Assembly: GCA_965216325.1 (NCBI GenBank)
Contig: OZ244160.1
Coordinates: 1,408,001 to 1,472,000 of the forward strand
Source of the DNA: Coraliomargarita sp.
GTDB lineage: Bacteria > Verrucomicrobiota > Verrucomicrobiia > Opitutales > Coraliomargaritaceae
Reading direction: 5' to 3'
DNA: 64,000 bases
Both the position numbers and the translations under genes were made by a program. Of the stretch, positions 1-64,000 are shown one piece after another. Each line of letters starts with the position of its first letter. The first letter of the stretch is position 1. The notes below the pieces were generated by a model. That model ran no database searches, had not been told where the DNA came from, and saw only the letters and a program-made list of their open reading frames with translations.

Positions 1-1301
<1,301 letters not shown>

Positions 1302-1302
<1 letters not shown>

Positions 1303-1574
1303 TACACCTGCTCCTCCTCTGTGTATCCGTGCTTCTTGTCCAAGCGATTCATCAAGACCGCATAGACGATCAGAATCAGCACAAAGCAGATGATCGAGCC
1401 CTGCTGCGCCATCCAGAATCCGAACGGCGCATTTCCAATTGATGGCAGGTTCGCATCCATCCAGTCACGGAGTAGGATAGCACATCCAAAGCTCACAACA
1501 AACCAGACAGCAAGCAGGCTAAGAGTAATTTTTAAACAGGCACGACGGTGCGCGCGCGGGTGGTCAGCGTTCAT
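1302..1574 (-). CDS. DUF4212-type small membrane partner of solute:sodium symporter
   Basis: Two TM helices with [15 protein letters not shown] motif; coupled to the SSS gene. Confidence 0.85.
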
Positions 1575-1718
1575 CAGGTAGCGGGTTTGAGGTAGTATTA
1601 ACGGAACTGTTGCTACCTATTCACCTGCTATGTGCAAGCGCGAAGAAACATAGAAGCGGCATCTTAGCTGCAGAGGGCATTGTCGCACTGCCGTGCCCGC
1701 AGGCCCGCGCCCTCCCCA

Positions 1719-2984
1719 CTAAGGTAAGGCAACTTCGTTCGCCCAGAGCGCGTCCGGATCCTGACGCTTACGAATTAAGTGCGCCTGATTCGACTCATCA
1801 AGCATCACCTCTGCGGCCTCCGGATACGAGTTGTAGTGCTTAGTCGTCATCGCCGAGCAGTATGCACCTGCGCCATCAATCACGCAAAGGTCACCAATCT
1901 CTGCCACCGGCAGCGTGCGCGTTGCCAGCAACTCTGGGTCACCAGGCGCAGGAGTGAGAATATCACCCGACTCACAGCAGTGACCTGCAATCATATAATC
2001 GCAGGTTTCACCCGTTGGCGCGCCCTTAAGAATATGGATCGGATGTTGCGCACCGTAGAGCGAGGGACGCAACACTTCGGTCATCCCAGTGTTGAGCTTC
2101 AAGAATTCGTAGCCCTGCGGCCCCGTGGAAACCTTATCCTGAACGACCGACAAGACCGAACACGCGTTCGCGACGAGATAGGTGCCTGGCTCAATTTCGA
2201 GATGAATTTCACGCCCAGTCTCGGCGGCGAATGCTTCGAACAGCTCCTTGACCGGCGCACCACAGACCTGCAGGTCGGTACCAACCTCTTCCGGCATACG
2301 GGCGACCTTGTAGCCACCGCCCAAGTTCAAGTTCGTGACGTCCGGGAAGTAACGTAACAAGTCCAGGCTCATCTTTGAAGTCTTTTGCCACACGGCAGGA
2401 TCACTGCCCGAACCGATGTGCGTGTGGATGCGGATGACCTTGAGATCATACTGAGCAACCAACTCCTTTACCTCATCAATCCACTCGTGCCAGATACCAA
2501 AGCTCGACGCTGGACCACCAACATTCGTGCGGTTGTTGCCACCGGAACCTGCACCCGGATTGAAGCGCAGACCGATGCGACGCCCAGGGCAGGCCTGACC
2601 AAAACGTTGCAACTGATTAATCGAGCAGGCATTAATCTCAATGCCCGCCTCATACAGCTCAGCAAAATCCTCCGGCAGCTCCTGCGTGCTCAGACTGATT
2701 TTCTCCGGTGCATACCCCGCAGCGATCGCACGACGCACTTCGTAACCAGAGCTCGCGTCGATGTGCAAGCCCGCCTCGTTGAACAGCTTTAGAATCGCAG
2801 CATTCGGCGACGCCTTCATCGCATAACGCGCGGTCAGACCAAACGCATTGGGAAACGCCAATACATCTGCCGCATTCGCTCTGAGGCTGGCCATGTCATA
2901 AACATAGACCGGCGAACCGAACTGATCGGCGATCGAACGTGCTGTGCTGTAGTCGAGAAATCGTGGCTGAGTCGTAGTGGACAT
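1719..2984 (-). CDS. lysA: Diaminopimelate decarboxylase
   Basis: YAMKA PLP lysine, [23 protein letters not shown] motifs. Confidence 0.9.
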
Positions 2985-3078
2985 GGGCGCAAAGAAAGTC
3001 GCCTACCCGCCGCTGGCAAGTGCGGAGTGCTCAAAGAGGGTCTCGCTCAACTCCTATACGAACTCGATTCCTAGCAAA

Positions 3079-3126
3079 CTCCCCTCCTTGACGAGGCGGG
3101 GTGACCGCTTGACGGTCGGGGTGGTG
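3079..3126. repeat. CCCCTCC...GGGG double-hairpin intergenic repeat (family F)
   Basis: CTCCCCTCCTTGACGAGGCGGGGTGACCG..CGGTCGGGGTGGTG; close inverted copy at 39196-39245. Confidence 0.7.
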
Positions 3127-3152
3127 CCGTCAGTTAAGCCCCACCCTCACAG

Positions 3153-3800
3153 TCACTCGACACCTTCACTCTCCGCATACCAACTGGTCACCATATCGCG
3201 AATGGCTTCCTCGGAATCCGCCTCCTTGAAACTCAGCGATGCCGAATTGATGCAGTAGCGCAGGCCAGTCGGCTTGGGGCCATCCGGAAAAACGTGCCCT
3301 TGATGTGAACCACACACCGCACAGTGCACTTCAGTTCGCACCATACCGTAGCTGGTGTCACGATGCTCACCGAGCGTGCGCTCATCCAGCGGGCGTGTAA
3401 AACTCGGCCAACCGGTGCCGGAATCAAACTTGTCGGTGCTGCTAAACAGTGGCACATCACAACCGACGCAGCTATACAGCCCCATCTTCTTGTTGTCGTG
3501 ATAGGGATTGCGAAACGGACGCTCGGTGCCCTGCTCACGCGCGACATGATACTGCAAATCTGTCAGGCGGGCACGCCATTCTGCTTCGCTACGCTTAACA
3601 GGATAATCCCCACTATCGAGGTCAACATGCGATGGCAGAGCACATGCGGAGGCACACTCACTTATATTCAAATTTTCATCTCCAGTCATAGGAATATCGG
3701 TTTTATCAGGCTTAGCCGCTAAAATAACAGAGAATACAACGCCCGCAACCAAGGCGAACGCTATCGGATAAATACGAGGAATTTGAGGGTCAGGATTCAT
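3153..3800 (-). CDS. msrB: Peptide methionine-(R)-sulfoxide reductase with N-terminal membrane/signal segment
   Basis: [35 protein letters not shown]; start placed at ATG 3800. Confidence 0.92.
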
Positions 3801-3830
3801 GATGTCAGTTCGACACACTCACGGCAGGTT

Positions 3831-4424
3831 CTATTCCCCAGTCCGCTTCCGAAACAGCACGACCTCCTCAGAACCAACCGGACGACTCGGGTAAGTCTGC
3901 TGAGGAACGAAACGCTCCACCACTTCAAAGCTTACACCGAACAATTGCTCGATTGCTTGCTCTGATATAGGGTGCGGCGGCCCGTCGCCCGCATAATCAC
4001 TGACTTCACGATAGAAAATGGCCAGCAGCAGGCCATTCGGCTTCAGCGCAGCGTTGGCAGCCTCGGCATAAGACCTGCGCAGCTCAGGGTCTAGCGCGCA
4101 CAAACAAGTATGCTCGACCAGCCAATCAAACTTCCCAAGTAAACTCTCCGGTAAATTCAGAAAATCGCCACACGCATAGCGTTCACCGCCAACTTGAGGT
4201 CGCTCCGCAGCCAAGCGCACGGCCGCTGGCGCAATATCCAAACCAAGCACGTCAGCCCCCCGCTCCGCTAGCAGACGTACATCGTGGCCACACCCACAAC
4301 CAGGCACGAGCACCGAACCCTTGATTTCGCCACGCGCAAGAAATTCTCTCAACGGCGGTGCAGCCTCCCCCTTATCCCAAGGCGTGTCGTCCATCTCATA
4401 TGCAGCATTCCAGTCTTTAGCCAT
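3831..4424 (-). CDS. Thiopurine S-methyltransferase-like SAM methyltransferase
   Basis: [27 protein letters not shown] motifs; start placed at ATG 4424. Confidence 0.8.
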
Positions 4425-4508
4425 GACGCCAAAGTGACTGGCGTGGCACACAACACAAACCGGAATGTCTTTATTGCCGAACAACTCAAAAGCCGTTGCA
4501 ATCGCGCC

Positions 4509-6032
4509 ATGCCCGAGGAATCGCTCACTCGCACCCTACGACAGGAAATCCTGCTTGCACGCCACAATATCTATGAGGTGGGCAAAACCACGCCCTTGCA
4601 ACAGATCGCACTCGACGGCCTGTCGCTATTCGTCAAACGCGAAGACATTTCCCCGATTAACGCCTACAAATGGCGCGGAGCTTACAACCGAATGGCACAT
4701 CTGAGCCAAGAGGAACTCGAACGTGGCGTCGTTACCGCATCCGCAGGCAATCACGCACAAGGCGTGGCCCTCGCAGCCCGCAAGCTGGGCACCCAAGCGA
4801 CCATCTTCATGCCCTTGGCCACACCACGCATGAAACAAGTCGCCGTTAACAAGCATGGTGGGGAGCATGTCGACATTCAACTGATCGGTGACACCTACGA
4901 TGCAGCCAGTGCCGCTGCTCACGCCTGCGCACAAGAACAGGGCAAGACCTACATTCACGCCTATGATGACATGGCAGTCATGGCAGGCCAAGGCACCCTC
5001 GCGGACGAAATTGTCATGTCTGGCAAGGGCCCCTTCGATGTTGCCTTCTTACAAGTTGGTGGAGGTGGACTCGCAGGCGCGACCGCAACCTGGCTCAAAC
5101 TCAATTACCCGGGCATTCACATCATCGGCGTCGAAGGCGAGGGACAGGCCTCAATGATGGCTGCGATTGACGCCGGCCATCCGGTACAACTCGACAAGGT
5201 CGACATCTTCTGCGACGGCACTGCCGTGCGTAAAGTCGGTGACCTGACCTACCAAATTTGCAAGGAAGTGATCGACGAGTGGATGACTGTGTCGAACGAC
5301 GAAGTCTCCGCAGCCGTGCAATTCCTTTGGGAAAAGCTGCGCTGCATCCCTGAACCCTCGGGAGCAATGGGCATCGCCGCAGTCCTGCAGCGCCGCCCCG
5401 AACTGGCAGGCAAGCGCGTGCTGACCGTCGTCTGCGGGGCAAATATGGACTTCGAGCAACTCGCCACAATCTCTCGACGTGCCGCTGTTGGTGCCGCTCG
5501 TCGACGCTACCTGCGCATTGCGATCCCCGAAGTCAGCGGCGCAATGTATCGCCTACTCGAGTCATTACCGGACACCGTGAGCATCGCCGACTTCCAGTAT
5601 GGAAAAACACATGCCAGCGACGCACATCCGGTGATCGGTTTCGATGTCGACCCGATGCAATTCGACGTATTGAAGAAAGCACTACGCGACGGCGACTTTG
5701 AATTCAGCGATGTCACCTCCGATACCGATGTCGCCTTCCGAATGATTAATTATGAAGCCGGCCTAATCAGCCATCCCTACTTCATTACCCTGGAATTTCA
5801 CGAACGCCCCGGCGCACTCGCGGAATTCCTGAGCGCTGTCAGCCCACACTCCAATCTCTGCTATTTCAACTATGTCTATACCGGTGAACGCGTAGGTCGT
5901 GCTCTACTAGGCTTTGAGTTCGATCAACAACAGGACAACACAGCCTTCACTGGAGTCCTCGAATCCGCAAGCCATGCCTATCGCGCCTACGAGCGTGTAT
6001 CCGACGAAGTCATGCAACGCATCATCAGCTAA
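4509..6032 (+). CDS. ilvA: Threonine ammonia-lyase, biosynthetic, with C-terminal regulatory domains
   Basis: [41 protein letters not shown]; start placed at ATG 4509. Confidence 0.9.
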
Positions 6033-6036
6033 AAAA

Positions 6037-6100
6037 GTAGAAGCGGCATCTTGCCGCTTCAGCCACGATCTAATCCAACGCGGCAAGATGCCGCCTCTAC
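6037..6100. repeat. GTAG-type REP doublet (family B)
   Basis: GTAGAAGCGGCATCTTGCCGCTTC ... GCGGCAAGATGCCGCCTCTAC; singles at 27453-27475, 34313-34335, degenerate near 1651. Confidence 0.8.
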
Positions 6101-6107
6101 TTTTTAA

Positions 6108-7055
6108 ATGGACACATACGAGTTAATCTTCGCAGCGATTCTCCCCATCTTCATCACCATTCTGTGCGGCTATGGTGCGCGTAAGATCGGCTGGCTCGAC
6201 ATCAATGCCGATCGCAGCTTGATGCGAATCGTCGTCAATATCCTCTATCCCTGCCTGATCTTTACCTTTGTGCTGGGCAACGATGCCTTGCGCGAACCGG
6301 GCAACCTCATTCTGCCACCACTCGCCGGACTTTGCACGATTGTTGGTGGTTTCGGGCTCGCAATGGTCGTCGCGCGCAAATTGCAAATCGGCAACCCAAA
6401 GGAATGCCGCACCTTCGCCTTCACTTCGGGCATTTACAATTACGGCTATTTCGCGATCCCCATCATCACGCTTCTGTTTGACCGTGAAACCACCGGTGTA
6501 CTCTTGGTCTTCAACGTCGGCGTCGAAATCGCAATGTGGACACTTGGCGTCGGCTTCATCCTCTCTCCGAGCGACCCGAAGACTATTTGGCGGCGCATCT
6601 TCAGCGGACCGGTCATCGCAATCCTGATCGCCGTCCCGCTCAACTTCATCGGCGCACAAGAGCGCATGCCGCACTTCCTTTACGAAGCCATCAACCTTCT
6701 CGGCCAATGTGCAATCCCAATGGCGCTACTGCTAATCGGTGCAACCTTCGCCGACATCGCCCACAAGGAGACCATCTTTACCCGTATCAAAATTCCCATT
6801 ACAGCATCCGTACTACGCCTAGCAATCATACCCGCGCTGATGCTAGTGTTTGCATGGACGCTCCCCTTCTCCACCGAACTCAAGCGAGTACTTATCGTTC
6901 AGGCTGCCATGCCCTGCGGAGTCTTCCCGATCGTGTTGGCACGCTACTTCGACGGCTCACCGGAAGTCGCCTTCAAAGTCGTGTTTGGCACCACAGTGCT
7001 CAGTTTCATTACCATGCCACTCTGGATCGCCTTCGGCACATCCATCATTGGCTAG
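6108..7055 (+). CDS. AEC (auxin efflux carrier) family transporter
   Basis: About 10 TM helices, NYGYFAIP and QAAMP motifs. Confidence 0.85.
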
Positions 7056-7063
7056 TTCGGCAT

Positions 7064-8107
7064 TTAATCCTTACGCAGACCGGACTCGACTTCATCCTGC
7101 TCGATCGAAGCCTCCCGCTCGCTGAGCTCATCCAAGCGGGCAACCAGAGAATCTTCGACCTCACTGACGTAACGTGAGCGACGCTCCAAATCTTTGGCAG
7201 CCTGTTCGAGCTCCTTGGCGCGCTGGGCAAGACGCTCCGCCTTCTGCCCTTCATCATTAGATGCTGCCAAATCTTTCAACTCTGCCAACTCAAACTTCTG
7301 CCGAGCCACCACATCACGATCACGCCTCTGCTGAGAGCGCAACTCCTCAAGTTCGCGCTCCTTATCCTTCAACTCAGACTCTTTCCGCCTGAGCATACCA
7401 GGATCCTCCCCGCTCAACTCACGCGCTGAAGCACTCGTTTGCTTCGACAAATCTTCACGCAACTGATCCAGCTCCGCCTGCGAGCGCTCAACCGAATTCA
7501 AGCGTTCGACCACTAAATCCTCCGCCTCCTTCAAGGATGCGCTGCGCTGGCTCAATTCCGAACGCTCCTGGTCCAACTGCTCACGTTCCTGCGTTACCGA
7601 CTTCTCGAGTTCCGCTAACTGAGCCTGCCGCTCCTGCATTTGCCGCTGCTCTGATTTCGTCAAACGACGCCCAGTGCCTCTGCGTTGCCGCATTCGGGCG
7701 GTGTTTTGCATAAAATAAGGGACAATAATAGAAGCCCAGAGATGCTGCTCCAATTGGTTCAGGCTTCGAGACTTCCCATCGTCGCCCTCCAGCACTACAT
7801 ACTTTTCATCAACTGCTTTGATTCGGGCGGGGTCATTCAATGCACCAACGATCAAATTCTTCGACGCCAACAGCACCTTTGTCGGCGGCACAATGCTATA
7901 CAATGCGACAAACACGACCGAAACGCCGATCAATAGAAAGGCCAATACAGCCACGAAGAAGCGCTCAAAAAGCATATAAAGCACCAAACTTCCGCCAAAG
8001 GAGAAGACTCCAACTAAGAGCGCGGCGACACTTACACACTTCGCGGAATGCCGCTCGTAAAAGCGATCAACTCGATGAAGCAACTCTGCTTGTGCGGAAG
8101 AGGACAT
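7064..8107 (-). CDS. Hypothetical membrane-anchored coiled-coil protein
   Basis: Two N-terminal TM helices followed by a long E/R/Q/L-rich heptad region. Confidence 0.7.
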   Translation of the reverse strand: MSSSAQAELLHRVDRFYERHSAKCVSVAALLVGVFSFGGSLVLYMLFERFFVAVLAFLLIGVSVVFVALYSIVPPTKVLLASKNLIVGALNDPARIKAVDEKYVVLEGDDGKSRSLNQLEQHLWASIIVPYFMQNTARMRQRRGTGRRLTKSEQRQMQERQAQLAELEKSVTQEREQLDQERSELSQRSASLKEAEDLVVERLNSVERSQAELDQLREDLSKQTSASARELSGEDPGMLRRKESELKDKERELEELRSQQRRDRDVVARQKFELAELKDLAASNDEGQKAERLAQRAKELEQAAKDLERRSRYVSEVEDSLVARLDELSEREASIEQDEVESGLRKD

Positions 8108-8246
8108 TTCAGTCAGTTAGAGGATCGGATGAATCTATAGAGTTAGATAATTCCCTCTAAAACTTCCAGTTTTATTCGCGCTATTTATCCAGCACCCAAA
8201 GCTTTGCATTTGAACCAACTCACAGACTGCATTTCACTCGTAGTCT

Positions 8247-9074
8247 TTGAATTTCATAAAAGCCATGCTTCACACCAGCGCCATCTATTTGCTGATCGGA
8301 ATCGGACTCGCCTACCTTGGGTTGAATGCCTACGCCTACATATTTGCGCATAGCCAGATTTTTCCGAAGATCGAGCCCAGCTACAGCAAAGACTCCAGCA
8401 TTTTCATGCTAGAAAGTGATGATGGGGCACATATCGCGGCCTATTACCTCAAAGCCAGCCCACCAAAGGGAACAGAGCGCCTGCTCATTTATTGCCATGG
8501 CAACGGTGAAGATATCGGACACTGCCGTGAGTGGCTTGAGAGTTTCCAGCATGTTGGCATTTCAGCACTCGCCTATGATTATCCCGGCTATGGCTTGAGC
8601 TCAGGAACCGCATCCGAGCACGGGTGCTTTGCCGCCACTAAAGCCGCCTATCAACATGCCATCGATCAGCTCGGCTATGCTCCCGAGCAAATCATTCTGT
8701 ATGGTCGCTCCCTGGGAGGTGGCCCCGCTTGCTGGCTTGCCGAACACTATCCAGTTGGCTGCATAATTCTGGACGGCACCTTCACCTCGACCTTCCGCAT
8801 TGTCACCAAGCGAAAACTTCTGCTTTGGGATACCTTCGATAATCTCGCTCGACTACCTAAAATCGAGGCTCCGATTTTAGTGCTACACGGCACAATAGAT
8901 CTCACCGTTCCGTTCAGCCATGCCGAACGCAACTATGCCGCGATCCAAAGCCCAAAGGCCAAACTCTGGGTCGAAGATGCAGGGCATAACGATTTAATCA
9001 GCATTGCGGGAAAACGCTACTGGGACACCCTGCTTGGTTTTATAGACACACACATTCACCACCCCAAAAGGTAG
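8247..9074 (+). CDS. Alpha/beta hydrolase (ABHD13/17-like)
   Basis: HGNGED, YDYPGYG, GRSLGG nucleophile elbow, HGTID, GHND; start may be ATG 8265. Confidence 0.85.
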   Translation: MNFIKAMLHTSAIYLLIGIGLAYLGLNAYAYIFAHSQIFPKIEPSYSKDSSIFMLESDDGAHIAAYYLKASPPKGTERLLIYCHGNGEDIGHCREWLESFQHVGISALAYDYPGYGLSSGTASEHGCFAATKAAYQHAIDQLGYAPEQIILYGRSLGGGPACWLAEHYPVGCIILDGTFTSTFRIVTKRKLLLWDTFDNLARLPKIEAPILVLHGTIDLTVPFSHAERNYAAIQSPKAKLWVEDAGHNDLISIAGKRYWDTLLGFIDTHIHHPKR

Positions 9075-9186
9075 GACAGCCACACCGGGACTGCCGTTCG
9101 CCGGTTAAACTCCAAAAATCAATCACTGCATCAGTCAGCAATTTCCATCAAAGCTGTAAGCGGTCGCCTCAGCGAGGTGCCCCACC
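9070..9186. repeat. Degenerate GGTAGG REP doublet (family D)
   Basis: GGTAGGACAGC..CTGCCGTTCGCC ... GCCTCAGCGAGGTGCCCCACC resembles 26105-26223; overlaps the hydrolase stop codon. Confidence 0.55.
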
Positions 9187-9201
9187 CAATCAGCCTAAGG
9201 T

Positions 9202-9753
9202 ATGAAACGCGCCCTAATCATTTTACATCCAGGCTTCGAGGAGATCGAAGCCATCACCCCGATTGACTTGCTGTCTCGCGCAGGAGTCGAAATTACACAG
9301 GCCTATGTGGGCAACAGTGCTCTGGTAGAAGGCCGCAGCGGAATCCACGTGCAGGCACAGCAACCACTGCATGCGGTGCTTCATCAGGATTTTGACGCAG
9401 TCCTCTTACCCGGTGGCCCTGGCATCAATGCCATCCGCAAGCACCCAGACATCTGCTCCCTCCTCAAAAAACAGCATGCAGCAAAGCAGCTAATTGGCTG
9501 CATTTGTGCAGCACCACTCCTACTATTAGACAGCGACCTAATCAGCGGCCTCCGCTATGCCTGCCATCCAGCCGCAGCCCAAGAGCTTCCCAACAGTTCG
9601 ACTCAGGCCTGTGTCGCGGATGGTAACATCATCACCTCGCGTGGCGCAGGCACCGCGACCCAGTTTGCACTATGCTTAGTTGAGGCACTCTGCGATCACG
9701 CGACCGCCAGCGCGATCGCCGAATCTATTTGCTGGGAAACAGGCACACTTTAA
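9202..9753 (+). CDS. DJ-1/YajL/PfpI family deglycase
   Basis: GFEEIE, LPGG, ICAAP, ITSRGAGTA. Confidence 0.88.
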   Translation: MKRALIILHPGFEEIEAITPIDLLSRAGVEITQAYVGNSALVEGRSGIHVQAQQPLHAVLHQDFDAVLLPGGPGINAIRKHPDICSLLKKQHAAKQLIGCICAAPLLLLDSDLISGLRYACHPAAAQELPNSSTQACVADGNIITSRGAGTATQFALCLVEALCDHATASAIAESICWETGTL

Positions 9754-9763
9754 GACTCCAAAC

Positions 9764-11227
9764 ATGCCAAAGAGCCCAGAAGACAGACAACTGAATGCTC
9801 GCGATAAATTACTTCGCGATAGCTTTACTCCTGCAGAGTTGTTGGTGTTTGGAACATTCGTTCTCTGTTCAATAGTCAGCTTTTGGCTAGCAAGTCCACG
9901 CTCCTACTGGGTGCTTGGCATCTTCATCATCGCAGGGGCATTCATACCGGTAGTCTTCAAAACACATGAGCAAACCCATCCCTTCTTTGTAGATCTACTA
10001 TGGCGAAGGGTTTGGCTACTAAGCACACCACTAATCTATGTCATTGCGACCTATTGCATTGGACTCCTGCAATCACCTTTTGATTCCATACTGATCGACG
10101 GACAAAGCCATCAGACCTTAGCCATCATCGATACTTGGCGCCCAACTACTGCTGGATTCAAGCAAACATGGATCGCCCTGCTCGGTTTCTGCGGGATGTA
10201 TTTTGTGACGACTAGTGCATTTATCGTTCCCAAATCCAGAGCCTTCTTTGAACGTACCCTACCCTGGCTTTGCTTTACCGCGGCGTTAGTCTGTACATTT
10301 GGGTTCATTCAGGAATCTATCGGCTTAGAACAAGCCCTATTCACGACAGGAACCGGGCATGATGACTTCTTCGCCTTTTTCCCCTACGACGGCCACTGGG
10401 CGGCCTTTGCACTCCTATGGTGCTACGCATGCCTGGCAATGGCCATGCTGCAAAACCGCTACGAGGACACCCGCAGCTTCGTAGAATCTACGGGCCCCTG
10501 GTATCTCAGTGGTGCTTGCCTCCTCGGTTTTTCCGGCCTGACAGTCGAGGCAAAATGGCCGGCGACGATTCTACTCTTAGGCTTCTGCATCGGCTGCCTC
10601 ATCTTCACTTTGAACATCGTCACTGGCGCAAAAAACAAATACCGCCTAGGCGTCGCAGCGGCAGGGCTTCTGCTAGCCGCTGCCGCCGGTGCGTCCGGGA
10701 TCTCACGACTGCGCAGCGTGAACCCCTATGCAACTGAAGCCGAAAACTTACGCCAAGCGGCATTCGACCTCTTCCTCGACAATCCACTTTTTGGCTGGGG
10801 CATGGATAGCTTCGCAAAACTTGCACCCTACTATACGGACGATCGCTTACTCAACCAACCGCACGAGCGTGCATGTTCCGACGTGTTCCAGGCTCTTGCA
10901 GAGCTTGGCGTCATCGGCACAGCCTTGGTTCCACTCATTTGCGCAGGTCTACTCATCCGCTATATCCTTGGCGGCAAATCGATCCGGCTGACAAATCACC
11001 TGATTCTCGGTTGCCTCGGCCTGGTACTACTCGCGTTTCTCGACAGCCCCTTCATGTCGCCGCCAGTCTTCCTTAGCTTCTTTATACTTTTCTTTAGCGC
11101 ACTACGCTGGGCGGACCTGTCACGCCACAAGGTCGACGAAGTCGACGCCAAGGTCGCGCTTGTCACTCACGAACGCCATCGTCAGGTTCCCTTTACCACC
11201 AATCCTAAGCCCGACAAATTCAAATAG
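9764..11227 (+). CDS. O-antigen ligase (Wzy_C) family membrane protein
   Basis: Polytopic; DNPLFGWGMDSF and H..SDVFQALAELGVIG motifs; start placed at ATG 9764. Confidence 0.7.
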   Translation: MPKSPEDRQLNARDKLLRDSFTPAELLVFGTFVLCSIVSFWLASPRSYWVLGIFIIAGAFIPVVFKTHEQTHPFFVDLLWRRVWLLSTPLIYVIATYCIGLLQSPFDSILIDGQSHQTLAIIDTWRPTTAGFKQTWIALLGFCGMYFVTTSAFIVPKSRAFFERTLPWLCFTAALVCTFGFIQESIGLEQALFTTGTGHDDFFAFFPYDGHWAAFALLWCYACLAMAMLQNRYEDTRSFVESTGPWYLSGACLLGFSGLTVEAKWPATILLLGFCIGCLIFTLNIVTGAKNKYRLGVAAAGLLLAAAAGASGISRLRSVNPYATEAENLRQAAFDLFLDNPLFGWGMDSFAKLAPYYTDDRLLNQPHERACSDVFQALAELGVIGTALVPLICAGLLIRYILGGKSIRLTNHLILGCLGLVLLAFLDSPFMSPPVFLSFFILFFSALRWADLSRHKVDEVDAKVALVTHERHRQVPFTTNPKPDKFK

Positions 11228-11235
11228 CTCAGATC

Positions 11236-12615
11236 ATGACACCAGAACATTTCGACTACATCGTCATCGGCGGCGGCAGCGGCGGCTATGCCGCGGCCCG
11301 CACGGCACGTGAAACGCTCAATCGCGTCGCCATCGTCGACAATGCCCCCGAGCTCGGCGGCCTGTGCATCCTCCGCGGCTGCATGCCCTCCAAGACCTTG
11401 ATCTATTCCGCGGAGGTGCTCCACCTCGCCCAACAGGGTAGCACCTTCGGCCTCAACATTCCCAGCGCATCGGTCGACATGCCGGCACTGCACCAGCGCA
11501 AGCTGGAGATTATCAAGGAATTTGCCGACTACCGCCAGGGCCAGCTGCAGAGCGACCGCTTCACGCTCTTCCGTAACCGTGCGCGCTTCATCAACTCGCG
11601 TACCATCGAGCTCGACAACGGCACACGCTTGACTGCCGACAACTTTATGATCGCCACAGGGTCGGTAGTATCCGAACCCTCGATACCCGGACTGGCAGAT
11701 GTGTCCTACTGGACCAGTGACGACGTACTGGAACTCGATTTTTCTCCCGAAAAGGTCATCGTCCTCGGCGGCGGCATCGTTGCCTGCGAACTAACACAAT
11801 TCCTAAGCCGCACCGGTACCGAAGTCATTCAAGTGCAGCGCAGCCCTCACATTCTCAAGGAGGTTTCGCCTGAGGCAGCAGCAGTCATCGAGCAAAAATT
11901 CCGCGCCGAAGGTGTGCAGCTTTACACCGACACACAATTACTGAGTGTCGAGCAACAAAACGGCAGCTTCACGGTGAAGTTTAAGCAAAACGGCCAAGTC
12001 CACACTATCAGCGCGCCACACTTATTGAATGCCCTGGGCCGCCGCCCGGCAACGAACGGGCTTGGCCTGACTGCCGCAGGCATCAGCACCCTTCCGAGCG
12101 GACACATTAATTGCAACGCCATGCAGCGCACCAGCAATCCGCGCGTCTACGCCTGCGGCGATGTAGCCGGTCCTCACGAGATCGTCCACGTCGCCATCAT
12201 GCAGGGCGAAACCGCCGCCAAACATGCGACCGGACGCCCCGCCGAACGCGTTGACTACGACACTCTGTGCGGCATCGTCTTCACCGATCCGCAAGTCGCC
12301 CACGTTGGCCTCAGTGAAGCTCAGCTCAAAGAGCGCGGCATCGACTATCTGAGCGCCGACTACCCATTCGACGACCACGGCAAATCCATTCTGATGGAAG
12401 CCAAATACGGCTATGTCAAAGTGCTCGCCGACAAAACCGGCACCGTCCTCGGCGCCGAGTGCGTCGGCAAGGATGCAGGTGAACTCATCCACTCAATGGC
12501 CGTCGCGGTGAGCCTCAAGGCCCACGTCCGCGATCTGCTCAAAGTCCACTGGTATCACCCAACCCTGTCCGAGATCTGGACCTACCCGATCGAAGACATC
12601 GCCGACGAGCTTTAA
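11236..12615 (+). CDS. Pyridine nucleotide-disulfide oxidoreductase (dihydrolipoamide dehydrogenase-like)
   Basis: GGGSGG, GGLCILRGCMPSK redox disulfide, HPTLSE; no C-terminal CC pair of MerA. Confidence 0.85.
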   Translation: MTPEHFDYIVIGGGSGGYAAARTARETLNRVAIVDNAPELGGLCILRGCMPSKTLIYSAEVLHLAQQGSTFGLNIPSASVDMPALHQRKLEIIKEFADYRQGQLQSDRFTLFRNRARFINSRTIELDNGTRLTADNFMIATGSVVSEPSIPGLADVSYWTSDDVLELDFSPEKVIVLGGGIVACELTQFLSRTGTEVIQVQRSPHILKEVSPEAAAVIEQKFRAEGVQLYTDTQLLSVEQQNGSFTVKFKQNGQVHTISAPHLLNALGRRPATNGLGLTAAGISTLPSGHINCNAMQRTSNPRVYACGDVAGPHEIVHVAIMQGETAAKHATGRPAERVDYDTLCGIVFTDPQVAHVGLSEAQLKERGIDYLSADYPFDDHGKSILMEAKYGYVKVLADKTGTVLGAECVGKDAGELIHSMAVAVSLKAHVRDLLKVHWYHPTLSEIWTYPIEDIADEL

Positions 12616-12630
12616 GCTGTATAAAAAATA

Positions 12631-12706
12631 GCCCACGAATTACATGAATCATCACAAATACAAACAGTCGCCGTAAGATTCGTGCTCATTCGTGTAATTC
12701 GCGGGC
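12631..12706. repeat. CACGAATTACAC-type inverted repeat (family G)
   Basis: GCCCACGAATTACATGAAT ... ATTCGTGTAATTCGCGGGC; partial copy at 13852-13886. Confidence 0.65.
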
Positions 12707-12727
12707 AGAAATTCAAACCAACTCCCC

Positions 12728-13831
12728 TCACCAAATACCACGCTCGCCCTTCTTCAGGGAACGTGCCACGGCAACCAAAAGTTTGACGGTATTCTCAATG
12801 TCCTCGAGATCCACCATCTCACTCGGTGTGTGCATGTAACGCAGCGGAATTGAAATCAAACCAGTCGCAATGCCGGACTGGGCCACTTGAATCGCACGCG
12901 CATCGGTGCCCGTAGGACGTGGATCGGCTTCGAGCTGATACGGAATCTTGTTCGTCTCAGCCGCTTCGACAATCTTATCAAAAATGACCGGATTAATGTT
13001 CGGCCCACGGCACACAATCGGACCACCACCTTGCACAAACTTACCATACTTGCGCGGATCGCAATCCGGCGAATCCGTGGCATGGCCCACATCCACCGCA
13101 ATCGCGAAGTCGGGATTCTCTGAGAACGCCGCAGTCATCGCGCCACGCGTGCCGATTTCCTCCTGGGTTGTTGCAGCCGCAGTCACACGTGCAGCAAGCT
13201 TACCTTTGCTCAAACGGCGCACCGCTTCCAAAACCGCATAGGCGCCAGCCTTATCATCGAAGGCACGGGCCACGCCCACACTGCCACGGATCAGTTCAAA
13301 ACTTTGATCATACACTGCAGGGTCACCAATACGCACCAGCGCTTCGGCCTCTTCCTTCGACTTCACACCGAGATCGATCCAGATCTCGTGAGTGTCCGGC
13401 ACCTTCTTGCGGTCTTCCGGGCTCATCAAGTGGATCGCTCGTTTACCAGTGACCCCCTTCACTACACCGTTGTTAGTCAAAATGGAAACACGACGACCAG
13501 AGATCATGCTCTTATCATGGCCACCGAGCGTATCAAAATAGAGGAAGCCCTTGTCGTTGATGTAGGTAATGATCAAACCGAGCTCATCGATATGCCCCGC
13601 GAATAGGATGGATGGATCACCGTCCGGGTTCACTGTCGCAAAGCGGTTGCCCATCGTGTCCTTGCGATACTCGTCGACCACTGGCTCTACATGCTTATCC
13701 ACGACAGCTTGCGCCTCATACTCATGGCCGGTTGGCGAGCGCGCATCGAGCAAGTCGACGAGAAATTCCGGGGCTTGGTAGGCCTTGGCGACCTTGCGAG
13801 TAGCTTTCTTGGCAGTCTTCTTTTTAGGCAT
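12728..13831 (-). CDS. M42 family metallopeptidase
   Basis: GHIDE, AFDDKAG, QEEIG, GTDA, RYMHTPSE. Confidence 0.88.
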   Translation of the reverse strand: MPKKKTAKKATRKVAKAYQAPEFLVDLLDARSPTGHEYEAQAVVDKHVEPVVDEYRKDTMGNRFATVNPDGDPSILFAGHIDELGLIITYINDKGFLYFDTLGGHDKSMISGRRVSILTNNGVVKGVTGKRAIHLMSPEDRKKVPDTHEIWIDLGVKSKEEAEALVRIGDPAVYDQSFELIRGSVGVARAFDDKAGAYAVLEAVRRLSKGKLAARVTAAATTQEEIGTRGAMTAAFSENPDFAIAVDVGHATDSPDCDPRKYGKFVQGGGPIVCRGPNINPVIFDKIVEAAETNKIPYQLEADPRPTGTDARAIQVAQSGIATGLISIPLRYMHTPSEMVDLEDIENTVKLLVAVARSLKKGERGIW

Positions 13832-13893
13832 GACTAATGGCTTAGAGTAAAGCCCTACGAATTACACTCATTTTCACACGTAATTCTGGAGCC

Positions 13894-13974
13894 TGGAGGG
13901 CAATGCTCCGCCATTGCCACGAATCAAGCCCCAGTCAATCACTCCGAATGGCAACGGCCGAGCCTTGCCTTCCA
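13894..13974. repeat. TGGAG-type REP doublet (family A)
   Basis: TGGAGGGCAATGCTCCGCCATTGCC ... GGCAACGGCCGAGCCTTGCCTTCCA; four copies in window. Confidence 0.85.
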
Positions 13975-13977
13975 AGA

Positions 13978-14910
<933 letters not shown>

Positions 14911-14970
14911 TGGGCATACAGACGTTATGGTTATAGGTAGCGCAGCACCGTCCCCAGTGCGCACCGGGCA

Positions 14971-15894
<924 letters not shown>

Positions 15895-15933
15895 GCTGCT
15901 CCGGCCTCTGGCATCCGCTCTCTGTCCGTTGAA

Positions 15934-17085
<1,152 letters not shown>

Positions 17086-17112
17086 GCTAGGAATCGGTGT
17101 GTATAATAAAAA

Positions 17113-18780
17113 CTACTGGCCTTTCTTGGCCCAAGAGTCACGCAGCCCAACCGTGCGGTTGAAGACTGGCGCACCGGGTTCCGACAATTTACTGTCGGGA
17201 CAGAAATAGCCCATGCGTTCGAATTGACAGGTGGTGCCGATTGGTAGGTCAGCAAGACTTGGTTCGCAGAGAGCAGTCGTTTCAGTCAACGAATCCGGGT
17301 TTACGAATTCGGTAAAGTTTTTGTCCTTATCCGCCTCCGGCTTCTCAACAGAGAAGAGGCGGTCAAACAAACGCACCGGAGCCTTCAACGCATGATCAGC
17401 GCTCACCCAGTGAATCACCCCCTTCACTTTGCGGTCTTCCGGGTTTTTATTGAGTGTATCCAGATCCACACTACAGAGCAGCTTGGTGATAGTGCCATCT
17501 GCATCCTTGATGCACTCATCGCACTTGATGATATACGCGTAGCGCAGGCGCACCTCGCCGCCCTTCTTGAGACGGAAGAACTTGCGGTTAGCCTCCTCGC
17601 GGAAGTCTTCCTGCTCGATGAAGATGCGCTTGCCGAATGGAATCTTGCGGGTGCCGGCAGACTCGTCTTCCGGATTGTTCACGCCATCGACTTCGATCAC
17701 TTCATCCTCAGGCCAATTCGTCAGCTCGATCTCAAGCGGGTTGAGCACCGCCATACGGCGGTCGGCCACACGATTCAGTTCGTCGCGCACCGAGTGCTCC
17801 AACAGAGCAATATCACTGGTGGACGGCACCTTGGTGATCCCAACGGTCGCACAGAAATTACGGATTGCCGCAGCCGGATAACCACGACGACGCATACCGG
17901 AAAGCGTTGGCATACGCGGATCATCCCAGCCTTCAACAAAGTCGCCCTCAACGAGCTCGCGTAACTTGCGCTTACTGACCACGCAGTAAGTCATGTTCAG
18001 ACGGGCAAATTCAGTTTGCTTGGACGGGAAGATGTCGAGCTTCTCGATGAACCAATCGTAGAGCGGACGGTGGTCTTCGAATTCCAGCGAGCAAAGGGAA
18101 TGCGTGATGCCCTCCAGCGAGTCACTTTGGCCGTGCGTAAAGTCATAGCTCGGATAGATTGGCCATGCGTCCCCCACACGGTGGTGGTGCATACGCTTGA
18201 TCCGATACATCACCGGGTCGCGCATGTTCATGTTCGGGTGCGTCATGTCGATTTTGGCACGCAGCACCTTGGCGCCGTCATCAAACTCACCCGCGCGCAT
18301 GCGCTTGAACAGATCCAAGCTCTCCTCGACTGGACGGTCGCGATACGGGCTGTTCTTGCCCGGCTCCGTCAACGAGCCGCGGTATTCACGCATTTCCTCA
18401 AAACTCAGGTCGTCGACATAGGCATCGCCCGACTCAATCAACTGGCAGGCCCAGTCGAACAGCTGCTCGAAATAATCGCTGGCAAAGCAGATCTTCTCCC
18501 AGTCATAGCCCAGCCAGGAGATGTCCTCCTGAATCGCCTGCACGAATTCGTCGCTCTCCTTCTCAGGATTGGTGTCGTCGAAGCGCAGGTTGCACTTGCC
18601 GCCGAATTCTTTGGCGATCTCGAAATTCAGGCAGATCGCCTTCGCGTGACCAATCTGCAAATACCCGTTCGGCTCAGGCGGGAAGCGGGTATGCACACGC
18701 CCATCGTGCTTACCGGCAGCAACGTCGGCAGCCACCATCTGGCGGATAAAATCGGTCGGCGAATCTTTAGCGTCTGACAT
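17113..18780 (-). CDS. glnS: Glutamine--tRNA ligase
   Basis: [38 protein letters not shown]. Confidence 0.95.
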
Positions 18781-18880
18781 AAGCGGGACAGGAAAAGCCA
18801 GACTGCCCGCTTTCGCCAGTGAAAAATGAACACATCCAGCAGATGCGGGAGCTTTCCACCCGATGCCAAGAACGAAAATT

Positions 18881-18956
18881 CGTAGGGCCTCTGCTTGCAG
18901 AGCGCCCCAACCGGAGAAGCTCTACAAACTAAGGCATCGTGTAAACACGAGCCCTA
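18881..18956. repeat. CGTAGGGC-type REP doublet (family C)
   Basis: CGTAGGGCCTCTGCTTGCAGAGCGCC ... GGCATCGTGTAAACACGAGCCCTA; second copy at 34214-34276. Confidence 0.8.
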
Positions 18957-18982
18957 AAAAAAGCCCGCCATTGCAGGCGGGC
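18957..18982 (-). terminator. Intrinsic terminator after gltX
   Basis: GCCCGCC/GGCGGGC stem followed by a T tract on the minus strand. Confidence 0.75.
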
Positions 18983-19032
18983 CTGGGATCGCGAAACTCC
19001 AGTTCCGCCTGCCTTAAGCTCAGCTCTGATGA

Positions 19033-20403
19033 TTACCCGATAAATTTCTGGATGCGAGCGACCACACGCTCCTTGCCAAGCACCTCGAGCATCGGCAGCA
19101 GATCCGGACCACCGCTTTGGCCGCTCAATGCGTAGCGCAACGCGGGAAAATAAGCGAACACCTTGACCTCCTTCGCCTCAGCATGCGCCTCCAGCGCAGC
19201 CTTGATCGGATCTGCCGCAAACACTTCGATGCCCTCCAGCACCGGCAGAATTTCAGCGAGCAGCTCCTTCGGGTCCGCCTTCTTGGCGATTTTCGCACCG
19301 GTTTTCTCGTCCAACGGATACTCGTCTTTGAAGAAATAGCCGCACAGCTCACCGAGTGTATCCAGCGAACGAGCCTTCGGCTGGCAGAGCCCCAGAACCG
19401 CCTGCAGGTAGTCCTCATCCGCATCTTCCTCAATCACGCCCGCTTCGTTCAGCATTGGACGGGCAAGGAACGCAAAGCTCTCAAGGTTCAGCTCACGCAG
19501 ATATTCGGAATTCAGCGCAGACAGCTTCTTCTCGTCGAAACGCGCGTTGCCCTTGTTGATTCCCGGGAAGTCGAATAGCTCGATAATCTCATCGATGTCC
19601 ATCTTCTCGCTTTCGCGATCGTCCTTCGGATTCCAGCCGAGCAGCGAGATATAATTACGCACCGCAGCAGCAAGGAAGCCGCGTTGCGCATATTCCTCGA
19701 TCAGCGCACCCTTGTCGCGCTTACTCATTTTACCGGGACCGGACTCCTTAAGAATCAGCGGAATATGGGCAAACTTTGGCGGCTCAACACCGAAAGCCTT
19801 GAACAACTCGACGTGCTTGCTGGTATTCGAAAGGTGGTCCTCGCCGCGAATCACGTGCGTGATGCCCATCGCAATGTCATCGACAACATTGACCAGATGG
19901 AACACCGGATTGCCGTCCTTACGCACGATCACGAAGTCCAGCTCCTCGGCACGCTCGACACGACCACGGACTGCGTCGTCAATCACGACCGGCTCGGCCC
20001 GAACCTTCTCGACTTCAGCCTTCTTGAAATCGTCGTATTCCGTGTAGCGTTCCCCCTCGAGCTTGAACCAGATCGCGCCGTCCTTCTCGTAAGTGCGGCC
20101 CGCATCCTTCAACTTCTGCAGGTATTCGTCGTAGATCGGCTGACGCTCACTCTGGAAATACGGTCCGTAGTCGCCACCGACTTCCGGCCCCTCATCCCAG
20201 TCCATACCCATCCAGCGCATGCCATCGATCAACACGCGCAATGCCTCTTCGGTATTACGTTCCTTGTCGGTGTCCTCGATGCGCAGGATAAACTTACCGC
20301 CCGTATGACGCGCATACAACCAGTTAAACAGCGCCGTGCGGGCACTACCAATGTGAAAGAACCCAGTCGGGCTGGGCGCAAAACGAACACGAACTTCAGA
20401 CAT
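19033..20403 (-). CDS. gltX: Glutamate--tRNA ligase
   Basis: [30 protein letters not shown]. Confidence 0.95.
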
Positions 20404-20570
20404 AACTTAAAAAGGTTTAGCAGCCCCCGAGAGCGCAGGCCACAAAATGAAAGGAGGCACTCAAGCAACCCAGCGATTCGAGTCAACGCCGATCCATTGT
20501 ACACAACATTGACAATGACTGCATAAAAAGTGTCGACGCGGACCACAAACGGCCTATGCATCAACTTTTC

Positions 20571-21742
20571 TGGTAATTACCCCATAAGTTGAGCGCCGAG
20601 GGCCACATAAGTTGAGCCAAACCTGGTAATTAAGCATACTTTAAGGCGGTTATTGTTCGACTCAAAGAGTCCCTTTCACGTCGCTGCATTATGCAGGGCC
20701 TAATAAGTTGGCCCTAATTTAGGGCAGCATAAGTTGACCTACAGACCGGACGGGCTCGGACTAAAATCGGTGATCGAATAAGACAATCTGCGCTCATTTA
20801 GCGGGTAGTGCTCAATCTTAAAATGGTAGTCGTAAACCCCTTGCATGCACCGGACTTCAAAACCTCCCTCAATCGGACCACTTTTCGGGGGATAGCAACA
20901 TGGATTCACAGGCATACTTGCTAGTTGCAAAGATATGCCTATGAACCGATCCAGGTGGACGCGATCAATCACCGAGAATTGCTTAGGCTGTCGTTCACTA
21001 AACGAGGTTGACCAAACACTCCACGCCTTCCGCTCATCATGATCGAACACAGCAAAGCTGCTAGTTTTCAAATCGATGCATGTGATAAATAGCCACTGAA
21101 ACAACCTAAATGAGTGGTCGGAATTCAGTATCGATACGCTTCCTGCATCGTTGTCGGGATTAGGCGCAAGTAGCAGATATGGCTTCATCGAGGGTCCGAG
21201 TAGACTTTCCGAACTTTACCAACCACACAGCCAGATGAGTGAATATACTCATCATCCAGCTCATTGTCAGCCGTGCCGTCGCTCCTGCTAACCTGAGTCT
21301 ATGTCAGCTAATCTATGGCCCCTAAGGTCACCTGAACAGCATATTTGCCTGCAAGCCGCGGATTAAGATCGGCAAAAATATCAGCAAAAGCCGAAGCTAA
21401 GATGTCACATGAATCTAACTGTAAGTAATTTATGCATCAAAAAGGATCAGCAACAAGGTTGAGATTCCTTCAATCTTGGAGGCCTCATCAAAGTGAAATC
21501 AGCAAAATCCTTATAACTCAGTTTCTATCAAACTAGGCTTGCTGTTATGCAAATGAACCGCTTTTTATTCTCGTTCCTGTGCTTCGGTGCAGGAACTGCA
21601 TCATCTGGTGGAGATTACTGGCACCATAAGTTGGCAGCTTTAAGGCCTCATAACTTGGCGACAATTATAGGCACCATAAGTTGGCGATGGACCGGTGGCA
21701 CCATAAGTTGGCACTTTCGGTCAACTTATGGGGTAATTACCA
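20571..21742. mobile_element. Non-autonomous mini-transposon with Tn7-like ends (1172 bp)
   Basis: Perfect 22-bp terminal IR TGGTAATTACCCCATAAGTTGA (20571-20592 / 21721-21742); TTTTC direct repeat on both sides (20566-20570, 21743-21747); multiple internal CATAAGTTG sites; no transposase. Confidence 0.85.
20739..21188 (-). CDS. Hypothetical protein (cargo of mini-element)
   Basis: 149-aa ATG ORF whose stop abuts the last left-end repeat; no family recognised. Confidence 0.5.
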   Translation of the reverse strand: MKPYLLLAPNPDNDAGSVSILNSDHSFRLFQWLFITCIDLKTSSFAVFDHDERKAWSVWSTSFSERQPKQFSVIDRVHLDRFIGISLQLASMPVNPCCYPPKSGPIEGGFEVRCMQGVYDYHFKIEHYPLNERRLSYSITDFSPSPSGL

Positions 21743-21752
21743 TTTTCTGACC

Positions 21753-22050
<298 letters not shown>

Positions 22051-22323
22051 CCTTGCTCGCCCTAGCGAAACTTGACAATGGACAAGAGAGCACGCCGCAG
22101 TTGACAGAGCGAAGGAGAGCTAGCGTCTCGATTCGTTAAACCGGCTGCCCACCGCTCGCTCGTCTAAAGACTTCCGCTCTAAGCGACTGGGCACCTGTTG
22201 CCCAGAAGGCACAGATAGCAAATTGGCCCAAGAAGTCGGGAACTGATCCAGCAAGCCACAACAGAACCAACTCCCCCCGTTTCCGCTCGCTATCCGCACG
22301 ATAGCCGACAAGCTGTGACCTGA

Positions 22324-24744
22324 ATGGATCTACGCGACACCCTCTTGACTCTATTCCGCGCAAAGGACTACGTGCCGATGCGTCAGGAAGAAATCCTCGC
22401 CGTTTTACAACTGAACCCGGCACAGACGAAAAAAGCCCGAGCCTTGCTCAAGCGCATGCTTGAAAATGGCGAGATCGCGCGCCTCAAGAAGGACCGCCTC
22501 TGCATACCCAACGATGCCGATCTGGTCAGCGGCAAAATCATGTTCCGTCAAAGCGGCTCTGCCATCCTCATACCCGAGGCCGAAGCCGGCAAGAAGGGCG
22601 TCGAAGGCTACCCGATTTCAGCTGAGGACACCGCCACCGCTTTCCACGGCGATCAGGTGCTCGCCCGCATCCTGCGCCGCGGCCGCCCCTTCCAGCGTGG
22701 TCGTCGTGAACGCGGTCGCCGTCGCCCCGAACCGGAACCGGAGAGCAAGCCCAACGTCCGCGTCATCCGCATTCTAAAGCGCGCCCGCGAGAACGTCGTC
22801 GGCACGCTCAAGAAGGGCCGCCACACCTACTACGTCATCCCCGACGACCCGCGCATCATTCAGGACTTTTTAGTGCCCGACCCCGCGAACTCCGGCTTCA
22901 AGCCCACACCGAAGCCCGGAGATAAGGTGGTGGTCAAACTCATGGAGTGGAAGCAGCGCCACCTCAACCCCGAGGGCGAAATCATCGACGTGCTCGGTAA
23001 GACCCACGAGCCGGACGCAGAATTCAAAGGCATCCTCTACAAATACGAGCTCGACCCCGGCTTCCCCGCCGAAGTGGAAAAGCAACTCGAAGACATTCCT
23101 GAGAAAGTGCAGCCCGAAGATCGCGAAGGTCGCCAAGACTGCCGCGATATTTTTACTTTCACCATCGACCCGGACGACGCCAAGGACTTTGACGATGCCC
23201 TCTCCGTCGAAGAGCTGGACGACGATTGCGTGCGCATCGGCATCCACATCGCCGACGTGTCCGGCTACGTGAAGCCCGACACCCCGCTCGACAAAGAAGC
23301 CCAAAAGCGCGGCAACAGCACCTATCTGGTCGGCACCGTCATCCCAATGCTGCCGCACGCGCTCTCCAATGGCCTCTGTAGTCTGGTCGAAGCCGAAGAC
23401 CGACTGACCAAAAGTGTATTCATCACTTACGCGCCCGACGCCACGATTCAAAAGATCGACTACGCCCGCACCGTGATCCGCAGTAATAAGCGTCTCACCT
23501 ATGCACAGGCCTACGCCTTCATGACGAAGGATAACCTCGACGAAGTGCGCAAGACACCGCTCCCCCCCAAGCACCAGACTGGTTCCACCGGTCGCTCGCT
23601 CGACGAGGTCAACGACGAGGAGATGGAGACCTTGCAAAAGCACTGCCGCAAGCTGTGGGACATCGCCAGCCAGCTACGTAAAAAACGCTTCAAGGCCGGC
23701 TCACTCGATCTCGAAATGACCGAGATCAAAATCTACGTCGACGAAGACGGCTATGCCGACCGCTTGGAGAAACAAAGCCACGACGAGAGCCACCAGCTGG
23801 TGGAAGAATTCATGCTCTCCGCCAACGAGGCCGTCGCTCGTGTAATGAAGCGCAACCGCTTCCCTTCGATTTACCGGGTCCACGATGAACCCGAAGACGA
23901 AAAGCTCGAAGAGCTGCGCGAGACCATGCGCACCTATGGCGTCAAGTGTGGCAACCTGACCAAGACCCATGAGATGGGTGCGCTGCTCAAACGCCTCAAA
24001 GATCACCCGCAGGGCTACACGCTCCGTGTCCACGTGCTGCGCAGTCTCAAACAAGCGCAATACCGCGCCAGCCCCGACGGCCACTACGGCCTCGCCAAAC
24101 AAGACTACACTCACTTCACCTCACCAATTCGCCGCTACTCCGACTTGGTGGTGCACCGCGTGTTCGACGCCTACCTACACAAGATCAAGGCCGACTCTGC
24201 CCCTAACACACCGGACGTCAAATACACGCAGAACAAACTCGAAAGCCTCGGCGATCACCTCTGCGTGACCGAGCGCAACAGCGTCGATGCCGAACGCGAA
24301 TCCGTGAAGACCAAGCTACTGGAGTTCTACGAGCGCCAGCTGAGCAAGGACATCAAGCAGCCCTTCGAAGCCGTCATCACCGATATCAAGAACCACGGCC
24401 TCTACATCGAGATCACCGACTCGATGGCCTTCGGCATGGTGCACATCTCTACTCTGGAAGATGACATGTATTACGCCAACCGCGACGGCACCGAGATGGT
24501 CGGCAAGCGCACCAAAAATACGTATTCAGTTGGTCAATACATCAAAGTGCACGTCGAACGTGTCGACCGCTTCAAGCGCCAGATCGACTTCCGCATCGTC
24601 AGCGAGAACCAAGGTAAGTCCGCCAAAGGAACAGGCAAACCACAGCCCAAGACCGCCCAGTCTGCCAAACAGCTCGCTGCCCTCCGTAAACAGCGCCGCT
24701 CTCAACGCCTCAAAGGTGTGCGTGATCGCAAGAAGAAGCGGTAG
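22324..24744 (+). CDS. rnr: Ribonuclease R
   Basis: [33 protein letters not shown]1 domain, basic tail. Confidence 0.95.
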
Positions 24745-24749
24745 AGGGC

Positions 24750-24832
24750 TGGAGGGCAATGCTCCGCCATTGCCACCACAGAGCAAAAGAAGCTTACAAC
24801 ACTGAACGGCAACGACGGAGCGTTGCCCTCCA
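24750..24832. repeat. TGGAG-type REP doublet (family A)
   Basis: TGGAGGGCAATGCTCCGCCATTGCC ... GGCAACGACGGAGCGTTGCCCTCCA. Confidence 0.88.
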
Positions 24833-24853
24833 ACAAACCTCTCACTCGTAGAA

Positions 24854-24939
24854 TTAACCGCCCGCTTCGCTAGAGAACACAGAGGGCACAGAGCTCCTAA
24901 AGATAGACTCTCTGCGCACTCCGCGATCTCTGCGGTTAA
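24854..24939. repeat. AACCGC..CACAGAG-type imperfect inverted repeat
   Basis: TTAACCGC..AACACAGAGGGCACAGAG ... CTCTGCGCACTCCGCGATCTCTGCGGTTAA. Confidence 0.55.
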
Positions 24940-24997
24940 CTTTAAAAGCCACTCTGCTTATCCATCAGGAATACATAACCAAAGCTTCCTGCCTTCC

Positions 24998-25972
24998 TTA
25001 CCGACTTACTTTATCACTGATCATCCCTGCAAACAGCAACTGCATAGGGTGATAGCAAATCATCGGGATCAGTAGTAGCGCGGCATCCAACGCACCATTC
25101 GTGGCCGCAAGAATCGACGTCGCCAGCGGCAAGCCCGTTGCCAGAGATTTCTGGCTCGCGCAGAAGAACGCAGCCACGCGTTGTGCATGTTGTAGTTTCA
25201 GCGGCAGACTGCCCCACCACACGAGGGCACTCACCACGAGCAACAGCACCAAGGTAATCACCAGCACCGATACGAGGCTCCCAAGCGAAAGCTGCTCCAT
25301 CAGTCCCGACTGCATACTATCCGCAAAGGCAGCGTGCACAATGAACAGGATAATGGCCTGACTCACCCACTTAGTTTTCGACGCCACCGCAGCGGCTTTA
25401 ATTGGCTCCATACGATGCACCATCTGCCCAACCACCAGTGGCACCAGAATCAACATCGCTAACTTCGCAAACAAGGGAACCAGCGGGATCTCCAGCTCAG
25501 TCGTCGACGTCAGGTAGGCCACACAAATCGCAGGCACCACCCAGATCGCCAGCACGTTGGAATAGACGGTCGAGAAGATCGCATTCGCAGCATTGCCCTT
25601 CGCCAGCGACGTAAAGGCAATCGCCGAAGCCACTGTAGTCGGCATGATCGCGAGCAGGCCAAAGCCCAAATGCAAGTCCTTCGAAAGCAGTCCTCCGAGC
25701 GGTAAAAGCAGTAGCCAGGCAAGCAAAGGAAACAGCACAAAATTCCAGCCCAACACAAAGACATGTAAGCGCTTCGGTTTATAGCCAGCGGTCAGTTCAT
25801 TGGTCGGCAGCGACAGGCCCTGCAGAAAGAAAATGGTCCAGACACCCAACTGCGTCGTAATCTCCGGCAGCAGAAAGCCGCCCGAAGCCGCAGGCGCCGG
25901 AAACAACAAAGCCACACCAACAGCCACCAACAGCCACAGGGTAAAGGCATTGCGTTTCAAAGCGTTCAGCAT
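24998..25972 (-). CDS. Bile acid:sodium symporter-like (SBF-like) transporter
   Basis: [34 protein letters not shown]; start placed at ATG 25972. Confidence 0.85.
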
Positions 25973-26104
25973 GGTTGAATCATGAACATCGCATAGAGAC
26001 TTTGAAAGCTTTCTATGCGTGTTGTTTGGAACCGTTAATTGCTCCGCCATCTCCGCAAAGCTTCGTTACGTGAATTAACGTTAATTGATGACTGTAACGC
26101 ATTC

Positions 26105-26223
26105 AGGTAGGGCAGTCTCGCTGAGACTGCCGTTCGCCCGAACACTCGGAACAAGAATCTCAATGTGGATACACAAACCAGCCCGCTTGCCGAACGGCTG
26201 CCTACGGCGAGGCAGCCCTACCT
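26105..26223. repeat. GGTAGG REP doublet (family D)
   Basis: AGGTAGGGCAGTCTCGCTGAGACTGCCG ... CGGCTGCCTACGGCGAGGCAGCCCTACCT. Confidence 0.8.
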
Positions 26224-26258
26224 CTAAAAATTCACTTTAATTAACGTAAATTAACGGT

Positions 26259-27092
26259 TCACATCTCAATCGCACGCAGCATCGGCTTCGCGGCCTCAAG
26301 CAATTCATCGTGCACCTTACCGTTGGTCACCACAGTGCCTTTGCTCTCGAAAATATCATAGGCCCCACCGGCCATATCCGTCACGCGGCCACCGGCTTCT
26401 TCAACAATCAGACTGCCACCAGCAGAATCCCAAGGCTTGAGGCCCATTTCGTAGTAGCCAGCAAAGCGACCATCCGCGACAAAGCAGAAGTCCAGAGCGG
26501 CAGCTCCAAAACGGCGCACGCCCCCAGCGGTGCGCAACATGTTGCCCAGAGCATCGCACAGAGGCTCCGCGCGTTTGGCGCGGTCATAGGGAAAGCCAGT
26601 CACGACCACACCTTCCCCCAGAGTAGCCTTGGTATTCACCGAAATCGGACGGCCATTGCAGCTGGCACCCTGCCCTTTCACCGCACGGTAGCGCAGGTTC
26701 AGCCCCGGACCACTGACAATCGCGCCGACTTGCTCAGCACCGTGCAGCAGGCCAATTGAAATCGCCCAAATGGGAAGACGGTTGGCGTAGTTAATCGTGC
26801 CGTCGATTGGGTCCAACACCCAGCGGAAGCCATCGGTGCGCGCGGCTTCGTCAGCATCCTGGGAGCCTTCTTCCGCGACAATGCCATCCTGCGGAAAGTG
26901 CTCGCGAATGAAACTGACCAGTCGTTGTTCACTGGCAACATCCGCCTGTGTCACCAAGTCAAAGTCATTAAGCTTGGTGTCGATCTGAAGTTCGCCTTGT
27001 TGCAGTTCGACCAAATGCTGCTCCAAGTCCGGCAGCATGGTCTCAATTTGATCGAGGCGTTCAGTGACTTGTTGGAGCAGTTCAGAATTCAT
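26259..27092 (-). CDS. suhB: Inositol monophosphatase family protein
   Basis: [33 protein letters not shown]; the longer predicted N-terminus is a translated REP. Confidence 0.85.
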
Positions 27093-27100
27093 AAGTAAAG

Positions 27101-27181
27101 TGGAGGGCAATGCTCCGTCATTGCCACCGCAGAGCAAAAGGCTTACAACGCCGAACGGCAACGACGGAGCGTTGCCCTCCA
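27101..27181. repeat. TGGAG-type REP doublet (family A)
   Basis: Arms and spacer nearly identical to 24750-24832. Confidence 0.88.
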
Positions 27182-27201
27182 TTTTGGTAAGGCATCATCA
27201 C

Positions 27202-27438
27202 TTAACGAAGTTTATACTGATCGCACAAACGCTTGGCCTTCGCCTTCAGCGTTTTATCGGCCTTCGTCTTGCGCGCAAACTTAGCCAAAGCTTCAAAGGT
27301 CTTCGGCGACGGCGGAAGGTTAAGGATATAGGATTCCTCCAGCATCTCACCAAGACGCTTCAAGCCAGCCTTCTGTTGTGCAAGCGTGGAGTCCGTGCCG
27401 AGCAGTTGCTCGATCGCTTTGCTTTCTTCTGCGTCCAT
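27202..27438 (-). CDS. Small hypothetical protein
   Basis: 78-aa ATG ORF filling the gap between obgE and suhB on the same strand. Confidence 0.65.
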   Translation of the reverse strand: MDAEESKAIEQLLGTDSTLAQQKAGLKRLGEMLEESYILNLPPSPKTFEALAKFARKTKADKTLKAKAKRLCDQYKLR

Positions 27439-27479
27439 ACTAGTCCTAAAGAAAGCGGCAGGATGCCGCTTCTATTTGA

Positions 27480-28520
27480 TTACTCCTCCTCTTCGTCTGC
27501 TTCCTCTTCGAGTGCCTTCTCAGCGGCACGCACTTCGAGCACCGCTTCCAGCAGCGCTTGCTTCAGCTTATCGAAGCCTTCGTCAGAAACACAGGAGATC
27601 GGATAGATCGGCTCTTTAACCTTCTTTTCGAAAAGCTTGAGGTGCTCCGCAGCATCCGGCTCATCCATCTTGTTCGGCGCGACCAATATCGGCTTCCGCA
27701 CGAGACCCGGCTTGTAGAGCTTCAATTCATTGAGCAGCACACGCAGGTCAGCAATCGGCTCGCGGCCATCGGTGCCCTGCATGTCGATCATGATCAGCAA
27801 CACCTTGCAGCGTTCAACATGCTTGAGGAAACGGTGACCGAGGCCACGGTTCTCGCTCGCACCTTCGATCAGACCAGGAATGTCCGCCAGTGTGACTCGT
27901 TCGTATTGCTCTGGAAATTCCAGCACACCAACAGTTGGAAACATCGTGGTGAAGGGATACGCGCCCGTCTTCGGATGCGCATTGGTGATCATGTTGAGTA
28001 AAGTCGACTTACCCGCATTCGGAAAACCAATCAGGCCGACATCCGCGATCGTCTTAATGATCAACTTAAAGTTACCACCATCGCCCGGCTTACCCAAAGT
28101 GAATTCACGCGGCGCCTGGTTAGTGGACGACTTGAACATGTTGTTGCCCTTGCCGCCATCGCCACCTTCGAGCACGAGAATCTTTTCGCCGTCTTCGAGC
28201 ACTTCCGCAATCGGATCACCCGTCTCACGGTCGACAAGGATGGTGCCAATTGGCACACGCAAGACCAAGTCATCTCCGCCGGCACCGTGCTGATTACTAC
28301 CACGGCCAGGCTCACCATTCTGCGCCTTCCAGCCCGGCTTGAAGTAATAGTCCGTCAAATCCGCCTTGTTGTGGTCGCCAAGGATATACACATCACCACC
28401 GCGGCCACCATTGCCGCCATCCGGGCCACCTTTGGGCTCATACTTCGCACGGCGGAAGCTGGAGCAGCCATCGCCCCCTTTGCCTGCGTGAAAATTGACT
28501 TTTACTTCGTCGTAAAACAT
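27480..28520 (-). CDS. obgE: GTPase Obg/CgtA
   Basis: Gly-rich Obg fold, [21 protein letters not shown]. Confidence 0.95.
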
Positions 28521-28569
28521 GCGCTGATTTCAGCCGACCGGGGATGCTTTGCAACCCCATTTAATTTCA

Positions 28570-28652
28570 TCTTAATCCTAATCCTACTCTTAATCATAAT
28601 CTCACGCACTGAACCAGAGAGATTATGAGTAGGATTAAGATTACGATTAAGA
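28570..28652. repeat. Hexamer-periodic inverted repeat (AATCTT/ACTCTT type)
   Basis: 34-nt imperfect arms; related element at 33085-33173. Confidence 0.7.
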
Positions 28653-28691
28653 GGGTTGAGCATTCTGGCTGTGCGGACAATGCTTCACCTC

Positions 28692-29648
28692 ATGCAATCC
28701 AGCAACGCACCAGTCGCCGTCATTGATGTCGGCAGCAACTCGATCAAACTCCTCGTCGCCACAGTCGGCAATGAATCCGGTTCCGTCGAAACCGTTTTTG
28801 CTGAAACCATCGAGACCCGCATCAGCGCAGGCATCAGCCGCGAGCTGCCGAGCCTCACCGAGGAGGCAATGGCCGCTGGCCTCAACACCATTCAGGATCT
28901 GGTTCACCTCGCACGCGACTACCAACCGAGTGCGATCCGCATTGTCGCGACCAGCGCGGTGCGCGATGCGATCAACGGCATGGACTTCATCGAATCGGTC
29001 ACCGAAACAACCGGCATCCTGATGCAAGTGCTCTCCGGGACCGAGGAAGCCACACTGATCGGCAAGGGACTCGCCTGCGACCCGCAGATTGCTGGTGTGC
29101 ACCGTTTCCTACAGATGGATCTCGGTGGCGGCAGTCTCGAACTCATTCGCTTTGATCACGACCAAATCGAAACCGCGATTTCACTTCAACTGGGTGCCGT
29201 GCGCCTGACCGAACGCTTCATCAAAGACCGTGAAACCGCCGTTGCGGCTAAAACCGAAGCGGCGATCGTCCAACACGTGGCCGAGCAAATCGAACTAAGC
29301 GCAATTGAGTTTCCCGAGGACGCGGAACCCATGATCGCCACAGGCGGGGCCGTCGTGGTGACCCGCGCCATCTTAGCAGCCAAGCAAGGCATCGACATCG
29401 AAACCCGCTCAGCGACCATCACACTCGAAGAGATCCGCCAACTCAAAACAGAACTCTCTGCACTGCCCCTGCACGAACGTATGGCAACTCCCCACCTACC
29501 GGCAGCCCGCGCCGACATTTTCCCAACAGCCCTGATCACCATCGAGCAAGTGCTAAAGCTGGCCGGCAAAGCCGCGCTAAGCCACTCCTTCTACAATCTC
29601 CGCTACGGCATTGCTGCGGAGATGTTGAGGTTGGGGTCCCGCCTTTAG
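28692..29648 (+). CDS. Ppx/GppA family phosphatase (short form)
   Basis: [30 protein letters not shown]; start uncertain (28680 or 28692). Confidence 0.88.
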
Positions 29649-29655
29649 GCGGATT
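29627..29655 (+). repeat. REP flanking RAYT, left copy
   Basis: GAGGTTGGGGTCCCGCCTTTAGGCGGATT with CCGCCT/AGGCGG hairpin; contains the ppx stop codon. Confidence 0.88.
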
Positions 29656-29674
29656 TAAAACCAAACTTTTAAAG

Positions 29675-30274
29675 ATGTATCAGTGGCGCAGACTATCGGA
29701 GACCGAACGTGAATCGATATTTGCCTCACGGGTCCAGCGCGGTGGCACATGGAGACGAGCTCCCATTTGGGATGCAGGCATAGCTCGCTACATGATTACT
29801 GCGGCATGCTATGAGCATCAACCGATCATAGGACTGAACCCAGATCGCATGGCATCCTTCGAGTCAGGCATACTCGAATTACTGGAGAAACACACAGGAG
29901 CAACTCACGCACATGTGATCCTCCCCAACCATTATCATGCGCTTGTGACTTGTCGTGACATTGCAGCACTCAGGAAGCAGCTTGGACAGTTTCACGGCAG
30001 AAACTCTTTTCTATGGAACAAAGAAGAGCAGACACAAGGCCGGCAAGCTTTTCACGGCTCAGCAGAAACAGTGATGAAGTCTGAGCGTCATTACCAAGCG
30101 AGCTTGAACTACATTCATCACAACCCGGTGAAGCATGGGTATGTTCAGAAGTGGAAGGACTGGCCTTACTCTAGCGCACAGACATACTTGACCACAGTTG
30201 GAAAAGAAGAAACCGAGAAGCACTGGTTAGAATACCCGATTGAGCGCTATGGTGCCGGATGGGATCAAATGTAG
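29675..30274 (+). CDS. REP-associated tyrosine transposase (RAYT, HUH Y1 family)
   Basis: YMIT, VILPNHYH (HUH), YIHHNPVKHG (catalytic Tyr), WPYSS; flanked by inverted REPs. Confidence 0.88.
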   Translation: MYQWRRLSETERESIFASRVQRGGTWRRAPIWDAGIARYMITAACYEHQPIIGLNPDRMASFESGILELLEKHTGATHAHVILPNHYHALVTCRDIAALRKQLGQFHGRNSFLWNKEEQTQGRQAFHGSAETVMKSERHYQASLNYIHHNPVKHGYVQKWKDWPYSSAQTYLTTVGKEETEKHWLEYPIERYGAGWDQM

Positions 30275-30287
30275 AGTGGCTTTAACA

Positions 30288-30311
30288 CCGCCTAAAGGCG
30301 GGACCCCAACC
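30288..30311 (-). repeat. REP flanking RAYT, right copy
   Basis: Reverse complement GGTTGGGGTCCCGCCTTTAGGCGG identical to left copy; contains the rluD stop codon. Confidence 0.88.
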
Positions 30312-31239
30312 CCCTCAACTGCTCAATCACCGCTTCAAAATCCTGCGGCAGCGGTGCGACGAACTTCATCAGCTCATCGCGTTCCGGATGCTGAATGTGT
30401 AGCTCGGTCGAGTGAAGCATTACACGCGGAACCAAGATGCCCTTGAGACGTGTAGCCTTGAAGCCATAGGTCGTATCGCCCAATAGCGGCAGTTTCTGAC
30501 TGCTCATATGGACGCGAATCTGATGGGTGCGCCCAGTATGGATCACACAACTGACCAAAGCTGCAACGCGACCGAAGCGCTCCTCGACAGACCAATCGGT
30601 ATGCGCATCACGCCCGCCCGGGACGACCGCCATACGCGTGCGTACTACCGGGTGGCGCCCTATGGGCTCTTTAACCGTCCCTGTAGATTGTATCGGAGAT
30701 CCCAATACAAGCGCACGGTAGCGCTTGTATGTTTCTCGACCGCTAAACGCAGCTGCCAACTTGTGGTGCGCTAAATCCGTTTTTGCCACGACGATGATAC
30801 CCGTGGTTTCTTTATCCAGACGATGCACAATGCCCGGGCGATCCGGCGCACCGACCGAACTCAATTGCCCGTCCGTGTGATGCAGTAAAGCGTGTACCAA
30901 GGTATCGTCGCCGGTGCCACTACCTGGATGCGTGACCATGCCAACCGGTTTGTTCACCACCACGATGGCTTCGTCCTCGTAGAGAATTTCCAAGGGAATA
31001 TCGACTGGCATCGGTCCCACACCTACATCGGGCTCATCCAACACCGCGCGCAGCAAGCCGGCCGAGTTAATCTTAAAACGCTTATCAATGACCTGCCCGT
31101 CGAAGGTCACCTGCCCGGCATCAAATGCCTTCTGCAGACGCACACGACTGACATCCTCAAACTCAGCCGCAAAAATCTTATCGGCGCGACCTTTCTTTAC
31201 GCCATCCGGAACTGCAAACTCAATGACACGCTCAGCCAT
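30292..31239 (-). CDS. rluD: RluA-family 23S rRNA pseudouridine synthase
   Basis: S4-like N-terminus, [28 protein letters not shown]. Confidence 0.85.
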
Positions 31240-32245
31240 GGCGCGCAGCGAGTTCCCGAGCGTGTTCAGTGTCCTTGGTGATTTGATCCTTCAACGCATC
31301 CAGTGAATCAAACTTCTGTTCGAGACGGATAAAGGCGAGCCACTCCACTTCGATTGCATCACCTTCAGTGAACTCGGTGGGCTCCAGCGCATGGATTTCC
31401 AGTGCTGGCGTTTGATCGAATTCAGCCACAGTCGGCTTTACGCCATAATTCGCAACTGCGGAGAACCATGGCGAGGTTGGGGTCCCGGCTTCAGCCGGAT
31501 TTGAGTCTGGCTTGGAACCGCCTAAAGGCGGAACTCCAACACTTCTCTTACGAAACCTGACGTAATACACACCAAAGCACGGCAAGCATTCCGGCTCCCA
31601 TGGAAGATTCAGCGTCGGGAAACCGATCTGACGACCAAGCTTCTGACCACCGATGATCTCGCCATCGGCAAAATAATTGTAGCCCAGCAAATCGTTTACG
31701 GACTCGATTTCGCCCGCTTGCAGCTGGCCACGAATACGGGTGCTACTAATTGGCTCGCCGTTGTGCTTAATGCGCTCCGCACTGAAGACACCAAGACCCA
31801 ACTCCTTACCAGACTCAATCAAGGTCGAGACATCACCCGCGCGCTTTTGACCAAAGCGAAAGTTCTCGCCCACATAGATCGCCTGCAGCGCAGGCAAGGC
31901 CTGCTTTAGTTCCGCCAGAAAGATCTCTGCGGGTATCGATGCATAAGCACGATCAAAGTGCTTGCGAATCACGACGTCGACTCCGACCTGATGCAGCATG
32001 TCGCACTTTTCCGCAATCGGCATCAGCAACTGCGTGGCATTCTCAGGGCGAAACAGTCGGCTCGGATGCGGATCAAAAGTGAGCACACCACTGACACCAC
32101 CGGAACGTTGCGCCGAGAAAACCGCCGACTCGATCACTGCTTTGTGCCCGAGGTGCACCCCATCAAACACACCGATCGCCAAGTGCAAAGGGCCGCGCAG
32201 CCCTTCGAGCTCAGCAAATTCAGCGACTGTTTTCGGAAAGGTCAT
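31232..32245 (-). CDS. ribF: Riboflavin kinase/FAD synthetase with REP-derived insertion
   Basis: [33 protein letters not shown]; start placed at ATG 32245 because the upstream extension is a REP. Confidence 0.93.
31473..31540. repeat. 68-bp REP doublet in frame within ribF
   Basis: GAGGTTGGGGTCCCGGCTTCAGCCGG-spacer-CCGCCTAAAGGCGGAACTCCAAC. Confidence 0.88.
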
Positions 32246-32250
32246 TTTAT

Positions 32251-32326
<76 letters not shown>

Positions 32327-32354
32327 CTAACAGCTTGTCGAAATGGATCATAAA

Positions 32355-33071
32355 TTACAATGCGTGCGACGGCACCGCCTGTAAAACGGGAATCAGCTTT
32401 TTACGTAGAGCGGTCGGAGACGCTTCCTTCAGCACCTCAAGTGTATCCGCTTGTTCGATACGAAACTGACCAATACCCGTGCGGCGCAGCACATTCAGGT
32501 GAGCGCCACAGCCAAGCTTTTGACCGAGATCATGCGCGATGGTGCGGATGTAGGCACCCTTGCTGCAACCAACTAGGAAAGAGATTTCAGGCAGGCTAAA
32601 ATCAGTCATCTCAAATTTGCTGATATTGATCACGCGTGGCTCGCGCTGTACGGTCTTACCTTGACGTGCAAGCTTGTAGAGTTTTTGGCCGTTCACCTTC
32701 TTCGCGGAGAACATCGGTGGCGTTTGATACTGATCGCCAAGGAAGGTTTTCATCTCTGCGCGCACACCCTCTTCCGTGAGCTCAGGCACTTCCTTAGTCA
32801 CAAGGATCTCACCTTCGGCGTCCTGTGAGTCGGTTTCCTCACCCAGTTTCATGGTGCCGGTGTATTCCTTATCCATGCTCATCATGTATTGGGAGACCTT
32901 GGTGGCCTTGCCTACGAGAATGATCATGAGACCGGTCGCCATCGGGTCGAGTGTGCCCGCGTGCCCGACCTTCTTCATACGGTAGATGCGACGCACACGA
33001 TCGACTACGTCGTGCGAAGTAATGCCCTTAGGCTTGTCAACGAGGAGAATACCTTCTGGATCGTCGTTCAT
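32355..33071 (-). CDS. truB: tRNA pseudouridine(55) synthase
   Basis: [31 protein letters not shown]. Confidence 0.95.
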
Positions 33072-33084
33072 ATAAATTCAAAAA

Positions 33085-33173
33085 AATCTTAATCGTAATC
33101 CTACTCTTAATCTTACTCTACAACCTACTCCAACGTGGGAATTAAGATTACGATTGAGAGCAGGATTAGGAAT
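33085..33173. repeat. Hexamer-periodic inverted repeat
   Basis: AATCTTAATCGTAATCCTACTCTTAATCTTACTC ... ATTAAGATTACGATTGAGAGCAGGATTAGG. Confidence 0.65.
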
Positions 33174-33182
33174 GGAAGTTAT

Positions 33183-34181
33183 TTACTTTACTGCTTCGAG
33201 TTGCTTGCCGATGGCTTCAACCAACTGCGGAAGGAACTCAGCGATCGAGCTGTTTTCAACATTCAGGCCAGCAGCACATGCATGACCGCCGCCGTTGAAT
33301 TGCTTGGCGATTTGATCGACGCGGAAGATGGGATCCTTCGAACGGAGGCTACCCTTGAGCGCACCATCGCGGTCTTCAAGCAAAACACCGATGTCGACGC
33401 CCTTGATCGAACGTGCATAGTCGACCAAGCCTTCGGAATCGTCGATGTGTGCGCCGCAAGCGTCATACACGCCGTTCTCGATCAAACCAATGCAGACACG
33501 ATTATCGAATTCCATGGTCAGCGACGCGAGGAAGCTCTGGAGCAGCTTAATCTTCGCGAAACTTTCGTTCTCGTAGAGTTCGAAGGCTGCGTCAGCCGGG
33601 TGCGCACCGTGCTCGCAGAGCTGACGTGCGATTTCGAATGTCGCAGGTGTGGTGGATGGGAAACGGAACTGCCCAGTATCGGTTGCGATACCGACGTAAA
33701 GATTTTGCGCAATGATTGGATCGAACTCGTAACCGTTGTCCAAGTAGAAGCCCGCAAGGATTTCAGCAGTCGCACAGGCAGTCGCGATGACGAGATTCTC
33801 CTTACCGTAGTTCTTGTTGGAGATGTGGTGGTCGATATTGAGTTCGACTTCAGGGAAAAGCTCGTTGAGACGCTCGCCGACACGCTTGTAGTCTGCACAG
33901 TCAACCGAAACCGCAACGTGGCCATCCGGAGTGAAGTCGGATGCGAGCTTGAGCGGTGTATCGCCAACAAATTCTTTCAGGTTTTCCGGCACTTCGTCGC
34001 GGTTCAAACCAATCGCCTCGATGCCCATATTATTGAGCAGGCGTGTAACCGCAACAATGGATCCGATACAGTCTCCGTCCGGACGGACGTGGCCAATCAC
34101 GGCGACCTTCTTGCCCTTCAGGCCTTCGATTGCGTTAGCGAACACTGCGCTTTGTTCAGGAAAGAATTTTTCGTTAGTCAT
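33183..34181 (-). CDS. nrnA: DHH/DHHA1 bifunctional oligoribonuclease/PAP phosphatase
   Basis: HVRPDGD, IDHH, TDTGQF, SLRS, GGGH; usual position after rbfA. Confidence 0.85.
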
Positions 34182-34213
34182 GATAAATAGGAGGTAGAAG
34201 TTTGAATTCTATT

Positions 34214-34276
34214 CGTAGGGCTTCTGCTTGCAGAACGCCTGATCTAAAGCGGCATCGTGCAAGCACGAGCCCTACG
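34214..34276. repeat. CGTAGGGC-type REP doublet (family C)
   Basis: CGTAGGGCTTCTGCTTGCAGAACGCC ... GGCATCGTGCAAGCACGAGCCCTACG. Confidence 0.8.
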
Positions 34277-34336
34277 GGATATGAATTGTTGGTTAATGTT
34301 TAAAAATGGGAAAAGCGGCTGGAAGCCGCTTCTACT

Positions 34337-34693
34337 TTATTGCTCGGATTGGTTCTCTTCGGCATCCAGCTGATCGAGCAGATCCAGAACATGCGAGCCA
34401 CGCTCCATCGAAGGATCGTATACGTATTCGAAATTAGGGAAGTATTTCAGAATGACGCGCTGCTTCACCTGCCCATGCAGATCCTTGCCGGCCTTGCGGA
34501 AGAACTTGCGTGCCTCACGCAAGGCATCCTCTCCGCCAATGACGGAATAATAGATCGTGCAATTGCGCAGGTCGGGCGAGGTCTCAACATCGCTAATCGT
34601 GATCGCGACTGCTGCGCTGCGGTAACGCTTACGCATCTGCTCGCTGAGCTCGCGACGAATGAGTTCGTTAATACGGGAAATACGCTTGGACAT
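34337..34693 (-). CDS. rbfA: Ribosome-binding factor A
   Basis: RISRINELIRRELS, SPDLR, YDPSMERG; follows infB. Confidence 0.92.
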   Translation of the reverse strand: MSKRISRINELIRRELSEQMRKRYRSAAVAITISDVETSPDLRNCTIYYSVIGGEDALREARKFFRKAGKDLHGQVKQRVILKYFPNFEYVYDPSMERGSHVLDLLDQLDAEENQSEQ

Positions 34694-34746
34694 AACTGAA
34701 AGGGCTTGGACCTTTGGCAGCGTGGAGTGAAATCAACCAGCCGCTC

Positions 34747-37365
34747 CTATCGGAGCGACGGACGAATTTCTTCCACGGCGTAACATTCGATGATATCGCC
34801 TTCTTGGTAATCGTTGGTGCCTTCGACATTAATACCACACTCGTAACCGGCGCGAACTTCCTTAACGTCGTCCTTGAAGCGCTTGAGCGTATCGATCTTA
34901 CTTTCGTAGATAACTTCGCCACCACGAACGAGACGAGCGATCTTGTTGCGATTGATCGTGCCTTCGGTAACCATACAACCCGCAACGTAGCGACCCTTGC
35001 CGGTTGGGAAGACCTGACGGATCTCGGCCGCACCAAGCTTCTTCTCGGTAAGTTCCGGCTCGAGCATGCCGACCATCTCTTCTTCGATTTGATCGAGGAG
35101 TTCGTAGATGATCTCGTGCTGAATGATACGAACGTCGTGATGCTTTGCGATGCTTTGAACACCGTTGTCCATTTTGACATTGAAGCCGACAATGCAGCAA
35201 CCACCGGTGCTCGCGAGTGTCACATCGTTCTTGGTAATGTTGCCCACACCGACATTGATGACGTCGACGTCGACCTTATCACTTTCGATTTCGGAAATGG
35301 CATTTGCAAGTGCTTCAGCGGAACCGTGCACATCGGACTTAACGATGATCTTGAGGCACTTCTTTTGCTTTTGCTCGATTGCGGCAAACAAGTCGTCGAT
35401 GGTTGGGCCACCTTGTGCCTTGTTGGCTTCTTCGATCTTAGCGTTGGCTTCGCGCTTGCGCTGATATGTGATGTCTTCGGCAGCACGCTTGGCCATCTTC
35501 TCGTTCTTCTCAGAAGTAAAACGGTCGCCAGCAGCTGGGACACCTGTCCAACCAAGGACCTTCACCGGAGTGCCCGGAGGCGCAGACTTGACGATTTTGC
35601 CGTTCTCATCAAGCAGCGACTTCACTCGGCAGTAAGACTCAGCACAAAGCAGTGCGTCGCCCTTCTTGAGAGTGCCCTTGTCGACGATGACGGTCGCAGT
35701 CGCACCACGGCCTTGTTCGATTTGAGATTCGATGATGATACCGGACGCTGCGCAAGTCGGGTTGGCTTGGAGTTCCATGACTTCCGCTTGCAGGAGGATC
35801 ATGTCGAGCAGGTCGTCAATGTTGGTACCATTGAGTGCGGAAACTTCAACGCAGACGGTTTCACCTCCCCAGTCTTCCGGAGCAATGCCCTTTTCCTGCA
35901 TCTGTTGCTTCACGCGGTCAACATTCGCACCCTTGGCGTCGATCTTATTGATGGCCACCACGACTGCGTTGTTCGCTTGTTGCGCGAACTTAAGTGCTTC
36001 GTCGGTTTGTGGTTTGAAGGAGTCGTCGGCCGCGATCACTAGCACCGCGATATCGGTGACGTTCGCACCACGCGCACGCATCATGGAGAATGCGGCGTGA
36101 CCCGGTGTATCGAGGAAAGTGATCTTCTCGCCGTTGTGGTCGATCTGATAGGCGCCCACGTGCTGGGTAATGCCGCCCGCTTCGCCTTCGGTGACGTTGG
36201 CCTTACGGATGGTGTCGAGCAGTGTGGTCTTACCGTGGTCAACGTGACCAAGGATACAGACAACCGGCGGACGTGGCTTGAGGAACTTAGGATCGTCGTC
36301 GTCCTGCTTCTCTTCCTTCTTCTTTTGCTGAGCTGCTTGCTCTTCACCGCGGTGGTGGATTTCGAGCATGAAGCCGTGACGCTGCGCAAGGGTCTGCGCG
36401 ATGTCCTCTTCGATCGTCTGATTCATGGAGGCGAAGATGCCCATTTCCATGAGTTCGGAGATCAACTTGAAAGGCTTGAGACCAATCTCACCAGCGAAGT
36501 CGCGAACAACGATCGGAGGCTTGATGTGAATGATTTGCACTTCACCACTTGCTTCTGGCGCTTCGCCTTCGGCGCTTTCCGGTGCATCAGCATCTGCCGG
36601 AGCTGGAGCGGCTGGTGGCTGTGGTGGGCCAGGAGGCGCAGCCGGTGGCGGCGTTGGAGGGCCAGCGGGGGCTGGTGGTTTGCCAGCAGTTGCTGGAGCG
36701 GTCGGAGGCGGTGGCGGTGTGTTCGCGACAGGAGCCGCAGGCGGTGCCTTTGGCGCAGGTGGCGTTGCAGCCGGTGGTGCCTTCGGTGTAGGCGCCGCTG
36801 GTGGCGTCGCTGCTGGCGGAGAGCCGGCAGGTCTTACAGAAACAGGTGCTGGGCTAGCAGGTGCTTTGCCTGCAGCAGGTGGTGCGGCCTTTGGCGGAGC
36901 TGCCTTCGGTGGCGCAGCGCGAGGCGGTGCAGCACGCGGTGGGATTGCTGGCGCAGGCGGCGGAGTGTTCGCCGGAGGCTTCGGTGGCTCAGGTGGGAGC
37001 GGTGCCGCTGCGGCAACCTTCTCAGCCTGTGCAGCCTTAGCAGCTTCGACCTTCGCAGCCTTTTCGGCTTCCAATGCTTCTTCGGCTTCCTTCTTTTCGC
37101 GCTCGATGTCAGCAGCGCTGCGAACGATGACACCTTCCGGGAATTGCGGGCCTTTCGGCTTTTCCTCTTCGGCAGGCGCTTCGGGCGCGGCTTCTTCAGC
37201 AGGCGCGTTTTTCGCAGCAAACTCTTCGACGATCGAGTCCGCAGAGATATTATCAATCGTGCTTGAGACGCTCTTTACAGCGAAGCCGCGCTCCTTGAGT
37301 AACTCAAGGAGTTCTTTGTTCTCCAATCCGATTTGTTTGGCAAGCTGGTGAATACGAACGCTCAT
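34747..37365 (-). CDS. infB: Translation initiation factor IF-2
   Basis: [31 protein letters not shown]; Pro/Ala-rich linker. Confidence 0.97.
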
Positions 37366-37419
37366 GTAAGCCTTAGTGTATAATTCTCAGTAAATGGGTG
37401 AGTTGGGTCAGAAGGGCGA

Positions 37420-38670
37420 TTAAGCGTTACCTCCGAGGTAAGCGGCAACCTTCGCAAGCACGTCGGCTGCTTCGTCTTCAGTGAATCCGAGGCCAACCAA
37501 GTCAGCGGCTTCAACACCTTCGAACACTTCGGGGCTCGCGAAACCGCTCGCAACGAGACGTCCGGCAACTTCCGGATCGAGACCAGGGATTGCGTTGAGG
37601 CCTTGAACCGCCTTTGCAACCTTCTCGTCGAAGCCTACGGCTTCCTTCTCTTCCTTGCCAATGTCGAGCTTCCAACCAAGCAGGCGGGAAGTCAGCTTGG
37701 CATTGAAACCACGGCGGCCGATTGCGATAGAAAGGTCGTCTTCCGCAACTTCGAAGTGCATGCGGCGCTCAACGTCGTTGAGGCGGATATTCTTGGGAAC
37801 TGCTGGGCGAAGTGCTTCTTCCAGCATTTGAACCGGATCAGTGAAGTGACGGATAATGTCGATTTTCTCACCGCCGAGTTCGCGGACGATGGTCTTCACA
37901 CGGGCACCACGGGCACCGACGCAAGCGCCGACAGGGTCGACCTTTGGATCTGCGCTGTGAACCGCGATCTTGGTGCGGTAGCCTGCTTCACGGGCCATCG
38001 CTTCGATGGTTACGGTGCCGTCTGCGATTTCAGTCACTTCGAGTTCGAAGAGACGGCGCACGAAATTAATGTTCGAGCGAGAAAGGATGATGTCCGGGCC
38101 GCGATTGGTTTGCTCGATCTTCAGAAGCAGGCAGCGAATGCTTTCCCCCGGTGAGTAATCTTCGCCAGGAACACGCTCACGTGGTGGCAGAATCGCTTCG
38201 GCCTTGCCGAGGTCAATGATCAGGTCGCCGCGTTCGCGACGACGCACGGTCCCAGTCACGATGTCGCCCACAGTATCTTTGAAATCGTCGTAGATGCGGT
38301 CCTTTTCGAACTGGCGGATGCGCTGCATGATCGCCTGACGTGCAGTCTGCGCTGCGATGCGTCCGAGATAGGCTGGATCGACTTCGCGCTCGATCACACC
38401 ACCGATTTCAGCTGCGGGGCTGAGTTGGCGTGCCTTTTCGATGTGAATTTCAACCGCAGGATCGCTGACCGAATCAACCACATTGAGGATGCTCCATGCT
38501 TTGAGCGCACCAGTCTTCGGGTTGATTTCAACGCGGATGTCTTGCCCAGCACTGACTCCCTTCTGGGCCGCACTAGCAATGGCAGCAGAGATCGCTGTGA
38601 TCATGTCATCACGGGCGATTCCCTTCTCTTTTTCCATGTATTCAAGAACTGATAAGATTTCGTTGCTCAT
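37420..38670 (-). CDS. nusA: Transcription termination factor NusA
   Basis: [11 protein letters not shown]1 and KH domains, [14 protein letters not shown]. Confidence 0.96.
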
Positions 38671-38683
38671 TGTGGGCAGGTAT

Positions 38684-38706
38684 AAAAAAAGCGAGACGAG
38701 CCCGCT
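38684..38706 (-). terminator. Short hairpin + T tract in the nusA leader (attenuator-like)
   Basis: Minus strand AGCGGG-CTCGT-CTCGCT-TTTTTT, ending 13 nt before the nusA ATG. Confidence 0.6.
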
Positions 38707-38742
38707 AAAAATTGTATGCTGGGTTTATATTGCGAGTGACAG

Positions 38743-38770
38743 AAAGTAGAGTGCGACCAGCGCTTGTCAA
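38743..38770 (-). promoter_or_regulatory. Sigma70-type promoter of the nusA operon
   Basis: TTGACA-16 nt-TACTTT on the minus strand. Confidence 0.6.
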
Positions 38771-38849
38771 GTGTCGGTATTGCCCTCAAATTGCAGGTTT
38801 TTGGCAATTGCAACTCGCCAATCCACAATCCCCGAACATCACATTTCCC

Positions 38850-39188
<339 letters not shown>

Positions 39189-39195
39189 CACAATC

Positions 39196-39277
39196 CACCA
39201 CCCCCACCGGCCGAGCCGGTCACCCCTCCTCGACAAGGAGGGGAGCGACTGAAAGCTCCTCCCCTGCGAAGGGGAGG
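39196..39277. repeat. Family F repeat (inverted copy of 3079-3126) plus adjacent CCTCCCCT/AGGGGAGG hairpin
   Basis: Direct sequence comparison. Confidence 0.7.
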
Positions 39278-39339
39278 TCATCCGCTTGCCAGATGAGAAG
39301 GGCCATGAGACCATATCGAAGAGAGGTTTGCCCCCAGAC

Positions 39340-39371
39340 AAAAAAAGCGGCCGCTCCGAAGAGTGGCCGCT
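39340..39371 (-). terminator. Intrinsic terminator after amtB-glnK
   Basis: AGCGGCCACTC-TTCG-GAGCGGCCGCT followed by a T tract on the minus strand. Confidence 0.8.
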
Positions 39372-39395
39372 CGAGAATTCAGCAAGTACTGCAGC

Positions 39396-39755
<360 letters not shown>

Positions 39756-39808
39756 TTATCGTGCTAAGCCTGAACTAAAGTCCGACAGTTAGCAAAACTG
39801 AAAATCAC

Positions 39809-41143
39809 TTATTCCCAGTGATAGGCAGTCTCGCCATGTTCAGCCTGGTCCAGACCAGTGATCTCCTCTTCAGCACTGACACGCAGGCCAGTGGTTACCT
39901 TGCAAACGACTACGATGATTACCGTAGCGACCGCGGACCATGCGACCACTGCACCCAGTGCGATGAGTTGTGTGACCAATTGCTCGCCGACATTCTCCAC
40001 ACCGCTACCACCGAAAGCCGCAGTGCCAAAGACCGCGACCAGAATGGTGCCCATAATACCGCCGACACCGTGAACCGCAAATACGTCCAAGGAATCGTCG
40101 ATTTTCATGCCCTGCTTCACAATGCCACACATAAAGTAGCAAACGAAGCCAGCAAGGAAACCGATGCAGATCGCACCGAGCGGACCAACATTACCGGAAG
40201 CCGGTGTAATGGTTGCCAGACCAGCAACCATACCAGTCACGATACCAACGAGACCAGGCTTACCGGTCTTGATCCATTCAATGGTCATCCAAGTCAAACT
40301 CGCGACCGCTGCTGAGATATGCGTCACCAGCATGGTCATACCGGCTGCTTCATTGGCTGCCAACTGACTACCCGCATTGAAGCCGAACCAGCCGACCCAA
40401 AGCATCGATGCACCAATCATCACCATGCCCGGGCTATGCGGCACGTGCAGCTTCTTCGGGAAGCCTTCGCGTGGGCCGACAAACTTAGCGAGCAAGAGCG
40501 CGGAGATACCCGCAGTCGCGTGCACCACGATACCACCCGCCAAATCGAGAACGCCGCGCTGATAGAGCCAGCCGTCTGCAGACCAGACCCAGTGAGTCAC
40601 CGGAGCGTACACCAGAACCAGCCAGAGCGCAGTAAACAGTAGGATCGCGCTAAACTTCATGCGCTCAACGAATGCACCAACGATCAGGCCGGGTGTAATG
40701 ATCGCAAAGGTCATTTGGAACATCACGAAAATGGTTTCCGGAACACCGCCATCAATACTGTCCGCAGTCACACCAGCCAAACCGAGCTTACTGAAACCGC
40801 CCAGCCATGCAGAGCCCGCATCAAATGCTAGACTGTAGAGACCTGCGACCCAGAGCACGGAAGCCAAGCAAGCAATCGCAAAGCAGTGCATCAAGACTGA
40901 GAGCACATTTTGCGCGCGCACCAAGCCGCCATAGAACAATGCCAGACCAGGCAGTGTCATGAATAGAACGAGCACAGTCGCAGTGAGCATCCATGCGGTG
41001 TCACCCGAGCTAAGCTCGGAAACTGCCTCGGCAGCCACCGCGATTTCGGCTGTGACCGCGTCCGGCGCAGCCTCTTCAGCCATTGTCAATCCCGGCACGA
41101 GCGCAAGCAGCAGCACCGCCGTCAAACGGAGTATTGTCTTCAT
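39809..41143 (-). CDS. amtB: Ammonium transporter
   Basis: PGLALFYGG, FQMTFAIIT, DLAGGIVVH, GWFGFNAGS, DDSLDVFAVHG; start placed at ATG 41143. Confidence 0.95.
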   Translation of the reverse strand: MKTILRLTAVLLLALVPGLTMAEEAAPDAVTAEIAVAAEAVSELSSGDTAWMLTATVLVLFMTLPGLALFYGGLVRAQNVLSVLMHCFAIACLASVLWVAGLYSLAFDAGSAWLGGFSKLGLAGVTADSIDGGVPETIFVMFQMTFAIITPGLIVGAFVERMKFSAILLFTALWLVLVYAPVTHWVWSADGWLYQRGVLDLAGGIVVHATAGISALLLAKFVGPREGFPKKLHVPHSPGMVMIGASMLWVGWFGFNAGSQLAANEAAGMTMLVTHISAAVASLTWMTIEWIKTGKPGLVGIVTGMVAGLATITPASGNVGPLGAICIGFLAGFVCYFMCGIVKQGMKIDDSLDVFAVHGVGGIMGTILVAVFGTAAFGGSGVENVGEQLVTQLIALGAVVAWSAVATVIIVVVCKVTTGLRVSAEEEITGLDQAEHGETAYHWE

Positions 41144-41274
41144 TATATTGTGTATGTTGTTGTGGGTTGTTGGGTAGACCGCGCATCGAAACGAAGGCGC
41201 CCAACGATAACAAGACATTTCAAGCATTAGCATCCCTAATGACCCTAATACAATTATTCATACCCGCATAGCCC

Positions 41275-42051
41275 ATGCATAAGGAACGCCGCATCCCACT
41301 GGACTCACAACCAAACTTCCGCGACCTTGGTGGCTATCGCAGCGCAGATGGAAAAACCATCCGAAGCGGACTCCTATACCGCTCTGGAAACTTGGATGAA
41401 CTAAGCGATGCGGACCGCTTAACGATACGCGGGCTCAAAATCCGAACCGTGATCGACTTTCGCTCGGTCTCCGAAGCCCAAGCGGACGAAGCTTTCTGGA
41501 GTGAGCAAGGCACCCAATACATCCACCTACCAATTGATCCCGGCAATCTTGCCACACTCTTCTGGGAAGCCATGCGCACCGGCGACAGCTCCAAACTGCC
41601 TGATGATATCCTATCGGTAAACAATCGCCTGGTGATTCAGGAAGCTTGCAGCCAATACGGAGCCCTCTTCAAGCAACTCAGCGATCCAACGAATCTCCCC
41701 CTGCTGTTCAACTGCACGCATGGTAAAGATCGCACCGGCATCGCCGCGGTCTTAGTCTTAATGGCTCTCGGAGTCAGCGACGAAGCGAGCATGTCCGACT
41801 ACCTCCTCTCGAACACCTTCCGCGAGGCAGAAAACCAGGCACAGCTAGATACGCTCCGCGAAGCAGTCCAAGACAAGCCCGGTATCGATTTAAAGAAACT
41901 CGAAGCAGCATTCACACTGCTCCCGCACCACTTCGACGTGATATTCGATAGCATCCAAGAACTCCATGGAGGCCTGGAAAACTACTTAGCCCAAGGACTG
42001 AAGTTAAGCGAACAGGAGATTGCCGCGATACGCAGCAATCTTCTGTCGTGA
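41275..42051 (+). CDS. Tyrosine-protein phosphatase family protein (IphP/PtpB-like)
   Basis: NFRDLGGY, LYRSG, CTHGKDRTG P-loop, DYLLSN. Confidence 0.88.
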   Translation: MHKERRIPLDSQPNFRDLGGYRSADGKTIRSGLLYRSGNLDELSDADRLTIRGLKIRTVIDFRSVSEAQADEAFWSEQGTQYIHLPIDPGNLATLFWEAMRTGDSSKLPDDILSVNNRLVIQEACSQYGALFKQLSDPTNLPLLFNCTHGKDRTGIAAVLVLMALGVSDEASMSDYLLSNTFREAENQAQLDTLREAVQDKPGIDLKKLEAAFTLLPHHFDVIFDSIQELHGGLENYLAQGLKLSEQEIAAIRSNLLS

Positions 42052-42176
42052 CGAACCACCCCGCTGAAACACCGCGGAGCATTAAGCATCAGGCAGGGCT
42101 CGTTGCCCCCAACAAGCCGCCACACGAACAAGATGGCGGTTCGATAAAGATATCGAACCCTACCTTAACATGCAGT

Positions 42177-44798
42177 TCACTCCACCAGCTCAGGTGTTTC
42201 AGCTTCCTCCTCGACGCGCATCGCCAGCCCTTCGCCTTCGATAGTAAACACGACCTCACTGTGCTCGGGGATTTCACCACTCAGCATCGCACGGGCTAAG
42301 CGTGTCTCGACTTGCTTTTGCAAGAAACGCTTGAGCGGACGGGCACCATAGACGGGATCGTAACCTCGCTCCGCGATCCACTCACGAGCCAGAGCATCGA
42401 ACTGGATCGCGATGTGGCGCTCCTCGAGACGACGGTTTAAATCCTGCAGTAAAAGATCTACGATCGAAGTAATCTCTTCAAGCGTCAGCGGCTTGAACAG
42501 GATCGTATCATCGATGCGGTTCAAGAACTCTGGACGGAAGCCTTGGCGCAACTCAGCCATGACCGATTCGCGCACACTTTCAGGAATCTCCGCACCAGAT
42601 ACGCCTTCCGTCAGGAAACGGCTACCGACATTCGACGTCATGATAATCACCGTGTTCTTAAAGTCGACTGTGTGACCTTGCGCATCGGTAATCCGACCAT
42701 CGTCCAAGACTTGCAATAAGACGTTGAAGACATCCGGGTGCGCCTTCTCGATCTCATCGAACAAGACGACGGAGTATGGCTTACGGCGAACGGCTTCGGT
42801 CAACTGACCGCCTTCATCATAGCCAACATAGCCTGGAGGCGCGCCAATCAGTCGAGCCACCGCGTGCTTCTCCATGTATTCCGACATATCGATACGAACG
42901 ATATTTTCTTCAGTATCAAAGAGTGACTCCGCAAGTGTGCGCGCCAGCTCGGTCTTACCCACACCCGTTGGGCCAAGGAACAAGAAGCTACCGATTGGAC
43001 GGCGCGGATCTTTGATACCCGCACGCGCACGGAGGATCGCTTCGGAGACCAGCGTCACCGCTTCGTCCTGGCCGATCACACGCTGGTGCAAGACCTCTTC
43101 AAGACGCAGAAGCTTTTCCTTCTCACCTTCAACGAGTCGAGTAACCGGCACGCCGGTCCACTTCGCAACGATTGAAGCAATTTCTTCTTGAGAGACCTCC
43201 TCTTTAAGCAAGGCACCCTCTTTAACTTCGACCGCTTCAAGCGATTGCAACTTGGCTTCGAGCTCGGGCAGCTTACCGTGACGCAACTGCGCAACTGTAT
43301 TCAGATCGTAACTACGTTCTGCCTTTTCCATTTCGATACGGGTCGCGTCGAGCGCTTCGCGCACTTGGCGAATTTGATCGATCGCGCCCTTCTCTGAATC
43401 CCACTGCGCACGCAGACCCGATTCTTTCTCGCGAATATCGGCGAGCTCCTTGGAGAGTGCTTCCAGGCGTTCTTTCGAAACCGCGTCCTTTTCATTTTTC
43501 AAGGCGGCTTCTTCGATCTCCAGTTGCAGTGCGCGACGTGTCAGCGCGTCCAGCTCCTGCGGCATGCTATCCATCTCCGTGCGAATCATCGCACAGGCTT
43601 CGTCGACCAAGTCGATCGCCTTGTCAGGCAAGAAGCGCTCGCTGATGTAGCGGTGCGAAAGCACCGCGGCTTGAACTAAAGCGTTGTCCTGGATGCGCAC
43701 ACCATGGTGCAGCTCAAAGCGTTCGCGCAGACCACGCAGGATCGAGATCGTGTCTTCGACATTCGGTTGATCGACTTGAACGGGCTGGAAGCGACGCTCA
43801 AGCGCCGCATCTTTTTCGATGTGCTGTCGGTATTCGTCGAGTGTGGTCGCACCGATACAGTGCAGCTCACCCCGAGCCAAAACCGGCTTGAGCATATTGC
43901 CCGCATCCATCGCTCCCTCAGTTTTACCCGCACCAACGATGGTATGCAACTCGTCGATAAAGAGCAGAATGCGGCCCTCACTATTTTTGACCTCAGCCAG
44001 CACGGCCTTCAGGCGCTCTTCGAATTCACCGCGATACTTGGCACCCGCAACCAGCGAGCCCATATCGAGGGCGAAGACTGTCTTGTCCTTGATCCCCTCC
44101 GGCACGTCGCCACGCACAATGCGTTGCGCGAGGCCCTCGACGATCGCGGTCTTACCCACCCCCGGCTCACCGATGAGCACAGGGTTGTTCTTTGTCTTAC
44201 GAGACAGGATACGAATCACACGACGGATCTCATCATCGCGGCCAATCACGGGATCCATTTTGCCCTTACGTGCCTGCTCGACCAGATCGATGCCGTATTT
44301 CTCAAGTGCCTCGAAGGTCGTTTCTGGATTGCGACTGGTCACAGTTTGACCACCACGCATGGACTGCAGGGTTTCAAGGACTTTCGCACGATCCAGCCCA
44401 AATTGCTTAAAGAAGTCGGCGAGCTTGCCTGAAGCTCCAAGCAGACCCAGCAAGAGGTGCTCCGTGCTGAGGAACTCATCCTTCAATTTGGACTTTGCCT
44501 TCTCCGCATCGCCAAGGGCTTTCTGCAAGGCGGAGGAAACATACACTTGGCTCGCATTCACACTGCCGCTCGCTTTCGGCAAGGCATCCAACTCACGTTG
44601 CGCAGCCAATTGCACTGCAGAGGGCGTGATTTGCATACGCTCCAAGAGTCCGGGGACGATCCCTCCCTCTTGAGTGACTAGAGCAAGAAGGAGATGCCAG
44701 ACGTCGATCTCCTGCTGACCGTGACTTCGCGCAAGATTTTGCGCTTCCTGCACGGCAAAGGCAGATTTTTCGGTGAAGCTGTTAAAATCAATATTCAT
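42177..44798 (-). CDS. clpB: ATP-dependent chaperone ClpB
   Basis: Two AAA+ modules ([16 protein letters not shown]) and coiled-coil M domain; start placed at ATG 44798. Confidence 0.96.
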
Positions 44799-44809
44799 GC
44801 CTCCCCTCG

Positions 44810-44825
44810 TGCAGGTTATGTTCCA
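44810..44825 (-). promoter_or_regulatory. Putative sigma54 (-24/-12) promoter of clpB
   Basis: TGGAAC-ATAAC-CTGCA versus consensus TGGCAC-N5-TTGCW, with correct GG-N10-GC spacing. Confidence 0.5.
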
Positions 44826-44993
44826 AGCACCCAAAAGGGCATCCACGCTGAAAATCAGCAACTTACAAAACAAACAGTCTCACCCAAAGTGACACAGAAC
44901 GGGACACAACACAAAAACGGGACATGCTGTCACAAACCTGTCCCGTTACTAAAATTCTGAGTTAGACCGCTGAATCACGCTTAACTCAACAAA

Positions 44994-45074
44994 TGGAGGG
45001 CAATGCTCCGTCATTGCCACCGAAGGACAGGCGTCTTACAACATCGAACGGCAACGACGGAGCGTTGCCGTTCA
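44994..45074. repeat. TGGAG-type REP doublet (family A)
   Basis: TGGAGGGCAATGCTCCGTCATTGCC ... GGCAACGACGGAGCGTTGCC. Confidence 0.85.
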
Positions 45075-45103
45075 CTAATTAAGCTTCCTTCAGCGGTAAG
45101 CCC

Positions 45104-45724
45104 TCACCCAGCCGGAGCCGCACCCGTTGGTGTGCCGCGATTCTTAAAAAAACGGAAAATCGTGCGAAGCACGAAATACATCAGAATCAACACAAAGAAG
45201 GCACAAAGGATCGGCACCAACACCGCCAAGCCAGCAGTAAATATGGAGCCGCCCAATTCGACCGTGGAAACCGCCGGATTACCGATACCGCCAGTCGTCG
45301 CAGTCGATGCCCCACGCGTGATCACCGAAGCCCCCTGCACGACACCAGCGGTGCCACCTCCCGCAATCGTTGCCACGATCCACTTAAAGGAACCGTCGCC
45401 CATGAACTCCGGCATCATTGCGCCAGTAATAAACGACCCCGCCACGACCGCAGCCGGCGTCGCGATCGAATCGAGCGCGTTGTCCAACCAAGGGATATAA
45501 TAGCTACCCACTTCAAGTGCGGTCGCCACCCCGAGTGCAATCGTCACTGGAGTGCTACCGAGCCACTCATAATCAGTGCCCAACATTGCTTGGAAATTCA
45601 TATCGCCGAAGGCATCCACTCCGGTATTGGCAGCCAAACTGGCAATAAACAAGGGCACGAAGACTCGAAACCCGCAAGCCGCCGCTAGGCCGACCCCGAC
45701 AACAATGGCAAATGCTTCATTCAT
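45104..45724 (-). CDS. DUF4126 family membrane protein
   Basis: GLAAACGFRVFVPL, YYIPWLDNALD, TTGGIGNPAVSTVE. Confidence 0.8.
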   Translation of the reverse strand: MNEAFAIVVGVGLAAACGFRVFVPLFIASLAANTGVDAFGDMNFQAMLGTDYEWLGSTPVTIALGVATALEVGSYYIPWLDNALDSIATPAAVVAGSFITGAMMPEFMGDGSFKWIVATIAGGGTAGVVQGASVITRGASTATTGGIGNPAVSTVELGGSIFTAGLAVLVPILCAFFVLILMYFVLRTIFRFFKNRGTPTGAAPAG

Positions 45725-46164
45725 AGTTAGTGAGAGTTACACATGAACGATTCGTTCCGAAAGGATTCAATGGAACCAATCTCAACATCTAAACTGCAAG
45801 AGTTAGTCAGACGGGTCAAGCAACACAAATAGACCGCTCACCAGTCAACTTGCATTAAAAGAATCCAAGAACAGAAACAGACGTGAATGCCATGCGAGCC
45901 ACAGAGTCTTACGCACGAACTTTGCACATGATTCAAAATCAATCTTACACCTGACTAGGACTATCGTGATCAGGCAATGAAGCCAACATCAACCCCGACT
46001 TTCCGAGCAGTTTAGCAAAGTCAGGTTCGCCACATCACACAAAGTCATTTCAGCCACATTTAATATACGCCGTTAATGCCTATTTGCTTCAACTCAGTTC
46101 GGTTGTTTTTGCCTTGAGTTCTTGTCTTAACGAAATGGTGTGACACTCACACTAGCCTTAAACT

Positions 46165-46749
46165 ATGCACAATAAACTGCGGACTATCCTAACTGCCTCA
46201 TTGGCCTATACATTAACCTCCAATGCTGCAATCGATCTAACTATTAGCTATAACTCGGAGCTAAACTCAACCACATTGAGCTACTCAGGAAGCTGGGAAA
46301 CGATCGGACTCACCGGAACTGACCCCACAGGCTATCAAGCTGGAGACGGCTGGAGCCTCACCCATCCGAGCCGCATCTACGCGATGGGCAAAACGCCACA
46401 TATCTGGTATACTCACGGAGATGCCTCACTAACCTCCACACCCTTTATTGAGTTGGATCTTGGAAATGAAACAGTGGAAGGCGATGCATGGGGCTTTAGT
46501 GAAGCAACACTCTTCGCTCCAGTAGGCTATGTTGCAGGAGATTCAATTAATGGCTCAGTGACGTTCCAAAACACGACACTTTCCGATATCGGACTAGACC
46601 CTGTAGAGATTGCCAATGGTGGAGTGATTTCAGGCCTAGGTGCTGGCAACGATATCACATGGAGTGTCATTCCAGAACCATCCCAATATACAGTCGTGCT
46701 ATCCAGTATATTGGTCGCTTGCATCGCATTCACCCGACGCCGTCGCTAG
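46165..46749 (+). CDS. PEP-CTERM sorting-domain exported protein
   Basis: Signal peptide; C-terminal VIPEPS + hydrophobic helix + RRRR. Confidence 0.85.
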   Translation: MHNKLRTILTASLAYTLTSNAAIDLTISYNSELNSTTLSYSGSWETIGLTGTDPTGYQAGDGWSLTHPSRIYAMGKTPHIWYTHGDASLTSTPFIELDLGNETVEGDAWGFSEATLFAPVGYVAGDSINGSVTFQNTTLSDIGLDPVEIANGGVISGLGAGNDITWSVIPEPSQYTVVLSSILVACIAFTRRRR

Positions 46750-46876
46750 CAACCAGAGTGCGCGTCTGGAATAAGGCCTAAGTTAAGCCTCTAGCATAGA
46801 GCTATACGGCAGAACGATCAATCATCACCAATGAAATAGGATTGAACTCGCGAGTCACAAGGAAACACTCACGACC

Positions 46877-47668
46877 ATGATCTTCGATCCCGAAAAACTC
46901 CTCTTACTCGCAGGCCCCTGCTCGCTCGAAAGCCTCGACACCTGCCGACCAGTCGCGGATGCGCTCAAAGCCCTCGAAGCCAAGCACCCGGAGCTCAACA
47001 TTCTGTTCAAGGGTTCTTTTGATAAAGCCAACCGCACATCGATCAACAGCGACCGTGGCACTGGCATCGATAAAGGATTGGAGATTTTCAAAACCATCCA
47101 ATCTGAATACGGCTTCAAAACGATCACCGACATCCACCTACCGGAGCAGTGCGCACAGGTCGGAGCCGTAGTCGATGCCATGCAAATTCCGGCCTTCCTT
47201 TGCCGTCAAACCGATCTGCTGGTCGCAGCGGCGGCAACCGATTGCGCAATCAACGTGAAGAAGGGGCAGTTCCTCTCTCCCTACGAAATGAAGTTCGTCA
47301 CGAACAAGCTTGAGGAAGCGGGCGCAAGGGAAATCTGGCAAACCGACCGTGGCACCACGTTTGGCTATCAGAACCTCGTCGTCGACATGCGTAGCTTCAG
47401 CATTATGGCTGAGAATGGCCACCCGACGGTCATCGATGCCACCCACAGCGTGCAGCTCCCGGGCGCAGCTGGTGGAGTCAGTGGCGGTCAACGCGAATAC
47501 GTGCCTGCCCTCGCCCGCGCGGCCCTGGCGGCGGGTGCCAATGGCGTGTTCCTCGAAACGCACCCAAATCCAGAGCAAGCCATCTCCGATGCAGCCAGCC
47601 AAGTGCCACTCGAGGAGCTCCCTGAGCTGGTCGAAAGCCTGGTTCGCGTGTGGAACGCGGTTAACTAG
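46877..47668 (+). CDS. kdsA: KDO-8-phosphate synthase
   Basis: [43 protein letters not shown]. Confidence 0.95.
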
Positions 47669-47749
47669 TTGAAGGTTGATCGTTGCATGAGCTGCCTTTG
47701 GAGCAGCCAGTATTCAGCAAACAACAAACCACTCTCAACCAACAACACG

Positions 47750-48310
47750 ATGCGAATTACCGGAGGTCGAGCACGCGGCATCGCACTCAAAACGCCCGCA
47801 GGCGATCACACACGCCCTGCGACAGATCGCATGCGCGAGTCGATTTTCTCAAGTCTGGGACCGAGTATTGAAGGCTGTCACGTGGCGGATTTGTTTGCCG
47901 GCACCGGCAGTTACGGACTCGAAGCCCTCAGTCGCGGAGCGGCGAGTGCGGATTTCTACGAAACGGATCGGAAAGCACTGACCTGCCTCAAACAGAATAT
48001 TCAGGCTGTGCTCCGCAGCTGTGAGCTCGCAGCACATTCCGCCAAGATACACAGTAGGGACATCTACACGCTAAAAGACGCAGCCCCGCGCTACCATTTG
48101 ATCTTTCTCGATCCGCCCTACGGCACGATCGCAGGGAATCTAAACCGCATTTTCGAATGTGCCGTCAGCCCCATTGCCACGGGTGATGCACGTGCGGTAC
48201 TCGAGCTGCCGGGCAATTTGACCCCGGAAATTGACGGCTGGAAACTCGTGCGCCGCCTAGGGAAAGCCGGCAAAGACAAACCAACCGCAGCGATCTTTGC
48301 GCGCGCTTAG
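47750..48310 (+). CDS. rsmD: 16S rRNA (guanine966-N2)-methyltransferase
   Basis: [37 protein letters not shown]. Confidence 0.88.
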
Positions 48311-48342
48311 AAGCGGCACGTTACGGATAACGCGCCCTAGCT

Positions 48343-48744
48343 TTATTGCTGGGCCTGATAGATCACGTCCTCAGCAACGAGGACATTGTCCGCACGAACC
48401 ACGCGCTTATTGCCATCGGCGAGAACTAAGACTTTCGGCTTCCAGCTTTTTGCTTCTTCAGCTTGAAACTGCGCGAAAGACATGATGACCAGCAGGTCGC
48501 CAATCGCACCGAGATGCGCAGCCGCACCGTTCAGCGAAATCGTGTGTGAGCCTTTGGGAGCTTCAATCGCGTAGGTCTCGAAGCGCTCGCCATTGGCGAT
48601 ATTGGCGACGAGAATCTTCTCATACGGCATGAGACCGATCTGTTCCATCAATGCAGAGTCAATCGCCAGACTGCCCTCATAATGAAGAGCGCGGTCCGTT
48701 ACCTCTGCGCGGAGCAGCTTGGATTTAAGGAGCGTAACTTGCAT
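48343..48744 (-). CDS. panD: Aspartate 1-decarboxylase
   Basis: LKSKL, YEGS cleavage site, [15 protein letters not shown]. Confidence 0.93.
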
Positions 48745-48860
48745 AGATCTAATAGGTTCGGATTTAGACAAATTGTCAAAAGGGCGCACAAGTTGGCGAA
48801 TCCCTCTGAGTTTGGCAATTCTGGAATTATTGCCAGATTCTAGCAATTCGAATGCCTAAA

Positions 48861-49988
48861 TCAGGTTTCTTCGCGACGCACGACGACGGAAAACACGCAA
48901 GTTGTGCCCTGTCCCTGCTCACTTTGAATGCTGAGTTCGCCCCCAAGACGATCCGCAATGGTGCGGCAAAGCGAGAGCCCAACCCCGAGCCCTCCATGCG
49001 TGCGCTTGAGCGAGGAATCCTCTTGTGAGAAAGCATCGTAAATACGACCACTCTGAAGATAATCCGGATCAATCCCCGGGCCAGTGTCCTTAATTTCGAA
49101 GCGCAATTTTACATTCGAGTCTGCTAGAGACTCAAAGGAAACCGACAGCGTAACCTGCCCCTCTGCCGTGAATTTGACCGCATTATGCAGCAGTTTACGC
49201 AAAGCGATTCGAATCTCGTCCTCCGGACCTGAGACAAATTGAGGCACATCCGATGGAATATCCGTAACAAGGTCGACCAAGTCCTTGGGTTTCTCGTCAT
49301 TCACCAACTTGATCATCATCGTCGCCGGGTTAAACGAGCCGGACGAGACGTCCTCCTCACCCATGGAAAGCCGGGCATAAGTGAAAATGTCCTGCACATG
49401 CCCGAAATAATCCTTACTACAATCACGAATAGTCCCGAGGAATTCCTTCTGTTCCTCGTCCAGTTCGGTATCCTCCAGCAAATCGAGAAAACCCAAGATG
49501 CCATTCATAGGCGTATTCAACTCGTGGCTGACAATCTCCAGAAAATTAGTCTTCGCCGCATTCACATCGTTGCGGATCACGGTGTCCTGCCGCGTATTAA
49601 ACAGAAAGCTTTCATAGCAACGTCCGACGACGGTCTGAATGTGATCGAGGTCAAAAGGCTTCTTTAAATACTCGGATGCCCCCAGCGAAATCGCCTGCCG
49701 AGCCGTCTCCAGTGTCTCATACGCAGTCAACACAATGACCTCGGTATACTTATCGAGCTTCTTTACCTCACGGAGCACATCAATGCCACTCATGCCACGC
49801 ATCCGAATGTCGGTAATGACCAAGTCGAAGGGTTGCTCGGCCGAGAACTCCACCGCCTCTTCTCCCGATGTGGCAATGGTCACATCGTAGTCATCGCAAA
49901 AGATCATATTCAGCGATTGGCGTGGGCCTTCCTCATCATCGACGACGAGCATTCGTTTGGTTGCTAGAGCAGAGTGGTCTTCGGTCAT
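48861..49988 (-). CDS. Hybrid receiver-histidine kinase (REC-HisKA-HATPase), cytoplasmic
   Basis: VVDDE..TDIRM..LTAY..KPF receiver; SHELNTP, NAVKFT, DTGPGI, GLGVGL; start 49988 or 50024. Confidence 0.9.
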
Positions 49989-50085
49989 GAGCGGTTCGGT
50001 TGGTAGAAAGTTAATATCGAGCAATCACTGCTACAATGATTCGGTAGTACACGGTTCAGCGTCAATCAATCCATCTTTCGTTGCG

Positions 50086-51531
50086 CTACAAACTGGGTGA
50101 CGGATCCATTTGTAGGTTCAATTTTAACCTGATCGCACGGACCACTGCGGTCACATCAAAGGGCTTCTGAATTACAAGGTCACCTTCGGCCACACGACCA
50201 TCCGCACACAGCATGCGCTTATTCCGAGCACTCGAATATGCCAACTGGACCGCGCCCTGCAGGACCGCCTGTAGCCCGCGTATACGCTCAAGAACTTCCG
50301 GCTCAAAGCGGTCCAAATCGAACAGCAAACAATCCACGGCCCCAGACGCGATCAAATCAGCAGCTTCATCCGCGTGCGCACAATACATCACATGCGCAGC
50401 ATCTTCGAGCAATACGCTTAAACTATCTGCAATCGGTTCATATGCATCCAGCACCAACAAATTCGGACGTAGCGCACGAACGGCCTGCTCCAGCCCAGAG
50501 CGAGCCATCTCAACAACATGCGCCCAACTCTGAGCGACCTCATCATGCTCTGGCTGAAAAACTGTCAGCTTTAAATCCTCCAATTGAACATCCCTCAACT
50601 CAGGCCCAAGCTTTCGGCGCACCTGTGATAACGTCTGCCCCGGAAAAATACAGGCACACACATAGGCATCCAACGGCTGAATCAAATCTGCACTTAACTC
50701 CACAGACAACTGACTTTGCTTCAAGGACGCATATAATACGCCCGCCTGTTGCTTCGACTCAAGGAGCGCGACACTGACTGGCGAATTCTGATATTTACCA
50801 CGATAATACTCACGCTCTAAAGCCCCAAGCAGTTTAGACCGACGCTTACTCAAATCGTAAATAACGTATGCCGAGACCATCCCCGTACCGGGGTCGAAAC
50901 ATCTGCGAGCCGCAAATAGAAAGCGCCCTTCGACTTCAAAGTGCGCGTCAGCACCATTGCCAACGCAGTCTTGAAGCGCAAGAAGCACATCACATCGCTC
51001 GGGATGCTGCGGTTCACTCACTAGGCCAAGTTGCTTCCAAGCCAAGGCATTACCTGACATCAGATCGCCTGCAGCATCAAAACACAAAATACCCAACGGC
51101 AACTGATCGATCAGAAACTGCAGTACTTTAATCTGACGCTCCGTATGGCGCTGCTCCTTCGCCCGCCCATATAAGGCCGCGAGAAAATCTGCCATCGAGC
51201 CCATCAAACGCAAATCTTCCGCACCAAACGGACGCTGATCTTTACGACCCGAAACACGAAGAAAGCCGCCTTCTGCAGCACCTGACAAGGGAAGCACAAC
51301 GCGCCCCTGCTCAAAAACACGAGCCGATGACTCGCCATCGGCATTCAGCTCATCCTCGATCAGGAAGCTCCCCCTCAAATATGGGTCAGCCTCCACCGCA
51401 TTGCTAAGCGAATGACAGAAGCCTTGAAAGTCCGAGAATGAGCCAATTGCCCGCGCAAAACGCCGATACGACTCGGACAGTGACGCAGCCGTCATTTCAA
51501 TCGGCGCTGTATGTTCTTCAGACGGTTTCAT
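50086..51531 (-). CDS. Multi-domain signalling protein (GAF/PAS-like, degenerate central domain, C-terminal receiver)
   Basis: FGAEDLRLM GAF-end helix; IDQLPLGILCFD PAS start; C-terminal LLVLD..CLLFDLD..QKPFD. Confidence 0.6.
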   Translation of the reverse strand: MKPSEEHTAPIEMTAASLSESYRRFARAIGSFSDFQGFCHSLSNAVEADPYLRGSFLIEDELNADGESSARVFEQGRVVLPLSGAAEGGFLRVSGRKDQRPFGAEDLRLMGSMADFLAALYGRAKEQRHTERQIKVLQFLIDQLPLGILCFDAAGDLMSGNALAWKQLGLVSEPQHPERCDVLLALQDCVGNGADAHFEVEGRFLFAARRCFDPGTGMVSAYVIYDLSKRRSKLLGALEREYYRGKYQNSPVSVALLESKQQAGVLYASLKQSQLSVELSADLIQPLDAYVCACIFPGQTLSQVRRKLGPELRDVQLEDLKLTVFQPEHDEVAQSWAHVVEMARSGLEQAVRALRPNLLVLDAYEPIADSLSVLLEDAAHVMYCAHADEAADLIASGAVDCLLFDLDRFEPEVLERIRGLQAVLQGAVQLAYSSARNKRMLCADGRVAEGDLVIQKPFDVTAVVRAIRLKLNLQMDPSPSL

Positions 51532-51549
51532 AGAATCCAGTACTAGGCC

Positions 51550-53691
51550 CTAGTCACAAGGCAGAGAGATTCGAAAACATGTGCCATGATTCAGCTCAGA
51601 ACTGACCGTAATATGTCCTTGGTGACGCTCAATGATTTTACTCACAATTGCCAGCCCCAGGCCGGTCCCGGCAGAGCCATGCCGAGCTCCGGTATCACGC
51701 GAGGTAGCAAACGGGTCGAAGATACGGTCCTGAAGGTCTTTGGAGATTCCCGGCCCATTGTCTGATATCTCCATCTCTAGCCAACGCTTCCGCTCATAGC
51801 GCCCTCCGCCACGCAAACTTGCCCGAAATGTGATCAAGCCCAATTCAGGTCGTTCTCCCCATTCACTAATCGCATTGATGCCATTCTCAATGATGTTGCG
51901 AACCACCTGTATCAGCTGCTCCAAATCTGCGTGTAATCTCGGCATATCTTTATCAAGCACGACCTCTAGCTGAACATTCTCAAGTGCTAAGCGCCCACTC
52001 ACCCCCGATTGAGCTTCAAAAATGACATCACGGATCGCAACACTCTCCATCGGACGCTTAGCATCCTGCGCAAAGGCAGAAACCCCCTCTACAATACCAA
52101 AGATTCGCTTTACATCACGTTGCACCGTAGCACTGAATTCTTCCGTCAACTTAAGTTCGGTCGGATTCTTCTTCAACAAACTCGTCATCGTTCGAACCGA
52201 AACCAATGGATTGCGTAACTCATGCGACAAGCCCGCAGCCATCGTCCCCAGAGAAACCAATTTCTCGACCTGATTGGACATCCGCTCCATCTCCCGAGAC
52301 TTAATGGTTAAGGCCAACTCTGCACAAAGATTTTCGAGCAATATTAGATCAACATCTGAGAAGGCCCCCGAACGGCGACTCGCACCGAGGACTAAGAAGC
52401 CATACAAGCTACCCTGAACTCCGATCGGCAAAAAGACATCCGAACTACGAAAGGGCAGATCCGAGTTAAACAGAGCCTGAAAGTTACTCCGAAAAGAACT
52501 CGATCGTTCCATCTTTTCCTCAAGGAAAATCGCATGACGTTGCCCCCGCAGGAAATCAACCAGCACTTCCAAGTTCGCACTTTCAATCGTTTTGACCGGC
52601 GTCCGCTCCCCTTGTATCGCCCGACATTCAAAACTAGAAGCCAAATCCCTGCGCACATAAACGGATGCAAAATCTAAACTCATTGCCCCGAAAATTCGCT
52701 CAACGACTACATCATAGACATCTCCTTCCGCTAGGCTTGAAACCACATCATCTGAAAGTTGACGCAATTCTTGGCGATACCCAAGCCTTCCCGAAATCAA
52801 TCGAGTCTGAATCAAATCATCAACATAACGAACAACAGGAGGGCATACAAACATCAACAGGGCACTAAGCAGTGTAAGCGCAGGCCACCAAAACAAAAAT
52901 GAACTTGGTGAAAAATCGACATAAGCAGCCTTGAGGACCAGAACCAATCCGACGGCGCAGAGCGCACCAAAAATAATTGAGAACAAAATCAGCCCCAAAA
53001 TCCGAAAAGCCATCTCACTGAAATCAAGGATGCGATATTTCAACATCGTATACCCTAAACCCATGAGATAGACAATCACCAGACCATGGCCAAAGGGCGG
53101 CACTTGAATCTCAAACCAAAGCAAAAAATTAGTCGAACCTCCTGCAAATCCGACTGCTGTCCCAATAAGTATGTAACGAAGTTTGTTCTTTGCCTCGATC
53201 TCCGACTTGCAGTATGTGTGAAACAGTAAGCCCACCCCCAAAACAGACATTAAGACATAGCCGCCAATGTAAACAGGAAACAAAACGCCGGGGACAGGCC
53301 AAAATTCAAAGCCCAAACGAGGTTCGACGCCTAAGACAATAAACTTCCCAAAATTTAAGCAGAATAAAATGGCTGCTAGCAGATATCCAGCATAGGCGAA
53401 CGCACGAAACTTCAGATTTTCGGTCAGATTAATTACAAAATGAAAATATGCGTACGGCACGAAGATGGATGCCCCTACCAAATACTTCACCCAGTATACT
53501 GCAGCAGCCTCCGTTTCAGCCAATTGCCATAACATATGAGCAAGAGCCCAGCAAAATATCGTAAAATTGAAGAAACAAAAAGTCTGATTCTTTCCATCGT
53601 CCAACTTAAGACCCTTAAGTAAAACGGATGCTATAAAATACAGCGTCAGGGCAGAAATAAAAAATGAACTAACAATCAAATATGCGATCAT
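51550..53691 (-). CDS. Membrane sensor histidine kinase (N-terminal 7TM-type region, GAF, HisKA, HATPase)
   Basis: Many TM helices; [42 protein letters not shown]. Confidence 0.9.
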
Positions 53692-55373
53692 CTTACAACC
53701 GATATTAAATTTGCCTGATCGCCAAAAGACCTAAAGAACTGCGCCCCCGAAAAACCCGCCAACCTAACCAGGTCAACCAGCTCTTCCTCACTATAAAACA
53801 CATAATGCCCCTCATCTTCTTTCAGCTGAATTGCGCCCGCAGCACTTAACAAACTCCTAGCAGAGTCTAGCGCATCTTCGGAGTCTGCTTCAGTAACAAA
53901 GCCCTTGTATATCAATGATAAATCACAGTACGGCTTCATACTTGAGACAATCATCTTACCCCCGGGCTTGAGTACACGATGAAGTTCAGACAATAAGACA
54001 CTGGGCTGCTTTAGGTAGGAGATTAATAGGCTGCAGCAGACTCGATCAATTGAAGCATCTGCGAAAGGCAAGCGCACTTGACTGGCTCCTCGACCATCTA
54101 ACTCATCTAAATCGAATCGATAATACAACATATCCAATCCCTCTCGGCCATGAATTTCATGAGTTAATGAGGAATGGCGTCGATGCGCCTCCGATAGGCC
54201 TTTGCCCGTAAGATCCAGACCAAAATATGTGGTCGGCAATTCCAGTGGATCTCGATTCTGCAAAGCTAAATCTCGTAAACACCAAGCGCCAAACATCCCA
54301 TTACCGCAACCACAATCCAAATAGACGAGTCCCGGTTCGGTAACTCCTAGGCATGAACCGATCAACGAAAGATAATCCCTGTAAGCACCGACAGCTTCAA
54401 GCATCTTGTATTTATCTAAATATTTTGCCCAAAAGTCCCCTTCACTCTCTCGAAGAGGGGCCATCGCCCTAAGGCGTTCGCGCTCGACCTTATTCTGACG
54501 AAAGACCTCCCGCCGGTCTGGGCTTAAGATTTCATACAGTTCATCCTGCCCTGCAAAACGCCCATGCCGACTCACATACACTGCCTGCATAATGGCTTCT
54601 ATCGCTAACTTCGGGTTCTCCATCAACTCGTGCATCGCGCCATCGACCAGCCGCAACTTTACACGTTCCGACTTAGCCGCCAAAGCATCTACTTCAGCCA
54701 ATTCAACCCATGCGTCTCTCTTCGCCGGAAAAAGAAATATGTCGCACTTAGCCTTACAGACATCCTCTAGAGTTCCATCTAGATCCTGCATGTCCGAATC
54801 AACAGCGGTCTTAAGAAACTGGTCTATATTGACTTCATGGCCCAAAATATCCCCAACACCTTGAATCGCTCCATCCATGTAGGCATTCACGATATCCTTC
54901 TGGCAAATCGTAGTGATTGTTGAGCGAAAGTTGACAATTGGAACCAAACATACCAAGCGCTCAATTCGATGATCGAGACTCGCAGCGCGAATCGCACAAC
55001 GCCCCGACATACTATTAGCCTGCAGCGTTACTGAGTGCACATGATGTTGAATCTCAAGAAAATCAATTGCAGCGAGTATATCATCCACTCCATTCGGAAG
55101 CGTATAATTCTGAATTTCGCCCTCGCTTTCTCCAATGTGATTTGTCTGGTCAAAGCGCAACACACGGAACCCATTTACAGCAAAGTAATAAGCGAGTTGT
55201 AAGTTATTCTTTTTCGACTGCCCATACTTCGGGGCCATCACAACAAAAGGAGCACTCGGCATCTTACTAGGCGTGTCGATGTACCCAACAATCTTCTTAC
55301 CATTGCGAGAAGGGAAGACAACCACTTCGCTCCGGATACTTATCTCGCTGGCATCCTGAACCTCAATCGACAT
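53688..55373 (-). CDS. LuxD-like acyl-ACP thioesterase/acyltransferase fused to a class I SAM methyltransferase
   Basis: N-half [46 protein letters not shown] parallel LuxD motifs; C-half [25 protein letters not shown]. Confidence 0.8.
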
Positions 55374-55570
55374 GACTAGTATTGATATTCACTGCGCGCA
55401 TCAGAGCCAGCTATGTATTCAATTTCAAATACAAAATACGCTAGAGACCGCATAAAATGGCTAAAATTCACCTAATTTGAAAAGAATTGAAGTTGCACTA
55501 ACGCTCAATAAGTCTCAGAAATATCAAAACCGCGCTCAGCGGCAAATCACAACACTGCGCTACCTTTTGA

Positions 55571-57574
55571 GTGACCCACCTATTGTTCATCACGTCTGGA
55601 GATGACATCCCGGAACATCTACGGGAGGCATTCACAGCGCCGGAGATACGCACGGTCACGCGAACAACCGTCAGTGAAGTTCAACAAGCACTGCAACATG
55701 GAGCCTTCGACATCGCCCTGCTCCATGGCGATTTTCAGAGTGATCACTTGCGACAAAGTATCGAAGACCTACGCGTACACTCGGCAAACGTCTTCATCAT
55801 TGCAATCGCAACAACTTACGACGAGTCAGACGAAGCAGTCGCGTTCGATGCAGGCGCAAATCTGTATTTTGCCGAGCCTATTCCAACGCAGACGATTACG
55901 CGCCTAGTGCAGAGTCAGGCAGCCGGCACACAGGAAGCCCCAAGCCAGACAATTCGCCATAGCCACCAGGAATCGGCAGACGACCACTCGACCGCTTCCA
56001 CCCTAAAAACCATTCGCGATTTCTCCAATATCCTGAGCTACAGCTTGGATTACAAGGCCTTCACGCAGCAGTTTATCCTCAAGCTGCGTGACCACATAAG
56101 TTTTAGTCGAATTGGAATTTTTCTCGAAGCCTCAGCCAAACAATCTCTGGTTAAGAGCAAACCGACCAAGCCGCTGGAATGCGTCGCATCCCTTGGACTA
56201 CCGTCCGACCTCGTCGACTGCTTTCAGCTCAGTCGATCAGTTGGCATCGGGCGCACGCTCTGCGAACACCCCCGGATCTTAAGTAAGCAGCAGCATACCC
56301 AGAACCCGTTTGATCATGATGCGTCCATTCGCAAGGAATTTGACATCCTTGGCTGCCACACCGCAGTGCCGATCACAGACCGCGAGCAATTAATCGGACT
56401 CGCGGTGCTCAATGGACCCGTCACCGGCCGTCACTACTCGGAGGCAGAACTGCAACTCCTCTTCATTCTGATGGAAGAGCTCGGACTTGCGATACGTAAT
56501 AGCCGCTTACACACCGAGCTCGCGAGCCACGGACAACTCATTGACAGTGTACTGAGCTCCATGTCCAGCGGTGCAATTGTCATCGGCGAAGACCTGAGTA
56601 TTCTCTACACGAATCGGTCAGCCAATGAATTTCTGAAGCTACCCAGGCTCGACAACACGCCACCGCTGTGGGCAGATTTACCCACCAAGCTTGCGGGCCC
56701 GCTGCATCGTGCAGTCGAAAAAGGTGAGCTCCCTGAGCCCTTCACGCTGAATGCAGCCGACGGCACGATCTACCGGGCCTCAGTCATTCCATTCACTCAG
56801 GAAGATGAATTAGCCCTCCTTCCACGGCCAGTCATGGTGATCATTGAAGACTTCACTAACATTGAAGCCAGTAAAGCATCCGAAGTCGCCAACACACGCA
56901 ATGAAGTCGTCAGCCTCATCGCCAAACGCTTTGCCCATGAGATCCGCAACTCGCTGGTGCCACTGTCAACGCATGCACAATTGATCGACAAGAAAATCGA
57001 GCAGCCCGCGTTTCAAGCATCACTCAAGTCCGCTCTGCTCAAGGAAACCAACCGCATTAAGCGCTTCAGCGAACAAATGCTCTATCTGGCGCAAGACTCG
57101 ATCTCAGCCGACAACGGACTCGACCTGGTTCAGTTAATCCACGCTGCGTTCAGTGCAGCAAAGAAACATTTAGACGCTCGCGAAGTCGAACTGGTCACCA
57201 CTGGATCGCCAGAAGATTGCCTGGCCAAGGGAAATACTGAAGCACTCAGTTTTGTCTTCCAGGAGCTCTTCCTCAACGCGATCCAATCACAGGGAGGCCC
57301 AGGCACCATCGAAATCGAAATCACAACTGGCGGAGCCGATACCCTGCGCATTCGAATCAAAGACAGCGGACCGGGCTTCTCCCAAGAAGTCATGCGTCAG
57401 GCCACTGAACCTTTCTACACAACACGCAACACCGGAGTGGGATTGGGACTTTCCATTGCACAGAAAATCATCCAAGAGCACAACGGCCAGCTACGCCTGA
57501 ATGCACGCACTCCCGGAGCAGAATGGGATATTGAAATCGAACTACAATCACTACTCACCACGACCAATGGATAA
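55571..57574 (+). CDS. Cytoplasmic histidine kinase (pseudo-receiver, GAF, PAS-like, HisKA, HATPase)
   Basis: AFDAGANLYFAEP receiver-like end; YSEAELQLL; FAHEIRNSL; DSGPG; PFYTT..GVGLGL. Confidence 0.85.
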   Translation: MTHLLFITSGDDIPEHLREAFTAPEIRTVTRTTVSEVQQALQHGAFDIALLHGDFQSDHLRQSIEDLRVHSANVFIIAIATTYDESDEAVAFDAGANLYFAEPIPTQTITRLVQSQAAGTQEAPSQTIRHSHQESADDHSTASTLKTIRDFSNILSYSLDYKAFTQQFILKLRDHISFSRIGIFLEASAKQSLVKSKPTKPLECVASLGLPSDLVDCFQLSRSVGIGRTLCEHPRILSKQQHTQNPFDHDASIRKEFDILGCHTAVPITDREQLIGLAVLNGPVTGRHYSEAELQLLFILMEELGLAIRNSRLHTELASHGQLIDSVLSSMSSGAIVIGEDLSILYTNRSANEFLKLPRLDNTPPLWADLPTKLAGPLHRAVEKGELPEPFTLNAADGTIYRASVIPFTQEDELALLPRPVMVIIEDFTNIEASKASEVANTRNEVVSLIAKRFAHEIRNSLVPLSTHAQLIDKKIEQPAFQASLKSALLKETNRIKRFSEQMLYLAQDSISADNGLDLVQLIHAAFSAAKKHLDAREVELVTTGSPEDCLAKGNTEALSFVFQELFLNAIQSQGGPGTIEIEITTGGADTLRIRIKDSGPGFSQEVMRQATEPFYTTRNTGVGLGLSIAQKIIQEHNGQLRLNARTPGAEWDIEIELQSLLTTTNG

Positions 57575-58757
57575 GCGAATCCACACACTCTTCACCCTCG
57601 GCAGCAGCCTTCTCCTCACCGGATCCATCGCAACGGCAGCTGCGACGCGAGTCGCCTACATCGATCCATTTGCCACTGCCCGTGGGAATGCATTTACCGC
57701 AACGGCCGACAACCCATCTGCGGTCTTCTACAATGCAGCAGGTCTGACGCAATTAGAAGGCAGTCAGGTGCAAGCCAACGTGTTCGCGATCTCTCTCGCC
57801 TACGAACAGGACAGTAGCCTTGGACTCGGCAGTCAGGATATGGACGATGACTTCCAACCTATCCCCAGCTTCTTCGCTGCTCATCGCTTTGAGAATAGCG
57901 ATATCGCGCTGGGCTTTGGCGCCTACGCACCGTTCGCCCTGGGCTCCGATTGGGGCAGTGATGCTGACTTTGCAGTCATTGACCCGCGGGTTCCCTACGA
58001 AGGTGAACTCGCCTACGTCAAATACCACCTCGCTCTCGCATGGCAGATTACTGAAACGCTCTCTGTTGCAATCGGCACGAGCTACGACGATGTCGATCTG
58101 GAGGTGAAAGCCAACGCACTGAAATTTGATAGCGATGGCGACGACATCGGCTTTTCCGCATCCGTTCTCTGGCAACCGAATGAACGGCATTCCTTCGGCC
58201 TCAACTACCAAGCCCGCACGAACATCAGGCATGAAGGTAAAGCCGACCTCCTCGTCGCACCAGACACCTTTCTACGCTTCGACGCGGAAGCCGATTTGGA
58301 CTACCCCGAGTCAATCGTTTTCGGATACTCCTACCGCCCTAATGAGCATTGGAATATCGAGTTCAACCTCGACTGGACGAACTGGGACATCATCGACACA
58401 TTCGACCTAAAGGGTCCTCCCGGTGATCTTGGCTATGTTTTAAACTGGGAATCTGCCTTTATCTGGGAACTCGGAGCCACTCGCTATTTTGACAACGGCT
58501 GGCACATCAGCGCAGGCTACACCTTCGTGGAAGATGCCGTGCCGGACGAAGGCTTCTTGCCTATAGTGCCAGACAATGACCGCCATTTCTTCTCGATAGG
58601 CGTCGGGCAAACGATCGGGCAATTCTACTGGCAAGCAACTTACCAGTATACCTACTCAGACGAACGCTCGGTCAACAACCCGAACCTACCCTCCATCGCA
58701 GGAGATTATGACTTAGACAGTCAAGCAGTTGCGTTCTCGCTCGGCTATCGCTGGTAA
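57567..58757 (+). CDS. FadL/OmpP1/TodX family outer-membrane long-chain fatty-acid/hydrophobic compound channel
   Basis: Signal peptide, ARGNAFTATADNPSAVFYNAAGLTQL hatch motif, YAPFAL, beta-barrel ending GYRW; ATG 57567 overlaps the kinase stop. Confidence 0.85.
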   Translation: MDKRIHTLFTLGSSLLLTGSIATAAATRVAYIDPFATARGNAFTATADNPSAVFYNAAGLTQLEGSQVQANVFAISLAYEQDSSLGLGSQDMDDDFQPIPSFFAAHRFENSDIALGFGAYAPFALGSDWGSDADFAVIDPRVPYEGELAYVKYHLALAWQITETLSVAIGTSYDDVDLEVKANALKFDSDGDDIGFSASVLWQPNERHSFGLNYQARTNIRHEGKADLLVAPDTFLRFDAEADLDYPESIVFGYSYRPNEHWNIEFNLDWTNWDIIDTFDLKGPPGDLGYVLNWESAFIWELGATRYFDNGWHISAGYTFVEDAVPDEGFLPIVPDNDRHFFSIGVGQTIGQFYWQATYQYTYSDERSVNNPNLPSIAGDYDLDSQAVAFSLGYRW

Positions 58758-58759
58758 GC

Positions 58760-59494
58760 TCACTCCCACAGACCCTGCTCAATCATCTGTTGAGTCGCCT
58801 GCTCGGCCCAGCCTCGATTCGCGGCAGGACTGGCTGGGCTCGGGTGTAAGACCCGACCGACCTGGACATCCATCCCCTTAAGCGCTTCGTTGGCACGCGT
58901 CTGCGCGAAGGCTCCCACACCAATCAACCATTCGGGCTGCAGGGCTTCCACCAACTCACGAAGATGCTGATCACACACCTCATAGAGTGCTGCGATCTCG
59001 GCTGCCGGTAACTTATCGGGCGTGCGATTTTTACCGCCCTCCTCCATGAAGACCAAAGGGCAGTAGTTCGCGACGAAATGATTGGCAAAAAATGCATCCG
59101 CGGAGCCAAAGCGCTCTTTGAACAGCCCCCAGAGTCGACGACCACTGACTTCGCTACGTTGACAGTCAAAGCCGTCAATCGGGCGCTTCGGGTGCTCATT
59201 GGCAGGCTTCGCAACCGGCTCATGAATCCCCACCCAATCACGGATCAATGAAATCTCGCCAAACGGAACCCCACATTGCGCCATCCCAAACGGCCCCGGA
59301 TTCATCCCAAGGAACACGACCTGCTTTTTCGACGCTGCATAGCGCTCCAAATACACTTGGTGCGGCTGCCATGCGTAATCAAGTGGATTATACACCACAG
59401 CGGTTGGAGCCGAAAACGCCAAGGCGTCGACGGCAGCCGACAGTTTCCGCGCAGCGGCAATGCTAGCTTTGGCAATGGAACTACTTGGCATCAT
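58760..59494 (-). CDS. SMUG1-type (family 3) uracil-DNA glycosylase
   Basis: YNPLDYA, GMNPGPFGMAQCGVPFG, EVSGRRLW, NYCPL, HPSPASP. Confidence 0.88.
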   Translation of the reverse strand: MMPSSSIAKASIAAARKLSAAVDALAFSAPTAVVYNPLDYAWQPHQVYLERYAASKKQVVFLGMNPGPFGMAQCGVPFGEISLIRDWVGIHEPVAKPANEHPKRPIDGFDCQRSEVSGRRLWGLFKERFGSADAFFANHFVANYCPLVFMEEGGKNRTPDKLPAAEIAALYEVCDQHLRELVEALQPEWLIGVGAFAQTRANEALKGMDVQVGRVLHPSPASPAANRGWAEQATQQMIEQGLWE

Positions 59495-59780
59495 TATCCT
59501 GCCCCTGCACATCACTGTGCCCAAGATCACGCTCTGGTGCGATCTGATCTCGAATCAATTGCTTCAACTCCTTCATCTCCGGAAAGCCTCCCTTCGACTT
59601 GCGATCCCAGATTTCGTGCCCATCCAGCGTCACTAAAAAGCGACCACTCGTTTCCGACGGGCGCAAGGTCACGCCACCCAGTTCTTTCTCAAAAGTCGTC
59701 AGTAATTCCTGTGCAGACCAGCCGGCCCGAAGTAACCAGCGACAACCGGTGCAGTATTCAATTTCAACAGTTGGCTTCAT
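59481..59780 (-). CDS. SelT/SelW/SelH (Rdx) family protein
   Basis: IEYCTGCRWLLRA, QELLTTF, GGFP, LGH. Confidence 0.88.
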   Translation of the reverse strand: MKPTVEIEYCTGCRWLLRAGWSAQELLTTFEKELGGVTLRPSETSGRFLVTLDGHEIWDRKSKGGFPEMKELKQLIRDQIAPERDLGHSDVQGQDNDAK

Positions 59781-60273
59781 CAATCAATGTGGGTTGAATC
59801 AATTCAAGTTCTATAGCGGGAAGGGCATCAACTACGTCCTGTATTGGTTTTCCAAATACGACAAGATCCGGCGCAATATCGCACAAGGGCTTCGCCACAA
59901 AATCACGCTCCGCAATTCGCGGGTGCGGCAAACTCAAGCGCTCAGTCGCAAGCTGGACATTGCCAAAGATCAAAAGATCTAAATCGATCGTGCGAGGTGC
60001 CCAAGCATCACTACGCACACGTCCAAGCTGCGACTCCACAGACAAGCATGCATCCAGTAAGGCCTCTGGCGACAGTCCGGTTTCGATGCAGGCAACCGCG
60101 TTCAAAAAGTCATCGGCATCCCCCATCCCGACGGCACGATTTTGATACACCGGACTGGTTTTCTGAACACGCACCGAATAATCCGACTCGAGCAACCTAA
60201 GCGCCTGCTGCATCTGCCCGAGTCGATCCCCGAGATTACTCCCGAGGGCGACATACGCAGTCGCTAGCGGCAC
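59764..60273 (-). CDS. folK: 2-amino-4-hydroxy-6-hydroxymethyldihydropteridine diphosphokinase
   Basis: ALGSNLGDR, FLNAV, PRTIDLDLL, PHPR; GTG start placed at 60273. Confidence 0.92.
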   Translation of the reverse strand: MPLATAYVALGSNLGDRLGQMQQALRLLESDYSVRVQKTSPVYQNRAVGMGDADDFLNAVACIETGLSPEALLDACLSVESQLGRVRSDAWAPRTIDLDLLIFGNVQLATERLSLPHPRIAERDFVAKPLCDIAPDLVVFGKPIQDVVDALPAIELELIQPTLIDEANC

Positions 60274-60629
60274 CTCGAAACCTCCGCCGCAAAATAGTCG
60301 CAAATGCAGTCGACCGGCACCGATGGCTTCTCGACCTTAACCGACACTTCGACCACTTTTTCAAAACGCTCTAGAATCTCGCGGCAGATTGTATCTGCGC
60401 AGCTTTCGATGAGGTTAAAGCGGAAGCCGACAAAGATCTCCTTCACGACTGCATAGACCTCCACATAGTTCACCGTGGCGTCTGTGTGATCACTTTCGAA
60501 ATCCAAGCCCGACTCCAGACTCAGCTGAACATCGACCTTGAAGCGCTGTCCCAGCTCAGCCTCCGCTTTGAGCGCACCGTGATGGGCATAGAATACGAGC
60601 CCCTTGAGTTCGAGTTTGGTTTTATTCAT
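60264..60629 (-). CDS. folB: Dihydroneopterin aldolase
   Basis: FYAHHG..E..LGQRF, TVNY, LIE, VEKP. Confidence 0.92.
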   Translation of the reverse strand: MNKTKLELKGLVFYAHHGALKAEAELGQRFKVDVQLSLESGLDFESDHTDATVNYVEVYAVVKEIFVGFRFNLIESCADTICREILERFEKVVEVSVKVEKPSVPVDCICDYFAAEVSRCR

Positions 60630-60635
60630 TTGAAG

Positions 60636-60709
60636 AAAGTTAGCAGCAAGTCGCTAGAAGAGAGAAGAAAATACGCCTGTCATCATTCTGACTCCTGACT
60701 GCTGACTTT
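60636..60709. repeat. Heptamer-periodic imperfect inverted repeat
   Basis: AAAGTTAGCAGCAAGTCGCTAGAA ... TTCTGACTCCTGACTGCTGACTTT. Confidence 0.5.
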
Positions 60710-61554
60710 TATTTTTGTCGAAGACAAAAATCCAGCACATCCGCACATTCGCGGTTTTCACGAACGTCGTGCACACGGATAAAATCGATTCCAGCCTGAA
60801 CCGCAAGTGCAGTCGTCCCCAGCGTGCCACTCAAGCGTGCCTTCGGATCCTTCAACTCAAGCAGCTTTGCAATCATCGACTTGCGCGATGCACCCAACAG
60901 CACGGGATAACCGAGGTCATTCAACTCGGGTAAGCGGCGCATGATCTCCCAGTTCTCTTCGTAGGTTTTCCCAAAGCCGAGACCGGGGTCCAACAGGATG
61001 GCATCCTCACGCACACCTGCTGCTTTCACTTTCGCAACCGAGGTCTCCAGAAAGCTGCGAATCGCTTCAAGCACATCGCCCTGCCCCGCTTCCTCCGCAG
61101 GTCGGTTGTGCATCAAAATACAGGCCGCGCCATGCCGACCAATCACAGACGCCATCTCCGGATCTCGTTGTGCGCCCCAGACGTCATTCACGATATCCGC
61201 TCCCGCCCGCAGAGCTGCGTCCGCCACGACGGCCTTGGAGGTATCAATCGAAATGAGGGCATCTGTCTGCGCACGCGCCCGCTCAATAAAGGGCACCACT
61301 CGACGTATTTCCTCATCCGCCGCAACGGGTTCATGCCCCGGACGTGTCGACTCACCACCGACATCAATCATATCTGCCCCGGCATCAAGCATCGCACGCG
61401 TCTGCACCCATGCCTGCGCTACATCAACGAACTCACCACCATCTGAAAACGAATCGGGGGTCACATTGAGTATCCCCATCAGGTAGGTTTTGCCGCCAAG
61501 CGGTAAGCTGCGGCGTGGTGTAAAGTAACTTCGATGCTTCATACGATCAGACAT
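60709..61554 (-). CDS. folP: Dihydropteroate synthase
   Basis: MGILNVTPDSFSDGG, GGESTRPG, DPGLGFGK, SRKS, RVHDV; start 61554 or 61542. Confidence 0.95.
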   Translation of the reverse strand: MSDRMKHRSYFTPRRSLPLGGKTYLMGILNVTPDSFSDGGEFVDVAQAWVQTRAMLDAGADMIDVGGESTRPGHEPVAADEEIRRVVPFIERARAQTDALISIDTSKAVVADAALRAGADIVNDVWGAQRDPEMASVIGRHGAACILMHNRPAEEAGQGDVLEAIRSFLETSVAKVKAAGVREDAILLDPGLGFGKTYEENWEIMRRLPELNDLGYPVLLGASRKSMIAKLLELKDPKARLSGTLGTTALAVQAGIDFIRVHDVRENRECADVLDFCLRQK

Positions 61555-62368
61555 CCATCCGATGCTCGGTTTCATAGTCCGCCAAAGCATGCGACAGCTC
61601 CAAAATCGCCGGCATGAGTTCACTCGTTTCATACGCCACACCGGCACCGCTTAAACGATGCACCGGCAAAACACCTACGGAAGCGTTGGTCACAAAGGCA
61701 CCATCGATGTCGCTGAGCGCATCCAGCCCGAAACTCCCCTCAATCACCTCCAGTTGCATGTCACGCGCAAGCTGCAAGACCAACTCACGGCGCGTTCCCG
61801 GCAGAACCCCACAGCGTAGGGACGGCGTCTGCAATCGACCGTCACGGATGAAATAGAAATTCCCGACAGCCGTCTCAGCCAACTCCCCGACCGTGTTCAC
61901 ACGTAGCACATCACTATAGCCCGCGGACTTTGCCTCTAACAAGAGCAGCAGATTCTCCATGTAGTTGTGCGTCTTGTGCCCAGCCAAGGGAGAACTCTCA
62001 TTAATCGGTGCATCGCTGCGCAGTTGGAGCGAAATCGACTTCGGACAGCTATGGCTCGGACGTGAATAGATGAACAACTTGGTCTGTGCCCCTTCGCGCA
62101 ACAACGACAGTTTAATGACTGCATTGAGCAATCCATCCGTGCCAACGAGTTCTCGAATGCCGCCGAGGACCTCTGCCGCGGATACGTCACAATCCAAGCC
62201 CAGAGCCTCTGCCGAACTCATGAAACGATGCCAATGCGCATCAAAAAGATACAAGCGCCCAGCCGCCAGCTTCATGGTTTCAAAGATGCCAAATCCGTGC
62301 GCAAAACCCGACTCACGGGGATCCAGCTCGGCAAATTGAGACGCGGTTAAGACGGTCGGCTTTGGCAT
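61547..62368 (-). CDS. pabC: Class IV aminotransferase, probable 4-amino-4-deoxychorismate lyase
   Basis: HGFGIFETM, HKTHNY, LPGTRR, AFVTNA; lies between pabB and folP. Confidence 0.75.
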   Translation of the reverse strand: MPKPTVLTASQFAELDPRESGFAHGFGIFETMKLAAGRLYLFDAHWHRFMSSAEALGLDCDVSAAEVLGGIRELVGTDGLLNAVIKLSLLREGAQTKLFIYSRPSHSCPKSISLQLRSDAPINESSPLAGHKTHNYMENLLLLLEAKSAGYSDVLRVNTVGELAETAVGNFYFIRDGRLQTPSLRCGVLPGTRRELVLQLARDMQLEVIEGSFGLDALSDIDGAFVTNASVGVLPVHRLSGAGVAYETSELMPAILELSHALADYETEHRMDV

Positions 62369-63726
62369 AGGGCATCAATGGTTTCTCGGATTGCACGCCC
62401 TTTGTCGAGCGTCTCCTGGTATTCACTTTCGGGATCCGAATCCCACACAATGCCGCCACCGACCTGGTAGTCAAGGCAAGCACCCGTTAGATGCAGGCTG
62501 CGAATCGCGATGTTCAACTCGGCGTCCCCATCAAAGCCGATATAGCCGACCGAGCCGCAATAGACACCGCGCCGTGTTGGCTCCAGTTCTTCAATGATCT
62601 CCATGGCCCGCACCTTCGGTGCGCCTGTAATCGAGCCACCGGGAAAGAGTGCTTCGATACAGTCAAAGACGTCCTTCCCCTCCGCCAGGGTGGCTTTCAC
62701 CTGAGCCGTCTGATGGATCACACGAGCGTAGAGCTCCAGATGATACAAGCCTTCCACCTGCACGGAGCCAAACTCGGCGACACGCCCCAAATCATTGCGC
62801 TCCAAGTCCACGATCATCAATAACTCAGCACGATCTTTCTCAGAGACCCTCAACGCTTCGGCATTACGCATATCTTCCTCCGCGCTCACGCCACGCGGAC
62901 GTGTGCCTTTAATCGGTCGCGTTTCAATCGAACGCCCACGCTTACGTAGAAATTGCTCCGGCGAAGTTGAAAACACCTGTAACTCCCCCGCATCGATGAA
63001 GCCACTGTATGGCGCCGGATTGCCAACTCGTAATGCCTTATAAAGCTGTAAGGGCTCGCCCTCGTAATGGCATCGTGCCCGCTGCGACAAATTCACTTGG
63101 TAGACGTCTCCGCTGGCGATGTAATCCTTTACGCGATCAACTGAGCTCAAGAACTCGGAGCGACTCATATTCCACTTCCAATTACTCGCTCTTGGGGCAG
63201 ACAACTGAGGCTCAGCTTGGGAGGCAATGATATCACACAACTGATCGATCACAACTTGTTCATCGGCGCGAATACCCAATGCAATCAAATGCAGCACACC
63301 AGTCCGATGGTCCAAAGCTGCAACGCCATCGTAGAGTCCGAAATGTAAATCAGGCACCTCCCGATCATCCACAGCCTCATTTGGGATACACTCTAAGCGT
63401 CGGCCATAATCATACGCAATAAAGCCGACCGCTCCGCCAACGAAGGGAATCTCGGTATCGTTCACCACTTTGTGCGTCTTCATCTGATCACGCAACTGAG
63501 CCAGCGGTGAGGTTGGGGTCCCGCCTTTAGGCGGATTCGAGTCAGACTTAGATCCAGCTAAAGCCGAGGCTTCAACCACCTCAAATGGATCCGCACCGAA
63601 AAAACTCCAGTGCCCTAGCCCATCATTTGACTGCGAACTATCCAGAATAAATGGCAACTCACGCCGCCCAAAGCACTCGATCAAGTGCTCAATCGACGGC
63701 GGATTGCTTATCTCAACGATTTTCAC
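62347..63726 (-). CDS. pabB: Aminodeoxychorismate synthase component I with REP-derived insertion
   Basis: GDVYQVNL, SPEQF, PIKGT, MIVDLERND, FPGGSITGAPK, NIAIR. Confidence 0.92.
   Translation of the reverse strand: MKIVEISNPPSIEHLIECFGRRELPFILDSSQSNDGLGHWSFFGADPFEVVEASALAGSKSDSNPPKGGTPTSPLAQLRDQMKTHKVVNDTEIPFVGGAVGFIAYDYGRRLECIPNEAVDDREVPDLHFGLYDGVAALDHRTGVLHLIALGIRADEQVVIDQLCDIIASQAEPQLSAPRASNWKWNMSRSEFLSSVDRVKDYIASGDVYQVNLSQRARCHYEGEPLQLYKALRVGNPAPYSGFIDAGELQVFSTSPEQFLRKRGRSIETRPIKGTRPRGVSAEEDMRNAEALRVSEKDRAELLMIVDLERNDLGRVAEFGSVQVEGLYHLELYARVIHQTAQVKATLAEGKDVFDCIEALFPGGSITGAPKVRAMEIIEELEPTRRGVYCGSVGYIGFDGDAELNIAIRSLHLTGACLDYQVGGGIVWDSDPESEYQETLDKGRAIRETIDALCQSRPS
63509..63576. repeat. 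68-bp REP doublet in frame within pabB
   Basis: GAGGTTGGGGTCCCGCCTTTAGGCGGATT identical to the RAYT-flanking REP; second arm degenerate. Confidence 0.85.
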
Positions 63727-63735
63727 GCTTATGAA

Positions 63736-64000
63736 TTAGTGACGACTAGCACGACGGATCAGATAAAAGCCAACTCCCTGGAAAATGATGTTCGGCAGCC
63801 AAATCAATAGGTCCGGACGCAGCGCAACGCTCTCTTCAAACCAACTCACCACGATCATGAGGAAATAGTAGGTCATCGCGATCACGAGCGCGATCGCTAG
63901 GTTCGCATAAGTCTCCTTGCGGCCCACTTGGATGGCAAGCGGCACACCGAAGATTGCCAAAGAGAACACTGAGAACGCCATCGCACAGTTTTTCTGCAAA
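63736..64000 (-). CDS. LptF/LptG family permease, C-terminal part
   Basis: LAIFGVPLAI..GRK, YYFL, LIWLPNI; 5' end outside window. Confidence 0.75.
   Translation of the reverse strand, partial: LQKNCAMAFSVFSLAIFGVPLAIQVGRKETYANLAIALVIAMTYYFLMIVVSWFEESVALRPDLLIWLPNIIFQGVGFYLIRRASRH

Follow-up and report, generated by a model that had tools for sequence, protein, structure and literature searches.

A stranded, gene-less element, probably of the Tn7 family, on the 5' flank of a probable tRNA-Ile2(CAU) gene

A 1172-bp segment bounded by perfect inverted repeats and a 5-bp duplication is inserted 10 bp upstream of a tRNA gene in the window, which here means the whole 64-kb stretch of DNA that was analysed. 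With a probability of roughly 0.8, judged from sequence comparison, this segment is a stranded, non-autonomous, gene-less derivative of the Tn7 family, belonging to a small lineage that would home to the 5' flank of tRNA-Ile2(CAU). We infer, rather than demonstrate, membership in the Tn7 family, because no transposase using exactly these ends was found. What appears new is the homing to the 5' flank of a tRNA gene; known relatives, as far as the accessible parts of the published studies describe them, insert about 30 bp downstream. The features of the locus are as follows, with coordinates referring to the window.

20566-20570, no strand: target-site duplication, left copy TTTTC (sequence read; a single copy stands alone in empty-site contigs)
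20571-20595, plus strand: terminal inverted repeat of the tRNA-distal end, beginning TGGTAATTACCCCATAAGTTGA (22 bp perfect, 24 of 25 overall)
20583-20736, plus strand: four putative transposase-binding sites of the distal end, in terminal orientation (cores at 20583, 20606, 20702 with one mismatch, and 20728)
20739-21188, minus strand: orphan open reading frame (ORF) of 149 aa, the only sizeable one, either cargo or a chance or remnant ORF
21242-21270, minus strand: sigma-70-like promoter match CTGACA-17-TATATT, by consensus only, about 54 bp upstream of the 149-aa ORF
21625-21710, plus strand: four putative transposase-binding sites of the proximal end (21625, 21649 with one mismatch, 21675 and 21702)
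21718-21742, minus strand: terminal inverted repeat of the tRNA-proximal end, with the terminal site at 21722-21730
21743-21747, no strand: target-site duplication, right copy TTTTC (sequence read; empty-site joint)
21753-21828, plus strand: target tRNA with anticodon CAT, probably tRNA-Ile2 of the lysidine type (ARAGORN; Rfam tRNA, 75.5 bits)

The element occupies positions 20571-21742, or 20566-21747 with both copies of the duplication, and its GC content of 0.44-0.48 differs from the 0.55-0.60 of the flanks. A first-pass annotation of this DNA had described perfect 22-bp inverted repeats, an exact 5-bp duplication TTTTC and TGG rather than TGT termini, and all three are borne out: the repeats match at 24 of 25 positions over 25-bp arms, the duplication is present on both sides, and the termini read TGG...CCA. 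The 22-mer of the inverted repeat was found at just two places in the 64-kb window (none expected from 100 shuffles), and the same two places are the only ones in the whole genome of 3,064,510 bp. The entire element is likewise single-copy in its genome.

An empty site, which had been proposed as a check on the insertion, was found in near-identical strains in exact form and in a congener in diverged form. Logan contigs from four metagenome runs were aligned to positions 20000-22400, and contigs of strains about 98.5% identical contain the exact empty allele, ...CAAC TTTTC TGACCGGGCC..., in which position 20565 is joined to 21743. The joint skips 1177 bp, equal to the 1172 bp of the element together with one TTTTC; at the joint, six letters are compatible with either side. 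In run X5 it is located on a 9280-bp contig with a depth of 24.3 and 8 other letters in its 566-bp flank; it was also seen in X6 and X7, which are probably one data set filed twice, because their contig sizes are identical. The joint comes from at least two studies, and positions 20567-21700 are covered by none of the four runs. Run X9 represents a more distant organism with a joint from 20495 to 21752. In the same-genus genome G002, gltX is followed by about 180 bp and then the tRNA gene, without the element. A conserved block is situated about 30-46 bp upstream of the tRNA gene in the empty allele, and the insertion has separated it from the tRNA. Because of the perfect inverted repeats, the intact duplication, the empty-site contigs, the G002 locus and the contrast in GC content, the insertion is considered both real and recent.

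Both ends carry repeated putative transposase-binding sites with the core CATAAGTTG. At one mismatch or fewer, this core was found 17 times in the window, with 9 of the 17 copies inside the element (7 exact, 2 with one mismatch). The total of 17 barely exceeds chance, being reached in 1 of 100 shuffles, and the signal lies in the clustering of the sites and not in their total count. In the whole genome the core has 16 exact copies, including 7 in the element, and it is clustered nowhere but at the two element ends. The two ends are organized differently, with four putative sites at the distal end against one plus four at the proximal end. Here, the inner four sites on the plus strand are 24-27 bp apart, or 20-27 bp counting the terminal site at 21722, and they are inverted relative to this terminal site, which is on the minus strand. 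The extended site consensus is GGCnc-CATAAGTTG-rsc. Thus, the nine clustered sites reported previously stand in number and in clustering, and the description is corrected with respect to the inversion of the inner four proximal sites, on which it was silent. A sigma-54 promoter within the inner sites (TGGCAC...TTGGCA) was judged by eye and rejected, as its spacing is wrong.

The tRNA gene starts 10 bp past the last base of the element, i.e., the element is located on its 5' side. ARAGORN labels this tRNA as 'Met', because CAU tRNAs are indistinguishable to the program. Three tRNAs with the anticodon CAT exist in the genome: one is initiator-like, one is elongator-like, and the third is the target tRNA, which has the pairs G1-C72 and C4-G69/C5-G68. 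From the TilS determinants we take it to be tRNA-Ile2(CAU), which it probably is, and it appears to be the sole copy of the Ile2 type in the genome. The earlier placement of the insertion 10 bp upstream of a tRNA-Ile therefore holds for spacing and side, while the identity of the tRNA is a reading of these determinants set against the ARAGORN label.

The interior was found to match the first-pass description of one orphan ORF and no transposase. The 149-aa ORF has no match in Pfam or PHROG and no relative but itself among 5.8 billion protein clusters; its ESM Atlas recognition of 2117 falls under the mark of 2300, and AlphaFold2 gave a mean pLDDT of 38.7 with no confident fold. The consensus scan for sigma-70-like promoters yielded one match against 1.6 expected in shuffles, and none on the plus strand directed outward toward the tRNA. 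No gene for TnsB, TnsC/TniB or TniQ/TnsD is encoded in the element. A tblastn search with the proteins of related Tn7-like elements detected no remnants of Tn7 genes in it either (best E value 0.05), and the same proteins gave nothing at E<=1e-3 in the host genome apart from 24 kb. Over this same extent of the genome, no match to Pfam TniQ was obtained. The only matches to Pfam rve in the host genome were two small IS-like genes far from the element, and the Pfam TniB search was non-specific, with matches in 13 of 14 control genomes. A homing spacer in the style of CRISPR-associated transposons (CASTs), i.e., a guide RNA, was rejected, as the element and the tRNA have only 7-nt matches in common.

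The first-pass annotation had suggested searching for an autonomous parent by means of the 22-bp inverted repeat, and none was found in family, order or class genomes, in viral or metagenome contigs, or in plasmids; no TnsB, TnsC or TniQ accompanied by exactly these ends was present in any collection searched. At three mismatches or fewer, the inverted repeat is present in 2 of 101 family genomes, namely the host genome (G000) and G013, a member of another genus of the same family. A BLAST search with the element in 401 genomes of the order gave one real match, again in G013, and a search with the proximal end in 401 class genomes gave G013 only. A further order-level match, in G460, lies inside a coding region and was dismissed as chance. 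The exact 20-mer of the inverted repeat had no occurrence in genome contigs and none in viral contigs; its one match in a metagenome contig, inside a 1111-aa ORF with no tRNA, was also judged to be chance. The plasmid search with the element had no match, and no second copy of its interior was found in the 401 order genomes or in plasmids. It had further been considered that the same ends might bound an IS21-family or other non-Tn7 element; none was seen, and the collections searched contain no other full copy through which istAB, tniABQR or Mu A/B genes could be linked directly to these ends.

The single match in another genus reproduces both the end and its position. The segment G013:C22:1469-1599 is homologous to the proximal end, with 80% identity over 130 bp and identical terminal 25 nt, and its part 1469-1494 is 100% identical to the inverted repeat of the distal end. 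The same layout of one plus four inverted sites is kept. Exactly 10 bp separate this end from the first 39 nt of tRNA-Ile2, in the same orientation as in G000, and the 10 flanking bases themselves show no relationship between the two genomes. Of the 401 order genomes, G000 and G013 alone have the pattern of end and 10-bp spacing, so fixed spacing and orientation for this end type rest on n = 2, and the two junctions could reflect shared ancestry or joint transfer instead of two independent homing events. The tRNA-Ile2 of G013 is interrupted in its anticodon loop by an island, whose tyrosine integrase adjoins a complete copy of the tRNA on contig C21. The comparison also took in G042, from the genus of G013, whose incomplete genome does not show the ancestral locus.

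About 500 bp inside the G013 end, an 89-aa N-terminal fragment of TniQ reads toward that end. It matches PF06527 with 25.9 bits (E 1.8e-5), below the cut-off of 27, and is 58% identical (E 1.5e-20) to a 293-aa TniQ-like protein (P0002), for which no related loci were found. A complete tRNA-Ile2 is located between the fragment and the end. The region has been rearranged: two copies of a 193-bp tniQ piece, 96% identical, lie 16 kb apart with IS3/IS481 elements between them, and the second copy adjoins another Tn7-like end, with TGT as its terminus and a CATAAGT core again occupying positions 13-19. Because of the intervening complete tRNA and the rearranged region, the physical linkage of TniQ with the G013 end is only suggestive. 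The rve genes at 14-17 kb of G013:C22 were considered as TnsB candidates and rejected, being IS3/IS481-like and 12 kb away from the end.

Searching the 401 order genomes with the 293-aa TniQ protein gave matches in six genomes. One of them, G192 of the same order, encodes on contig C14 a TnsA-TnsB fusion of 846 aa (domains TnsA_N, rve and Mu-transpos_C), a TniB/TnsC of 352 aa and a TniQ of 494 aa (PF06527, 29.9 bits). These genes are followed by a 122-bp end (...TTTTACA), 14 bp and a tRNA-Ile2-like gene, so that the TniQ end faces the tRNA. Contig C11 carries the other end (1 mismatch in 18). Both ends are flanked by the same five bases, ACTCA, and this is consequently a complete transposon with a 5-bp duplication. 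Its boundary rests on this duplication and not on synteny, as five family-f14 genomes have nothing but the tRNA in common with G192. Within the tRNA-proximal end, the terminal site recurs farther inward in inverted orientation, and the cargo comprises a reverse transcriptase, a metallophosphatase and an S24-type repressor. The G192 TniQ shares only about 26% identity with the G013-type TniQ, and the ends of the G192 transposon are unrelated in sequence. A second Tn7-like element was found on contig C4 of the same-genus genome G002, with separate TnsA and TnsB, TnsC, TniQ and a small TniQ that is 38% identical to the 293-aa protein. It has about four repeats of about 21 bp at its TnsA-proximal end, its end repeats are of the AGTCCACACTCATGTGAAATT type, a TGT terminus is probable, and no tRNA adjoins it. 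It was therefore rejected as the parent, having unrelated ends and not being located at a tRNA.

Prototypic Tn7 (TnsABCDE, with attTn7 downstream of glmS) generates a 5-bp duplication and has transposase sites arranged asymmetrically in its two ends. It inserts in a specific orientation and at a set distance from a conserved gene, which is recognised inside its sequence; since the insertion point lies past the 3' end of this gene, expression of the gene is not affected. The window element likewise exhibits a 5-bp duplication, site arrays arranged differently in its two ends, and an oriented insertion with constant spacing to a conserved gene, as observed in G000 and G013 and, at 14 bp, for the G192 transposon. 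In contrast, Tn7 has TGT/ACA termini, sites of one orientation in each end, and separate TnsA and TnsB. The element is without TGT...ACA termini and without genes for TnsB, TnsC/TniB or TniQ/TnsD, and this lack of Tn7 genes is expected of a non-autonomous derivative.

A second comparison is provided by the TnsAB clade of tRNA-targeting Tn7-like transposons, which comprises PmcCAST/McCAST and non-CRISPR relatives. According to the study describing it (Hsieh & Peters, NAR 2022), TnsA and TnsB are fused in the cyanobacterial tRNA-targeting branch, the target-proximal left end contains binding sites of both orientations, the left end lies next to the target in >99% of insertions, and almost 20% of the elements of the clade are without TGT/ACA, McCAST having TAC/GTA (PMC9881144). 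With about 20% of the clade lacking them, TGT...ACA termini are usual and not defining. TnsD-guided insertions of McCAST were mapped 29+/-1 bp downstream of the 3' end of tRNA-Leu (PMC9881144) and CyCAST insertions 30-33 nt downstream of the tRNA 3' end (PMC10293859), both as given in the accessible text of these studies. On the same basis, the window element resembles the clade in its 5-bp duplication, its tRNA attachment site, the one end that faces the target, the sites of both orientations in the target-proximal end (also present in G013 and G192), and its termini, non-TGT termini being tolerated there (PMC9881144). The G192 relative adds the TnsA-TnsB fusion, a TnsC and a TniQ of roughly 490 aa. 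The differences are that in the window and in both relatives the element precedes the 5' end of the tRNA by 10-14 bp instead of following the tRNA by about 30 bp, that the target is a different tRNA (Ile2-CAU), that these elements fall outside the cyanobacterial sample (PMC9881144), and that the window element has no genes at all and TGG/CCA termini. Taken together, the element fits the TnsAB clade in end architecture and target class and not in position, because it is located upstream of the tRNA 5' end.

The literature search returned no paper on homing of Tn7-like elements upstream of a tRNA, and the supplements of PMC9881144 may list such sites. Nor did it return a paper on natural miniature Tn7 elements. 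A Vibrio survey was among the full-text matches for Tn7-like elements together with tRNA-Ile.

The Tn7-like identity proposed in the first-pass annotation thus gains support from the G013 end with its nearby TniQ fragment, from the G192 transposon at the same side of the same tRNA, and from the end architecture described in the accessible literature. For the protein machinery, we infer a TniQ/TnsD-type selector that would recognise the 5' half of the tRNA-Ile2(CAU) gene and recruit TnsC and a TnsB-type DDE transposase. Insertion would then occur in one orientation, by a 5-bp staggered cut at -10 to -6 of the tRNA start, about 8 bp upstream, with the end that has sites in both orientations facing the tRNA. 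This geometry would mirror that of classical Tn7 at the opposite end of the target gene. The transposition genes would subsequently have been lost, either by deletion in situ, as in G013, or, less likely, in that a mini-element was mobilised in trans. As no helper is present in the genome (apart from 24 kb), the element is now stranded.

The second of these routes, a true MITE-like mini-transposon mobilised in trans by a helper that has since been lost, concerns the last historical step only and is a possible though rather unlikely course. Both ends being perfect over 22 bp, the intact duplication, an interior free of gene remnants and an insertion that is strain-specific among strains about 98.5% identical would all suit a mobilisation of this kind. 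However, the many dispersed copies by which a MITE is recognised were not seen, the genome having one copy and the other collections searched none; a helper is missing from the genome (apart from 24 kb), no second copy of the interior was found anywhere searched, and decay in place is seen in G013. Since the element is single-copy, the term 'miniature element' may stand for decay in place instead of a MITE that moved as such.

An origin in another DDE family with an AAA+ helper, such as Tn5053/Tn402 (TniABQR), IS21 (IstAB) or Mu/Tn552-like elements, is improbable. These families have in common TG...CA termini, repeats in subterminal positions and short duplications, and the element has no diagnostic gene that would set it apart from them. 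Tn5053/Tn402 elements (TniA/TniB/TniQ/TniR), known as 'res hunters', share with it the 5-bp duplication and the subterminal repeats and depend on TniQ for target choice, but they target res sites of plasmids and transposons and not a tRNA flank, and neither tniR nor a res site is present here. Fixed spacing and orientation relative to tRNA-Ile2 in two genera, the TniQ fragment beside the homologous G013 end and the complete TnsAB/TnsC/TniQ element on the same target side in G192 all argue for the Tn7 family instead. In addition, no IstA/IstB-type gene adjoins any copy, and the rve genes nearest to the G013 copy are the IS3/IS481-like ones 12 kb off. That no transposon is involved, and that the repeats spaced by about 25 bp represent iterons, or else regulator sites, belonging to an integrated replicon or regulatory cassette with incidental terminal repeats, is scarcely credible: four direct repeats 24-27 bp apart do resemble iteron arrays, but the precise 5-bp duplication with its exact empty site, the perfect terminal inverted repeats, the lack of a rep gene and the presence of this end at an identical position beside the tRNA of another genus contradict this reading.

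For the host, the consequences of a Tn7-family insertion at this place would concern the tRNA. Considering the sequence displaced from its 5' side, it is plausible that the insertion has moved the native promoter away from the gene. As the insertion separates the tRNA from its upstream DNA, and this tRNA is apparently the only one of the Ile2 type, it would have to be transcribed from within or across the element. A more far-reaching proposal, which we regard as speculative and on balance doubtful, is that a Tn7-family lineage homes to the single-copy tRNA-Ile2(CAU) gene, in its promoter-proximal 5' flank at -14 to -6, that the element end replaces the promoter, and that the site array doubles as, or overlaps with, transcription signals. 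If such promoter replacement took place, expression of the AUA-decoding tRNA would be coupled to the element, and even a gene-less remnant would be hard to lose.

As the window element is a dead remnant, its direct biological weight is modest, and its interest lies in the lineage. At three loci, related elements precede tRNA-Ile2(CAU) on its 5' flank, leaving 10-14 bp before the mature start: the mini-element, a decayed copy and a full element. The traits of the TnsAB clade, i.e., sites in both orientations, non-TGT termini and the TnsA-TnsB fusion, are thereby extended from cyanobacteria to another bacterial order. Selectors of the Tn7 family are prized and engineered for precise and harmless insertion, which as a rule takes place beyond the 3' end of a conserved gene. 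If the homing described here is real, the known target geometry of TniQ/TnsD selectors would be widened, and the question is raised of how a probably essential tRNA stays expressed once its upstream region has been displaced.

On the gltX side of the element, a stretch of about 39 bp in the gltX-tRNA intergenic region (window 20456-20494) is nearly invariant between this genome and the compared locus (L007) of G002, a genome of the same genus, and may represent a gltX leader or promoter. Within the element, just interior to the proximal site array, window positions 21573-21596 form a perfect 7-bp stem (GTTCCTG/CAGGAAC) that is lengthened by wobble pairs and closed by a TTCG loop.

Immediately 3' of the tRNA, window positions 21808-22050 hold 2.2 copies of a 111-bp unit. 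The att-like 21-mer is present three times in this region because each unit starts with the last 21 nt of the tRNA. The 90-bp remainder of the unit has a folding energy of -30.2 kcal/mol and one further copy (80%) at G000:C1:836047-836117 in the same genome. These repeats look like leftovers from integration of the integrase type at the 3' end of the tRNA, or like a small dispersed repeat. On contig C21 of G013, a genome from another genus of the family, the tRNA is followed downstream by a comparable repetition of its 3' end.

The tRNA-Ile2 gene of G013 itself carries an island integrated in its 5' half, with the anticodon loop as the crossover, and the first 126 bp of contigs C21 and C22 are identical. 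The features in question, together with those of the Tn7-like elements in G013, G002 and the same-order genome G192, are as follows.

G013:C21 (L050, 1-2222): tyrosine integrase, 387 aa, adjoining the complete tRNA
G013:C22 (L026, 1-1459): tRNA-Ile2 5' fragment, 39 nt
G013:C22 (L026, 1-1459): phrog_13260-like gene, together with the tRNA fragment
G013:C22:12001-32000 (L048), 6059-6675: second Tn7-like end; five copies of the GCnCATAAGTnTGC repeat, terminus TGT
G002:C4 (L059), 1770-9660: complete-looking Tn7-like module; TnsA 232 aa, TnsB 695 aa, TnsC 325 aa, TniQ 441 aa, small TniQ 285 aa
G192:C14:16000-35999 (L074), 482-6932: cargo of the tRNA-Ile2-homing transposon; among its products are a reverse-transcriptase protein (1019 aa), a metallophosphatase and a repressor of the HTH/S24 type

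The second Tn7-like end of G013 adjoins a chimeric junction in which the N-terminus of a metallophosphatase meets a second copy (96%) of the small-tniQ fragment, and this junction is interrupted by an IS481-like element. In G002, the TnsA-proximal end of the module carries four repeats of about 21 bp beside UDG and YidC genes; the opposite end is absent from the stretch read (L059). The G192 cargo may constitute a defence module.

Follow-up and report, generated by a model that had tools for sequence, protein, structure and literature searches.

A LuxD-like thioesterase-methyltransferase fusion paired with a 7TM-GAF histidine kinase in Coraliomargarita: a possible lipid-signal synthase and its proposed receptor

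At 48861..58757 of the window, the whole 64,000-nucleotide stretch of DNA that was analyzed from the marine verrucomicrobium Coraliomargarita sp., six ORFs in two divergent groups lie between two flanking genes:

48343..48846: panD flank (Pfam search)
48861..50024, minus strand: REC-HisKA-HATPase hybrid (Pfam/NCBIfam domains REC, HisKA, and HATPase)
50086..51531, minus strand: P0001, a signaling protein of 481 aa (ortholog alignment, AF2 model, and fold search)
51550..53691, minus strand: 7TM-GAF histidine kinase of 713 aa (HisKA_7TM, GAF, HisKA, and HATPase)
53688..55373, minus strand: P0002, the candidate signal synthase, 561 aa (LuxD-like and class I SAM methyltransferase)
55374..55570, no strand: divergent intergenic region separating the two operons (39% GC)
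55571..57574, plus strand: soluble pseudo-receiver-GAF-PAS-histidine kinase of 667 aa (weak REC, GAF, HisKA, and HATPase)
57501..58757 as an ORF, probable start 57567, plus strand: FadL/TodX-family outer-membrane channel (Toluene_X/FadL)
58760..59530: UDG-superfamily gene flank (Pfam search)

All six ORFs are present with the expected domains in Pfam and NCBIfam searches, and the gene-by-gene anatomy that an earlier note had given, coordinates and domains included, is borne out by these searches together with alignments and AF2 models. The minus-strand operon runs in the order synthase fusion, 7TM-GAF kinase, P0001, and REC-kinase hybrid, with the other two genes divergent from it. The finer claims of that note also stand: the stop of the synthase and the start of the 7TM kinase overlap as ATGA, as read directly from the sequence; the stop of the divergent kinase (TAA, 57572-57574) overlaps the FadL gene by 8 nt, counted from the probable start ATG at 57567, which is followed by a signal-peptide-like stretch; and both flanks were found, the UDG-superfamily gene being the one that the note called SMUG1. 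The AT-richness that it had noticed in the synthase and the 7TM part is real yet modest, with a GC content of 0.471 for the fusion, 0.466 for the 7TM kinase (0.426 for its 7TM part), and 0.391 for the divergent intergenic region against 0.538 for the whole window. In that intergenic region (55374..55570), promoter and terminator scans returned sites no more numerous than in shuffled sequence. The adjacency of panD is retained within the family, which argues that the locus is not a recent island. As the note had also stated, no DNA-binding regulator is encoded: domain annotation of the locus, and of the conserved part of seven related loci, found none.

The N-terminal half of P0002 is a LuxD-like acyl-ACP thioesterase/acyltransferase domain with the triad S121/D220/H248. 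It matches Acyl_transf_2/LuxD (PF02273) over residues 47-253 with 97.9 bits against a gathering score of 20.3, and LuxD is its top match both in sequence (1THT, E 1e-20) and in fold (1tht, TM 0.83; AF2 model pLDDT 86). In the alignment, S121, D220, and H248 fall on the triad positions of 1THT, which we take to be Ser114, Asp211, and His241. The C-terminal half contains a class I methyltransferase at residues 337-542, matched by Methyltransf_11, _23, and _25 of Pfam, with the SAM motif D353-x-G355-C-G357-x-G359, and a helical linker with conserved Q293, N294, E297, R298, F314, W315, and Y318 joins the halves. The triad, the linker residues, and the SAM motif are invariant across 37 homologs; across 25 more diverse members, S121 and H248 never vary and at least 90% retain D220. 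LuxD is the myristoyl-ACP thioesterase of the lux operon. Unlike it, P0002 is fused to a methyltransferase, scores only 91 bits against the cut-off of 420 of the NCBIfam equivalog NF052253 and is not an ortholog, and has no luxC/E/A/B genes in its locus by Pfam search. All matches of the methyltransferase domain are to generic class I families, so carboxyl O-methylation is our inference for it. Taken together, these domains suggest that P0002 probably makes a methylated fatty-acyl molecule.

The kinase whose gene overlaps that of the synthase carries, besides its HisKA_7TM membrane domain, GAF and HATPase domains and an H-box (His490). Its HisKA_7TM match (PF16927) is 32 bits against a gathering score of 28.6, rising to 35.8 bits in the genome search, where it is the sole HisKA_7TM protein, and orthologs score 47-69 bits. 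Aromatic, Pro, and Gly residues are conserved in the membrane part, with W48, F85, G184, W192, and P199 invariant in 32 sequences. We propose this kinase as the cognate receptor of the synthase product. The next gene product, P0001, has no Pfam or NCBIfam match and belongs to no described family. An alignment of nine orthologs and an AF2 model with fold search resolve a GAF-like N-terminus and a C-terminal receiver, along with a PAS-like part and a GGDEF-like one from which the GGDEF motif is missing. In the receiver, K456-P-F is invariant; P0001 has Asp at the acceptor position, as against Glu in four of the nine orthologs. One ortholog matches Response_reg. The model (pLDDT 71.5, poor at the N-terminus) matches the PAS-GGDEF-EAL structure 5xgb and many receiver domains. 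The REC-kinase hybrid, which probably starts at Met13 of its ORF, lacks a DNA-binding domain and has a canonical-looking receiver (DD, acceptor Asp in VITDIRM, Thr, and Lys); its orthologs sit after P0001 in loci of family f1 and behind FadL in other families.

On the other strand, the receiver of the GAF-PAS kinase has His at the acceptor position and Glu for the conserved Lys, as read from the translation, and is thus a pseudo-receiver; no hydrophobic segment was found in the translation of this kinase. The channel matches Toluene_X (PF03349) with 133.3 bits against 29.7 over profile positions 4-414 of 421 and reaches only 34 bits against the cut-off of 585 of the FadL equivalog, being only distantly related to E. 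coli FadL.

The association of the enzyme with the 7TM kinase spans phyla and is far beyond chance. In all 13 genome loci the fusion is immediately followed by the kinase, which also starts within 400 nt after the fusion in all 59 distinct metagenome loci that had at least 1300 nt of sequence downstream of the fusion. The pair persists even in six distant loci with mostly SRPBCC- or PilZ-fused enzymes, start and stop there overlapping or nearly abutting. The neighborhood conservation on which the earlier note had staked its proposal is therefore seen in both genomes and metagenomes. P0001 comes next in 38/41 eligible metagenome loci, and the GAF-PAS kinase is divergent from the fusion in 43/48. 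The co-occurrence of FadL, also put forward in the note, holds in part: in 29/39 eligible metagenome loci the divergent kinase is followed by the channel, which the other 10 lack, a looser link than that of the enzyme-kinase pair, and the FadL/kinase module can stand at a site of its own, apart from the enzyme (G075 and G136). Among genomes, which are relatives and not independent observations, the fusion is found in 7/151 of the order and 14/401 of the phylum, variably within genera. P0001 occurs in exactly those seven genomes of the order, apart from one weak REC-only match elsewhere, GAF-PAS kinase orthologs in 10 of the 151, and a FadL ortholog in 11.

The synthase and the 7TM kinase also appear to have been replaced as one cassette between close relatives. 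Loci L056 and L131 share 84% identity in the GAF-PAS kinase, 84% in the REC-kinase, and 77% in FadL; their fusions share 40% and their 7TM kinases 32%. The fusion tree and the 7TM kinase tree each place the family-level loci in two deep clades with 100% support, and the GAF-PAS kinase and FadL trees interleave the same loci within one clade (quick methods were used for the 7TM kinase, GAF-PAS kinase, and FadL trees). The two allele groups were taken from the identity table of the same genes that were later treed, so that the clade split is partly built in; the independent evidence for a swap is that the GAF-PAS kinase and FadL trees mix the two groups.

A replacement of a different kind is seen in the three genomes of the order that possess the GAF-PAS kinase without the fusion, which are exactly those with strong orthologs of an ICMT/PEMT-family methyltransferase. 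Their operon comprises the ICMT, a ketoacyl synthase, a 7TM kinase paralog, the GAF-PAS kinase, FadL, and the REC-kinase; a non-homologous set of methyltransferase and acyl enzyme fills the slot of the fusion. In other phyla, the enzyme cassette is fused to PilZ, REC-PAS, or SRPBCC domains. The PilZ and REC-PAS fusions imply that the enzyme is itself a regulated output, which the earlier note had not foreseen and which a non-signal effector role fits equally well. The ketosynthase and SRPBCC partners of some lineages point to a beta-keto or polyketide-like acyl chain as a possible substrate in place of a plain fatty acid.

Several known systems offer partial parallels. In the hydrophobic-signal quorum sensing of Vibrio (CqsA/CqsS) and Legionella (LqsA/LqsS), a synthase gene adjoins that of a polytopic membrane kinase, as it does here, and kinases of this type probably bind the lipid-like signal inside the membrane. 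Unlike P0002, the synthases there are PLP-dependent acyl-CoA transferases, and the receptors, with six helices, lack a GAF domain. The DSF system likewise draws its signal from fatty-acyl-ACP, and control of its synthase RpfF by the receiver domain of the sensor RpfC parallels the REC-PAS-PilZ-fused forms of the cassette; yet RpfF has a crotonase fold and its pathway involves no methylation, unlike the thioesterase-methyltransferase here. FadL homologs of Sinorhizobium help perceive long-chain acyl-homoserine lactones, and our Toluene_X-family channel is similarly linked to genes for sensing a hydrophobic molecule. A broader parallel is that with Ralstonia, where, in the excerpted account of PMC8578825, phcB-phcS-phcR-phcQ encode a methyltransferase and a sensor kinase followed by a REC+kinase and a REC protein, with no DNA-binding member. 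In the excerpts of PMC8578825 and PMC11960443, the SAM methyltransferase makes a fatty-acid methyl ester signal and the output lies elsewhere, and the latter source describes signal types that divide strains independently of phylotype. Compared with Phc by this description, our locus parallels the PhcBSRQ operon in gene order and domains, its REC-kinase hybrid has the architecture given for PhcR (PMC8578825), and its two cassette alleles, like the Phc signal types of these excerpts, split strains independently of the phylogeny. It differs in the fusion of the methyltransferase to a LuxD-like thioesterase, in the 713-aa HisKA_7TM-GAF architecture of the kinase, in the extra N-terminal GAF/PAS/GGDEF-like parts of the REC protein, in having a FadL channel and one more soluble kinase, and in belonging to another phylum. 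A search of the plasmid collection gave no PhcB-like match, and a 457-aa relative (P0232) turned out to be a metagenome singleton and not PhcB.

An alternative that we regard as unlikely casts the locus as a device for envelope or lipid homeostasis, in which the 7TM kinase would sense the state of the membrane and the fusion would be a regulated output removing or capping acyl chains, its product being a by-product or a structural or surface lipid rather than a signal. The PilZ and REC-PAS-PilZ fusions, which put the enzyme under second messengers and phosphorylation, agree with this, as do the neighbors of the distant locus L118, which include a lipid A acyltransferase and an MGDG-synthase-like glycosyltransferase; the lack of a DNA-binding regulator also means that control could be post-translational. 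However, a housekeeping homeostat should not be as patchy as the fusion is within the order, the phylum, and even genera, the exchange of an enzyme-sensor cassette between close relatives would be unexpected, and the pair comes with a second soluble kinase and an uptake channel of its own, of the FadL type. Quite improbable, in our view, is a role in handling hydrophobic compounds of outside origin, for instance free fatty acids or esters from algae, imported by FadL, sensed by the kinases, and converted by the hydrolase-methyltransferase through ester hydrolysis or methyl capping. FadL/TodX-family channels do occur beside sensor kinases in hydrocarbon-degradation loci, the FadL/kinase module can be separate from the enzyme, and the alpha/beta-hydrolase fold also fits esterases. 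Yet no catabolic genes, whether for beta-oxidation or oxygenases, are present in any annotated locus, the best sequence and fold match is an acyl-ACP thioesterase rather than an esterase, and a biosynthetic ketoacyl synthase takes the slot in the alternative enzyme set.

Two further readings hinge on resemblances to named families. The earlier note had raised against itself that the 7TM kinase might be a PrsK-type regulator of PEP-CTERM genes. In its full form, this reading has the kinase control PEP-CTERM/exosortase exopolysaccharide genes and the hydrolase correspond to the exosortase-associated hydrolases. The kinase has the same architecture and TIGR02916 is among its matches (E 3.7e-26), the hydrolase domain weakly matches TIGR03100 and TIGR03101, and the genome has exosortase genes; but the TIGR02916 match reaches 91.9 bits, where the cut-off is 300, and covers only the GAF-kinase part (model positions 286-679), there is no adjacent sigma-54 PrsR-type regulator, the three exosortase matches of the genome search lie at 0.82, 0.88, and 1.72 Mb, hundreds of kilobases from the locus at 1.457-1.467 Mb, and the kinase is tied to the fusion throughout the metagenome loci. 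We therefore hold it to be very improbable and close to refuted. Scarcely credible is a fused BioH/BioC-like pair for pimelate (biotin) synthesis, which is echoed in the JGI name of homologs ("pimeloyl-ACP methyl ester carboxylesterase") and in a weak BioC match (TIGR02072, 22 bits): that score stands against a cut-off of 185, the hydrolase is of the LuxD type, the gene is tied to kinases and not to bio genes, and the fusion is patchily distributed.

Our preferred reading is a cognate lipid-signal synthase and receptor working like PhcBSRQ of Ralstonia, to which we give an even chance. Given its domain families and intact catalytic residues, the cytoplasmic fusion would take a fatty-acyl chain off acyl-ACP through its LuxD-like Ser-Asp-His domain, and the SAM methyltransferase domain would methylate the resulting product, in the simplest case to a fatty-acid methyl ester. 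The hydrophobic product may then partition into membranes and be read by the 7TM domain of the translationally coupled kinase, and the FadL-family channel may carry the hydrophobic molecule across the outer membrane. The 7TM kinase, P0001, the REC-kinase hybrid, and the soluble pseudo-receiver-GAF-PAS kinase would form a branched phosphorelay which, having no DNA-binding member, points to an output elsewhere or a post-translational one, as in Ralstonia Phc. Of the fatty-acyl signaling proposed in the earlier note, the conserved neighborhood and the non-PrsK kinase have stood, and the looser link of FadL and the enzyme as a regulated output have weakened it. The synthase-receptor reading is strengthened by the joint swap, by the alternative enzyme set, and by the gene-order parallel with Phc as excerpted. 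Always beside each other and apparently swapped jointly, the synthase and the 7TM kinase resemble an undescribed signal-receptor pair.

The source genome is complete (3.06 Mb) and, by the names of homologues, belongs to Verrucomicrobiota, among Opitutales resembling Puniceicoccaceae/Coraliomargaritaceae; every gene that the earlier note had named in the locus is borne out by the ORF listing and by Pfam and NCBIfam matches. The components are as follows.

48861-50024, minus strand: REC-HisKA-HATPase hybrid (REC-kinase) with a canonical receiver
50086-51531, minus strand: P0001, 481 aa, without family match
51550-53691, minus strand: 7TM kinase, 713 aa, with HisKA_7TM, GAF, HisKA and HATPase domains
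53688-55373, minus strand: thioesterase-methyltransferase fusion (P0002), 561 aa, with a LuxD-type Acyl_transf_2 domain (residues 47-253) and a class I SAM methyltransferase (residues 337-542)
197-nt spacer, 39% GC, between the gene sets of the two strands
55571-57574, plus strand: soluble GAF-PAS kinase, an N-terminal receiver-like domain followed by GAF and kinase domains
57567 (probable start ATG), plus strand: FadL/TodX-family channel gene with a signal-peptide-like stretch after the start

The gene overlaps described earlier are also present: the ATG of the 7TM kinase shares an ATGA with the TGA of the fusion, as read from the sequence, and the probable FadL start overlaps the stop of the GAF-PAS kinase by 8 nt. 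In the receiver-like domain of the latter, the acceptor position is His and the conserved Lys is replaced by Glu, which indicates a pseudo-receiver. The AT-richness remarked on in the earlier note is real (GC 0.47 in the fusion and 7TM kinase against 0.54 in the window) but only modest, and the dip is present in only some relatives. A horizontal-island reading of it is unsupported, the locus staying beside panD in five family-level loci (L003, L016, L040, L042 and the window). Promoter and terminator scans of the locus gave counts no higher than those of shuffled sequence. The panD gene itself (48343-48846, minus) begins 14 nt past the REC-kinase stop on the same strand, and this adjacency is kept in L003, L016, L040 and L042; the two genes may be co-transcribed, or they may simply be syntenic. 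Beta-alanine goes into the phosphopantetheine arm of ACP. Further out, an ORF of 194 aa without Pfam match (46165-46749, plus) precedes kdsA (46877-47668).

The fusion is very probably an active enzyme, judging from its conserved residues. Its Acyl_transf_2 domain scores 97.9 bits against a Pfam cut-off of 20.3, and the top sequence match of the thioesterase part is LuxD (PDB 1THT, E 1e-20), with S121, D220 and H248 aligning to Ser114, Asp211 and His241 of the LuxD catalytic triad. All three, and likewise the SAM motif D353-x-G-C-G-x-G359, are unchanged throughout 37 homologues (42-83% identity); among 25 more diverse members S121 and H248 still do not vary, and at least 90% retain D220. The AF2 model (pLDDT 86, pTM 0.82) likewise has LuxD as its top PDB match (TM 0.83), the full-model fold search returning mostly alpha/beta hydrolases and being uninformative on the nearest methyltransferases. 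With 91 bits where the cut-off is 420, the fusion is no orthologue of LuxD, and the locus has no lux genes. Its methyltransferase part has only generic class I matches in Pfam and NCBIfam and falls into generic methyltransferase clusters in the ESM Atlas, so that methylation of a carboxyl group is what we infer for it. Complex prediction for the fusion with the cytoplasmic part of the 7TM kinase (residues 290-713) scored 0.00, which speaks neither for nor against an interaction. Homologues in named cultured organisms occur in Thalassobacterium maritimum and Coraliomargarita akajimensis. A metagenomic singleton, P0232 (457 aa), retains the methyltransferase, while its thioesterase domain is shortened and the nucleophilic Ser replaced; it is a degenerate form of the cassette, and its relatives are ordinary members. 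In a plasmid collection, where no PhcB-like match turned up, tblastn recovered only generic methyltransferases and the LuxD of a lux plasmid, a Burkholderia match being a 246-aa methyltransferase in an unannotated stretch, and P0232 and another protein, P0216, had no matches.

The earlier note had named loss of the neighbourhood among homologues as grounds against a signalling system; the neighbourhood is conserved. In 13 of 13 genome loci (sets of nine and four; fusion identity 36-70%) the 7TM kinase directly follows the fusion, and P0001 comes next in all 12 that reach that far. A metagenome scan yielded 80 loci, 75 of them with distinct fusion DNA once duplicates were removed and the longest locus of each set was kept; a scan for related loci using one protein alone yielded three. 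The 7TM kinase starts within 400 nt after the fusion in 59/59 distinct metagenome loci with at least 1300 nt downstream, and P0001 is the next gene in 38 of 41 with at least 3900 nt. On the other side, the divergent GAF-PAS kinase is found in 43/48 with at least 2300 nt upstream, and FadL behind it in 29 of the 39 with at least 3700 nt. Flanking genes outside the set vary by lineage, and no DNA-binding regulator is conserved in the flanks of related loci, in line with the absence reported earlier for the locus. In one genome, G120, a RES toxin and Xre-type antitoxin pair (L012:3237-4222, minus) adjoins the signalling set.

Within the order, the fusion occurs in 7/151 sampled genomes, P0001 in the same seven plus one weak receiver-only match, the GAF-PAS kinase in 10 and an orthologue of FadL in 11. 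In a phylum-wide sample the fusion occurs in 14 of 401 genomes, 13 of which (including the source genome) belong to the same order, and its presence varies within genera; the carriers are relatives, so these counts are not independent events. Two fusion-bearing genomes, G075 and G136, have the GAF-PAS kinase, the REC-kinase and a ketoacyl synthase at a second site, with FadL there too in G075. The set is therefore made of two modules, one of fusion, 7TM kinase and P0001, the other of GAF-PAS kinase, FadL and REC-kinase. The core of the neighbourhood is the enzyme and the 7TM kinase, and we are confident that these form a functional pair.

The 481-aa P0001 is, by its domains, a signalling protein. 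Nine aligned orthologues show a GAF-like end motif, then a stretch similar to PAS, a region that recalls the beginning of GGDEF domains yet lacks the GGDEF motif itself, and a receiver with an invariant K-P-F; one orthologue matches Response_reg. The AF2 model (pLDDT 71.5, poor before residue 107) resembles a PAS-GGDEF-EAL structure and many receiver domains. The receiver acceptor position, near residues 400-406, is Asp in five of the nine and Glu in four, so that part of the family may be phosphorylation-independent pseudo-receivers.

The pairing of enzyme and kinase is also seen in how they vary between relatives. Across ten family-level loci, identity to the window is 51-57% for the GAF-PAS kinase, 59-66% for FadL and 58-70% for the REC-kinase. 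The fusion and 7TM kinase of the same loci fall into two classes, defined from the identity table of the very genes treed: class 1 has fusions 52-70% and 7TM kinases 45-52% identical to those of the window, class 2 only 40-41% and 31-32%. The trees cover the window and 22 hand-selected loci in which most of the genes are present, with the top tblastn HSPs (coverage 75% or more) as input. Those of the fusion (IQ-TREE, careful) and 7TM kinase (quick IQ-TREE) each have two deep clades with 100% support, the clade of the window being nearer to loci of another family, whereas in those of the GAF-PAS kinase and FadL (FastTree) all ten loci form one clade (support 100) with the classes interleaved. 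The pattern is sharpest between loci L056 (in the class of the window) and L131 (in the other class, with G270), which are 84% identical in the GAF-PAS kinase, 84% in the REC-kinase, 77% in FadL and 61% in P0001 but only 40% in the fusion and 32% in the 7TM kinase. Thus, whether by exchange or by divergence, the fusion and the 7TM kinase have changed jointly and independently of the other genes of the locus, as expected of a cognate signal-receptor pair. In Phc, the Ralstonia PhcBSRQ quorum-sensing system, signal type splits strains independently of phylotype, according to the pertinent passage of PMC11960443.

A further line of evidence comes from the three genomes, G016, G050 and G121, that have the GAF-PAS kinase and FadL without the fusion. 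Exactly these carry strong orthologues of an ICMT/PEMT-family membrane methyltransferase (E 1e-45 or better); six other genomes have weak ICMT-family matches (E 1e-16 to 1e-20) and lack the GAF-PAS kinase, and the source genome has no ICMT homologue. The alternative operons lie at:

L025:4407-13010 (G121)
L026:5896-16615 (G016)
L053 and L055 (G050)

In G121 the operon runs, co-directional and overlapping, through an ICMT-type methyltransferase, a beta-ketoacyl synthase, a HisKA_7TM kinase paralogue (with 22-23% full-length identity to that of the window), the GAF-PAS kinase, FadL and the REC-kinase; in G050 the trio of methyltransferase, ketosynthase and 7TM kinase is present twice. Thus the same downstream set is joined to either of two unrelated methyltransferases, and each of these has an acyl-chain enzyme and a 7TM kinase of its own; this points to a methylated acyl compound as their common currency. 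The second sites of G075 and G136 also have a ketoacyl synthase upstream of the GAF-PAS kinase (L027:10922-12166 and L028:10809-12047, both minus), 53% identical to that of the G050 ICMT-type operon; in some lineages the signal precursor may need a dedicated condensation step.

Against 1.84 billion representatives, the methyltransferase part (residues 285-561) had 88 matches with an E-value of 1e-30 or below, and many of the matched proteins exceed the fusion of the window in length. In these the same cassette stands behind SRPBCC/Polyketide_cyc, PilZ, PilZ plus SRPBCC or REC-PAS-PilZ domains as called by Pfam (e.g., P0136, P0148, P0155, P0197, P0212 and others); the few taxon names given for the long forms are Omnitrophota, Binatia, Nitrospirota/Nitrospira and Opitutus. 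Six distant metagenome loci were annotated, and each of the six has a HisKA_7TM-GAF kinase after the enzyme. L118 encodes the plain enzyme, the remaining five a form with SRPBCC or PilZ fused to it. Small receiver proteins come next in L107, L130 and L135. L133 (4857-11884) has such a kinase too, and directly upstream of its PilZ-bearing enzyme lies a 7TM-GAF-GGDEF protein that also carries a DNA-binding domain of OmpR type; with this arrangement, c-di-GMP could feed back on the enzyme. By these architectures the cassette is much wider than Verrucomicrobiota and is itself a signalling output. Two other proteins, P0317 and P0319, have a PilZ part like that of the PilZ-fused cassette, joined to a KAS III (FabH-like) domain instead of the thioesterase and methyltransferase, a hint that a second acyl enzyme may be under c-di-GMP control.

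These PilZ and REC fusions agree with the main rival explanation, by which the enzyme would serve lipid homeostasis of the envelope as a regulated effector; the patchy distribution, the replacement of the cassette between relatives and the dedicated channel all fit it poorly. The suggestion in the earlier note that the 7TM kinase might be PrsK, the regulator of PEP-CTERM genes, falls away: its match to TIGR02916 reaches 91.9 bits, where the cut-off is 300, and covers the GAF-kinase part only, no protein of the source genome reaches that cut-off, and the exosortase genes, at 0.82, 0.88 and 1.72 Mb, are far from the locus at 1.457-1.467 Mb. It is also the sole HisKA_7TM protein in the genome.

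For the signalling reading, drawn like all functional claims on this locus from comparative genomics, we propose that the cytoplasmic fusion would free an acyl chain from acyl-ACP and then methylate it. A dedicated ketosynthase would feed it in some lineages, so that a 3-oxo or other modified chain is possible. The coupled kinase, whose membrane part has invariant Trp, Phe, Pro and Gly positions, would sense the hydrophobic product within the bilayer through its 7TM domain, and FadL would let the product pass the outer membrane. The three kinases and two functional receivers would form a relay without a DNA-binding member, resembling Phc. We lean slightly towards the kinase ligand being the enzyme product or a derivative; that this product acts between cells is conceivable but somewhat doubtful, and we hold with similar reserve that it is a plain fatty-acid methyl ester.

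The likeness to PhcBSRQ, judged by the published description of Phc, is one of gene order and logic. PhcB is described, in the literature passages concerned, as having a "SAM-dependent methyltransferase domain," and PhcR (REC and kinase) and PhcQ (REC), in the relevant part of PMC8578825, act on a regulator encoded elsewhere. Unlike PhcBSRQ, the present locus has a thioesterase fusion, a 7TM-GAF receptor, an extra soluble kinase and FadL. Signalling by a synthase and a membrane sensor kinase is familiar, and the locus is a variant of it. Full-text literature searches found no paper on a signalling system of this kind in Verrucomicrobiota, nor on the thioesterase-methyltransferase cassette or its pairing with a kinase; the passage on HisKA_7TM in PMC6944256 reports no ligand for this domain, and neither acyl nor hydrolase fusions come up in the passages of a preprint on a PilZ census.

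Taken jointly, these observations tentatively suggest a widespread, undescribed form of bacterial lipid signalling, a reading that is rather unlikely to hold in every part. In it, a methylated acyl signal would be made by the fusion or, as an interchangeable alternative, by an ICMT-type methyltransferase and a ketoacyl synthase, and read by a cognate 7TM-GAF receptor kinase; synthase and receptor would diversify and be exchanged jointly, in cassettes resembling pherotypes. Verrucomicrobiota would thereby have their first cell-to-cell signalling system, and in Nitrospirota, Omnitrophota and Binatia production would be gated by c-di-GMP through the fused PilZ domain. The locus is readily testable, its enzyme being a single 561-aa cytoplasmic protein that can be expressed alone. 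Should the product prove to be a signal, a new family of synthases would be defined and the HisKA_7TM sensor domain would gain a class of ligand. The enzyme-kinase pair that recurs in several phyla would then be explained, and its naturally occurring alleles could serve to study the evolution of specificity between signal and receptor. The PilZ-fused forms would tie c-di-GMP to the production of lipid signals.
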